From Mobula hypostoma (taxonomy: Eukaryota), in assembly GCF_963921235.1 (NCBI RefSeq), contig NC_086097.1:70682001-70746000 (forward strand): a stretch of 64,000 bases of DNA, written 5' to 3'. Positions 1-64,000 of this stretch are shown here, piece by piece. Positions within the stretch are counted from its first letter, which is position 1; every line of letters begins with the position of its first letter. The translations under genes were made by a program, and so were the position numbers. Under the pieces are notes generated by a model. The model had not been told where the DNA came from, did no database searches, and saw only the letters and a program-made list of their open reading frames with translations.

Positions 1-992
1 TCTGTTCTGGGACCCCTCCTCTTAGCGATTTTTATAAATAACCTGGATGAAGAAGTGGAAGTGTGGGTTAGTAAGTTTGCTGATGACACTGAGGTTGGGG
101 GTGTTGTGGATAGTCTAGAGGGTTGCCTGAGGTTACAGCAGGACATTGATAGGATGCAGAACTGAGCTGAGAGGTGACAGATGGACTTCAATCCAGATAA
201 ATGTGAAGTGGTTCATTTTGGTAGGTCAATTTGAAGTCAGAATATAATATTGATGGTAAGACTCTTGGCAGTGTAGAGGATCTGAGAGATCTTGGGGTTT
301 GTGTCCACAGACACCCAAAGCTGCTGCACGGGTTGACAGTGTTGTTAAGAAGTCGTAGGGTGTTTTGGCATTCATCAACCAAGGGATTGAGTTCAAGAGC
401 GTAAGGTAATGTTACAGTTATATAAGATCTTGGTGAGACCCACTTGGACTACTGTGTTCAGTTCTGGTCACCTCACTACAGGAAGGATATGGATACTATA
501 GAGAGAGTGCAGAGGAGATCTACAAGGATGTTGCCTGGATTGGAGGGCGTACCTTATGAGAACAGGTTGAGTGAACTTGGCCTTTTCTCCTTGGAACAAC
601 TGAAGATGAGAGGTGACCTGATAGAGGTGTATAAGATGATGAGAGGCATTGATCTTGTGAATAGCCAGATGCTTTTTCCCAGGGCTGAAATGGCCAGTAC
701 GAGTGGGCATAGTTTAATGGTGCTGGGAAATAGGTACTGAGGGATGTCAGGGGTAAGTTCGTCACACAGAGAGAGGTGAGTGCATGGAATTCACTGCTGT
801 CAGCAGTGGTGGAAGTGGATAAGATAGGGTATTTTAAGAATCTCTCAGATAGGTACACAGAGCTTAGAAAAATAGTGGGCTATGCACTAGGTAAATTCTA
901 GGCAGTTTCTAGAGTAGGTTACTTGGTCAGCACAACATTGTGGGCCGAAGGGCCTGTAATGTGCTGTAGATTTCTATGTTCTATGTTCTATG
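1..992 (+). mobile_element. CR1 LINE 3' part (RT C-terminus + 3'UTR), decayed, truncated by window start
   Basis: Start encodes SVLG-PLL/FADDT-like RT motifs; ORF 444-740 DYCVQFWSPHYRKDMDTIERVQRR...GLFSLE...RGDLIEVYKMM is the CR1 ORF2 C-terminus; ends in a (TTCTATG)3 tail at 972-992. Confidence 0.92.
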
Positions 993-1080
993 AGAGAGAC
1001 AGACAGACAGACAGTCTAACAGAGAGACAGAGACAGAGAGTGATAGAGAGAGAGAGAGAGTGATGGAGAGACAGAAAGAG
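993..1080. repeat. (GA)n/(GACA)n compound microsatellite
   Basis: Directly visible, abuts the CR1 tail. Confidence 0.9.
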
Positions 1081-1401
1081 ATGAAATGTTACAGAGGTTG
1101 TTGGAGAGGGTTTCAAAACACGAGGTCTAGATGACATTGCTGCCATTTGTGGGGCAAATGGATGAAGGAATGTACTAGGTGCTAAGCTTAGAGGGGCCAG
1201 AAATAAGGAAGGCATAAATAGATTTAAAGATGAGGATAATAATTTGCATTGTCTGCCAAGGAACTAGGACTCAATATTTCTCAGAAAGGATGAGAGCAAT
1301 GGATAAATGAACAAGTTCAGATTTATAGAGGGCAAGGTAAGGAAGTGAATTCAAATAGTTGGAGGTGAAAAAGCTATCAAGAGAGTATGAATTTAGACCT
1401 A

Positions 1402-2283
1402 CACTCAGTACAGGCATCCGTTAGTCTTGCGAGACCATAGATCTGCGCCTGGAAAGTCTTCACTCTCCAGGGTGCAGGCCTGGGCAAGGTTGTATGGAAG
1501 ACCGGCAGTTGCCCACACTGCAAGTCTCCCCTCTCCGCGACACCGATGTTATCTAAGGGAAGGGCAAGAGCCGATACAGCTTGGCACCGGTGTCGTTGCA
1601 GAGCACTGTGTGGTTAAGTACCTTGCTCAAGGACACAACACGTTGCTTCGGCTGGGTCTCGAACTCACAACTTTCAGATCACTAGTCGAATGCCTTAACC
1701 ACTTGGCCAAGTGCCCACTGGGAGACCTACACTCAATTGCCACAGGAAGTACCTAATAAATTGGCTATTGAGAGTATGTTCATGGTCTTCTCCTGCTGTA
1801 GCCTATCCACTTCAAGATTCGACATGTGCATTCAAAGATGCTCTTCTGCACACCACTGTTATAATGTGTGGTCATTTGAGTTACTGATGCCTTCCTGTCA
1901 GCTTGAACCAGTCTGGCCATTCTCCTCTGACCTCTTTCATTAACAGGGAGTTTCACCCACAGAACTGTCACGCTCTGGATGTTTTATTTTTGTTTCTCCT
2001 ACCATCCTCTGTAAACTCTAGAGGCTGTTGTGTGTGAAAATTCCAGGAGGTCAGCAGTTCTGAGATACTTACTCACAATACCCTGTCTGGCACCAACAAT
2101 CATCTCACGGTCAAAGTCACTCAGATCACATTTCTTCCCTATTCTGATGTTTGGTCTGGAGAACAACAACACTGGCCATATCTGAATGCTTTTATGCGTT
2201 GAGTTGCTGCCACATGATTGGCTGATTAGATATTTCCATTAACGAGCGGGTGTACAGTGTACCTAAAAGGCGGCCAAAGAGTG
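1402..2283 (-). mobile_element. Tc1/mariner deletion derivative, left TIR interrupted by a SINE
   Basis: TA-flanked ends TA|CACTCA... and ...GGCCAAAGAGTG|TA; minus-strand peptide VNERGQRRMARLVQADRKASVTQMTTHYNSGVQKSI is Tc1 transposase N-terminal region; same family as 43888-44927. Confidence 0.85.
1408..1722 (-). mobile_element. tRNA-derived SINE (315 bp) with 13-bp TSD
   Basis: AGACCTACACTCA duplicated at 1395-1407 and 1723-1735; minus-strand head has A box TGGCCAAGTGG and B box GTTCGAGAC, then GTGTCCTTGAGCAAGGTACTTAACC central domain; CpGs retained. Confidence 0.85.
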
Positions 2284-3924
2284 TAAATGATGTCTATTAT
2301 ATATCGTGGAGTGCAGTGGATGAAGGAAAGTGCTTGGCCCACATAAGGCTAATTCAGTAATGACTGATATCTTAGTCCTCAGGTTCTAATAAATTTCCAA
2401 GCTGTACGTCAAGCTCCAAACCAGCCATGAACTCACAATGCAGTGGCTGAGGAAATTCTGGGCAATCACTCAAAAAAAGTTTACCTAGTTCAACAACCAT
2501 CAGAGGAGCTTATAGCTCCATGTGAGAAATAAATGTCACAGAAGCACTCCCATAGATGGAAAAGACACCAAGCTCAAGTCTATTAATAATTAAACACACA
2601 GATAAAGCAGAGCTCTGTAGCATAGGTGAATATATACAAGGCCCACTATAACATATTGGACTACTTATATATAATTATATGCTATATAAACTCTTGAATT
2701 GCCAAATTATAGAAGGCCACTGACCAAGTGCTAGCAATTGGAATTAGTGTAGGTGGGTAATTGATAGTTGGCATGGGCGTGGTAGACCAATGGATTTGTT
2801 TCTGTATTGAAAACAAAATCGAAGTTAATAGTGAATTTCAATCTGAACAATGGTTCACTTTTCTTTTGCTTAGACATTCCAGAAGATTCATCATGTATCA
2901 GGAAAAAATGGCAGCCATTTGTAGTTGTATGTGTTGAAGAAATTAATGGCAAAAACTAATGTCAAGTGGGTCATTATTCAACATAAAGTTCCAAATGGTT
3001 TAGCCAGGTTTCCTTTACTCAAAAACAATGAAAGATTTCACTTTATTGCCAAATACATAACTCATTCTATAAAAGCTTTGAGGCCACTGCTGTATGTTGG
3101 TGTCTGAATTGAAATTCTTGTTTTACAATGATGTATTTTATTATTAGAAGAATTGATTTCAAAATTATGACATAAATATCACAATGAGCTTTTTAAAAAC
3201 CTATGTTCGTAATTTAAATGAGAGTTAAAAATATTTGTAAAATAAAAGCAACTTGATCTGCTGCCTACTTCATGCATCAAATTTGGACCCATGAACAAAG
3301 TGTCCAGGGAATGCAGGAGAAGTTGTATCTGAGAGAAAAAGTAATTTGAAAGGACACAGCTGTGAAGTACAACCCTGTCACAAACTTTGCTGCTTTGGCT
3401 TAAAGATCAAATTAAGTTCTATAGAACTTTTACAAAGATTAGTATTCCATGCTGTCCAATAAAAATTGTCCTTTTAAATTGCTGCCCTATTTTTTTCTTG
3501 CATGGAAACTTCTATGCAGAGCTCTTCTCTGCATCTCGGTAAGGAGTGTGACAATTTTTGAGACATCCCAGGTAGTACCTTGCAATCAACTTGTTTAGCA
3601 TTCCTAAAAATTCATGAAGTTTCAAATTCCCCGACTCAAGGGAAGGCATGTCATCAAATCAGTCACAATAGATCTGTGTAAGAACTTAAAAATGAATTTA
3701 TTTTCTGAAGCAGGTGACAGGAAAGTGCAGAGAAAGTGAACAGAGAGAGAGAGAGAGAGGTCCATTGAAGAGGGAGGAAGTGGCACTGTGGATGGGAAAA
3801 TAACTATTTATGTACTTTTGAGGAAGCTATCTCTACATTATTTATTGATAGCAATTGGCCAGATGTCTTTGGAAAATAGGTAACATGTTAACGTGCCAAT
3901 GAATATGCTTTATTCATTATCGGG

Positions 3925-4250
3925 AAGCAGGCATCATTCGCAAGGCCAGCATTTATAGTCCATCTCTTATTAAGAAAGGTGGTTAAGAGTCAATTACTTT
4001 GGTGTGTCTGGAGTCACATACAGGACAGACGGATAAAGTTGGCAGATTTCCTTCCCTAAAGAGCACAATGAACCATATGGGTTTCATGAAAATCTGCTAA
4101 TTTCATGTTTTTTTGGTTATTGATTTATTCCAGTCTCATTTAATTACTTGAATTTAAATTCCCCAACTGCAATAGTGGGATTTGAACTTGTGTCTTTGAT
4201 CAGCTGTGTGAGACTCTGAATCCATTGCTTTATATCCATTGCTACTATGC
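3925..4250 (-). mobile_element. Old SINE/retroposon of a type common in chondrichthyans
   Basis: GCAGATTTCCTTCCCTAAAG...GTGGGATTTGAAC (reverse B-box-like) recalled from shark repeats; degenerate. Confidence 0.4.
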
Positions 4251-4606
4251 TTTATAAAATATGTATAGAGCAGCACATAGGTCAGACCACATCTGACAGT
4301 GGTCCCAAAGACAGATTGAATAGCACCATGATAATCTCTGTAACTTCAATTCAAGCCTCGCTGGTAGTATTCCAATGCAACATAATTTGTTATTATTGGA
4401 GCAATCGCTAACTTGTTTATTTCAAAATTGATGTTTTGAAAATTGATGCACTTACTTTTTCTCAAATGTAACATACAATATTTTCCAATTCCTCTGGAAA
4501 TGCATATTAAACAGTTAGTGATGGTGCTATTAATTTTCAAACCCCAGAATGGAAGAAACATGGAAGGAAAATATATTGCTTGCTGACATATAAGTTAATT
4601 ATCTCA

Positions 4607-5279
4607 CATGGAAGTGCTAAAAAAAAATGGCTTCGGGCTGGGTGATGAAATCTGGGCCCAGAGCAAGTTGCTGAGTGGCGTGGTCTAGGCCCCGAGCCCT
4701 TTGCAGTGGCTGGGTCCTGGTGCAAGATATGATCCATTGTTTAGACAATTTGAAAGTTGGCCCAGATCAGAGGCGAGAGCTGATTTTGATTGCTCTCTGC
4801 AAGGTTCACTCCTCTCTCCAGGGTGCCAGAACCTTCAGCTGTTCTGTTGTTTGGTGAATATAAACGCTGGCTCAGATAGACTCTCAGGACCCGAGATGAG
4901 AGCCAATTTCACTTGCTCTCCGCAATGGTCACTCCTCTCTTCATGGCACTGAGGCTATGAAGACTACCCTGGCTGCTCCGTTCTGCTGAGATGATAAACT
5001 GATAAGCGAGGATTTGGGCCTACCCTGAGCTGCTCCAGGGTTTGGATCTGAGGACTCAATTTGGTTCAGAATGGTGTTGTTTGCTTCAGTTGTTTACATG
5101 ATTTGTGTTTGTTCTTTCTCTTGCGCATTGGGTGTTGGTCTTCTATTTTTTTCTTTAAATGGGTTCTTTTGGGTTTCTTGCTTTGTGGCTGCCTGTAAGC
5201 AAACAAATCTCAAAGTTGCATAATTTATACATTCTTTCACAATAAATTACTTCAAATTTTTGAATCTTGAAACTTTGAA
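4607..5279 (+). mobile_element. Non-coding retroposon 3' region with (TTTGAA)n-type tail; related inverted copy at 52440-52830
   Basis: Ends CAATAAA...TTTGAATCTTGAAACTTTGAA; possible ATCTCA TSD; 3' part matches the reverse complement of 52440-52620. Confidence 0.4.
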
Positions 5280-5754
5280 TCTCATTAAATTTAACAATAA
5301 TATGACTAAGAATTTGTCCAAAGAACTCTCCTTCTTTATAAATGCATATGTATTCTTAACAATAGACTTCAAGGTTTGGTTAATTTAGATTATGTGATCA
5401 AGATTCCATTGGGGATAATTGCAAGATAAGAAGTGTTTAATGTACTGCACGGAATGCAACACATTTTTTTTATCAAATAGAAAAAAAATGAAAACAGCAA
5501 ATATCTAACATGCATAGGTTCCTCTGAGTGCTCTCACAATATGAACAGTAACCTTCTGAGAAAAATGAGAGATTCTGTAGTTACACACAAGATTGTATTT
5601 TTACTTTATTTCTAAGAAAGACCTGTTCTCTTCCTGGAGTCAAGAAATTGCCAGTCAAAATTTACTGCTGCTTCTTCTATATATTCATTGCTATCTACTT
5701 ATGATACACAACTATCTTCTACCTGTTAATTTGCTAAAAATTCAGTATTAGTCT

Positions 5755-5950
5755 CAAAGTTTAAAGTAAAATTTATTGTCAGAGTCACTATATATAACCA
5801 TGACATCCTTTTTCTGTGGGCATACTTAGCTAATCTATAGAATAGTATCTGTAAACAGGATCAATGGATGACAAACAGTGCAAGTGCAGGTATAAGTAAA
5901 TATCAATAAATAACAAGCATGAAATAATAAGAGTCCTTAAACAAGTGTAG
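5755..5950 (-). mobile_element. Rex1/Babar LINE 3'UTR fragment
   Basis: Closely matches 38260-38460, which is attached to Rex1 coding sequence. Confidence 0.6.
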
Positions 5951-8244
5951 CTAAACATGTTAAAAAGATTAAAATTACTGTCACATTTTCATTATGACAA
6001 GAGTGAATATAGAAGTTCAGATGACTAAGAAGATGTGGAGAAGTTGTGGTGGTCATTCACTTATAATTTGGAAATTTTTAAAATGCCATGATTTGCTGAT
6101 CTCTGCATATTCCTGGAGAACTAGAGCAACTTTAGAGTTAGTCTTGTCAGAAGTGAGTAAAGAGTCCTCTTGCCAGGAGTCTTCTGAACTAGTTCAATTG
6201 ATACAGTGAAACTGCCATATTTAGCTGTCAAATGGCATTGATCTTGCATGAAAAACACAGGAACTTTAATATGAAGTTCATCCTGCCACAGGCCTGGTCC
6301 ATGTTAATACATCAAATAAACATATGATGCTGTACATACCTCACCTTTGAGGACCAGGCTGGCTTTGAAGTACTTTGACAAAAACTTAAGTTCTTCCTTA
6401 CCAGTTGATCAATGAGGAGCCACGTGCCCACAGTTCTGGCCCATTACTTCTGCCACAACTATGTGGCCTGATAATTAATTCCAAGAAGATTTGAAGAAAG
6501 ATGTGCTTTCTGACTCAGATATTACATTCATTTCAGAAGTCCACAAAGGGTGCAGAGAGACTGTGGTTTCTCTCTTTAGATGTTAATAAATTGTTCTTTT
6601 TCCCTCTTGTCAATTTGAATATGCCAACCTTGCCACCCACATCCCTGTCAGAAGGCAATAATTTTAAGGGCACATAGCTGTTTTATCACTCAGAGGAGAC
6701 CTGCTCGTTGTAATACAAATTATATGTGTTTTTTTACCTAAGTAACATTTTAGATATACATATAATTTTGGATACTATTTATGAATAACTTCAGGAACAA
6801 CATGTAATAAGTGTTGCATAGTTGTAAGGAAAATGTTTGACTGGGTTTGATAAAGTTCTATATTGCTAGGAATTTTTCATAATTTCCTGGATGATTGCAA
6901 ACTAATTGATATAGAGATTGTTAGCTGTCATTAGTTTTCAACTCCATTATCATTTTACTGGAGTGGAATTAAACTATGGGATTAATGAGACCCAGTCCCG
7001 AGCCAAGGACACCACGACCTCAAAATTGGATGCAGCATGCATTTTTCATGGATGAGAATATCCTTAATATTTTTTGTCTTCTCCGCCTACTTGGTGGTAA
7101 CCTCTTTCCCTGACAAAGTTCTGATACAATTTCCATTATGAAAGTCAGGTGTCAGGCATACAAACTACATGACCTACACATTGTAGTCAACTGATTTAAA
7201 TTAGGGCCTTAATACTGGGGGTGTTGATCTGCCAGAGGACTTTGACATTGGTTTGTTTATCCTGCCACTAGATTTGGTGAATTCTCTCTAGTTCTTGGAG
7301 GTACCTTCTCCAAGTAGTCCAGGTCCCAGAACACATAGTAGTGCAGGAATCACTACTGCTTAGTAAACCATATATTATAGATGTTGGCCTTTGCTGAAAT
7401 GTGACTGGTGAAATATGAGAGGTGCTTTATGCTTTTCAGGGTTGCACCTTGAACCATATATCGTAGGACAATATATTATCACAGTACAGTGGAATAGTTT
7501 CGTAGAGGACCTTTGAGAATATTACATGTAAGGCCCATTTCTCGCACTTCAATTAACAAGTTCACAATGCCTAGGAGCTCAGCCGCTAAGTATGTACGTA
7601 TGCATGCATCTTCTCTCTCCCTCTCCCTCCTCTCTTTCTCTTCATCTCTCCTATCCTACCTTTCCTTCCCAAGCGGCACATTCTGACAAATTCCTGGAAA
7701 TCATTGATCTACGACTACTCAGACGGGAGAAAGTGTATCTGAGACAGCACTAAGGAACTTGTCCCTGTGGCAGGAGCACATGGGATCTTACAGAGTACTC
7801 ACAGATCTTACAGAACAGACCACCAGGTTCCTTCTGCCTCACTCTGTCAGACTCTACAGTTCACTCATTATCTTCATCAACTCAGGGCCACAGAGCTGCA
7901 GCAAAAACAAACTGCCCTTAAACTTCAGGAAATGGCAAGGCTGGAGCAGAATACTGTACTTTGTGATCACAAGAAAGGCAGATATAATATAATGGGTTGT
8001 TTATTTTTTTCTGTCTAGGCATTGCCTTGTGCCCAAGAAAGGAATGCAGTAGTGTGCCAACAGGGAATTCCACTGAACCTGATCCTGGTGGATAAGTCAA
8101 TTAGTTCCACGCTTCAGGGTTAGGAATGTTTGTACAGTTTGTACACCTGTTGAGCCACACATGTCTCAAGGAATGGCAGAGTAACTCCATAGTTTACTTC
8201 CAGTCCAGACAGGACTGATGGATTTATGGCCAAGTATTCAAATG

Positions 8245-8720
8245 GTACCAAGAAAGATGGAGGGGCAGCTAGCGTTGAAGAAGTAGGAGACTGCAGAAGA
8301 TTAGGGGAGTGGGCAAAGAAGTGGCAGATAGATTATAGTGTAGGGAAGTGAATAGTCATGCACTGGTAGAAGAAATAAAGACATAGACTATTTTCTAAAC
8401 AGAGAAAATTCAGAAATCAGAAGTGCAAGGGGACTTGGGAGTTGTCCGGCAAGATTCCCTAAACATTAACTTGCAGGTTGAGTCAGTGGTGAGGAAGGAA
8501 AATGTAATGTTAGCATTCATTTCAAAAGGACGAGAATATAAAGTAAAAGGATATAAAGCTGAGGCCTTGTAAGGCATTGGTCAGACCACACTTGGATCAT
8601 TGTGAGCAGTTATCTAAGAGCAATGTGCTGGCATTGGAGAGGGTTCTGAGGAGGTTCAGGAGAATGTTCCCGGGAATGAAGGAATTAAAGTATGAGGAGC
8701 TTTGATGGCTATGGGCCTTT
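8245..8720 (+). mobile_element. CR1 LINE fragment (host of nested insertions; resumes at 11102)
   Basis: Degenerate WAKKWQ / VQGDLGV / LVRPHL...EQL CR1 ORF2 motifs; the GGGCCT..TACTCGCTGGAG sequence is split by the minus-strand CR1. Confidence 0.75.
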
Positions 8721-8723
8721 ATG

Positions 8724-11095
8724 CCATAGAACCATAGACCACTACAGCACAGAAAACAGGCCAATCGGCCCTTCTAGTCTGTGCCGAAACTTTATTCCGC
8801 TAGTCTCATTGACCTGCACCCAGTCCATAACCCTCCAGACCTCTCCCATCCATGTATCTATCCAATTTATTCTTAAGAGTGAGCAGTTCCACACTCCCAC
8901 CACTCTCTGAGTGAAGAAGTTCCCCCTAATGTTCTTCCTAAACCTTTCCTCTTTCACCCTAAAGCCATGTCCCATCATATTTATCTCTCCTAATCTAAGT
9001 GGAAAGAGTCTACTCACATTTAATCTGTCTCTACCCCTTATAATTTTGTAAATCTCTAACAAATCCCCCCTTATTCTTCTACGCTTCAAGGAATAAAGTC
9101 CTAACCTGTTCAATCATTCCCTGTAACTCAACTCCTGAAGACCCAGCAACATCCTAGTAAATCTGCTCTGCACTCTTTCAATCTTACTGATATCTTCCGT
9201 CCACGGACTCACTTTACACCGCACGCTGTCAGAGCAGTGCTGCCAGGATAATGAAGAACACGACCCACCAGCCAACAGACTTTTCATCCCTCTTCCCTCC
9301 AGGAGAAGATTCAGGAGCTTGAAGACTCATACGGCCAGATTTGGGAACAGCTTCTTTCCAACTGTGATAAGACTGCTGAATAGATCCTGGCTCAGATCTG
9401 GGGCATACCCTCCAAATATCCAGACCTGCCTCTCGGTTTTTTTGCACTACCTTACTTCCCATTTTTCTATTTTCTATTTATGACTTATAATTTAAATTTT
9501 TAATATTTACTAATTTTAACTATTTTTAATATCTTTAATATTTAATATTAGTAATCCAGGGAGTGTGAAGCGCAGAATCAAATATCGCTGTGATGATTGT
9601 ATGTTCTAGTACCAATTGTTTGGTGACAATAAAGTATTTATTATTATTATTCTTCCTATAGTTAGGTGACCAGAACTGCACACAATACTCCAAATTTGGC
9701 CTCACCAATGTCTTATACAACCTCACCGTAACATCCCAACTCCTATACTCAATACTTTGATTTATGAATGCCAGGATGCCAAAAGACTTCTTTACAACCC
9801 TGTCGACTTGTGACACCACTTTCAGGGAATTATGTATCTGAACTCCCAGATCCCTTTGTTCCTCCGCACTCCTCAGTGCCCTACCATTTACTGTGTAAGT
9901 CCTACCTTAATTTGTCCTTCCAAAATGCAACACCTTACACTTGTCTGCGTTAAATTCCATCTGCCATTTTCTGGCCCATTTTTCCAGTTGGTCCAGATTC
10001 CTCTGCAAGCTTTGAAAGCCTTCCTCGTGGTCCACAATGTCTCCAATCTTAGTGTCATCAGCAAACTTGCTGATCCAATTTACCATATTATCATCTAGAT
10101 CATTGATATAGACAACAAACAACAATGGTCCCAGCACAGATCCCTGAGGCACACTACTAGTCACAGGCCTCCAGTCTGAGAAGCAATCATCTACTACCAC
10201 TCTCTGTCTTCTCCCACACAGCCAATTTCGAATCTAATTTACAACCTCTCCATGGATACCTAGTGTCTGAACCTTCTGAACCTCCCATGTTAGTTGCCAA
10301 AGGCCTTACTAAAGTCCATGTAGACAACATGCACAGCCTTTCCATCATCTACTTTCTTGGTAACGTCCTCGAAAAACTCTACAAGGTTTGTTAAACACGA
10401 TCCACCATGCACAAAGCCATGCTGACTATCCTTAATCAGCCCTTGGCTGTCCAAATACTTGTATACCCGATCTCTCAGAACACCTTCCAATAATTTACCT
10501 ACTACTGATGTCAGGCTTACCGGCCTGTAATTACTTGGTTTACTTTTGGAGCCTTTTTTAAACAATGGAACAACATGAGTTACCCTCCAATCCTCCGGCA
10601 CCGCACCCGTGGCTAAGGACATTTTAAGTATTTCTGCCAGGGCCCCTGCAATTTCTACACTAGTCTCTCTCAAGGTCCGAGGAAATATCATGTCAGGCCC
10701 GGGGGATTTATCTGCCTTTATTCGCTGTAAGGCAGCAAGCACCTCCTCTTCTTTAATCTCTATATGTTCCATGACACTACTGCTTGTTTCCCTTCTTTCT
10801 ATATATGCTATGCCAGTTTCCTAAATACTGATGCAAAAAAACTGTTTAAGATCTCCCCCATCTCGTGAGGCTCCACACATAGATGACCACTCTGATCTTC
10901 TAGGGGACCTGTTTTGTCCCTTACTATCCTTTTACTCTTAATAAACATGTAGAAACCCTTCAGGTTTACCTTCACGTTATCTGCCAAAGCAATCTCATGT
11001 CTTCTTTTTGCCTTCCTAATTTCCTTCTTTAGCATTTTCTTACATTTTCTATACTCTTCAAATACCTCATTTGTTCTTTGTTGCCTATACCTGCT
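8724..11095 (-). mobile_element. CR1 LINE, 5'-truncated, RT region with frameshifts/deletions
   Basis: ORFs 10290-10772 (KSPGPD...VPEDWR...NYRPVSLTSVVGKLLE...SQHGF), 9907-10200 (VPQGSVLGPLLF...FADDTK), 9535-9819 and 8742-9113; CCATAGAACCATAGA tail at the left end. Confidence 0.93.
9199..9650 (+). mobile_element. Rex1/Babar LINE 3' end inserted in CR1
   Basis: LPPGRRFRSL...FGNSFFPTVIRLLN-type C-terminus; AATAAA + (TTA)n tail; TCTTCC duplicated at 9193-9198 and 9651-9656. Confidence 0.8.
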
Positions 11096-11101
11096 TTTGT
11101 T

Positions 11102-12385
11102 TCTATACTCGCTGGAGTTTAGAAAAATTAGGGCATAATCTCATTGAAACCTATCCAATATTTAAAGGCTTAAATAAGAGTGGACATGGAGACAATGTTT
11201 CCTATAGAGTGGGGGTCTAGGACCAGAGGACAGAGCCTCAGAATAGAGGAGCATCGCTTTAGAAAAGAGATGAGGGGGAATTTCTTTAGCCAGATGGTAG
11301 TGAATCTGTGTAATTTATTGCCACAGATGGGCGGGGAGGCCAAGTCTTTGGGTTGTTACATACCTCGTGGGTATCTTGTGACTGTCTTATGGCCATGATG
11401 TGATTGAGTATCTTGTGAGCAAGATATAATGGTCTTGTGATGGTGGGGTGATGTAATTTTCCCACCAGTGTGAGGTCACATGAAGACATATTCCCAACAG
11501 GTATATAATGGGAAACCCCTGTTGTTACTCAGCTTTAGTTCGTCAGTTATTCCGTTATGCTGCGTATTCGTCCCATGATGCAGTTTCGTTTTAAAGTGGA
11601 GTTTTACTTTCTATTGTAAGGTAAAATTGTTGTGCCGGCAGTTTTGCCAATTGCTGCCAGTTTTTGTTTGGTGTACCTTTGATTTACCTTTACAGTCTAG
11701 TATTGGAGAGCGAAGACCTTACCAAAGTACAGGAACCTGAAAGATTGAGTAAAGTTGGTGTCGTTCAGCGATTTTTTAAAGGATCGACATTATTGAATCT
11801 TTGTTCAGGAATAGTGGCCTGCATCTGAGATAACCCCTGCAAGATCAGGAAGGTTTGTGCAGTGTTCATTCGCCAGGAAAAGGTCAGTTGCTTTAAGCCG
11901 TTTTATTTCCTTCGTCGTGAATCCTTTGGACAGAATCAGCAGTAACGTCACGTCTTCGAAGAAATCTGTTTCCAGAGAAGTCTTTCCTTACTGACTGTAT
12001 AAATCACTTGGACTTTTGAATTTACCACTTTAAGACTGTGTTCGAATATACCACTTTAAAAACTGTTCCAGAGTTGCCGTATAGCAGTTAACTTCCGGTT
12101 TAAGTTAGTCGTTTGAATAATTTTCGCTATTGTTGAGCAGAGTTTAATAAATGTTTATGTTTGTTTATAAAAGCTGACTCAATTCTATATTCATTGTTGC
12201 TGATGACATAACAGGGTACATCTAAAGTGGACTTTGATAGGTTCTTGATTAATAAGGGCATCAAAGGTGACGGGATGGAGGCAGAATAGGGTTGAGTGGG
12301 ATAATAATTAGCCTTGATGGAGTGGCGGAGCAGACTTGATGGGCTGAGTGGTCAGATTATGCTCCTGTGTTTTATGGTCTTATGA
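11102..12385 (+). mobile_element. CR1 3' end (continuation of 8245-8720), split by solo LTR 11354-12213
   Basis: ORF 11180 SRTRGQSLRI...EMRGNFFSQMVVNLCNLLPQ; 3'UTR resumes after the LTR at 12214. Confidence 0.8.
11354..12213 (+). mobile_element. Solo LTR (860 bp)
   Basis: TGTTA...TAACA termini; 4-bp TSD GGGT (11350-11353, 12214-12217); TATATAA near 11502 and AATAAA near 12146. Confidence 0.88.
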
Positions 12386-12534
12386 TAATTCTCAAACACA
12401 GTTTAACTACTATTGATTACTTGCCATTATTTTCTTGCTATTTTCTTTATCCTCGCTTAATCCAACCCCGTTCAGTCTTCCATTAGAATTTCAACATATT
12501 TCATTCTCTTCTGCTTTTTTATCCTTTTCCTTAG

Positions 12535-12910
12535 CAACACAGAAAACCTACAGCACAATACGGGCCCTTCGGCCCAGAAAGCTGTGCCAAACATGTCCTT
12601 TCCTGCGAAATGACCTAGGGTTACCCATAGCCCTCTATTTTTCTGAACTCCATTTACCTGTCCAGGAGTCTCTTAAAAGACCCTATCGTATCCACCTTCA
12701 CCACCGTCGCTGGCAGCCCATCCCACACACTCACCACTCTCTGTATAAAAAACTTACCCCTGACATCTCCTCTGTACCTACTACCAAGCACCTTCAAACT
12801 GTGCTCTCTCGTACTAGCCATTTCATAGACATAGACATAGACATAGAAAAGCCCTGGGAAAAAGCCTCTGACTATCCACATGATCAAAGCTTCTCATCAT
12901 CTTATACACA
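12535..12910 (-). mobile_element. CR1 3' end, same family as 1-992 and 44137-44627, with internal (CATAGA)n expansion
   Basis: ORF 12654-12887 LKVLGSRYRGDVRGKFFIQRVVSVWDGLP. Confidence 0.85.
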
Positions 12911-12919
12911 GTAGTTCAA

Positions 12920-14240
12920 TGTCATGGTCCGGTTCGTGAAATCCGCATTCCGGTTCACGGTCCGGTTCATCGATCCTTATTCCGGGTTTTCCTATTTTCC
13001 CTTGTTCCCTTGGGTGCCTTAATTGAGGCACCTGATTCTCGTTTTGGGCTGGACTGTTCCCTTCCCCTCCCCACCTAAATTCCTGACAGTTTCCTTGGCG
13101 GTTTCTTCAGCAGTTATCTTAGCAGTCACCTCAGCAGTCATCCAGCCCTGTGTCCAAGAAAGAGTCCCAGTCCTGCTTCCTAGAAAGCATCCCAGCCCTG
13201 TGTTCAAGAAAGGGTCCTGGCCCTGCGTCCTAGAAAGCATCCTGGCCCTGCATCCAAGAAAGGGTCCCAGCCCTGCATCCTAGAAAGCATCCCGGCCCTG
13301 CATCCAAGAAAGGGTCCCGGCCCTGCATCCTAGAAAGCATCCCGGCCCTGCATCCAAGAAAGGGTCCCAGCCCTGCATCCTAGAAAACATCCTGGCCCTG
13401 CATCCAAAAAAGGGTCCCGGCCCTGCATCCTATAAGGGTCCTGGCCCTGCGTTCAAGAAAGGGTCCCGGCCCTGCATCCTAGAAAACATCCTGGCCCTGC
13501 ATCCTATAAGGGTCCCGGACCTGCATCCAAGAAAGAGTCCCGGCCCTGCGTCCTAGGAAGCATCCAGGGCCCTGCATCCTATAAGGGTCCTGGCCCTGCA
13601 TCCAAGAAAGTGTCCTGGCCCTGCACCCCAAGGCGGGTCCCAGCTCCGTACCCAAGAGCCTAATCAAGCCGAGTCCAAGAACCATGTCCTGTCCTGGAGT
13701 TCCTCGTCCTGTGCTGGAGATTCCTCATCTGTGCTGGAGTTCCCTTGTCCTGTCCAGGAGTCTCTCGCCCAGCCCAGGAGTCCCTCATCCTGTCCAGGAG
13801 TCCCTTGTCTAGTCCAAGCCATGTCCAAGAACCTCGTCCTGTCCAAGTCAAGGCTTTGTGTTCTCATCCTGTGCAGGAGTTCCATGTCCAGTTCTGTAGC
13901 CACATCCAGTAATGTAGGCACTTCTTGTCCTCGCCTAGATCTGGGGTCCGAGCCACAGTCAAGACCCAGGTTCCGGGTCCCTGTCCATTCTCTGGCTCGG
14001 AGTACTAGCCCAGACTCCTAGTTCCAAGTTCCTTGTCCTGGTCCCGCTTTCCTAGTCTTAGTCCTAGCCCAGGCCCGGTGTCCTTGTCTCGTCCACAGCC
14101 TGTGTCCATGTCCAGCGTCGTTTCTTCCTGACTCCCCTTGCTTTCTTGATAAACCTTGTCCTGTTTCTGGTACTTTAGTGTTTGTGGTTTGCATTTGGGT
14201 CCACTTCCAGCGCACGCCCCCGCCCCCCCGCCGTATGACA
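12920..14240 (+). mobile_element. Solo LTR (1321 bp) with internal tandem arrays
   Basis: TGTCAT...ATGACA termini; flanks TTCAA/TTCAG (5-bp TSD, one mismatch); orientation inferred from GATAAA near the right end. Confidence 0.8.
13146..13655. repeat. ~20 x 24-25-bp minisatellite, partly alternating A/B units
   Basis: CCCTG starts at 13221, 13246, 13271, 13296, 13321, 13346, 13371, 13396, 13421; units CCCTGCATCCAAGAAAGGGTCCCGG and CCCTGCATCCTAGAAAGCATCCCGG. Confidence 0.95.
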
Positions 14241-15120
14241 TTCAGATCCTGTAGCTAGAAACTCAACCCCAGGAGAAAACGTTCCAACCAACTTCAGGGC
14301 GCTTAACTCCGCTGCAGTTCCTCAGCGGGGAAAAAAAATCAAAATGTAGCACCACGCATTGTTTCTGCAATGTCCATTATAGTGCTGAAGTACCGAGATG
14401 TTCACGATGTCCCAGATGTGATACTAACAATTTCACGCTGTCACTGGATTGACTTTTCTACGGTTTCTAGTGAAACAGCCAAGCGGCATGCGGCGGAATC
14501 CAAAGGGGTTGTCGAGCATTTGAAATGCCTACCAATCGCAACGGTCTCTGGAGTGACTTGGCTTGATATCAAATAGTTATCAGTTGGCACTGATCGTCAC
14601 CAGTCCTGGTCAGGCGGCCGTTTCTGTCGCATGGTGACTACATGCTTTGGGGGAGCTTCCGAGCTGCCATCCAAATGCAAGGGCAGAGCAGGAAGCTTTC
14701 GGCAAAACCAGACCTTCTACATTTATCTGAATTAAATATATCAGCAATAAATCCGCGGGTAGGTCCACTCCTGGTTAATACTGAAAATATATTAGTCCCG
14801 CTCTGAAGGTATATCCATAGAGAGAGACCTAGGTTTAAATATTGGAGTATCACGGCCACCCAAACGGTTCACACAGGAACGATAGTTATTCAAAAAGACA
14901 CCACCACCAGTCAAGAGAAATGAAACAAGGGAATTGTAGTAAAAGGTAATTTCCCTAGTCATATCTAGATCAGTCGATGAACGAATACAAAGAAACATAC
15001 ATGCAGAAAGTTCTTTGTGCTGAGCCAGTTTGAAGAGTATGGTTTCTCAGTTCACCAAGTGTTAACAGTGAGCGGGCACTCTAGTGATCCAAAATTAGGG
15101 ATACACGTATCATCATATTC

Positions 15121-15625
15121 ACAAGAAATCCTGCAGACGCTGGAAATCTTGAGGAACGCACAAAATGCTGAAAGAACTCAAGACTCTTTGATGAAGGGTC
15201 TCGCCCGAAACATCGACCTAGTATTCCCCTCCAATATGCTGCCTGACTTGCTGAGTTCCTTTTTTTTCCAAAACTATATAAGTTTATTTACACGACAAAT
15301 CCACAAGTACAAACATTCAGTATTTTACAAGACTGTGAATAAATTCAAATTAGAATATGATTACTACTGCCTATAAAATAGCCAATCCCCTGGGGGGCCT
15401 ACTGCTCCGGGAAATCCCCCGCTGTACCCGTTGTGACCGCATGCTCCCTCTCTAAGGGCAGCCCGGCACGGACGTATCCTTGGAAGAAGGGCAGGCAGTT
15501 GGCTCCGGCAGAATCCTCGACTTCGCACCGCCCGGACACGTGAATGGCCGGCCATCTTGGCCAGGTGCAGGAGCAAGCCCACCAGGAGATCCTCCTCGCG
15601 ACCCGTGAGTTCCTCCAGCACATTG
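15121..15625. mobile_element. Penelope-type palindromic repeat with degenerate hammerhead motif, interrupted by Tx1
   Basis: Left arm CTGCAGACGCTGGAAATC...CAAAATGCTGAAAGAACTCA is inverse to right arm TGAGTTCCT|CCAGCA; central TTGATGA-A-GGG-TCTCG-CCC-GAAA-CATC-GAC. Confidence 0.65.
15261..15605 (-). mobile_element. Tx1-clade (L1 group) LINE, 5'-truncated 3' end
   Basis: Minus-strand peptides EDLLVGLLLHLAKMA and CLPFFQGYVRAGLPLEREHAVTTGT resemble Tx1 ORF2 C-termini; AATAAA + poly(A) at the left end; 9-bp TSD TGAGTTCCT at 15252-15260 and 15606-15614. Confidence 0.8.
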
Positions 15626-16002
15626 TCTGACTGAAATTTAAAACCAAAGTTTCAAAATGTATCCTATTCTCTCGCTGACTGCTAGCTGAAACTGGCTCAT
15701 TTACCATTACACCTACACCAAACATCTGTACTGGTGAAGTTCAGATGGCGTGAAAGCAAACTGCGTACACTTTCTACAGGCCGAGGTAAGGACGGGACTC
15801 TCCTCTCCCAGCACCCTCTTACTGTAACACATTATCTGTTGCGCTAGTCTTGAGGACAAATCACGGGAAGAGAACTGAACTTTAGATATTTTGGCCCGTG
15901 CACCTCAGTGTCATACACTGGGATAGATGTACCCTGAACATTGGAACTTGTACCAAATAGAATGGAAAAGGCAAAGTAAGGATAGTATCTACTATGGTAA
16001 CT

Positions 16003-16089
16003 CCATAGATGCTGCCTGGCCTGCTGAGTTCCTCCAGCATTTTGTGTGTGCTGTTTGGATTTACAGCATCTGCAGATTTTCTCTTGTCA
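16003..16089 (+). mobile_element. Single arm of the same Penelope-type repeat
   Basis: CCATAGATGCTGCCTGGCCTGCTGAGTTCCTCCAGCATTTTGTGTGTG...CTGCAGA; flanked by GTAACT at 15997-16002 and 16090-16095. Confidence 0.7.
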
Positions 16090-17280
16090 GTAACTGGTGA
16101 AATTTAGCGCACTGTCCATGGGAATTTAAATATACAAACTTCGTGAACTCCAAATTAGACGCTAAAATCGGACGTCCAGGCACGCTTTTCTTTGGATGTG
16201 CACCATAATGGATTCTCTGGCGTGAGGTTTTGATTACCGATCACGTATACCACAAAGCGACCTTCACTTCCATCCTTGGCTTTATATTACCGACATCTCG
16301 AGCAAGAACAAAGATCTTCCACTAAAGTGGCCAAACACTTCTAAAGGCGTGGCCCATGATAATCTGCGGTGAGAATGTGCCTGTGGATTTCGCAACCGAC
16401 ACAGTGTTATGTTTGTTTTAACAAATTGGACAGTAAGGTGAAGGGCGTTTGACACGATAAATTCGTTACTATCAAACAACAAAAGTTCCCAAAAGTTATC
16501 TTCAGTAATAACCACTACATCGAACTCTGAAATCTACCGCTAGTGAGATAATCTTGCTGGCGATAGCTTGATAATGTTGACGGGTGGTAATTGCAGACCT
16601 CTCCCAATATCGCTTGGAATTTACCAGATTCAAAAGTGGCATACACGATTTAGACACGGGGCATTGAAGACTGTACAAGAGCAAATATCTGGCGGGAGTC
16701 GGCAGTCTGAAATAAACCATACTGGTTGCGGCTCAGACATTAATTACGACACCAATTCCTAGCCCACAAACCGCTCTGACAGCAAAACCTACAGTACTTT
16801 CTCACAGACCGCGCTCCGGTTGCTGCTGGGGTGTTACTGAACCGTCCATACTTCAATACTGTACCTAGCCAAGGACTTAGATTTCCTAAGACATGGTAAA
16901 TGCGAGCACTAGATCTGCTTTAATTTCTTTATACATCATTTGAGAATATTTATAAGGACGGCAACTAAGATAATAATTCTTCTAAATAAAAGTAAAAGGG
17001 GCGGAACTGCCTCAAACAATCATCTCAGAATGACAGTTGACAAATGCACGCGAGAAATGTTGATTATAGCCTTACACTACCCCAAGCCCTGCCCCTTGGA
17101 TTTGCAATGCTAATAGACCTACACTGGAAAAGCGATAATTACGAGGGGGAGCTCCCTTCTTTACCAACTCCCGCCTTTCTCAGGGCAGAGTGACTGTAGC
17201 GCTCTCCAAGTGACAAGTGTCTCACACCGGGCTACCCTGAGCCCGAATTGTTCACTTCAACAATCTTTTCATCTCCAAAA

Positions 17281-17630
17281 GTGAAGAGAGAGAGAGAAAG
17301 AGAGAAAGACTATTATAGGGACAGAGACTTGTGGGGGGGGGGGGCGGTAAGCAAGCGAGGATGGAGAGATAGAGATAGACGGTGACAGACAGAAACATAC
17401 AGGTATAAAAACGTAACAGAAGGCGAAAGGGAGATGGAAAGTACAAAAGCTCAGAGCGATATAGACAGGCAGAAATAGAGGGACAGATAACTCGTGGGAA
17501 ACGGAGACGGAGACACATAGAAACTCCGACAGTTTTGGAGAAAGATATAGAGTAGAGCGAGAGATAGAGTAAAGAGTGAGAGAGAGCGCTAGAGAGAAAG
17601 AGAGCAAGTAAGTAAGTAAGTAAAAGAGAG
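17281..17630. repeat. Degenerate GA-rich low-complexity tract with poly-G
   Basis: (GA)n, (GACA)n, (AAGT)n and a G run at ~17333-17344. Confidence 0.85.
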
Positions 17631-17898
17631 GGCGGAATTCACCTCCGTCCTATGGGAGCGCTCGACGGAAGGCAGGAGGCAGCAGCGGGGCGCCACCAGT
17701 ATCTGGTGACCGGCGCTCGGGTCGCCGCGCTGGGGGGATCGGCGCCCTCTCCCACACCTGCTTCCTGTCTGCCTTCTCACCCAGACCAACCCCGTGTCGC
17801 CATCTTCCGTGCTACTGGCCGGCCGCAGAGTGCGGAATAAAGTTCAGCGGGAGAGGGAGAGGGCGAGCGCCTTACCGCCGCTCGCACGGGACGGGCTG

Positions 17899-18096
17899 AT
17901 GAACGCCGCTCCGGCTCTGCGGCCGCCGAGTCCCGGCTCGCCCCCGTCGCCGACCTCGGGAGCGCCGCGACTCTCCGGCCAGGGCATCTCCTTCTATATT
18001 CAGATCGGCCTGAGTAGGGAACCCGTCATCCTCGAATGCAGCGACTTCTCCCTCGCACATGTCCGGGAAATGGCCTGTTCCATCGTGGATCAAAAG
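17899..18096 (+). CDS. PRKD1: Serine/threonine-protein kinase D1, coding exon 1 (66 codons, phase-0 donor)
   Basis: [12 protein letters not shown]...[38 protein letters not shown] matches the PRKD1 N-terminus (human MSAPPVLRPPSP...[15 protein letters not shown]...[16 protein letters not shown]) better than PRKD2/3; followed by donor AAG|GTAACG at the position where the human first coding exon ends. Confidence 0.93.
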
Positions 18097-18130
18097 GTAA
18101 CGGGACAAAGTTGGCGCGGTTAGCGGGAGT

Positions 18131-19990
18131 GGCGAGGGAGTGAGATGTGAAGTGGGGAAGGGAAAAGAAAGTCAGTGAGAAGAGAACAGGACACGAGAGA
18201 AGGGAGAGAGAGAGAGTGAGGAGAGGAGAGAGAACAGGCGGACGACAGAGAAGTAGGAGGACGGTGGGAAAGGAGAGTAGAGGAGGGAGAATAGAAAAAG
18301 GAAGGAGAGGAAGATAGAAGTAAAAAGAGGAGAGAGGAAAGGAGTAGGAGGGAAGAAAGCGGATGTAAGAGGAGGAGAAGTGGGTGAGGGAGGGGAAGAG
18401 AAGGGTATGAGGAGAGGAGGAGTGAAAGAGGCGGTGAGAGGAGCGGAAGAAAGGAATGAAAGGAAAGACGGGAGGGGAGGAAGGGGTGAGTGTTGAATAC
18501 ATATGGAGCTGAGGTGGAAAATGGAAGATCAAGGGGAGTGTGGGGGAGAGGATGGAGTGTTGTAAAAGTGAAGGATGGAACGTAATGAAATAGGTGAGCG
18601 AAGGTGGGAGGACATCAGTGCAGGGGTTGTTGAAGGAGCAGAGATGAGTGTGTGGAGATAATTGATGGGATAGAGGTAAGGCAGAGTTAGGGAGAGAAGG
18701 GAGGGCATGAAGATGTGGAAGGTAAAGGATGAAATGTGAAAGGATGGTGTGAAAGGAGGCAACGGAGATGAGAAGGTTAATGAGGGAGGGAGCATGATGG
18801 GTGGAGTGAAAGAGAGCTGCAATAGAGGAATGTAACTGGTGAGGAAGGTGAGAGGGGAGGGGGAAGTGATGAATGAGCTGAAGAATTTGAGAAGGAGATG
18901 TGAAGGAATGGAGAGATGCGTGAGATTGAAAGCAGTTGAAATAGGAAGGTCAAAGGATGCAATGGTAGTTGGATTGGGGTGAGGAGAGGAGAGATAGGGA
19001 CGGGTACTGGGTAATGGGAATAGAGAAATGTGAGCAGAATTCATAAAAGGATAGAAGATTGGCTGGTGAGTGAGGAGACATGAGGACATGCAATGTGGCG
19101 GGAGAAGAATGAGAGAAGGGAGAAGGGTGGAGAGAAGATAAAAACGTTTTAAGAGCAGAGGAGGGTGAATGAGTGAGGGTGGTAGGGTGGTAGGGAGGAG
19201 GAAGATGAGGGAGGAGGTAGGAGAGTAAGAGTGAAAAGAAGAGGAATGAGGAATGAGGAGTAGGGTGAAGGAGGGAAGAGGAGAATTTGAGTGAAAGTAG
19301 TAGAGGAAAGGAGGAAGAAATGGGGAAACAGGGACAGAGAGTCAAAAGTGGTTGGTGAATGAGAAGGAGGAAGAGGAGAGGGTAAAGGACTGGGAATTTG
19401 GGAGGAAGACAAGAGGGGAAAGGGGCCATTTGAGAGTGTGAGTAAGAAGATCGAGAGGATGACAGGAGATAAAGATAAGGGAGTGGTGATTAGGAATGGA
19501 TGTTGTGGGAGGGGGAGAAAGATCAGGAATGGAGTGAGATGAAAAGAGAGGAGTGAAGTGGGAAGAGTTGGAGAGAAGAGAATGGATAGGAAGCAATGGG
19601 TAGGAATGGGAAGGCTGATGATGTGGGCTAGAATCAATGTCAGAGAGATGTGGCTAATGGAAATAGAGGGAAAGCTGGAGTGGGAAGGGAGAACAGGAAA
19701 GAAAGGGGATTGAGAATGGATTAGGCCGTAGTGAAATGGGGAACAGATGGTGAATGGAGAATGAGATAGGCAGATAGAGAAGAGAATTAGAGGCAATGGA
19801 GAAGGACTGCAGAGAATGATCTGAGACAGGGGTGTTGACAGGAGGAGAGGGAGGCTCTCAGGGTGGGGATTGTTGGAGGTACTGGGAAACAGTGAAGGTA
19901 ATGGAAAAATGTGTGAGAGGGAAACTATAGGTTCAGGTTAAGAGACAAGGTGAATGGGGAGGGAGACTGAATTAGAAAGAGCAAGGGATA
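18131..19990 (+). repeat. ~1.9-kb purine-rich (G/A) strand-asymmetric low-complexity tract
   Basis: Plus strand is almost devoid of C; produces spurious S/P/L/F-rich minus-strand ORFs. Confidence 0.9.
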
Positions 19991-20759
19991 GGCTGACAAT
20001 AACTTTCAAGCTGTTGATAGTGGTATAACTCAGTAGTGGAGTTTTTACTGTGAAAGAGACTGCTAGAAAGAATGCAGCTTGTGCGGATATGACACAAGTT
20101 CACATTTGTTCTTTTGTGTGTGTTTGAGAATGTCAAGATTTAGTGCAGTTTGCTGTGTGTGTTCTTGTCATTGTCGCTCTGTGAGGCTTGTGAAATAAAC
20201 TCTAGTTATCCTGCTGCTGGTGTCGAGAGGGCTAGCTATCCCAGACCTCCCAGTCAGTGGCTGGATGTGTGGTGCTAGCATTGCAGCTCCTCATAAGGGG
20301 CTTAACTGCAGGTCTCTTCCATGGTGTGCATGTCTATTTGAAGAGTTTTGCAGTTCGTTGTAACAATTGCATTTTGAATCTATGTCATTGTTGTCTTACA
20401 AGGTTTACTGCATTTTAGGAGTTTCAATGTGAAATCGAAATTATGACCCTGCACAGCATTCAGAAAACATAGTTTTTGCAAGTTTTACTTTGAGGCTAAC
20501 CTTTTGTTGAAGGTGTTGTACAGAAATATTGCAGAATTCTTAAAATGGGGTTTGAGAATTCACAATACTTCTGGAAACCCCATGGGTTCAGCTTCGGGTG
20601 AATGTGGGACTGCTTGTGAAGTGTTGGCTTTGTCAGAATTGCGGAACTAATTTCTGCATGAAGTTTGATATTCAAACTTTGACTTTCCACAAAAAGTTTG
20701 TTTTACTTAATAATCAAAATTTGTAGGCAAGTATATTTTGAAGAAGATATAGGGGACTA

Positions 20760-21500
20760 CAAGAGATTAAAAGACCAGAGACTTCAACAGATTAGGCAAA
20801 GACCTGGCAAAAAAAAATCTTATCTATATGGTGAGCATTTGTAAAGTTCTGAGATGCAGAGGGGTCTGGATTAGGGACATTTAAGAGACATGGATGATAG
20901 AAAAGTGGAAGTTATGTAGGAAGGAAGGGTTAGGTTGATCAGAGAGTAGGTTAAAAAGTCTGCACAATATCATGGGCTGAAGGGCTTCCATTGTGCTGCA
21001 ATATTCTATTGTCTATAACCCAAGGACTACCTGTAATTAAGAAAGTTAAAGAATTGTTATTGTTTACTATGAAGAGAACCTAATATAAAAATAGGAGGTT
21101 ATGCTTTAGTGAGACCTGGTGTACTGTGTGTAGCATTGGTCTCCTATATGGAAATATGTTAGTGTGTTGGACACAGTTATGAGACCATTTTCTTGACTAA
21201 TAGTTGGAATGAATGGATTGTCATTTGAGGAAAAATTGGGCGGGCAAGCCTTGCATCCAGTTGCGTTCAGAAGATTGAGGGGGGCTTGAATTGAAGCGTA
21301 CGAGATTCTTGTTAGGGAGAGGACATAGCCCCTTGCTATCTCCCTCCAATGGGAGAATCTAGAACTGGGGCTACTATTTAAAATAAGTTTGTCCACTTAA
21401 GGCAGGTATGAGGAGATATTCTTTTTCATTATGTCATTAGACCACTTTTCTAAATGGGCACTACAAGCACAGTCTTTGAAGACTTCAAAAACAGAAGTAG
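20760..21500 (+). mobile_element. Decayed CR1 fragments (one 3' end nested in another)
   Basis: YCV*HWSP, GLSFEEKL, SRTG motifs; CR1 3'UTR GGGCTGAAGGGC...TTCTAT at ~20970-21015. Confidence 0.6.
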
Positions 21501-21504
21501 TTAA

Positions 21505-22035
21505 GAATCAGATTTATTATCATTGCCCTATAACATGAAATTTGTTGTGTCTGCAGTACAGTGCCAGGATATAAAAATCTATAATCTGCAAACTAAACAG
21601 TGCAAAATAAAAGGAATAATGAAGCACTGTTCATGAACTGTTCAGAAGACTGATAGCAGAGGCGAAGAAGTTGTTATTAAACCATTGAGTATGGATCTTC
21701 AGGCTCCATTACCTCTTTTCTGATGGTAGTAATGAGTAGAAGGAGTGACCTGGATGGTGAGGGTCTTAATGATGGGTACTGCCTTCTTGAGGCACTGCCA
21801 GTTGAAGATGTCCTTAATGTCAGGGAGGGTTATACCCGTGATGGAGATGGCTTTGCATCCTCTTATAATCCTGTATGCTGGAGGTTCCATATCAGACTGT
21901 GATGGAACCAGTCAGAAAGCTCTCTACTGTACATTCATAGAAATTTACTAGTCTTTGGAAGCATACCAACTGTCAAATTCCTGCTGGAGTAGAGTGACTG
22001 GCATACTCTCTTTATAAGTGCATTTATAGTCTAAG
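21505..22035 (-). mobile_element. Rex1/Babar LINE 3' fragment
   Basis: Minus-strand ITGITLPDIKDIFNWQCLKKAVPIIK. Confidence 0.7.
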
Positions 22036-22039
22036 ATGT

Positions 22040-22895
22040 TGACTATAAGATATTGGAGCAGAATTAGGCCTTTAGGTCCATCAGATCTGTTCCACCATTT
22101 GATCATGGCTGATTTTTATTTTCCCTCTCAACACCATCCTCCTGTCTTCTCCCCTTAACCTTTGATACCCTGAATTATCAAGGACCTATTAACCTATGTT
22201 TTAAATACACCAAATGACATGATCTCCACAGCTGTCTGTGGCAATGAATTCCACAGATTAACCCTAATCTAGCATTAGAAATTTCTTATTGCTTTTCAAA
22301 GGGGATGTTCTTTCTGTTCTAAGGCTGTGCCCTCTGATCCTAAACTCTTGGAAACATCCTTTTCACTTTCACTCTATCTAGGCCTTTCAATATTTGGTAA
22401 GTTTCAACGAGATCTCTTCTCATTCTTGTCATATGTTAACCCTTTCGTGCCCGGGATCATTCTTGTAAATCTCCCCGGACACTGTTGAATGCCAGAATAT
22501 TTTTTTCTTGGATAAGGGTCTCAAAGCTGTTCATAGTGCTCTAAGTGTGTTCTGACCACACTTATGTAATGCCGTGCTAGTGAGGCCAGAACTAGCAAGA
22601 TTAAACAGTCTAATATAGGGCAAAGGCTGTTGTTCAGAGGCCTGTGTATAACTCTAATCAAGGTTTTATTTTTATTCTTGCTGTTTCTTAGCTATGCCCA
22701 TAAGGATTCTACACCTTCTGATCCAATGTCACTTTTTGCTGAGGATTTGATTTCATCTTTTTTTTTATCAACAAAGCCACCCGAACCCCTCTGCCCACCT
22801 GCCTGTACTTTCTATATAATGTTGGATGTTAAGCTCCCAGCTGTGACATTCTTTCAACCACGAAGCGGTGATTCCTACAACATAATACCTGCCAA
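22040..22895 (-). mobile_element. CR1 fragments (3' end plus an upstream ORF2 piece)
   Basis: ATAAGATATTGGAGCAGAATTAGGCC tail and GGCAATGAATTCCACAGATT (reverse LWNSLP) motif. Confidence 0.65.
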
Positions 22896-22899
22896 TTTC

Positions 22900-24130
22900 T
22901 GTTGTGTGTTTAATTTTTAAGTAATGTTTGAATAATATTGTAAGTATATTGTTTGATTAAGTATTCTTTGTTGTTTCCATAATTCATTACGGGATATGTG
23001 TAAAAGTAGATGAAAAGCATATCTCATTATGCCACCATGTCATAAGTGTGCACCTCGTTACAAATAAAAACAAGCTAAGCACACACATCCCTGGACTCTC
23101 ATGCTTTTCTTTCAATTAGTTTTATGTTATAGAGTTACATAACATAACAGTGGTGACGAGGAAGTTTTAAAGAAACCCGAGACAACTACCTACCTGTTGA
23201 GGAGCAGTGAGACATTTATTAAAAGCAGGCAGAAAATGGACAAAATTCAAGTTCATTAACAGTGAGTACTGGGTAATAATAACAATAGAAATAATTCATT
23301 TTTAAAAAGAGCAGAAATGGCTGGCTGTATCAGAAAGATAAACGTGTTCCGTTGCACTGTGGATAACTGGTTGATATACACTGAGCAAACTGAACATTAT
23401 TTTGAAGTGAATGAAATAGCCAATGAGAATTGAGTACCAGTTTTACTGAGTGCATTGGGTGGAAAAGCATAGAGTTTGCTGAGAAGTTTAACTGCTCCAA
23501 CGCAACCAGCTGAAATAGGCTTTGCTGATATTGTGAAAGTAATGCGGGAACATTTAGATTCATAACCATTGATGATTGCAGAATGCTTTAGGTTTCATAA
23601 GCAAATCAAAAGGAAGGGGAGTTCATTTCATTGTACGTGGGTGAATTGAAGAGGTTGTCTGAGCATTCTTTGTGCAATGATGGGTTTAATGATGCTCTAA
23701 GAGATCATTTGGTTAGTGGAAATGTTCAAAAACGGCTCCCAACTGAAGCGCAACTCACATTTAACAGAGCGGTTGAAATCACTGTGTCAATTGAAACAAC
23801 AGACAGAGAAGCAAATGGGTTACAGTCAGGAATGAAAGTGAGCATGAACAAAATTGCAGTGTCTGGACTTGGGGTTCCCAACCCAGGGTCCATGGACCCT
23901 TCGGTTTAATGGTAGGGGTCCATGGCATAAGATGGCAGGGAACCCCTGGTCAAGATGGAGGCTTGTCTGCTGGACAGGGAAATTGTGTTACTGTTGTGGC
24001 AGGAGCTCACATGTTCCAGACCAATGTAGATTTAAAGGCGAATCTTCCAAAAAATGCAACAAAGTACATGTCGGGCAGACAACAATGGACTGGAGAAGGA
24101 AGAGAAAAAGATGAAAAGTCAAGTTTCAGG
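22900..24130 (+). mobile_element. Gypsy (Mag/K02A2.6-like) 5' LTR + PBS + decayed gag; same family as 31093-37644
   Basis: LTR TGTTG...TAACA at 22900-23149; PBS-like TGGTGACGAGG at 23151; zinc knuckles CYCCGRSSHVPDQC-RFK...CNKV. Confidence 0.85.
23869..23948. mobile_element. ~80-bp hAT-type MITE inserted in Gypsy gag
   Basis: TIRs GGGGTTCCC...GGGAACCCCTG; degenerate 8-bp flanks GTCTGGAC/GTCAAGAT; inverted copy at 40318-40398. Confidence 0.65.
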
Positions 24131-24289
24131 TGTTTCATCTCAGGGTTGTATACTGCATACATACTTCGATAATGAATGTACTTTGAACCTTTATTAACCC
24201 TGTGCCAATTTGTATGTGGCTCCGGTGACAATCCAGAGATCGTTATTCTTTTGGTTCTGCATTTTAATTTAGTTCCTCACTTTTCAAAT

Positions 24290-24720
24290 TCACTGACGCC
24301 CAGAAACTAGAAACTGCTCACACCTTTCATTGCTGACCCTCTCAATGCTGCGTGCTCTCCTGACTTCTCCTTCCTGAAGCTCACAATCTGTTCGTTGGTA
24401 TTGCTAATATTATGTGTGAGTTGGTCGTTGCTACACCACTAAATCAGCCCAGCTATCTTGCTTCTGCACTCTTCCTCATTGGTATGTACAATTCTCACAA
24501 GAGGGGTGTCATCAGCCAATTTATAGATGGTGTTTGTGCTGTGCTTAACCACACAGTCATGAGTGTAGAGACTAGAACAGTGGGCTACACATGCATCCTT
24601 GAGGTGCATCTATGTTGATAGTGAGGAGGAGAGTTTATTATCAAACCACACTAACTGTGGTCTCCTAATAAGGATGTCAGGGATCCAGTTACAGAGAGGT
24701 ACAGAGACTTAGGTTTTGAA
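24290..24720 (-). mobile_element. Decayed Rex1/Babar RT fragment
   Basis: Reverse strand gives HDCVVKHSTNTIYKLADDT-type RT motif. Confidence 0.6.
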
Positions 24721-27324
24721 CCTTAGTCAGGCTCTTGAAAGACAAAAATGAAGACTTCGGATTAAAATCATCCATTTTCTTAAATAGCTAAGTAGATTTA
24801 AGGGGCTGAATGGCCCACTCCTCCTATTTTCTATGTTACCATCACACCCTTGGAAATAAAATTAAGTTAGTGTTTACATTATTGTTTCAGTATTGGCTGT
24901 CATTGCTCAAGCGTATCAGAAGTTTTGATTGAAGCAGTCAGGCAGCACCTTCTTGTCAAAGTGTAAATTGACAGACGACTTTGGTCTGCACTATGTGCTA
25001 ATTGGATTACTCACTGTCAGCCCCTCTGGGGCCAGCAGGGTGGGTAGCACTGTGTTCTGTGGAAAACCGTAACAGTTATCTAATTGGATAACTCAGGCTG
25101 TTACACTTCATTGTATTTCACAAGGTACAAGAGCAAAAAGAACAAAGAATATCATTTGGTTTGATTAATAAAACTTATAAACCACTGATGCCAGCAGGAG
25201 GAACTCTGCCTGGCTGGATGCTGCAGACTAAACATGAACTTCATACAGTGTTTAGCTGAAAACATAAAAAAAAGAATATTTAAAACATAGTGTCTTTTTA
25301 GTAACCAGACTTTTAGGCATATGCATTCTTTTGTAGATAGGCTTGATGTCCTATCTAGCCCGTTATTTTCAGCTTGTGAGTGATCTGCTTGTCATTGAGA
25401 ATGACTGAATTACACATTTCAGGAAATGTCTGTTGTTGGTACAACTGTTAAGCAAGGGGGCTATGTAATTATATCAACTCTTAAGTTGCTGTAGAGAAAA
25501 TATTTCAATGATGCAATATGCTGTTTCAACAAATTACGTGAAGAAAATCATTAATTTTCTTAAAATGCACAAATAAAAATCAAGTCAATCTGAACTTGAT
25601 CATGTATGGCTCTGATGAACTGAGAATGTGTAGCTCGAATGAAGAATTGACAGGTAGCTTGTCTTGTGGTGTTTGATGGTGTTTAATTTTTCTCCAGCCT
25701 TGTTTTACAGCAAAATGTTGTGAGAGCACAATTTAAATTGTCAGTTTTAGTCAGCAGCTTGCATGTAAGGCAGTTGTAAAAACATTAGGTGCATTGTTGT
25801 GAAAACAAGAATACACATTCAAAGTGATCAGTAAGCACTGGAAAATGTGGTAATTATTCCAAATATTCTCTGTAGGTAATGTGGTGTTGACAATATGAAC
25901 ATTAACATGTAACATCTATTCATTGACCAAATCACAAATCCAAATCAAATATTTTAAGTCTTTGAGTTTGATTTTCCATTCTGCCCTGCTGTCCCTTCAA
26001 AGCATAGCTACATCTTAATCTATCATATAGAAAAGAAATTTTGCGTGTATTCTGGACAAATCTTGTTCTCAAATCTCCTTTGGCTGAATCTTAAAGTTTC
26101 CAACTCTCTAACCTCCTGCCGCTATTCCACATGTTCCTGATTATATCCTCCCTAATGCCTTTTCATGCCCTCCATTATTCTCATCCTCATCATTCCCCAT
26201 GATATATACCTGGAGACTCTATTTGCTTTAGTCCAAGGAACAGAGATTTGATGCATTTTTGGCTTAACCACTATCATCAGGTTTGTCAGGATATTAAGCA
26301 TCATTCGGTCGGTCTCCACATACTTAAACTGGACAATTTTCAAGTAATAGGGTACAGTTAGTCTCCAGCTCGATTACTGCTCCGGGGTCTCAATAAGTAG
26401 TCGGAGCTGTGCCTGCAGGAAGCTGGCAGGCCAGATGGAGCACAATCCAGGCCAGTGAAAATTGGAGCAATTTAGTGATGCAGAGTCGGTATTAAACTGT
26501 TAACCCCCCCAAAAAAAACTAATATTGTGGATGTGCATTTTGGTCTCATTTTCTATAATCTTGGAAATGTAAGCTATCTAATAATGAAAATCAAAGTTTA
26601 TCATGCCTTTTACCTAATATTGTAATCATGTTGCAACCTTTATTTACCTCAGTGTGTAATGTTTATAATTAAATGGTGGCTCGCTATCTCTTTGCATGTT
26701 ATGTGTGAGAGTTGTTGAAGTCATTGTTATTTCTGTCAGTTTGTGATGCCACAGCTCTCGTGGGGACGAGGGGGTTGGGGGGAGGGTGGAGGAAGGATCC
26801 CTTTGAGCTGATAGTTGATAACAGCCTGTATCAGAACATGGCAAGTCTTTCCACAGATATTGTTTGGTCCCAAGGGAACCTTTTTCAAGGTCAACCTAAT
26901 ACAGTGCTACTTCATTTGTGATTGTAATCCCCAAGCCAATAAATAGCTACACAGCAAATCAGCAAAATCACTTGATACCTTCAGCAACAGAAATATAAAT
27001 GGAGAGAACAAGCTTCTCCAATGCCTGTTTTTGTATAGCTTTGAATCATTGGTCAACACCTGAGCAGACTGAGGTGGAAATGTACTGGACTGCTGGTTGT
27101 ACCTTGAAGTCATTGCAAGCAAACACCCATGGAATGAATAGAGCTAGCTATTGACATTCTAGCATGTATTCGATACTGATGATGAAAGGTGAATTCTTCC
27201 CTCTGTCATGAATATAAAGACAGTAAGCTCAAGTTTTTCCCCGGAACTAATTTAGCCAAAATAAAAGTTTTGCTGGGCTGTGGACACAGTGCACAACAGT
27301 ACTTCAGCTGTGTTTTCTTAATGA

Positions 27325-27850
27325 AAATTTTTATCATCACCAGCATACAGTATATCGTGAAATTTGCTGTTTTGCAGCAGCAGTTCCGTGGAAGACATAA
27401 AAAATTACGGAAACTTAAAAGAACTGCAAAAGATAATGAATGAGGCAGTGCTCATGGACTCATTGACTGTTCAGAAATCTGATGATGGTGGGGAAGAAGC
27501 TGTTTCTAAACTATTGAGTGTGTGTCTTCAGATTCCTGCACATCTTCCCCGATGGTAGTAATATGAAGAGAGCATGTCCCACATGGTGACTGTCTTTAAT
27601 GATGGATACCTCCTGTTCAACATGCCATCGATAGCTGGGTGTGTTGTGCACGTGATGGGGCTATCTGACTCTACAACCCTGTGCAGCCTCTTGCAATCCT
27701 GTGCATCGGAGGCTCCATACCAGGCTGTGGTGCAACCAGTCAAAGCACTTTCCACTATACATCTGTAGAAGTTTGTGACTGTCTTTGGTGACTTGCCAAG
27801 TCTTCTCAAACTCCCTAAGGAAATAGAGCTGCTGATGTGCATGTGTTGGG
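27325..27850 (-). mobile_element. Rex1/Babar LINE 3' fragment
   Basis: ORF 27528-27842 LRRLGKSPKTVTNFYRCIVESALTGCTTAWYG...LHRVV. Confidence 0.85.
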
Positions 27851-28349
27851 CCTGAGGTATATCGGGAACCCAGACTCCTTGGTAGGAAGAACTGCTGAGA
27901 AATTACCCAGTTTTCATTGGCTTCCAGATGCATCTTGAGGCGAGGAATGGCAGAAGAAACACGGTTCAGTATTACTCAATAGGTCTTTCTAAGTTTGGCA
28001 TTTCTTCTTTAACTGAGCTCAAATTTGCAAATGTTTTTCTTCATTAAATTATGCTCTTTTAATAAGATAAATAATAACCATATTTTAGTCTGCATTATAG
28101 CATTGAGTCTTATTTGCAAGGAATTTCATTGCAAGAGTCCATGCCACTTAATGGATCAATTGTATTCATAAGGATGATCTCTCAAATCTTTGAAAGTGCT
28201 TTGCACAGCAGCACTGATATGTAGATAAGCACTTTGTGCATTGTACAATATCTTACAAATGTTAGTAGAATCAATGAGTTAATGATTGTGACGTTGTTGG
28301 TTGGATAAGAGACTAAGGACACTGGGGCAACATGGGAAGTTAATAGCAG

Positions 28350-29017
28350 CAAGTGGAACACCTATTGACCAATGGGTTACAATGGGTTGAGAGGGTAAAC
28401 AGCTTTAAGTTCTTCGGCTCCACATCACCGAAGACCTCATGTGGTCTGTATACACCAGCTGTGTGGTGAAAATAGCAACTCTTTCACCTCAGAAGGTTGA
28501 GGAAGTTTGGTATGGACCCCCAAATCCTAAGAACTTTCTACAGGGGCACGACTGAGAGCATCCTGACTGGCTGCATCACTGCTTGGTATGGGAACTGTAC
28601 CTCCCTTAATCGCAGGACTCTGCAGAGAGTGGTGCGGGCAGCCCAGCGCTTCTGTAGTTGTGAACTTCCTATGATTCAGTACATTTACAAAGACAGCTGT
28701 GTAAAAAGGGCCCGAAGGATCATTGGGGACCCGAGTCATCCCAACCACAATCTATTCCAGCTGTTACCATCCGGTAAATGGTACAGCAGCATAAACGCCA
28801 GGACTAACAGGCTCCAGGACCGCTTCTTCCACCAGGCTATCAGACTGATTAACTCACGCTGATTTAAGTGTACTCTGTTACATTGACTGTTCTATTTATT
28901 ATAAGTTATTATAAATTACTCTGATTTCACATTGCACACTTAGACGGAGACGTAACGTAAAGATTTTTATTCCTCATGTATGTGAAAGATTTTAGAAATA
29001 AAGTCAATTCAATTCAA
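28350..29017 (+). mobile_element. Rex1/Babar LINE 3' end
   Basis: ORF 28497-28862 FYRGTTESILTGCITAWYGNC...LLPSGKWY...FFHQAIRLIN; AATAAA + (CAATT)n tail. Confidence 0.9.
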
Positions 29018-29029
29018 CCTTCATCTCTG

Positions 29030-29305
29030 GCTGTAAGTTCAGGGTTCGATTCCTGCCACTGTCTTTAAGCAGTTTGTATGTTCTCCCCATGACTGCATGG
29101 GTTTCCTCCAGGTGCTTTGGTTTCCTCCCAGATTCCAAAGATGTACAGGGTAGTGTTAGTGAGTTGTGGGCATGCTATGTTGGTGCCAGAAATACGGAGG
29201 GACCTGCAGGCTGCCCAGCATAATCCTCTGATTTGATTTGATGCAAACGAAGCATTTCCCTGAATGGTTCAATGGACATGTGAGAAATACAGCTCATCTT
29301 TAGCT
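29030..29305 (+). mobile_element. V-SINE/HE1-like SINE
   Basis: B box GGTTCGATTCC then V domain TTTGTATGTTCTCCCCATGACTGCATGGGTTTCCTCCAGGTGCT. Confidence 0.75.
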
Positions 29306-29939
29306 TTACAATTCGCTCAAGATGCAGTCTTATGAGATCTGGCTTGAAGGGCCTCTTACTGTGTGGTATCGCTAAACAGAGAAAAAAAAAATAAAATATA
29401 AGAGTACAAGTCACAGTGGTAAACCTCCTCCTCAGATCCAAGAAAGAATATTCACTTATCAACTTCCCTTGTAAACCATCTGGTTATTCCTGTGTCAGCT
29501 TATTCTCCTTTCCTTGCTTTCCATGGGAAGTAGAGTTGGTTGTGAGGATTCCAATGATTTGGCACTCACAATCCTCCTTTTGAATTAATAGTCTCCATCT
29601 TTTATTTAAATGATTGACTTATCTACACCAATGCCAACAAATTAACTAAAATGTTCATTGCATGTATTGAAGAATTTGTTATTGGCAGGCTTCTTGCAGG
29701 TAACATCAAAATGGTATTATCTTACCTCCTGGCAACCCAATACATTTCAGTATTTGTTCGAGGCTCAGCCTAGATTATGATGACACTTAATGGAGTGGAG
29801 CTCCATTACAACTTCAGAAGTTACCAAATGAGTCAAGCCAGCTTTAACATAAAATCCTTCTACAATGGTAAAGCTGTTTGGAACTTCATTTTCATGGCTA
29901 CCTACCTGTGTTGATCTTTATAATGTAGACTATGACAGA

Positions 29940-30150
29940 ACAGAGCCTCTTATGATATTTAAGTAACCCCCTTGTGGACAGAGGAAGAAATTCGAGGATA
30001 TGCTTAGCAATACTTTGAACAGATACTCTGTATCCCCTGACTGCTATGGTTGCCTGGCTCATGACTGCCTAATATGGAAAAGAAGCATTTAGGGTGAGGC
30101 TTGAACATTGAGTTTGTTACATTAAGAGCACGCTGTAGTTCAACATAAAG
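29940..30150 (+). mobile_element. Highly decayed RTE LINE 3' fragment
   Basis: GQRKKFEDML resembles the RTE C-terminal GQRKRFKDTL motif. Confidence 0.4.
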
Positions 30151-33100
30151 TGGCAGAAGTTGTCTGGAATTGAATAAGTTGGTTCAGTAGACATACAGGA
30201 ATTTTGGTTGACTTTAGAAAGCTAGGCTGCTTTCTTTTGGAATGTTTCCATCACACATTAAAGTACGCAGATGTGTAGGTATAATGGCTAAACAGTTCTT
30301 CCTTAGTTCTTGCTTTAAGTAATAGAGTCACTGCTGAAATATCGACTGGAATATATCTTTAAGAAATACAGACTTCTAAGTCTTTTGTAAAGAAGCCTAC
30401 CCAAGAGGAATGGATAAAGGGTTGCATTTGATGAAGTACATGAGGTACCTTCAGTGACCACTGTACAATGTTTGAAGATAAATAGGAAAAATGGGCCACT
30501 GTAAGTTATGCAAATATATTCAGGTAATTTTCTTTTGTGTCATTTCCAGATGAAATGGTGTAGGTTTTCTGTGACTATTGTTCTGCTTGTCAATCTTATA
30601 ACAAACCCACTGAGGAAATTGCCATAACCTTTATGTGGAGTTGTTGATTATATGTTTGAACAAGTCTTCTGTGAAATTATACAGTTTCCATTGTATGCAT
30701 TCAGCATTCAGTAATTTCAAATGGGATTAATGGGATTAATACATAATATTGTGTACCATTAAATCTTGACTGCTTTCTTAACACAATATTGGATAATTCA
30801 AAGCTATTATTGTTTTTTAATGTCTTCTGAACTCATTATGATTAAAATATAATTTCTCCTTTTAGTTAAAAAAACAATGAAAATATTTTAATTTTTGAAA
30901 CTTTTATTTGTGGTTGGCAGTCACATTGTCATGTAGCAATTCCAATTTTTTAAAGGAATTGACTTTTCTGGCCATTGCTTGCAAAAGTAACAGGAAATTT
31001 CATTGATAACTGGTATCTGTAGACTAAATGAAATCTGAATTGCAATATTTACGTAAACATATCTACTCTGCCCAGTTTTATGTCCACATTTTTGATCTGT
31101 ATTTAATATTTCACTAATGTTTAAGTAATATTGTAGATATTTTGTTTGATTAATTGTTCTTGTTTGTTTAAATAATTCATAACAGTTCTATGTAAAAGTA
31201 TGTCATCATGCCACCACATCATATGGGTGCATCTTGCTTAAAGTAAAGACAAATGTACATGAGTTATTTCCCATCTCCATGTTTCCTTTCAATTATTTTT
31301 ATGTTTTTGAGTTAAAAAACATAACAGTAGTGATGAGGTATTTTTAAAACAAACCTGAAATGACGTTCGAGTTTTTAAGAAGTGCAGCAAGAAACAATGG
31401 AGTAAAGAAAAACAGTGCAGCATATGTCTCTTCGGAAGGGAGGGAGAGAAGATGGTTGAGTTTAAAAAAGGGGAAAAAAGGAATAAATTCACAGGTTTAT
31501 ATACAGTGAGTACTGAGTGATAATAATAATAAAATTGCAGAGATGACTAGCTACATTGGAACAATAGATGTATTCAATTGCTCAAGTGATAACTGGGTAT
31601 TGTTTACTGAGCCAATTAAGCAGTATTTTAAAGCAAATGGAATAGCTGATGATAAGCAGGTGCCAATTTTGCTGAGTGTATTTGGTTTAAAGGCATACAG
31701 TTTGCTTAGAAATTTGATTGCTCAAAACAAACCAGCCGAAATGAGCTTTGCTAGCATTTGAAACTAATGCAGGAAGATTTAGAACTGAAGCCATTGTTGA
31801 TTGCAGAACACTTTAGGTTTCATAAGTGGAAGCAAGAGGAAGCAGAGTCCATTTCAGCTACGTGGCTGAATTGAAGAAGTTGTTTGAGCATTGTCTGTTG
31901 AATGGTGAGCTTAATAATGCACCGAGACATTGTTTAGTTTGTGGAATCTTACAAGAAAGCATTCAAACCCTAACCAACATTTAAAAGAACAGTTGAAATT
32001 GCTGTTTCAATGGAAACAGCAGGCGGATGCAATTGAGTTGCTGCATTGTGCGAACATGAACAAAATTGCAATAACAAAACAGAAACCAACCTGGCTGAAC
32101 AATTTTTGTTACTGTTGTGGCAGGGGCTCACATACACCAGACCAATGCAGAATTAAAGGTGAAACTTGCAGAAAATGCAACAAAGTCGGGCACATACTAA
32201 GAACATGTTGGGCAAATAAAAATAAATAGACTGGTCATGGAAGAGATAAAGGTAAAATCAACTTGCGGTTTCAAAAAAGGGTCTGGTTTGCATACTCCTG
32301 ATGAAAAATCTGATAGTAATGAGTGTGACACAGTATTGGGAAGCTTTGAGATTTACTATGTGTAAACTAACAAGAGACAAGTAATATGGCTTGTGCCAGA
32401 AGTGATCAGCAAATTAATTAAAGATTAGAAGTTGGACACTGGCTTGACTGTTTCAGTCATTCCACAAAATGAGTTTGAATGGCATTTCAAAGATACTGAC
32501 CTGTAGCCTGCAAATATCCAACTAAGGACCTACACTGGAGAAAAGATAACTCCTGTGGAAATTACATTTGTAACTGTGAAATACAACAACCAACAAGCCA
32601 CATTGGGCTGGTGTATGATAAAAACAAGAGGACAAGCATTGTGGGGGCGTGATTGGCTGGGACAACTGAAACCACCATTTGCCTGCCAGATCCCTGCATT
32701 AGAGTCAATTGAAAGCTAATTAATAAAGATGATACCACAGCAGTGTTGAATGATGGTGTTGGAGAACTCAAACATATCCAGGGTAAAGTAGTGTTATATA
32801 AAAATGCCACACCCAAGTTTTACAAAGCCCACCTGTGTCCTTATACCATCTGTGATAAAGTAGCCAGTGAGCTAGATTGTATGGAGGCTGAGGATTTCTT
32901 TCCAAGGTTGAATAGAGCCTACGGGCAACACCAGTGGTCCCAGTAGCCAAGAGGAATGGGTCTTTCAGGATCTGTGATGATTTCAAGATCACCATCAACC
33001 CAGTACTGAAAGTTGATCAAAACCCTCTGCACAGGGTAGAGGATATCTTCCTGGACTTAGCTGAGGCCTACCTACAGATGGAGATAGGAGAAGAGTCCAA

Positions 33101-35479
33101 AATATTTCTCACCATAAACACTCACAAATGATTTTATTGATAGGCTTCTTTCAGCAGTAGCATCTGCATCTGCACTCTGACAGAGATCTGTGGAACAGGT
33201 ACTGCAAAGCTGCCCAGGCACTCAGTGTTACCTGACACCATTGTTACTGGTGAGGGTGACATGGAACATCTCCAAAATCTCAACACAATGTTAAAAAGAT
33301 TAAAAGATTATGGGCACAGAGCATGATGCTACGAGTGTGAATACTTTAACCAAGCATCACCTATTGTGGTCACACCATTGACACACAAGTTTATACAGTA
33401 GTGTTGCAAAAATTCAAGCATTGGAGGATACCCCAAGGCTAAAGGGGATGTCATAGTTGTGAGCCTTTTAGAATTTATCAACTACAAGAACTGGTTCCTG
33501 CCAAACCTGGCTACCGTGTTCATTACTACAGATCAGGAAGAAGTGGCAACGGACTTTGAACTGGTTACTACAGATCAGGAAGAAGTGGCAATGGACAAGC
33601 AGTATGAGGTGGCTTTCCAAAAGGCAAAGGAAATGGTGATGTCAGGCACTATACTTGTTATGATCCACATCATCCAGTGAAGCTTGCCTGTGATGCCTTA
33701 CCTTATGTATAGGTGCAGATTGTCACACGTTATGAGTGATGGAAGTGCACACCCCATAGCCTTTGCATCATGCTCCCTTACCACTGCAGAGAAAAATTAC
33801 ACACGAATTGACAGAGAGGCCTTGAGTCAGGTTTTGAGGTGTAAAATATTTCAACCAGTATTGGTATGGGAGAGAGTATACTGTTATGATCATCAACCAC
33901 TAGTGTCCATTTTCAGTCCACAGAAGGATGTTCCACTAACAGTAACAGCACGAATGCAGAGATGGGCCCTGTTTCTTGCAGGACACATTACAAAATTGAC
34001 TTCAAGAGGACAACTAATCACAGAAATGCCAATGGATTGTCCCGTTTACCCTTGGGAAAGGAAATAACTAAAAACTTTATAAAAGAAGACATTCCTCTTG
34101 ATGTATTCTCCCTATTGCAAATCGAAAGTCTCCCTATAACGGCAGAGATGCTTGAAAGGGAAAGCAGAAAAGACCCTGCATTGTCTCAGGTCTACATGAT
34201 CACCTAAAATGGCTGGAATGTGCAACAGAAACTCTAGTTCCCCCATTTTTGCCAGCTTTAGGGTGGACTTGCCCATGTGGGAATTGAGAGTTGTACCACC
34301 CAAGCTGAGAGCTGAAATGCTGGAGGAGTTAACAGTACATGCTGGTCATCCAGGTGTGGTTAAAATGAAAGCATTGGCTTGAAGCTTTGTTTGGTGGTTT
34401 GGGATCAGCAGATCAAACAGCTTGCCATGCTCTGTGTGGGATGCCAAGAGCAGCACCTCTCCATCCCTGGGAATGGCTGGTATTGCCCTGGCAGAGAGTT
34501 CATGTGGATTTTGCTGGACCATTCATGGGCACAAATTTCTTGGTAGTAGTGGGTGCAGCTACAAAGTGGCCAGGAGTGTTCCCAATCACCACCACTATAG
34601 CCTCACACACTTTTGATATGGTTAGAAGCCTCTTTGAAGGACTGGTGTTCCAGATCATTCATTAGGTGACAACAGACCACAGTTTGTTGTGGAACAGTTT
34701 TAGTCGTTCTTGAAAATGAATGGAATATGAGATATTACATTTGCACCATACCAGCTAGCTACAAATAGTTTGGCGAAAAGATTTGTCCCGAGTCTAAAGA
34801 ACATTCTACGACCATTCTCAGCAGACACACTACATTGACACTGAATCAGAAACTCGCTGATTTACTCCTTGCATATTGCGATACAGCACACCCCACAACC
34901 AACAAATCAGCTATGCTGTCTGGGTCGTCCCTTGTATTTACGCGTGAATCTCCACAAACCCAATCTCAGAAAGAGTATGCAAGGCAAACAGCTGAGACAA
35001 ATTGAGGGCTTCTGTAACAAGGAGGCTCAATATTTCACTCCTGGCCATCAGTCTTGGCAAGGGACGACAGAGGTGATCAAAAGTCGGTTCTCGGAAATAT
35101 CAAGGATGGAACTGGACCACTTTCCTACACATAGAGATTGTGACTGATATCACCTGGAGACGACACAGTGATCAGTGGAGAGCAGAGTCAACTGATGGAG
35201 AGGAAAGGTGTCCAGAGCCATCGGACCATTTCCTGCAGTCCCAGAGTCAACTCCTACAACCACCACAGAGGAGGCCTCAGAAGCTGAGATGGTTTCAAAG
35301 CCACAAGTTTCACCTTCTTGTCAGGATAGATGTTACCCCACAAGAGTAAGAAAGTCTTCACAGCAATTAAATCTTTAGGCCTGAATGGGACAATGTAAAG
35401 TTTACTATGCTGTGGATGACTATATATAGTATAGTTCTATTATATAGTATATATCTCTGCAGAAATGTATTCTATATTG

Positions 35480-37402
35480 CAGCGGTCCCCAACCACCGGG
35501 CCACGGACCGGTACCGGGCGCAAAGCATGTGCTACCAGGCCGCGAGGAAATGATATGATTTGGCGATATGAGTTAGCTGCACCTTTCTTCATTCCCTGTC
35601 ACGCCCACTGTTGAACTTGAACACACGCGAGGTCATTACCCACGCATCATCCATGTCAACGCGGGAAGGAAATCAACTCCTCGAGCTTGCAAATGACGAT
35701 GGGCTGAAAAGTATGTTTGACATAACATCTCTGCCGGCATTCTGGATCAAAGTCAAGGCTAAATATCCTGAGATAGCCACGAAATCACTGAAAACGTTGC
35801 TTCCATTTCCAACATATCTCTGCGAAGCGGGGTTTTCTGCAATGAATGCAACGAAAACTAAATTGTGGATGTTACGTACCCCGTAACTGGATTGCCAAAC
35901 CAGCAGAAATGGATCACGCAGTTGGAGTCTGGATTACTAGAACTAAGAAAGTTTTATTAAAGAAACAAGCAACACAGTACTCTTAATCACAAGGATAATG
36001 AATGCAACAGTTCAGCAATGATAAACATACATGTACACAGAATTCAGATAACAGGATCAATCAAGCTCTATCGTTGTCTAGGGGTAAATGACCAGTTTCA
36101 AAAATGACACAAAGTCCAGTTCAATTTAGTTCAGTTCGCAGTAATCGTTGCCATGGCGATGGACAGTGGGGGGGGGAGGAGAGAGCAAAACGAATGAATA
36201 TTCAAAACAGCTTCCACACACAGACCTTCGCAGTCAGCTTTCGTGCGAGCCCTTTGTGATGTCATCTGAGGTCACCGACCGTGACCCCTCCGTTTCCAGA
36301 TACGACCGTTGCTCTGCGCTGAACCTGGCACCCAGGCAAGGGTGGACACACACCAGGTTCCCGCCAATCGTGCCTTTCCACCCTGTGCGTTTATGGCCCT
36401 GTACTTCCCACCGACTTGTGAGAGGCGCACCGCTTCCAGGGTCTCGTTACCTCGGGTGTCGTGTGTGTCCTGCCTTAGCGAACCTGTCCCTTTTTATCCC
36501 CCTGCTGGGGTATCGCCTGTCCATCACTTCAAACAGTTCAGGGTTCAAAGGGGGAGCCGCTCTAGACAGCTCTCTCTCCCGTCCCTTCATTACACATCTC
36601 CAAATCGTCTATCCATCACTTCAAACAGTTCAGGGTTCAAAGGGGGAGCCGCTCTAGATAGCTCTCTCTCCCCCGTCCCTTCGTTACACATCTCCAAATG
36701 CTGCTCCATTGTCTTCCTTATCTCTCTCTCTCCCGAAGACAGGTGGCAGACCAACTGCTGATCACACAGGACAGCTAACATCTATGTGTATTCTTGTCAC
36801 ATGGAATAGACTGGACATAAGGAACCCCCTTTGAGTATCGCTGTCTCCCATCACCCCTCGATGGGACTGTCTTGTTGCAGGGAAACAAGCCCAGGGCCCC
36901 CACTGATTCAGCGATATTGGTGTGTTGCAATGACTTTATGTGTTCATACGGGGAAAATGTGTGCTGTGTGTTTAGTATCCAAACGTTACTTAAAATGTTA
37001 TGATGCTATTGACTTATAATTGACCTATCGCTATATTCATGCGCTGTGTTACATAAAACCTAAAATAACACTAACATATAGTAAAAGCAGGAATGATATG
37101 ATAAATACTCAGCTGATATAAAGTAGAAATAATGTATGTACAGTGTAGTTTCACTGACTGAACAGAATTGCCAAAAACGATTTGTAGACAAAAATGGGCA
37201 CGTATACGCATGTGCATGTCATGCATGTGCACACAGGTGCCCGCACAAGGCTTCGTGGTCATTGTAGTTTTTCTCGAGGTAAACACAACGTATTTGACTG
37301 CTACTCTTGTCCGTTGGCAACCCTACCCCCCGGTCGGCGGGTCCTCAAGAATATTGTCAATATTAAACCGGTCCGCAGTACAAAATAGGTTGGGGACTCC
37401 TG
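35480..37402 (+). mobile_element. hAT (Charlie3/MER1-like) deletion derivative with transposase C-terminal dimerization region
   Basis: TIRs CAGCGGTCCCCAACC / GGTTGGGGACTCCTG; perfect 8-bp TSD CTATATTG (35472-35479, 37403-37410); peptide FWIKVKAKYPEIATKSLKTLLPFPTYLCEAGFSAMNATKTKL resumes after the LTR as NRLDIRNP...LVAGKQAQGPH*. Confidence 0.92.
35870..36801 (-). mobile_element. Solo LTR (932 bp) inserted in the hAT transposase remnant
   Basis: TG...CA termini; 4-bp TSD TGGA (35866-35869, 36802-36805); minus-strand AATAAA near 35955 and GATAAAAA near 36495. Confidence 0.85.
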
Positions 37403-38257
37403 CTATATTGAGTTGGAGTTTATTGCTAAGTGTTGTGTAATTAACAATTCAGCAATATTTGAGTAATATTGAGCATTCTTGTTCAGTTAAATGATTCATT
37501 CTGGGTCATATGTAAAAGTACATGAATTGCATACGTCAATAAGTGCGCATTTCACTTAAAGTAAAAATGAACGTACATGAGTTATTTCCCGGTTCGGTGT
37601 TTCCTTTCAATTGGTTTTATGTTGTAAAATTACATAATGTAACATTTTTCTGCTAGATTCTATATGTATGTCAACACATGTTTGGAAGTGGAATCATTTA
37701 ACGAACAACCATTAGCCTTTACTGTTTGAGGTGATCCCAGGTTGAGTGGGCTTTTTGACATGATCCTACTGTTAGCACCTCTTCACCTCTGAACATGAAG
37801 GCAGCTTTTGATGCTAGGTAAATCTTCCATCTGGATTCTTGCCTATTAAATGTTACTACTTGAAGCCTGTTATGCAAGCTTTCTATGAGAAAGTATCAGA
37901 CCTTCTTGGTTCTTTCCCTAATTAATTTCCTGCAAGTATGTTAAAGTGAAAGTAAAATCAAAGCTCTTGGATCATAAAGACTTGTTGTGAATAACCATTA
38001 TTTTGTGAAACTTAATCTCTTACTAGTCCAACTCCTTTGTGTCAGTATCTGAGACTGCATCAAACTGGGTGTAAAGAATTCTCAATTATCATCTTAAAAA
38101 ACCTAAATAAAAGGTGGGTTGAAACTAATCAGGAAGTAATTTATGGCAATGATGTTGAATGGTTCTTCAGTGAGATCAATACCAATATCCTAGTGTCAGA
38201 AGTCAAAAGGTTAAGTAATGCATTTTGGAATTAATTTGAAGTTACCTTTCTGTCTCA

Positions 38258-39350
38258 TTTTCAAAGTTCAAAGTAAAATTTATTATCAGAGTATATATCT
38301 CACCACATACAACCAGAAGTTCTTTTTCTGTGGGCATACTTAGCAAATCTATAGAACAGTAATTGTAAACTGTAAACATTAGGACCTGTAAACAAACACT
38401 GCAAATGCAGATATAAATAAGTAGCAGTAAATAACAAGCACAAAATGGCAAGATAAAGAGTCTTTAAAGTGAGACCATCGGTTGTGGGAATACCAAGGTA
38501 GAATGTTCAAGAGCTTGGTGGTTGAGGGGTTGTAACTGTTCTTGAACCTGGGGTGCGAGTCCTGAGGCACCTGTACCTCTACCTGATGGCAGCAGTGAGA
38601 AAAGAGCATGGCCTGGGTGTTGAGGATCCTTGATGAGGGATGCTGTATTTCTACAGCCACGTTTCAGGCAGATGTGCTCAATGGTTGGGAGGGTTTTACC
38701 TGTGATGTACTGAGCCGAATCCACTACTTTTTGTAGGATTTTCCACTCAAAGACATTGGTCTTTCCATACCAGGACGTAATACAGACCGTCAGCACACTT
38801 TCCAACACACATCTATAGAAATTTATCAAGATTTTTGATGACATAGAGAATCTTTGCAGACTCCTGAGGAAGAAGAGGCGCTGTCGTGCTTTCTTTGCAA
38901 TAATATTTATATGATGGGTCCAGGACAGGTCTTCTGAGATAATGACACCCAGGAATTTAAAGTTACTGACCCTCTCTGCCTCATATCTTCCAAAAATTAC
39001 TGGCTCATGGACATCTGATTTGCCTTTCCTGGAATCTACAATCGGTTCCTTGGTCTTATTAATATTGAGAGAGAGAGAGGTTGATGTTATGACATCACTC
39101 AGCTATGTTTTCAGTCTTCCTCCTCTATGCTGATTCATCACCCCTTTGATAAGGCCCACAACAGCGGTGTCATCAGCAAACTTGCATATGGTGTTGGAGC
39201 TGTACTTAGCCACACAGTCATAGGCAAGTAAACATGAGAGTAAATACACATCCTTGTAGTGTTCCTGTGCTGACGGAGATTGTGGAGGAGATGTTGTTGC
39301 CACACTCACAAGTGAGGAAATCCAGGGTTCAATTGCGCAAGGGGAGTTCC
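38258..39350 (-). mobile_element. Rex1/Babar LINE 3' portion
   Basis: ORFs 39103-39309 (YDCVAKYSSNTICKFADDTAVVGLI) and 38464-38844 (FYRCVLESVLTVCITSWYG...LFSLLPSG). Confidence 0.9.
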
Positions 39351-40317
39351 CAGGTTTTTCTTGGAATTTACTGATTTTATTTCTGAAATTTCACAATTGA
39401 ATTGTTCTATTTCAGTCCCATAGGTTATTTGCTTTCAAATACCAGACTGAACAACCTGTTTGCCACTTCTAACTAACAAGGTCATATAGGACGCTGCTGC
39501 TGACACTTGTGTAGGGGCCAATCTAAACCAAACCAAAACCAAAACAATTGCGCTGCCGGCAACCTGACAGGTTTGTTATACGTGCATGACGCGCCCTCAG
39601 TCCTGTAATGATTGTTCCAAAAGTCGAGGATATGCATTCGATCCTTTATAAGCAATTAGCTAACACACGATCTTGAAGCGATGAAACTTAAGTGTAATTA
39701 AGCGTAGGTGTTTTGCGTAATTCAGTGTTATTGAGTGAAATTGAGCAGTCAGCAAAAGATACGACTTCCGTCGGACCCCGGCTACTACAAACTGCAATAA
39801 GCAAAGCATGAAGACGTAACTTATTCCGTTCGCTTTCACCACGCTCACACTCATGTAACTAGTTACCATAATAAACATGCAGCACAGAATACAATGCAGA
39901 TAGAGAACAGATGCATGGCTCCTACAGCTTAAAGTGACACTACCTAGTTTATTATGTATTGTGGTTTATAAAGCCCAGGTATTTATATGGTGTTTTAATT
40001 TCATAATGTGTCAGGATTTAGAAGCCTGCATGTCAGCAAACTTTAATTGTGTTTATACAGTGCTGAATCTATGCAGTGAAACAAATAATGTAAGTAACTT
40101 CAGGTTCTGTACCAAACTACTCTGTTAGTATTTGCTTTCCACTTGGGTCTGCATAACATGGGAGATGGTAGTGGGGGCTATCCTGTGTGCCAGATTTTGA
40201 TAGATCCTCTGGGGAAGGTTTTCATTCTACTTGCTGCATGCAGAGGTGTCTGTTCTCACTGACCTGTGGGGATTGGGAAAGGGAAGAGAAAACTTAGTGC
40301 ACAAGCTTCCTCTAAAG

Positions 40318-40398
40318 CAGGGATTCCCAGCCTTTGTTATGCCTCGGACCCCTACCATTAACTGCATGGTCCTTGGAACCCCAGGTTGGGGACCCCTG
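40318..40398. mobile_element. ~80-bp hAT-type MITE
   Basis: CAGGGATTCCCAGCC...GGTTGGGGACCCCTG; flanks CTCTAAAG/CTCTATAA. Confidence 0.7.
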
Positions 40399-41499
40399 CT
40401 CTATAAAGTTTAGAATCAAATCTAAGTTTCTTAGGTCAGCGTGTTGAGTCATTAAGATGCTCTTAAGATCAACTTTGTAATCATCTATACTGGAGTGCTG
40501 TAACAGTAGGTTTCATCTCGGAAAAGTTTGCTTTCTTAAGACTGAATTGTCTGTCTGTACGAATCTTTCCTGGGTTAAGGCAGATCTGGGACACCATTTC
40601 CTTAAGGTAATTAAAAGTTTACTCATTAGTAGATTATGGAATTAAGCTGCAGTATCTGTCCAATTGCTGTGTGATCACAGAAAAGTATTTAACATGTTAG
40701 TCACGTTTTGGCAACAACACCGTAGAATATGGGAAATGAAATGCTGGTCCATCCTGTTCTGGAACATACCAGACATTAGCTCATGTATTATTTGATCTAA
40801 TAAATACCTCTGTGTCAGCATTTCAGGATCAACTTAAATGTGCTCTCGTTTCCTCAGAGTGAAGCAAATTTTAGAGAATAAAATCCAACTAGTTGATAGA
40901 AAGCGCAATGTATTTAACAGAGACACAGGAGTACTTTGCAAGTTTTCAAAATGATGCATTCATTTGCCATTACCGCTGGCAAAAGATAGTGCAAGATGAC
41001 GAATAAAACATCCAGCAATATTTCAGTAGAGGGTTCATTTTACAAATAAACGATGATTCACTGCTATACACTCAGTGGCCACTTTATTAGGGACCTTCTG
41101 TACCTGCTAAGTAGTGGGTTTTGATAAGCAAGTGACAGATGTGCAGGGAGTACAGAATTGTAATACTCATTTATGTTTCATGTCAAATTTAGCACATACA
41201 GTTCAATCCTCTGACCCCTGTCGTCAACAAGGAAGGAGGCTGTTGTCTTTCTCCTGTGAAAGTGCCTGGAGCATGGTCTAGTCATAACTAATTAGGGCCA
41301 CCAGAAGCCCGTGACCTACAAAATAGATGGTGACTGGAGAGCGTGCAGAGGGACACTCACATGGAACAGGTACTTCAGTGCTGTCAAGACCATTTTTGGC
41401 TAAAACCTCTGAAATGCAAGAATGGAAGTAAATTCATCAGACAGTCAACATTTACAGAAGAGGACACTTTGAATTCTTCATTAAATGTGTGCTTAACAT

Positions 41500-43745
41500 G
41501 AACACCCTTGAATCCAGTCCATCGCAATCTATTTAGTCCAATTTTGCTGCCGCTTCTGACTAACAAAATCCTTTCCCCAGTTAAAAAAATTACAGGAGAG
41601 GAACAGGAAATATCTCTATTGAGATTTTAAAGCTCAGTGGTGAAGCAATTCAGTTTTGAATTCACAATATCGTTTTGCAGTAGCGGGAAGAGGAGGATAT
41701 TCCAAGGAACCTCAGTAATTGTGACCATCTTCAAGGAAAGAAATGGAGTTCGACTGTGATGCCTACAGAGCAGCTTCTCTGATTCCTGCATAGGGAAGGA
41801 CTTTGCCAGGTTCCTCGTCGACTACCTCTTCCCAGTGCTGAGTTGCAGTGTGGATTTCCTGCATCCAGAAGCAAAGTCAAGATGATCTTCACTGCTCTCT
41901 AACTCCAAGGGAAATACGGTGAGCAATAAGAGCAGCTACCCACTGCCTTCTTTTACTTCAGCTTTTGGACTGTTTGACACCATCAGCTGGGAGGGACCCT
42001 CCTCCAACTTCATCAGCATTCTATGCCTGCTCAATGATGCCCGGCAAACGGTGATCTTACTTACTGGAGAATCAATCTAAGGGAAGACCAGTGATCTCAT
42101 TGCTGCAGGTTTTGTCACTTTTCCTTGCTGGATTATTGCAAGTAACCTCCAACAAAAATTTCCTGTGGGAGTGGAGCTAATCCTTAGAACTAGTGGGAAG
42201 TTGTTCAACCGGAAATGACAACACTAGATCAACCTCCACAGCTGAGCAGAGGAAGATTACCTTTGTGTTTGCTTTGAGGCTATGCTCCAGGCATCACTGA
42301 TTCATGGAAACTTAGGAGAGATGGTCCTTAGATCTAGCTTCTACAAATGTCTTATTGCCCAACTTGCCCTGCTATGCTACCCGTCCTCTGTGAGACCTGG
42401 AAAACATAGACTAGTTGTGCATATCTGCTGTAAAACTCATTGCTAATCAATCAGCAGTGATCCCTATTTTCCTGTATGCTTCAAAGTATAAGCTTCCTAA
42501 AGTAGGCACACAAGGTGGACGAATACCATCCACACTGTCTCTGCACAATCTTCCTTATTTTTTTGGAAGGACAAATGGATCAACCAGTGTAATCTTCCAG
42601 GCCAATCTCCCCGTAAATGAGGCCCAAATTGATTGAAGGAACTGATTGTAGACTTCAAGAAGGGGAAGTTGAGGGAACAGACACCAGTCCTCATTGAGGG
42701 ATCAGCACTGGGAAGGGTGAGCAGTTTTAAGTTTCTGGGTGTTAACATCTCTGAGGGTCTATCCTTGGCCCAACATATTGATACAATTACAAAGAAAGCA
42801 CAACAGGGGCTATATTTCATTGGGAGTTTGAGGAGATTTTTTATGTCACCAAAGATTAAAAAATTACTACAGATGTACCATGGAGAACATTCTAACTGGG
42901 TGCACTACTGTCTGGCATGGTGGAGCCCTTGCACAGGATTGGGAAAAGCTGCCAAGGGTTGCAAGTAAACCTGCTCCATCATGGGCACTATCCTCCCCAG
43001 TATCGAGGATGTCTTTAAAAGGCGATGCCTCAAAAAGGCAGCAGCCATCATTCGGAAGCCCCTGTCACCCAGGTCATTCCCTCCTCATTGCTATCTTCAG
43101 GAAGGAGGTACAGGAGCCACACTCACGCAACATTTTAGGATCCAGCTTCTTCCTCTCTGCCATCAGATTTCTGAACGGACAATGAATCAATGTACACTAC
43201 CCCATTTTTTTTGCATTCTTTTTGCTCTAATTTAATTTTATATATACACATCTATATTTCTTATTGTAAATGTGTTCTTATTTATTATGTATTGCAATGT
43301 ACAACAAATTTCACAACCTATGCCAGTGATATTAAACCTGATTGTGATCATAGATCAAGCTACTTCATTTGTGTACCCAGTACCAGTGTCCTAAAACCAT
43401 CTTTCTGTTCCAAGGTTTGTCAAGGGAAGAGATTAAGCTGGATGGAAGAAAAGATAGAAGCATGTGCTCAAAGCCTGCAAACCCCACTCCACTGACTCTT
43501 CGGAATTACTCGCCCTCAACCATGGAGAAGGATTGTATTGACAATTCTGAGTCCAAGCATCAGGAGTGCTCAGAATCCATCTGTAAATGGCAGAAAGGGT
43601 GCGCCACCTGCCCATCTCATTGAGGTTTCTAGCCTTATCAATGGGAGAGTCTGCAATTCCATATTGTCCATATTATTGATCTTCTAATCCCTAAAAACAG
43701 CCTGGAAGCAAGTCCTCCTCAATGCGCAGGAACTGCCTAGGAAGA
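41500..43745 (+). mobile_element. Old RTE-clade LINE remnant, interrupted by Rex1
   Basis: Degenerate VTIFK and QCGF..SRSKVKMIFTAL*LQGK (cf. QCGFR...DMIFTARQLQEK) at ~41720-41920. Confidence 0.5.
42630..43345 (+). mobile_element. Rex1/Babar LINE 3' end
   Basis: KELIVDFKK...VSSFKFLGVNISEGLS...KKAQQGLYFIGSLRRF and ENILTGCTTVWHG. Confidence 0.88.
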
Positions 43746-43887
43746 AGATATTTACTGTTCTTGTGTATGTAGTGAATACCCACTCATTTACTGTAAAGAC
43801 CTTTATTTTTGAGCCATAAATTCATTGTCATTAGAGAAACCAAGCACCATGATACCAAGTCTGTACTGACATCAACCACCCATCCTA

Positions 43888-44927
43888 CACACAGTGGCTA
43901 TTATATTAGGTACACCTGCTAATTAATGCAAATATCTAATCATTCAATCATATGGCAGCAACGCAATGGATAAAAGCATGCACACATGGTGAAGAGGTTC
44001 AGTTGCTATTCGGACCAAACATCAGAATGGGGAAGAAATGTGACCTACATAACTTTGACCGTGGAATGATTGTTGGTTTCAGACAGGGTGATTTGAGTAT
44101 CTCAGAAACTTGATGTCCTGGGATTTTCGCACACAAGAGAGAGTGCAGAGGAGATTATAAGGGTGTTGCCTGGATTGGAGAGCGTGCCTTATGAGAATAG
44201 GTTGAGTGAACTTGGCCTTTTCTCCTTAGAGCGACGGAGGATGAGAGGAGACCAGATAGAGGTGTATAAGATGATGAGAGACATTGATCATGTGGATAGC
44301 AGAGGCTTTTTACCAGGGTTGAAATGGCTAACACGAGAGGGCACAGTTTTAACGTGCTTGGAAGTAGGTACAAGGGGGATGTCAGAGGTAAGTTTTTCAC
44401 ACAGAGTGTGGAGGGTCGGTGGAATTCACTGCCAACGAAAGTGGTAGAGACGGATACAATAGAGTCTTTTAAGGACTCTTAGATAGGTACATGGAGTTTA
44501 GAAAGATGGAAGGCTATGTAGTAGGGAAATTATAGGCTGTTTCTAGAGTAGGTTGCATGGTCGGCACAACGTTGTGGGCAGAAGGGCCTGTAATGTGCTG
44601 TAAATTTTCTGTGTTTCTGTGTTTCTTAACAGTTTCTGGGGTTTACAGAGAATTGTGCGAAGAAACAAAAAAAAAATCCAAGGATAGACAGTTCTAGGGG
44701 CAAAAATGCCTTGTTAATGAGAGAGGTCAAAAGAGAATGGTCAAACTAGTTCAAGCTGACAGGAAGGAGGCAGTAACTCAAACAGTGGTGTGCAGAAAAG
44801 TATCTCTGATCATACAACACATCGATCTTCGGGAGTGGATGGCGTATAGCAGCAGAAGTCCATGAACATACACTCAGTGGCCACTTTATTAGGTACAGGC
44901 AGTAACTAATAAAGTGGCCACGAAGTG
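43888..44927 (+). mobile_element. Tc1/mariner deletion derivative interrupted by CR1
   Basis: TA|CACACAGTGGC...GTGGCCACGAAGTG|TA; transposase start MGKKCDL...FDRGMIVG near 44027; internal extra TIR at 44871. Confidence 0.88.
44137..44627 (+). mobile_element. CR1 3' end inserted in Tc1
   Basis: LPGLESVPYENRLSELGLFSLERRRMRGDQIEVYKMM; very similar to 501-990. Confidence 0.9.
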
Positions 44928-44934
44928 TATGTTA

Positions 44935-45180
44935 ATCCCACATTTTACTCTCCCCATTTTTTCATGAATATCCAGCCCGGATTCATCTTCTATCTTCACT
45001 CTAGGGGCAGTTTACAGTGGCCAATTTACCTAGAAATTCTGTTGGCTTCAGGATGTGGGAAACTGGTGCGCTCGTAGGAAACTCATGTAGATGCAAGAAG
45101 AACATGTGAACTTCATGCGGACTGCACTTGAGGTTATAATTAAACCATTCTCTCTGGCATTGTGGGGCAGCTGCACCACT
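44935..45180 (-). mobile_element. Decayed V-SINE
   Basis: Reverse V domain GGATGTGGGAAACTGGTGCGCTCGTAGGAAACTCATG...GAACATGTGAACT. Confidence 0.55.
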
Positions 45181-45569
45181 TAGAACGATTCCTTATTTTC
45201 TTATTAGAAAGGAATGACAAATGTTGGTAATCTTATTACTCCAGTCCAAACGTTGGCGATAAACGACTTCTTCATGTTGTGAAATAAATGTAATAATGGA
45301 TTAAAATGGAAAGGTGTAGAAAACGTCATCAAATATTATATGTAAAAGATAAGGTTATCTCCCTGATTTTCCAAAATTTGCTACGATCTCAGTTCTGTTT
45401 TATGTTTCCGTTTTTATTTTAGAGATTAAAACTTGATCAATATTAAATAATATTGCATTTCCATGTGAGCATAACTCAAAAATTAATCTGAAGAACATTC
45501 TGATTTGTTGATATCTTCTGAATTTAAGAATATCAACATTAAATTGGGCAGAAATCACCATTCCAGTGT

Positions 45570-47270
45570 ACCAGTGATGCCTCCCTTCCTCCCTGACGCT
45601 GTAAACAATTTCTATGTACGCTTTGAGGCATGTGACACAACGCCAGCCACAAAAGCTGCCCTGCTTCCAGGTGATCAGCCACTGTCTTTAACAGCAGCAG
45701 ATGTGAGAAGGACTCTGCAGAGAGCCAACCCCATGTAAGGCTGCCAGGCTAGAAGTCATCCCAGGACGAGTACTCAGGGAGTGTGCACTCCAGCTCACTT
45801 TCTTCTTCACTGACATCTTCAACACTTTACTCATGCAGGCTGCTGTCCCCATATGCTTCAAATCAATTTTTATCATCCCTGTACTAAAGAACTCTGCACC
45901 TTCAGAACTAAACGACTGACGCCAATCATCGTGAAGTGCTTTGAACAGCTGGTAGTAGCACATGTCCAAAGCTCCATTCCTGCCACATTGGACACCCACC
46001 GATATGCTCACTGACAGAATTGCTCTACGACAGTCGCCTTAGCATCAGTCATGCACCTGGCACTGACACACCTAGAAAACAAGGACTCTCATTTCAGAAT
46101 GCTGTTTCTTGATTTCTGTTTGACATTTAACACTATTGTCCCACAGATCATGGTGAAGAAACTCTATTTCCTCAGTCTAAATACACCACCGTGCAACTGG
46201 GTGTTGGACTTCCTAACCAACAGACATCAGCTGGTCAGGATGCACAACTGCTGCTCCCTCCCCATTAACCATCATCTGCAACATGGATAACTCCCCGCAC
46301 CCTCCCCCACCGCCAACCAGGTCTGTGTGCTGAACCCAATGCTGTATACTCTGCTCACACATGATGGCACGGCCAAACACCTGAGTAATCAGGTTTTCAA
46401 GCTCGCCAAAGACGCAGTGGTGGTGGGGCTCTTCACCAACAACGATAGCCCACAGAAAGGAGGCGGAAGAACTTGAGGCCTGGTGCTAGGCAAATAACCT
46501 CTTCCCCAATGTCAACAAGACAAAGCAGATGGTTATGGACTTCAGGAAAACCCACACGACTCAAATCCCTTTTCACCTCAGTGGCACCGCAGCGGAAACT
46601 GCAAGCAGTTTCAAACTCTTGGGAGTGCAAACCTCTTCTCATCTCAGAACACATCCTCCACAGTCAAGAAAGCTCACCAATGCCTGTACTTTCTGAGGAG
46701 GCTGAAGAGAGCTGGACTATGTACATCAATACTCTCGACCTTCTGCAGATGCACAGTGGAGTGTATCCTAACATGCTACATCATTGCATGGTACAGAAAC
46801 TGCACTGCGGCCAACAGGAAGTCTGTGCAACGGCAGCAACTTATCTGCCATCAAGGACATACATATAGAATGGATCTGGAAAAAGGCCAGCGATATCATG
46901 AAGGATCCTACCCACCCTGCTCAGGGACTGTTTGTCCCACTCCCATCAGGAGTGTAGCCTCCACAGGAGGACCACCAGACTCAAAAACAGTTACTCACGC
47001 CAAGCAGTGAGGCTGGTCAGCATCCCCACTCACTAGCTCACCCCACCGCCAATACTTCTATCATTTCCTGTCAGAATCACTATAGGTACAAGCACTCCTG
47101 TAATTAGCATCACTTTATGGAGAACCTATATATACAGCATATTCTATCTTATATATTTATATTTATTATGTTTATCTTATTGTGTTTTTTTGTGCTGTAT
47201 CAGATCTGGAGTAACAGTTATTTTGTTCTCCTCTGCTCTTGTGTACTGGAAATGAATTAAACAAGCTTGA
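45570..47270 (+). mobile_element. Rex1/Babar LINE RT region and 3'UTR, decayed
   Basis: VNNFYVRFE...DVRRTLQR; HLALTHLENKDSHFRMLFLDF...FNTIVPQ...CNWVLDFLTNR; ECILTCYIIAWY. Confidence 0.9.
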
Positions 47271-47718
47271 ACCTTAAATTTATCCTATAAAGATCATTGC
47301 CTTTTATTGTTTAAGTTTCATTATCACTATAAATGTTGCCTTTGTGTCTTTTGAAATGAATCTCATAGAATTGATCGCATTGGACCTTAAGCTCCCAATA
47401 TTTCCATCTCCAGAGTAAAATCATTGGGGCAAAATGCTTCATGCCAGTATCGTGCATTTTCCTTCGTAGTTTAACTCACTCTCTTTGCACTGAGAAGAGT
47501 GCTTATTAAAATATTTTTGCTGTTACTGGTTTGCTTGGGTATGTTTTATAATCAGATAATAAAACCAAGTTGACAATAAAATGAAAAATGTAGACATTAT
47601 TTAAAGTATATCTGTACAGGCTACATTTAGCACCCCAGGTAGTCCAATAAAATTATTGGTTGATTTACAGTGTTGTTATTTTCTGTTTTAAATCTCTAGT
47701 ATTTAACTATTCCTCTAG

Positions 47719-48020
47719 TGTCAGCTGTGGCTCAGTGGGTAGTACTCTTTTCTCTGAGTCAGATGATTCTTGGTTCAAGTTCTTGGAGCTCAAAATCCAA
47801 GTGGGCACTCCACTGAAGGAATACTACACTTGGAGGCGCTGTCTTTGCAGTGTGATGTTATGTGTAGACCCTTTCTACGCTTTTGAGTTCTTCCTAATGT
47901 CCAGTCAATAATTCCTCCTCAGCATCACCATAACAAAGACTGGCTTTGGTTGCCTGTGAAAGTATATTGTGTGCAAAGTTATTACACTTTAGAGTGCTGC
48001 AAGTATTAAAGCACTTAACT
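47719..48020 (+). mobile_element. Deu-domain SINE (SacSINE1-like), old
   Basis: tRNA-like head GTCAGCTGTGGCTCAGTGGGTAG...GGTTCAAGT followed by GGAGGCGCTGTCTTT body. Confidence 0.5.
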
Positions 48021-48324
48021 CATATACATTAATTCCAGTTGAAGTTATTATTTGAGCAATGGCAATGCGTAGTGTAGGTGGTGGTGGGGGGGGGGTGTAA
48101 GCGTGTGCATTAATAAAACGAAAATGACACAGATGGCTTCCACTTTTATAATAAAAGTAAGTTAATTGTTGATTTTTTTCCTATGTCAGGAGAGTTGGTA
48201 TAATGGAGAATCAGATGGTTTGAAAGGAACATGCATTTGTAGTTGCAGTGGAAAGAAGCAACTAATTAAAAAAAAAGAAAATTAACTATTTGTGTTCTGA
48301 GACTCACTTTAATTCAAATACAGA

Positions 48325-49760
48325 ATGAACATTTATTGCCCATCCCTAATTCGTCTTGAGTTGATGGAACGGTGATGAAAGAATAGCCACTGTGATGATG
48401 TGTGACTTGGAGGAGAACCTGCAGGTGTTGGTGTCCCAAATTGTATGCTGATCCTTGTTGGGGCTAGACGTTATTGGTTTGGGAGATGATGCTGTAGGGG
48501 GCTCTCTGATTAACTGTAGTGCATTTTGTAGATGGCACGCTGCAGTTGTGGAGGTGTGGGGGGGGGAGGGGAGTGAATAGTCTGTGATGTTGGATTGGGC
48601 ATTGATCAATGGAGCTGATTTGTCTTGGATACTGCTGATCTGCATGACTGCTGATGCCAGCCAGCTGAATAAAATATATTCAAGCATGCACTCAACTTTT
48701 GCCTTGTCGATGGTGGGAAGACTTTAGCAGGCTGGAAGGTGAACCATTTACTGCAGTATACCCAGTCTTTGACTTACACTCATAACCTCAATGGCTGGTC
48801 TAGTTGTGTTTCTGGTTAAACCCCCTCCCCCCTCGAGAATGTTGATGGTGGAGGAGTCAGTGGTGGTGACGCCAATGATGATTGGACTGATCTTTCTGGA
48901 GATTTCTAATGATCAGTCTGGTACAAATGTTATTACTTAGGAGATTATTTCTGAAAATGTTGTCTACCTATAATCTTGGATTTTATTGTCATCTGCGCTA
49001 CAGATTCTCCATATCTGTTTTCTCCATATCTGTTGGACTTTATTCTGCATTGTTTTACCTGGTACTACCTCAATGCACTGTGCAATACATTGATCTGAAT
49101 GAGTACTATGTAAGACAAGCTTTTCACTGTATCTCGATACGTATGGCAATTGTAATAATAGTGCACCTTACTTCATGTAGGTAGGGACCATTTTGTTTTC
49201 TGAGGAGTTGCAAATAAAATAGACTATTTTGTTATGATCAGAGAATATGTCCACTTCTGGGCTTAAGATGAAAGAGAAATCATTGAAGATGGTTTGACCT
49301 AGGAGAATATCTTCCTGCTGCTACACCACGTCCTCAAAGTGAGATTGTTGATAACTGCAATGTGGCCTTCATAGCCATAATCATCTTCCATTGTGTGGGG
49401 ACAATGGGCCAGTCATTGGAGATTATTATGCTGCTGCTTATTGACTTCAGTTTCACCAGGCATCTGGACACCATGGTTGGTCAGGTCTAGCCTTGGTGAG
49501 TAGGACAGTCACTTTCACCTATAGAATGCAACTCTTTGGTCCATGTTGGACCATGGCTCTGATGCCATCTGCGGCTAAGTGGGTCTGATGAAAGCAAAAT
49601 TGAGCACTTACTTTGACAGTGCTGTTAACGAAATCACTTGACAAATGTTTATGGGTAGACTGTTACATGTAATTAGTCAAATTGAATTTTCCAAATTTGC
49701 TGTGCATCTGACATATTTGGACGTATTTCCACATTGTTAGGTGGATGTTAGCATTCTTAG
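48325..49760 (-). mobile_element. Old CR1/L2-group LINE remnant containing a short Rex1-type tail fragment (~48985-49165)
   Basis: ATTTATTGCCCATCCCTAAT terminus and GAACCTGCAGGTGTTGGTGTCCC motifs recalled from shark LINEs; very degenerate. Confidence 0.35.
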
Positions 49761-50439
49761 TTGTGCAACCAGTACACACATGCCTTGATGTCTTTAAGGT
49801 GGTAAGGTGTTATTTTCATCAGAGATCTCATCATTATTACCTGTCGTTAAATATCTGCGAAGGATGGGCAAACACAAGGGATTTTAATTAGCAATGGTAA
49901 TTTCTTGGTTAAATGGCATTTTCAAACTCTTAAGCAGAACGGAATGAGATGCCAGACAACTCCAGATGAAAGGGATCATCTTCCAATAGGAAAGAATAGA
50001 CATGTTCAGGCAGTTCCTTTCCCTGTGAGTGGAACAGCAAATGCTGGAACTTTAATATGGATAATTGAAAATTCTCCTGCGTAGTTCTGAAGAAGGGTCT
50101 TTACATGGAGTAACAATCCTCTTTTCACAGATGCGGCCTGACTGAGAGTTTTCAGTATTTCCTGTTTTATGTTAGTTCTTTCCCTTTTTTAAGTTGTACA
50201 CTATTGCCGTGTGGAGGAATTCTAAGCACTAAGAATACATCTGGTGTGTTCTTTCTGGCACATTCTCACAGTTTATTTCAAACAGGAAATTCTTGTTTCC
50301 TGGTTCTGCACAACATAAGGCTTGGCACACAAGTGATAGTAAATAAATTAAAGCTCCGGTTTGAGAAAGGTGACAGTTAGTTCTGTTTATAACATTTTCC
50401 ACCGTTCTTCTTACATCTTTGCCAAGCTAGATTTTCTCC

Positions 50440-51998
50440 CGTGTCCAGTGGCACTGGCCTCAATGATAATGAAGTGCTTTGAGCGGCTGGTTATGGATCA
50501 CATTAAATCCCATCTTCCTGCTACATTGGACAGTTTCCTGTCGCTTCTCTCTCAAATCAGTCCACTGATGATGCCAATAGACAATAGACAATAGATGCAG
50601 GAGTAGGCCATTCTGCCCTTTGAGCCAGCACCGCTATTCACTGTGATCATGGCTGATCATCCACAATCAGTACCCTTTTCCTGCCTTCTCATCCCTTGAC
50701 TCCGCTATCTTTAAGAGCTGTATCTAACTCTTTCTTCAAAGAATCCAGGGAATTGGCCTCCACTGCCTTCTGAGGCAGAGCATTCGACAGAACTACAATG
50801 CTGTAGCCTCTGCACTCCTCCCTGTCCTGTCCCACCTGGAAAATGGTGCCCCGGACACTACGAAGCTATTTATCTACTTCAGCTTGGTGTTTAATGTGTT
50901 CGTTCCTCAGAAGCTGATGGGTAAACTGTTCTCATTGGGTCTCAACACTTCTCTCTGTAACTGGATCGTGAACTTCTTCACAGAAAGTCAGTCCATGTTG
51001 GCGGAAACTTCTCGAGCTCCATCGCACTGAGCACTGGTGCCTCCCCCCACCCCCAGTGCTGTGTGCTCAGCCCGCTGCTGTTCATGCCACTGACACGTGA
51101 CTGCACTGCTAGATCCAGTTCGAACCGAAACATCAAGTTCGCTGATGACACAATAGTAGTTGGCCTCATCAACAGTAGCAATGAGGCAGCATTCAGAGTG
51201 GCTTGTTGAATGGTTTGAGCACAACAACTTGAGTCCCAAAGTCAAGGTTGTTGACCTTAGGAAGGTGCAGGCTGACCACTCCTCATGGCACATAAATAGC
51301 TTCTTCGTAGAAAGAGTTAGGAGCATCAAGTTTCTGGGAGTGCACATAAAAGATGATCTCACCTAGTTTCTCAACAACACCTCATTAGGCAAGAAAGCAC
51401 AGCAGCACCTCCACATCCTGAGGATATTGAGGTGATTCCATCTCCTATCTCCCCCATTCTAACCAATTTTTACAGGAGCATCATCCAGAGTGTTGAATCA
51501 CTGTCCAATATGGGAATGGTAAGGAATCTGACTGCAAGTCTTTACAAAGGCATGTGAGGACTACTGAGAGGATCGTTAAGGTTCTCTTTTCCACCCCTCG
51601 GAGAAATTTATCAGGAGGGCTGCGTAATCAGGGCCCTTAGCATTGTCAATGATCCCTCCCATCTGTCCAGCAATCCCTTTGATCCGCCACCATCAGACAG
51701 GAAATACAGTAGCATTAGGACAGAACTGTTTGGTGAGGAAGCAGCTTTTTCCCCACAGGTTGTGAGACTATTGAACACCCTGCCAGTACAAAAATCTCAT
51801 CATGAAGTGCCAGCAGCATGATGCTGGTTACTTTTTAATCTGTGTTGTAAGTGCACTTCATGTTTTGTTAATTTATTTGTGGCAATGTTACTATGTGTTG
51901 GTGTGTGATTTACATGTACTGTGTTGTGCACCTTGGTCTGGAGGAATATTGTTTCATTTGGCGGTATACGGTTGAATGACAAGAAACTGAAATTGAAC
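50440..51998 (+). mobile_element. Rex1/Babar LINE RT region and 3'UTR
   Basis: PVALASMIMKCFERLVMDHIKSHLP; IKFADDTIVVGLI; VERVRSIKFLGVHIKDDLT. Confidence 0.88.
50575..50795 (-). mobile_element. CR1 3'UTR inserted in Rex1
   Basis: (CAATAGA)3 tail followed by TGCAGGAGTAGGCCATTC. Confidence 0.75.
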
Positions 51999-52159
51999 TT
52001 TAATAAAATACAATCTTTTTTTGCTGACTTGCCAGCTTCCAAAACAAACAGTAGGTGAAAACACTTCACTGACATTAGTAACTTCTTTTGAAATTTACTG
52101 AGACCTATTAATACAGACCAGATTCCACATCACCAGTTACCAAAGCACTGCACCTGACA

Positions 52160-52440
52160 AGGAGCAGCACAGGGGCACCACCATTGCTGTTGTCTCCTAG
52201 CACCAGAGACCTATGTCCAGTCGTAACCATGGGTACTGTTTAGTAGGTTGCACATTCTCCCTCTGACCCATGTGGGTTTCCTCCGGGTGTTCCAGTTTTC
52301 CCCAATGCCGAAAAAACATGGGAATAGTTCAGGTCACTGTCAGTTGTTATAAAATCTGAATGAGAATGTAGAAAGAAACATAATTGGGTTAGCTTACCTT
52401 TGTGTTTGATGGTCAGTATTGATGAAAGATCTTTTCCATG
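52160..52440 (+). mobile_element. V-SINE/HE1-like SINE
   Basis: TTGCACATTCTCCCTCTGACCCATGTGGGTTTCCTCCGGGTGTTCCAGTTTTCC V domain. Confidence 0.7.
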
Positions 52441-52830
52441 ATTCAAAGATTCAAAATGCATCTATTATAAAGAATGTATAAATTATACAATCTTGAGACT
52501 TGTTTGCTTATCAAGCAGTCGCAAAGCAAGGAAGCTAAAAGTAACCAATTAAAAAAAAGACCAACCTCCATGCCCACAAAGAAAGAGAACAAAAACAAAA
52601 CAAATCATGCAAGCAATAGAAGCGAGCAACAACAACACCATTCTGAACCAAACTGAGTCCACGGAGCAGGCCGGAGTGGGCCCAGAGCCTCAGTATTCAG
52701 CTCATATTAGCGGGGAAGTCATTTCAAAATTTGCAGACACGAAGCACAGCAACTGGGGGCAATCTCATAGCCTTAGTGTCATGGAGAGAGGAGCCCCCCA
52801 GATGAGTCGTGGTGATCTCACCACGATTCT
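52440..52830 (-). mobile_element. Retroposon 3' region related to 4607-5279
   Basis: TTCAAAGATTCAAA tail; GCAGTCGCAAAGCAAG is the reverse of CTTGCTTTGTGGCTGC at ~5177. Confidence 0.45.
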
Positions 52831-55228
52831 ATAACTGTGACTGAGCAGGGAACTGTTACCCACCAAGCAAAGCCTAACAGATGTAGCAACCATAACTGGA
52901 TTGAATCGGTAGAAAAAATATTTTAAGTTAGCTTTTGAGAGCAGGACACCTTCATTTTTACCAAGGAGTCCCTGAGCTCCGTTTGCACAGGACTTTCTTC
53001 TTCGGGTATTCACCTTGTGCGAAACACACCTCCTTGTAACATTCTTCACTTTGAGTTTAAACAAGAACATTAATTGAACTCTCCCCTAGACTGCAATGTC
53101 TGTTCACTATTCAACCATGCATTTATAGGGGAAGCAAAAATGAGATTCTTCACAACTTGTGTGCCTCTTCCTGAATGTTGATTTCAAATTGAGCCCATCT
53201 CAAATCAGCAACGTTATAAAATGGCGGAGAAAGCTTGAGGGGTCAAGTGTCTTAATTGATCTAATTTGAACCCTTCTATGAAAGAGCCACTGGAATTGAT
53301 TTGAAGATCTTAAGGCGGGAAAAGTGAAGATAGTGATGAAGAAGTGGTAATGCAAAGTCTTTAGATGGATCCAGTTTGACTCTTGCCGGAGCAGAAGGAA
53401 ATGGTGCTATGCTACCACAAGTGTATTCAGTGAGCAACTCCACTAAAGACATGCCTCTGCTCAGGAAAACTTGCAAGTTCTATTACATTCTCCACAAATT
53501 GCTGTTTGTAGAACAAACCCTAATTAATGTTGTGGTGATGGGCACGGATGCATACCTCAGTTAAACACAAGTATAATTGGATGGGCATGTAAGTTTTCTG
53601 TTGTAACCTAATGTCACTGTCTGCTTTTATGATTGATTTGAGATTCATTTATTAACTTTAATTGAAATATATTTGACTAGGTTTTATGTTGTAAGCAGAC
53701 CGATTGAGTTACATTTGCTGTAAAATGAAAAAATGTATAACCTGCCCAGCCAGCATTGGGATTTGCTTAAATAAGTTGGGAACTTAGAGTAGATATTGAT
53801 CTTCACTTTACCAATGTCAAAGGGGAATACTTGCAGGAGCTCCTGTGAATTATTCTGTAACTAACAGTATACAGCATGTTTGCCAGGAGTTTTAAAACTT
53901 CAAATCTGGTTTGACACAGAGGGAGATAAAGCACCCATTTCCTAGCAGGTATCAGCAATCAGATCTATTGTAAGATGAGTTCCAGGCAGTGTTGCTACTG
54001 CGACACAGAACTATTACCATGTTCTGCTTTTAGGTATTTCATTCTAATAGCTTTTGTTCCCGTGGCAACGAAGGCCTGGTTATCGGTCCTAATTTTTAGT
54101 AGGAGACAGGAATAGGTGGAGACTCTATATCAACACTTTCAAGGTCTGTTTCTGTTTCTGCGAGAGTAAGTTTTTGTTTGAGAATACTAACCCACAGAAA
54201 AATTCTAGGAAGTAGTTTGAATGATGACTTCATGAGTATATGGATGTTTTACAAAAGTTTTGTGTGATTCCCTTCAGTACATAATGAGCTACATGCACAA
54301 TTGAAAGCCAATTTTTGAATGAATAATCACTTAAATATGATTCTTGGGCGTGTATACAGAGAGTATTTTTAAATAAATCTTGTTGATTTGTCAAAAATAT
54401 TTAAATAAATACTAAATAAATTACAAGATATGAGAAGACAGGACTTAGATCATCATTATTCTTGGTTGTTCTGAATCTTAAACTATAGTTCATTTAACTT
54501 GCTCTGAAAATTTTCAGCACATCTACCCAGCTCCACCAACATCCAGAGAACTTTTAGAAAAAATATTCTGTATAAAATTAGTGTAAGTTAATACTTGGCA
54601 CTTGTCCTTAGACACACTTTGAATTTTTATTCATCTGTTTATATTAATGCAATTTTTGCCATTATCTTGTTTCAATGTGAAGAAAACTTATTGCATATTT
54701 CAACTGTAAATAAAATTCAGTTAGATTTCCACCTCTCAAATTTAATTATTTTAATTGTGAAATGTTAAGTTCCTTACTTCCTTGAATTGTAGGTATTTTT
54801 CATAATGATAACTGGGTTTCATATCAGACTGCCTTTCTCCTGTTTTCAACTATTCCTTGATTCCACTTATGCTTAGTTTTTTATGGCATTTAACTTGACC
54901 ATAATTCAAACAGTAGCACGATTCATCACTGCAGTGCTAGTTGGAGGGTGACTTTATGGAGCCTGGTAATCAAATAATATTGCCATTCTCAAATAGATTT
55001 GGCTTTTTCACCAATATAAAGTCTCCACTTTGTAGTAATGGATTAAGTAATACTTTATCTGGACATAAAATAGCTTAAATTCTGTTTGTATAAAAGGAGT
55101 CGTAATTTAGAGCTGAATTGTTGGTTGCAAAATTAGTTTAATGTAACTTATACCAATGCCTAATTAAAATTAACCATGTTACTGAGTAAGATAATTTTTT
55201 TTCTAGGTCAAAATAATCAGAAAAAGAA

Positions 55229-55317
55229 GACCCTGATGAAGGGTCCCGGCCCAAAGTGTGGACTGTTTGCTTTTTCCTGGCCTGCTGAGTTCCTCCAGCA
55301 TTTTGTGTGTGTTGCAG
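55229..55317 (+). mobile_element. Penelope-type repeat arm with degenerate minimal hammerhead motif
   Basis: CTGATGA(55233)-A-GGG-TCCCGG-CCC-AAAG-TGTG-GACTG, then CCTGCTGAGTTCCTCCAGCATTTTGTGTGTGTTGC. Confidence 0.7.
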
Positions 55318-57784
55318 TACGGATTGAGCCCACTTATTTCGCTTCCATCTGCACGTCATTAGAAACTTCTATTAGGTCAGGATTGAGAGTGATTGGTATC
55401 TTAAATAACCATAGTCTCATCCCAGCAGTAACAGGTGCTATTCTTATGCTAGTTATCTACAGGACATAGTCAAAGATCCAAATATGTTAAAAAAAATCAT
55501 GAGATGCATCAACCTTTCCAATTGGCCTGCATTTCAACATGATGTGTACCAAAATTGTTTCAAGAAGAATATCATATTTTGAAGCATAAAACTCATGCAA
55601 TGTATTTTCACATTGAATTTCTGAAGCAATAGGCAAGCTGTGGTAAAATATTAATAAATTATTGTATCCACTTTGTGCTGAATCATGTACACTACATTTT
55701 GTGGCACAGTTAGCATTGTCCATAATTAATAACCATTATTAACTTAGTTGCACATTGCCAACAGCTTTTTTGTTTGCCGGATCCATGTAGTTTCCATCCA
55801 ATAAAATACTTAAATAAATTAACCTTTATTTAATTCAGGACCATACCTGCGTGGTTCAGATTTTCGTAACCAGAAAACATCTTAGCCTATAATTTTGATG
55901 TACCTGATGAATGTGTGTGGGGCAAATTTGAAATTGTTTATTAATTCATTTTTTAAAAATTTCCAGTTCTCAAAGAATTTACATTTCAGTAATCTGTATG
56001 AACCAGTAAAGCAGCAATATTTCTACCTTGGGCAATAAATGGGTGTGCTCAAATGGCTGGCTGTGGGCAACAACAAGTTATATAATATTAGCTGCATTCT
56101 TGTGGAAGTGTGTGGCATACTTGTTAAAAATTGAGTGTGAATGCATACTAACCCTTACTAACTCAAGTTTGTATTGCCCAGAAAAAAGCATGATCCTAGT
56201 AAGATCTGATAGAGGATACAAGTGTATTAGAGAACTTTGAAGTGGTTTTAGTTCCTTCCTTCCTGCCCTGCGTCATCAAAAGTGGAGGAAAGTTAATAAA
56301 CAAATTTGGTTATTAAAGTTGTACCAAAACAGACGCTTGGCAGATTATTAAAAAACAGCACTGTGTTTAAATTCAGAGCCTGCTGTCAGGAGTAAATGCA
56401 GATTTCATGGGCATGCATTGTCACCAAAGAAGCTGAAAAGTTATGTGTTTAAAAGTTGCTATAAGGCATGAACAAATTGGATTGTTTCTTTTTCCCACCG
56501 GTGTAGGAAGACTGAACTATTGTAAACTGCTACAGCGAGATACTGAGACTGTGTACTGCATACTCAGGAAATGATATGGTAGCTGTATCTGTGAAATCCT
56601 TCTGTTCAGTTTGCTGTTGATAAGAGTCTCTGGACAGGCGAGGCATAAACTAACATCTGTTGAAGCTGCTATCAAGTGTGGGGAATGAACAGTTATAGTT
56701 ATCTTGGTAATTTGAGAGTGAAAATTGTTAGTCGCCAGAAAACTTTTCTTGTGTTACAATTCATACTCTTGGACTTACGTCTTTTTAAATTGGATAAAAG
56801 ATTTATGCGCCAGTGCTAAGCCTTTCTGTTCTTCCTTACAATGACTCTTCATTAAAGTTTTACACATTCCCTCCAACCATTTAATTATTTAAGAGTCCAG
56901 TACAGTATAATGACTTTTGTTTTGCAATTTATATAGGTAATACTGTCTAATTAGCTTTCCTCATGTCTCACACATGGCCTGAAGTATATAAACATTATGC
57001 AGATGGCCTTTACCAAGGAGAAAAAGATGTTATTGCAATTTGCTGATATCCCTCCCCACCTCCATAGCAGGCAGCATGCTGTGAAAGAAGAAACCACGAA
57101 CAGAAAATATTGAGTAATTTACACAGCTGAAACTAGTGATACATTTTGCACTATGGCAGCATTTTACTTTAACTTAATTAAAAGAAAACTGTTTTTGGGA
57201 ATTAAAAATGTATAATTAACACTTCATATAGATTTAGTACAAGTTAGAAGGATGGTTTGTGAAATTGTAAAGATTAGCACTTTACCGTTTCTCATCCCTC
57301 ATATTTCATGTAATTTTTCTAGGTGCTAGCAACTGGGAGAAGATTAATTTTCAATTGGGAAGATGTTATAACATTAATTTGACCAGCACTATCTATATAG
57401 GAGGCCACAGTCCACACCTATCAAGTAGATGGTGCAGAGACGTGAACTTAAAAGAGCAGTTCTCCTTGCTGTTATTTTGTGAAAGTAGCAACATGTTATT
57501 CCTATAGTGTATTAAATATTTAAGAGTATACTTCTAGAAGTGCTTTTAACTCTGTGTAACTCAATACTGGATACTTAGAATGTGGATTTTAAGTATCTTC
57601 CCTTTGAGGATATATTGCTGGATTTTCTTCATGATTTTTCCCATTTAGCTGACCTGACTTTAAACTTAGTGCTAAGGCCAAGGAATGAGGAGATTAATTC
57701 TTGTCAGATGAGCACTTAAGGAACCAAGTTTCCAGTGTAGTTGTCTTGGAGCAGGTTTGAGAAGGATGGCATGCAGCCTAGCCA

Positions 57785-57985
57785 GTCAGTGGTGTAGTGG
57801 CACCCGCACCGGACTTCGAGGCGAGAGGTCTCGGATTCGAGTCTGGCTGGCTTCTAGCACACTTCCCTTCTGTGTTAAGCACTGAGCTCACAATTCAGCC
57901 TCGTAAAAAAAACAGACAGAAGCGCTGAAGAAATAGCAAGATTGCCGTACAATGTGCCACAAGGCGCAGAAAGGGAACAACGGCA
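57785..57985 (+). mobile_element. tRNA-derived SINE
   Basis: A box TGGTGTAGTGG, B box GATTCGAGTC; tail GCCACAAGGCGCAGAAAGGGAACAAC. Confidence 0.6.
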
Positions 57986-58734
57986 ATGTGCAGTTCTTGA
58001 ATAGGAGCTTCAACCATAACTACTTCAACAGGTACTTGTGGAACATGTACAGATAAACCTGTTCTCTCAGAAGACAATTATTCTGTGTGATATTTTAAAA
58101 AAAAGTCCTGATCACCCACTAGCAGGAGTCTGTTGCATCATAAAAATAAAAAGCAGTTGTATATTGTGTTGTGAATCGCACAACTCCTTATGCTGAATAC
58201 ACAGCCCAAAAGGTTACAGAATTGGCAGTGTGACTATATCTTCAGGTGTGCAGAAGATTCCTGAGAACTGCAGGCTTTCCACTCGATCACATTCAGATAT
58301 GACTGATGTGCTTGCAAGTAGTTTATTTATCTTGGACTACTGTGGCCACATGATCTGTGGTCTCTGTAGCTTAATGGACTAAATTTCATGTTCTTCCACA
58401 GCTCGTATTACTTAGTTATTGTGCCATTGAGAATTGTCTTTAGCCGGCTGCGGAATTTTGTTCACATTTGATACGTGGCATCGTTTTTCAGCAGGGTTCA
58501 TGTTTATGGATTATACATCCTCATTTACCAGAGCAGGGGTTGATTTCTGTAACAGGAAGACATTAACGCACTTTACATAATATAGTTAATAAATATAATA
58601 AAACTAAATATTATAGGGCTAACGTGCTGACAGGCAGGTAGTGGGTTAACTGCTGCCTTAAAATGCCCAAAATGTAGGTGAGTGGCAGGTGTCAGAAGAT
58701 AGGAGCAAGGGAGTTAGTTTATGGGGATATCAGC

Positions 58735-59650
58735 ATAGAATTAGGTATATTATCACTGATGTATGTCATGAAATTTGTTGTTTTGCACCAGCAATACAGT
58801 GCAAGACATAAAAATTATTAATGTTACATAATAGATAAATAGTGTAAAAGGTAAATAATAGTGTTCATGGACCATTCAGGAATCTAATGGCAGAGAGGAA
58901 GAAGCTGTTCTGAAAACACTGAGTGTGATTCTTCAGGCTCCCTTGCCTCCTCCTTGAGGGAATTAATGTGAAGGCGGCAGGTTCTAGATGGTGAGGGTCT
59001 TTAATGATGGATGCCACCATCTTGAGGCACGGCCTCATGAAGGTGCCCTTGATTGTGGGGAGGGTTGTGCCTGTGATGGAGCTGGCTATGTTTACAACCC
59101 TCTGCAGCTTCTTATGATCCTGTGCGTTGGAGCCTCCATCCGCCTGTGATGCTTCCAGTTGGAATGCTCTGAACCGTACATTTATAGAATTTTGCAGGTC
59201 TTTGGGAAAATACCAACTCTCCTCAAACTCCAGCAAAGGAGAACTTCTTGTGTGCTTCCTTCATATGCTGGTCCTAGGGCAGATTCTCGGAGATGTTGAC
59301 ACCCAGGAACTTACAGCCACTCACCCTTTACACCATAGACTGACTCAATGAGGGTGGTATGTGTTCTCCCAACTTTCCCTTCATGAAGTGCACTACGGTG
59401 CCAGCGACCCTGGTTCAACTCTGCCTCTCTCTGTAAGGAGTTTGTATGTTCTCCCCATGACTCTGGGGGTTTCCTCCCACATTTGAAAGACGTATAGGTA
59501 AGTAGGTGAATTGGTTCCATGGGTGCAAATGGGCAGCACAGTCCCTTTGGGCTGGAGAGGCCAGTTTCCTGTGCAATATCTAAATAAAATAAAATAAAAC
59601 TCATTGGAACTGCTGATATTGAGGGCAAGGTTGTTGTTGCGACACCACTC
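58735..59650 (-). mobile_element. Rex1/Babar 3' fragment with a plus-strand V-SINE nested at ~59392-59600
   Basis: ORF 58865-59236 KKLQRVVNIASSITGTTLPTI...FQNSFFLSAIRFLN; V domain GGAGTTTGTATGTTCTCCCCATGAC and (TAAAA)n tail. Confidence 0.8.
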
Positions 59651-59659
59651 TTCACTTGT

Positions 59660-60140
59660 TCTTCCAGTCCATTGTCGCCAGCACAGTCCTCTGTGTGGTG
59701 CTGTGCTGGGACAATGCCATCGACACGGGTGACGCCAACAGGCTCAATAAACTGATTAGAAAGGCTGGCTCTGTTATAGGAGTCAAACTGGATACACTGA
59801 GGCTGTGGTAGAACAAAGGACCTTCCGGAAAATCCTGGCAATTCTGGACAATGTTTCACCTTGGCTGAACAGAGGAGCACATTTAGTAATAGACTAACGC
59901 AACTGCACTGTTCCAAAGAGCGCTGTATGAGGTCATTCTTACCCTCAGACATTAGGCTCTATCATAAGTCAATCTAGAGCAGGGGAAGTGGTGACACCCA
60001 ACTGTTAAACTGTTTGTAGTAACTTATTTTTTATTCTTTCTTACTTCTCTTCTAATATTTGTGTATTTGTTTATCTGTGCTCTTGTAATGCTACGGTGAT
60101 ACTGTAATTTCCTTTGGGATCAGTAAAGGATCTATCTAGC
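59660..60140 (+). mobile_element. Second Rex1/Babar family, 3' end
   Basis: VVLCW...DANRLNKLIRKAGSVIGVKLDTL...ERCMRSFLPSDIRLY; TTTCCTTTGGGATCAGTAAAG + TATC tail. Confidence 0.8.
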
Positions 60141-60267
60141 ACTCAACCAGCCATTTTATCTCACAGCTGTACATCTCCTTGTTGCCATAGCATGTATATG
60201 AAGGCCCTGTTCACATGTTGTACGACTTACAAAAAAATGTACAATTAGTCATAGAGTGCGTTGTGAC

Positions 60268-60722
60268 TGTCATCGAAAGCCACCAGAGACACACGCAGCT
60301 GGTGGTATGAAAGCCTTTAATCGACACATACAAGCTGACGGTATTTGGAATCACTCTGGATAGTGGCTCCCTGGCCCAAAATTACATCACGTTTTGATAT
60401 GCTAAAGATCAAAACAATGGCAGAACAATTTCTGTAGTTACAATGTATTCATAATGCTTCCTTTGAGTTGCATATAATTTTCAGATACCTAGATATTCAC
60501 ACCAACACTCTAGACACCCTAAATTAAATGTTAATCTCTGAGCTCCATTTGCGTATATGCAGACATCTCAGGTTAATAAGGTATTCTGGGGTTTCTTGAT
60601 TTGCAATCGACTTCAGTCTGCAGCTTCAAGAAGACCATTGCTCTGAGCTGCATTTTAAATTCAATCTACAATCCACATTCAGATCTGAAGGCTTGTTGCT
60701 GTTGAAATTAATATTTGCTACA
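60268..60722 (-). mobile_element. 3' LTR (455 bp) of retrovirus-like element
   Basis: Minus strand TGTAG...TGACA; preceded by PPT-like GGAGGTTAGGAA (60723-60734); ATTAAA ~50 nt from the 3' end. Confidence 0.75.
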
Positions 60723-63455
60723 TTCCTAACCTCCAGAATATGCCCCAACAGTACCTCCTCTCGGTCCTCCTGGACAAAAATAATTTTGTTCTGGTAAAGG
60801 CCAAACTTTAAGGAGGGTTGGATCAAGTAGGGTAGTTAAAGTGCCCTGCACTTCAGCCTGTCATATCCCTATGGGCATCAACATTTATGCTGTCATCCCT
60901 AATGACTACCTACAAGACTCGAAGCAGAGATTGTTCCAGAAATTTGACCGACAATCTTTAAAATGCAGCTTTGTCATTCGTATGCCTTTTGCTGCCCTCC
61001 TTGCTGGCTGATTGCGGTTTAATCACATTCTTTATCTTCTTCCCTTCATTCTCTGATAGCCACAACTCAGCGGTGGCTATCAGTGGTCAGGGGCACCAGC
61101 AAACTAATTGTATCAGGCTCACAGGCAATAGTTCGCACTCCATGCCATGACAAAAGAAGTCCAGAATCCGATAACCAGCCTCTCAGGCCCTCTCGTCGAT
61201 GTACAGGAGGTGTCTCTATTTGAATGAGTGCAAGGGCCTCACCCTGGTGGCAATCAGTTGATCACTGGCCCAACCACAGAAAGGGCCCAGCATGTTTGTA
61301 TTCACTCCCCTTTCAGGCTGGGATGACTGCCTTCAGACACTGTGTGTAATTTCTTCTCTTCCTCAGTCTGCCATGCCATCGACATTGTGGAAACTGATGT
61401 CTGTGCTGTAGCTCGGATCCCTTCCCATCTATTTTCCCCAATATCTTTCTATTCTGATCTACCTTCGAGAACCAGCTTTCATTACAAAGCACAGCTACCA
61501 TTCCACTCTTAACACGTCGTTCACAGCTCTCTCGGTGTCTTCCACATTTACGTTTATTGTGGGCCTGCTTCTGTCAGGCGTGCTCAGATCTGTTGCAGCC
61601 GGCCAGTGTTCATCACTTAGATTCTCTGCAATGACACTGCTACCGGGTAAACTTGATCCCTTGCTCTGTCTGTGAGGGCGACAAGAAGGTGAGTCACACG
61701 GTTTAATCCGAGTCTGCCACTGGCTTCCGTGTCGGGTCTGCACACAATCATAGGTGTCATTTGTCAGAAGCACCACCTGTGGTTCTAATCATCCGGGAGC
61801 AAACCTTGCCTTTTCAGGCAGCTCGCTCATCGTGACGTGAATCATCTGGGTGTGAGAGGACTATTTTCTTTCCCTCCGAATTCTCTGATCAGAAATACGT
61901 TGTTGCTGTTTTGCTCTGTCCCTCAATTCATTAATCTGAATTAATTAATCTCATCGCCATACCGTTTTAGTAAATTGGGTCCAGTAATTTCTTCCTCTTC
62001 AATTTCTGTCATCTCATGTTCTTCTGTTGCTATCTTTGCCCATTGATCTGCACTGTCATTCCCTTTCTGCATCTTACTTTCCTCTTTCTGGTGTTTCTTT
62101 ACTTTAATTGCTGCTACCTCTGCAGGCAGCTGCACTACTTCTTTCAGCTCTTTACTGTGTTTGGCCCTGACCCTTGGGACCTTCCGACATGATTCATGAT
62201 CATCGTTCCATTTCCTACCCTGCTTGGGCCTGCTATCTCTCTGTAGGCCACGTTGTCTAGTCTGTGGATCATAGATGTTCCCTGGTCCTGTCTTGTCTAT
62301 GTTATTTCTCCTTTTCCTAAATCTATGATAGCACCTGCCTTACTTTGTGTATTTATCCCCAGGTTAGAGCTCTCATTGTTTGGACACACCCAAAAATCTG
62401 CAAGCACCTGCACTCCCTCTAACTCAAGAAACTGAGGCTCACTCCTCTGCCCTCAAAATTTCACCTCCTACATTGGTAACGTAAACCTCCTCCCCAGTCA
62501 TGAGCAAGGGTAGATTGGTTATCAATACTAATGACCCTGTGTTCGCTAACACTACACATTGCTGGCCTCCCAATAAACTTCTTGTGTACATCCGTGGATG
62601 ACCACCATTGGCAATAGAGACTGCTGCTGCCATTAGTCTGACCTGGATGCTAACCTTACCGCCTCCATAATCGGGTCAGCAGGCAAATCAGAAAGAGTGA
62701 GCACTGCTGTGGATTCTGCCCACTTTGGTGAGTGATTCTCACACCTTCCCCCCCTTATTAGCCATTGTGTCCAGCCAAGAGCTGAGAGGACACAGCTGGA
62801 ACTAATAATCTCCTTTACCCTCCCACGTCTATTCCAGCATTTCCTTGCTACGTGCCCCAGTTGCTGCCACACAAAGCGAGTCCTCTGTGACTTCACATAC
62901 ACTACAGCAGCTTTACGACTTCTCTGCCCCCTCTTCTGGTCCATCTCCCCGGACCATGATGCTATTGTGGGGTAGATCAATCCCACTGCTATTTCCAAAT
63001 GGATAACTTTCTGGTGGGCTGACGTCAGGCCTTGTTCAGCTTTTTCAGGACAATCCCTCACTGGATTGTCCAGCCCTGAGTATTCCTCATATTCTCGATA
63101 TTTGCACTCTGCAAAATCCATGGCAGGTCCATCAGCTCTCTGAACCACTGACATTATGGTTCCCCAGTTACTCTCACCTCACTTCCCCATTAAAGAAGCA
63201 ATATCTCTCTTCAGTGCTGGCATTCCCGGAAGTTGTTCATGCACCATCCTGCCCTCCCTGGGAAATACTGTCCCACATGTTCACCGAGCACATTGCTTTT
63301 ACCAGCACATGTGTATTTTTGGGGTGCATCTGATGAATTTCAATCGTTTGCTCGAGCTTGCGCCAGAACTTTGTATTCCTGGAGGCAACATTAAGTGAGG
63401 GTAGCTCTGACAAATTGCTCTGTTTCTCCCCAGTGGTGAAGGGTTTATAGAATTC
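60723..63455 (-). mobile_element. Internally deleted endogenous-retrovirus-like element: gag CA/NC, protease, RNase H C-terminus, IN C-terminus, unknown 3' region
   Basis: YKPFTTGEKQSNLSELPSL (CA N-term-like, ~63450-63395); NWGTIMSVVQRADGPAMDFAECKYREYEEYSGL (MHR-like); QLGHVARKC (Zn-knuckle remnant); VLANTGS...FWVCP..SNLG (protease); QLPAEVAAIKVKKHQK....KGNDSADQWAKIA (retroviral-type RH); FAPG*LEPQVVLLTNDT...W.TRIKP (IN C-term). Confidence 0.75.
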
Positions 63456-63469
63456 ATTTTTCTGAATTC

Positions 63470-64000
63470 CATGAATATAGGCCCAGAACCATCAAACGCC
63501 GTTCATATGACAAGCTATCCAATCCTGGAATCATTTTTGTGAACCTTCTTTAAACCCTCTCCAGTTTCAGCACATCCTTTCAAAGATAAGGGGCCCAAAA
63601 CTGCTCACAATACTCCAAGGGAGGCCTCACCTGTGCTTTATAAAGACTCAGCATTACATCCTTGCTTTTATATTCTAGTCCTCTTGAAATGAAAGCTGTC
63701 ATCGTATTTACCTTCCTCACCACAGTCTCAACCTGCAAATGAACTTTCAGGGAATCCTGCACAAGGACTCCCAAATCCCTTTGCTCCTATGTTTTTTTGT
63801 ATTTTCTCTTCATTTAGAAAATAGACAGCCCTTCCATTTCTTCTACCAAAGTGTATTCCCAACACTGTATTCAATCTGCAAACTTTGCAACAAAGCCATC
63901 AATTCCATCATCTAAATCATTGACAAATAATATAAAAAGAATTGGCCCCAACACAGGTGCCTGTGAAACACCACTAGTCACCGGCAACCAACCAGAAAAA
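63470..64000 (-). mobile_element. CR1 LINE fragment, runs off the window
   Basis: ORF 63580-63774 AFISRGLEYKSKDVMLSLYKAQVRPPLEYCEQFWAPYL; reverse VTSGVSQAPVLGP at the window end. Confidence 0.88.

What the first reader, a model, noticed from the sequence alone, without database searches (positions are those of the whole stretch)
60268..63455. Internally deleted, non-autonomous endogenous-retrovirus-like element in PRKD1 intron 1
Seen on the minus strand, in retroviral order: a CA N-terminal motif YKPFT..E...L.ELP, an MHR-like NW..I.SV.Q...A.DFAE.KY..YEEYSGL, a Zn-knuckle remnant, an aspartic protease whose catalytic motif has decayed to ANTGS, then only the C-terminal half of RNase H (LPAEVAAIKVKKHQK..KGNDSADQWAK) and only the IN C-terminal motif, then PPT and LTR. 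Established: an H...GN..AD RNase H of this form is typical of vertebrate retroviruses (compare MLV LPKRLSIIHCPGHQK..RGNRMADQAARKA) and differs from the Gypsy NHRNANGLSRL form seen at ~34016 in this window. Inference: this is a gamma/epsilon-like or otherwise basal ERV derivative that lost RT and the IN core but kept gag-pro. It could be a trans-mobilised lineage; chondrichthyan ERVs are sparsely described.
Basis: partly seen in the sequence, partly recalled or inferred. Interest (0 to 1): 0.72.

Follow-up and report, generated by a model that had tools for sequence, protein, structure and literature searches.

The report
Shortened fossil retrovirus family in fish
This is a dead, shortened copy of an old fish retrovirus that lost its own copying enzymes and probably spread by borrowing them from intact relatives, a known trick seen here in a little-studied animal group.

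Summary
The element is real: a decayed ERV remnant on the minus strand (63453 to ~60259), antisense in the intron after a PRKD1-type first exon. Order: capsid, zinc-knuckle remnant, protease, RNase H C-half, integrase C-end, ~0.93 kb with no env hit, PPT, 3' LTR. Against an intact relative, ~1.7 kb (RT, tether, RNase H N-half) and ~0.85 kb (integrase zinc finger and core) are missing.

It is neither gamma/epsilon-like nor Gypsy. All six fragments score best against a fish/shark/turtle ERV lineage that, compared by eye, includes whale shark rh_ty_ERV4 (clade Huo, Xu 2018). Its deep placement is unresolved.

Contigs from three organisms show a multi-copy family. At least one clearly paralogous contig crosses the first deletion (2 to 5 contigs, depending on where the junction is placed), and three differing contigs cross the second. 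So the deletions are not private to this copy, and spread in trans is likely. What share of copies carries them, and the helper element, are not shown. A LINE fragment abuts mid-gag, so no 5' LTR, PBS or TSD can be checked. It is a new member of a known kind (compare IAP 1Δ1, ETn, BHIKHARI).

The parts
63454..64000 (-). High-copy LINE fragment (CR1 type by recall), cut short at its 3' side and joined directly to mid-gag; not part of the ERV
   Evidence: blastn to another LINE piece at 8364-8722, 72%; summed depth ~6e5 and loose ends at 63472 where other LINE copies continue; junction crossed by organism B contig record 23 (63197-63531, 4 differences)
63240..63453 (-). Gag capsid N-terminal part; the 160-190 residues upstream in relatives are absent
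   Evidence: 37-44% identity to P0002/3/4/5/7/8/9; score 148 vs shuffled maximum 51
62633..63178 (-). Gag capsid C-terminal domain (MHR region) and decayed zinc knuckles; a frameshift and stops separate it from the upstream piece
   Evidence: 42% to P0001; the matching region of relative P0007 (residues 271-361) folds as a capsid CTD, Z 10.3, rmsd 2.8, 83 aligned to MLV 6gza; relatives carry zf-CCHC
62246..62627 (-). Aspartic protease in two frames, catalytic motif decayed, one stop
   Evidence: 51% to P0001; P0155 E 1.6e-14; profile match reaches 62246
62153..62245 (-). Probable protease-RT linker and first RT residues, then junction J1 (best fit ~62157-62153; safe interval 62246-62162); open frame from 62339 into RNase H; ~580 codons (~1.7 kb) missing
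   Evidence: Linker match is weak: 6-163 of 1000 shuffles reach the score, against 552-698 of 1000 for the RNase H centre; segment chosen after inspection; size from P0158 landmarks; ORF 61941-62339
62001..62162 (-). RNase H C-terminal half
   Evidence: profile i-E 6e-10; P0158 47%
61941..62019 (-). Interval holding junction J2 (RNase H to integrase C-end); ~280 codons (~0.85 kb: integrase zinc finger and core) missing
   Evidence: landmarks in P0158; position inside the interval unresolved (107-195 of 1000 shuffles reach the integrase-side scores)
61696..61941 (-). Integrase C-terminal helix and C-terminal motif, with stops
   Evidence: P0157/P0158/P0160 E 7e-8 to 5e-7; P0014 score 52, 0 of 500 shuffles
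60763..61695 (-). ~0.93 kb 3' region shared by the family; no recognisable env
   Evidence: summed depth 142-2687 in X1 bins; no listed hit from SnRV, WDSV or REV env here, none from Pfam
60754..60762 (-). Polypurine tract candidate, 3 nt before the LTR
   Evidence: one of five purine runs of 9 nt or more in 60200-61800; chosen because paralogous LTR contigs start at 60750-60753
60259..60750 (-). 3' LTR, ~492 nt, TG start, last base non-canonical, poly(A)-type hexamer near 60320
   Evidence: sequence; X9 records 24, 25, 26 stop matching at 60260, 60753, 60750
17899..18096 (+). Host PRKD1-type first coding exon; the ERV lies antisense, downstream of it
   Evidence: Pfam PF25525 above cutoff; GT donor at 18097

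Best explanation
A dead copy of a non-autonomous subfamily of a basal fish/shark/turtle ERV lineage (clade Huo of Xu et al. 2018). SHOWN: it kept gag-pro, two pol stubs, PPT and LTR; it lost ~1.7 kb and ~0.85 kb of pol; the family is multi-copy; other copies share the junctions; the locus, with its LINE/gag junction, predates the split of organisms A and B. INFERRED: a parent provirus lost RT, tether, integrase core and probably env, most likely by template jumps during reverse transcription and possibly in steps (J1 first). Its RNA kept the cis signals and was reverse-transcribed and integrated by enzymes from an intact relative. Keeping gag-pro and an in-frame J1 may have helped its own RNA get packaged, as reported for IAP 1Δ1. 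This copy then gathered stops and frameshifts, and a later deletion joined a LINE to mid-capsid. It most likely does nothing today.
For: One search lists 31 records out of about 64,000 pieces. J1: two records cross the whole safe interval with 31+ letters each side: X5 record 21 (62000-62327, 81% identical, while organism B's own copy of this locus is 97.5-98.8%, records 19, 22, 23, so record 21 is a paralog) and X15 record 12 (61717-62344, 90%). With J1 at ~62155, 5 of the 6 listed non-self records overlapping 62140-62250 cross it; the sixth ends at its contig end. J2: three overlapping, differing organism E records (12, 13, 14; 84-90%) cross the whole interval. 53-83 distinct X1 contigs carry another letter at positions 61383-61640, 62298-62319 and 63114-63129; this locus's own contigs have depth ~16. 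Lineage; rh_ty_ERV4. Precedent: PMC6466679 passages.
Against: The listed records are the longest ones, so they over-represent junction-crossers; the share of copies with each deletion is unknown. Four records that cross J1 (6, 15, 20, 21) stop matching at 62000-61952 with 61-146 letters left over, so J2 may be absent or placed differently in them. Record 13 has 847 unmatched letters upstream of 62098 and may lack J1. Record 12 could be the orthologous locus in organism E. No paralog was seen with its own flanks or TSD, and no helper element was found. J1's exact position rests on a weak, after-the-fact match.
Confidence: 0.7

Rival explanations
1. The family spread mainly as intact proviruses. 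Only J1 (or neither junction) marks a small deleted branch, and J2 and the other losses arose copy by copy afterwards.
For: Records 6, 15, 20, 21 leave the alignment inside or near the J2 interval; summed depth dips to ~140 at 61835-61953; many other skips (64-395 nt among those listed) appear in the joints table.
Against: Three differing organism E contigs cross J2, and record 12 crosses both junctions. Independent deletions would rarely share breakpoints.
Confidence: 0.18
2. The deleted form was multiplied as DNA (segmental duplication or gene conversion), not by reverse transcription in trans.
For: No junction-bearing paralog was seen with an unrelated flank; contigs are short.
Against: Paralogous LTR contigs stop matching exactly at the LTR ends (records 24-26), and copies differ by 10-19%, as expected of separate old insertions.
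Confidence: 0.08
3. A gamma/epsilon (class I) ERV derivative.
For: RNase H stub scores 84-89 against class I-type groups; best PDB RT match of P0003 is MLV-type, E ~1e-62; the RT+tether tree puts the clade next to class I at 93/94, unstarred.
Against: Gamma+epsilon form their own clade without these rows (100/99); both gag pieces and the integrase stub score at shuffle level against class I.
Confidence: 0.03
4. A Gypsy element or a lokiretrovirus.
For: Relatives carry a Gypsy-like RNase H domain after RT, but this is the tether that retroviruses and lokiretroviruses share (PMC7947760).
Against: A position sister to all other retroviruses is rejected (AU p 0.020); relatives have a second RNase H; the stub scores 41 against Gypsy and 53 against foamy, at shuffle level, whereas Loki RNase H groups with foamy. 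No labelled Loki sequence was in my trees.
Confidence: 0.01

Closest known systems
Whale shark rh_ty_ERV4 and neighbours (An_an_ERV1, Ch_my_ERV12, Ma_te_ERV13, Ch_pi_ERV20), clade Huo, Xu et al. 2018, PMC6001957
   Same: By eye, the protease start, the linker and the RT motifs match P0001/P0012/P0013 and the window's protease. The label order in the S2 Fig text puts them after SnRV and before the foamy block (the drawn tree was not seen).
   Different: rh_ty_ERV4 has RT. This element lacks RT, tether and integrase core. No deleted subfamily is mentioned in the passages read.
Snakehead retrovirus (L028, named) and CmiERV lineage I (Han 2015, PMC4422223)
   Same: SnRV is the best named reference for P0001 and P0003 and for the RT core; a joint clade is not rejected (AU p 0.071).
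   Different: Not recovered together in either tree; the window's fragments score at or near shuffle level against SnRV.
Mouse IAP 1Δ1 and ETn/MusD (PMC6466679 passages); deer mouse non-autonomous ERVK (PMC10089650 passages)
   Same: Shared internal deletion, spread with proteins supplied in trans; 1Δ1 keeps a gag-pol fusion ORF that acts in cis.
   Different: Those are class II mammalian elements, and the mouse ones are still active; this one is of a basal lineage, old and dead, with two pol deletions that leave stubs.
Zebrafish BHIKHARI Bik-1/Bik-2 (bioRxiv 10.1101/2024.03.25.586437, passages)
   Same: Fish non-autonomous ERV families that keep gag and need a partner.
   Different: Loki-related, gag only, with intact and functional ORFs; here gag is broken, and protease plus pol stubs remain.

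Membership tests
Retroviridae-derived ERV | gag-pro-pol order with integrase after RNase H | tested here: met
Retroviridae-derived ERV | Dual RNase H (tether plus second RNase H) | tested here: met
   Relatives P0155/P0158 have both; the window stub aligns to the second one; the tether itself is deleted here
Retroviridae-derived ERV | RT groups with retroviruses, not Metaviridae | tested here: met
   By proxy, since the element has no RT: relatives' RT+tether inside the 100/100 retroviral side; AU p 0.020 against a sister-to-all position
Retroviridae-derived ERV | env gene | tested here: inconclusive
   No hit in 60763-61695; no close env relative was available; the region is too short for a whole env
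Retroviridae-derived ERV | Two LTRs, PBS, TSD | tested here: inconclusive
   3' LTR and PPT present; 5' end replaced by a LINE fragment; DNA beyond 64000 not available
Class I (gamma/epsilon) | RT inside the gamma+epsilon clade | tested here: not met
   (proxy RTs)
Clade Huo (SnRV-related, class III) | RT clusters with SnRV and ERV-L | tested here: inconclusive
   Polytomy or next to class I; AU p 0.071; no ERV-L reference in the trees; the link to rh_ty_ERV4 is by eye
Lokiretrovirus | RT sister to all other retroviruses | tested here: not met
   AU p 0.020, with no labelled Loki row
Lokiretrovirus | env like the Mononegavirales fusion protein | tested here: inconclusive
   no Pfam hit on the decayed frames
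Metaviridae (Gypsy) | Single Gypsy-type RNase H; RT in Metaviridae | tested here: not met
Non-autonomous ERV subfamily | Several copies share the same deletion junctions | tested here: met
   J1 crossed by 2 (safe interval) to 5 records, J2 by 3; the list is biased to long pieces
Non-autonomous ERV subfamily | Independent insertions (own flanks/TSDs); at least five full-length gap-free copies (criterion of PMC10089650) | not testable with these tools
   no genome held
Non-autonomous ERV subfamily | Autonomous partner with the same LTR in the genome | not testable with these tools
   no genome held; protein searches gave intact Pol only from other or unnamed hosts

The most novel reading that the evidence does not exclude
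A long-lived parasitic ERV lineage in cartilaginous fish that outnumbered its helper, in which the in-frame gag-pro-stub fusion was selected for cis activity (IAP 1Δ1-like, arisen independently), derived from a basal retroviral lineage that may be the sister group of class I rather than part of the SnRV group.
Probability: 0.15. Interest if true: 0.55.

Novelty: new member of a known kind. Interest (0 to 1): 0.3.

Why it matters
ERV surveys that fish with RT or Pol (Han 2015, as read) would largely miss a family that has deleted RT, so such families may hide much of the ERV content of cartilaginous fish. It extends the helper/parasite pattern known from mice and zebrafish to a basal retroviral lineage, and the orthologous insertion gives a minimum-age marker. 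There is no sign that this copy has a function or affects the host kinase gene.

Tried and rejected
No whole genome is held, so copies, flanks and the region beyond 64000 could not be examined. Pfam on the three frames and five fragments: no relevant hit. PDB sequence search with the RNase H ORF: none. Word-seeded homolog searches limited to longer proteins, with the gag ORF and with P0001: none (weak evidence). ESM Atlas: an RNase H lead at 0.86 only, nothing for 61498-61788. The search for related loci in viral and metagenome contigs: nothing (one search found no usable pattern). A scan meant to fetch ERV-L references gave 3 loci that I did not examine. The 3' end of SnRV could not be fetched, so only L028 1-9132 was compared. 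No RNA holder listed; X9 is only guessed to be RNA, so no claim on expression is made. Summed depth is not used as a copy number. My first placement of J1 at 62244 (note) was dropped. P0006 (FG-GAP repeats) was dropped as a chance hit: 1 of the 8 hits. Foldseek gave no match at E<=0.001 for the P0007 model (best: MLV capsid, 1.0e-3). No tRNA gene in the window. Earlier findings: nothing by sequence or words; one other element by place. Literature searches (listings only unless stated) showed no paper describing a deleted ERV subfamily in sharks or rays. The library lacks most subscription journals; Repbase and Dfam were not searched; the supplements of PMC4422223 and PMC7947760 were listed but not read, and bioRxiv supplements are closed; any of these could already hold this family.

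Full report
OBSERVATION. Pfam does not see the decayed frames. A phmmer search of 1.84 billion representatives with one frame gave 8 hits: 7 Gag-like proteins, three of them with zf-CCHC above cutoff plus one with it in P0001's domain list, and one FG-GAP chance hit that I dropped. Named ones come from Mobula hypostoma, Caretta caretta, Heterodontus francisci and Pimephales promelas. P0001 (Mobula) aligns over capsid C-end, zinc knuckles and protease at 42-51% (E 2.6e-45). A model of the relative P0007 (mean pLDDT 56.5) matches capsid C-terminal domains over residues 271-361 (MLV 6gza: Z 10.3, rmsd 2.8, 83 aligned; PEG10 and Arc score alike, so this shows fold, not family). That region aligns to window 63235-62837. 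The host exon at 17899-18096 hits Pfam Ubiquitin_PRKD1_N above cutoff, and no later-exon motif was found, so the element lies antisense in the first intron. The paralog name PRKD1 is from recall. A cartilaginous-fish host is inferred from the nearest named relatives and was not tested.

ANATOMY. A search with the RT-tether region of P0003 gave 71 proteins, and cluster look-ups gave fuller ones, including a Mustelus asterias member. The 1166-aa Pol P0158 has RT, tether, a second RNase H, integrase zinc finger and core. It aligns to the window only at protease (62446-62321), RNase H C-half (62153-62019) and integrase C-end (61938-61714). From the protease end to the RNase H stub, the relative has 629 residues and the window 146 nt; from the RNase H end motif to the integrase helix, 325 residues against 128 nt. 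So about 1.7 kb and 0.85 kb are missing. J1 lies between 62246 and 62162. The stretch 62243-62156 resembles the protease-RT linker and RT start weakly (6, 8, 24, 25 and 163 of 1000 shuffles reach the five scores) and the RNase H centre not at all (552-698 of 1000). The segment was picked after inspection, so J1 near 62155 is a best fit, not a proof. The frame 62339-61944 is open across it. J2 lies between 62019 and 61941 and is not resolved further. About 0.93 kb follows with no env match, then a short purine tract at 60762-60754 and an LTR of about 492 nt whose ends are marked by paralogous contigs. At the 5' side a LINE fragment, itself cut short, abuts mid-capsid at 63454/63453. A deletion therefore removed the LINE's 3' end and an unknown part of the ERV; a 5' half may or may not survive beyond the window.

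LINEAGE. Reference retroviruses came from viral contigs, eight of them named by exact look-up, among them SnRV = L028; the labels of the other reference rows are my own assignment from recall and similarity. In a 63-row RT tree, P0003, P0012, P0013, P0014, P0016, P0017 and P0018 form a clade (96/95) in an open fork with the SnRV group and with foamy+Gypsy; gamma+epsilon (with class II nested among them) form a 100/99 clade without it (the tool warned of long branches meeting). In a 29-row RT+tether tree rooted on Gypsy (class II, caulimoviruses and four of the eight Gypsy rows left out), the clade (94/93) sits next to class I at 93/94, unstarred. AU tests: union with SnRV and the frog rows is not rejected (p 0.071); sister to all other retroviruses is rejected (p 0.020). 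Each of the window's six fragments scores best against this clade (148, 258, 140, 97, 97, 101; shuffled maxima 46-56). That is partly circular for the two gag pieces and the protease N-half, whose hits were found with the window itself, but not for the other three. Han 2015 (PMC4422223, part 1 of 2 read) reports an SnRV-related lineage in elephant shark. Lokiretroviruses (PMC7947760, parts 1-2 of 4) have a foamy-type RNase H and are not listed there for cartilaginous fish.

IS THE DELETION SHARED? Sixteen runs from five coded organisms hold part of the stretch; four were laid at 80% likeness. This locus's own contigs in X1 have depth ~16; internal bins sum to 141-2687, and 53-83 distinct contigs carry another letter at several positions, so the family is multi-copy (depth is not a copy number). 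Organism B has contigs 97.5-98.8% identical (records 19, 22, 23), and record 23 crosses the LINE/gag junction, so insertion and truncation predate the A/B split. Only 31 records of about 64,000 pieces are listed, the longest preferred. For J1, X5 record 21 (81%, hence a paralog) and X15 record 12 (90%, paralog or ortholog) cross the whole safe interval. With J1 near 62155, X1 record 6 (84.5%), X5 record 20 (83.5%) and X15 record 15 (88%) cross too: 5 of the 6 non-self records overlapping 62140-62250, the sixth ending at its contig end. For J2, X15 records 12, 13 and 14 overlap, differ from the window to different degrees, and cross the whole interval. Against a simple picture: records 6, 15, 20 and 21 stop at 62000-61952 with 61-146 letters unmatched, record 13 has 847 unmatched letters upstream of 62098, depth dips at 61835-61953, and many further skips are listed. 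'Unique to this copy' is refuted, but the family may mix J1-only, J1+J2 and intact forms.

MECHANISM. An element without RT and integrase core cannot copy itself. Shared junctions in dispersed, 10-19% diverged copies are best explained by one deletion event each, followed by spread with enzymes supplied in trans. It kept the cis signals that can be checked (LTR, PPT) and gag-pro. This parallels IAP 1Δ1, where a deletion-made fusion ORF acts in cis, and ETn (PMC6466679 passages), deer mouse ERVK subfamilies (PMC10089650 passages) and zebrafish BHIKHARI (bioRxiv 10.1101/2024.03.25.586437 passages). Template switching as the cause, the helper, the loss of env and any cis role of the fusion are inferred. 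This copy has stops or frameshifts in gag, protease, linker and integrase stub, a decayed protease active site, and low CpG in the gag-to-RNase H part (observed/expected 0.16-0.31); it is a fossil.

VERDICT. Observation confirmed; interpretation partly supported. It works like a non-autonomous ERV and very probably belongs to a published basal ERV lineage. A deleted subfamily in this host group did not turn up in eight literature searches (PMC10435555 and bioRxiv 10.1101/2025.06.08.657570 read as passages only), with the gaps named under Tried and rejected. New member of a known kind; interest 0.3.

Noticed in passing
window 32100-34500 (+): Decayed Gypsy element with two zinc knuckles near 32107-32214 and a Gypsy RNase H at 33681-34064; no RT was evident in the frames printed for 33300-34500.
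   Followed up: partly
window 23860-24080 (+): A second Gypsy-like zinc-knuckle stretch resembling the one at 32107 (weak tblastn hits).
   Followed up: no
window 60645-60763: Summed depth here (32,000 in X1) far exceeds the rest of the LTR, with a frequent loose end at 60690: solo LTRs, a variant LTR type, or another repeat sharing this stretch.
   Followed up: no
window 60816-61212: Several different skips in other copies end at exactly 61212, suggesting a deletion hot spot or variable segment in the 3' region.
   Followed up: no
window 18100-20000: Long purine-rich low-complexity tract (GC skew above 0.7) right after the PRKD exon.
   Followed up: no
P0003, P0009: These predicted gene models from a shark and a minnow also appear to lack protease or part of RT relative to P0158; could be annotation splicing or further deleted forms.
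   Followed up: no
P0021: An unnamed Pol groups with foamy viruses in both trees (97/80 and 96/93) on a much shorter branch.
   Followed up: no
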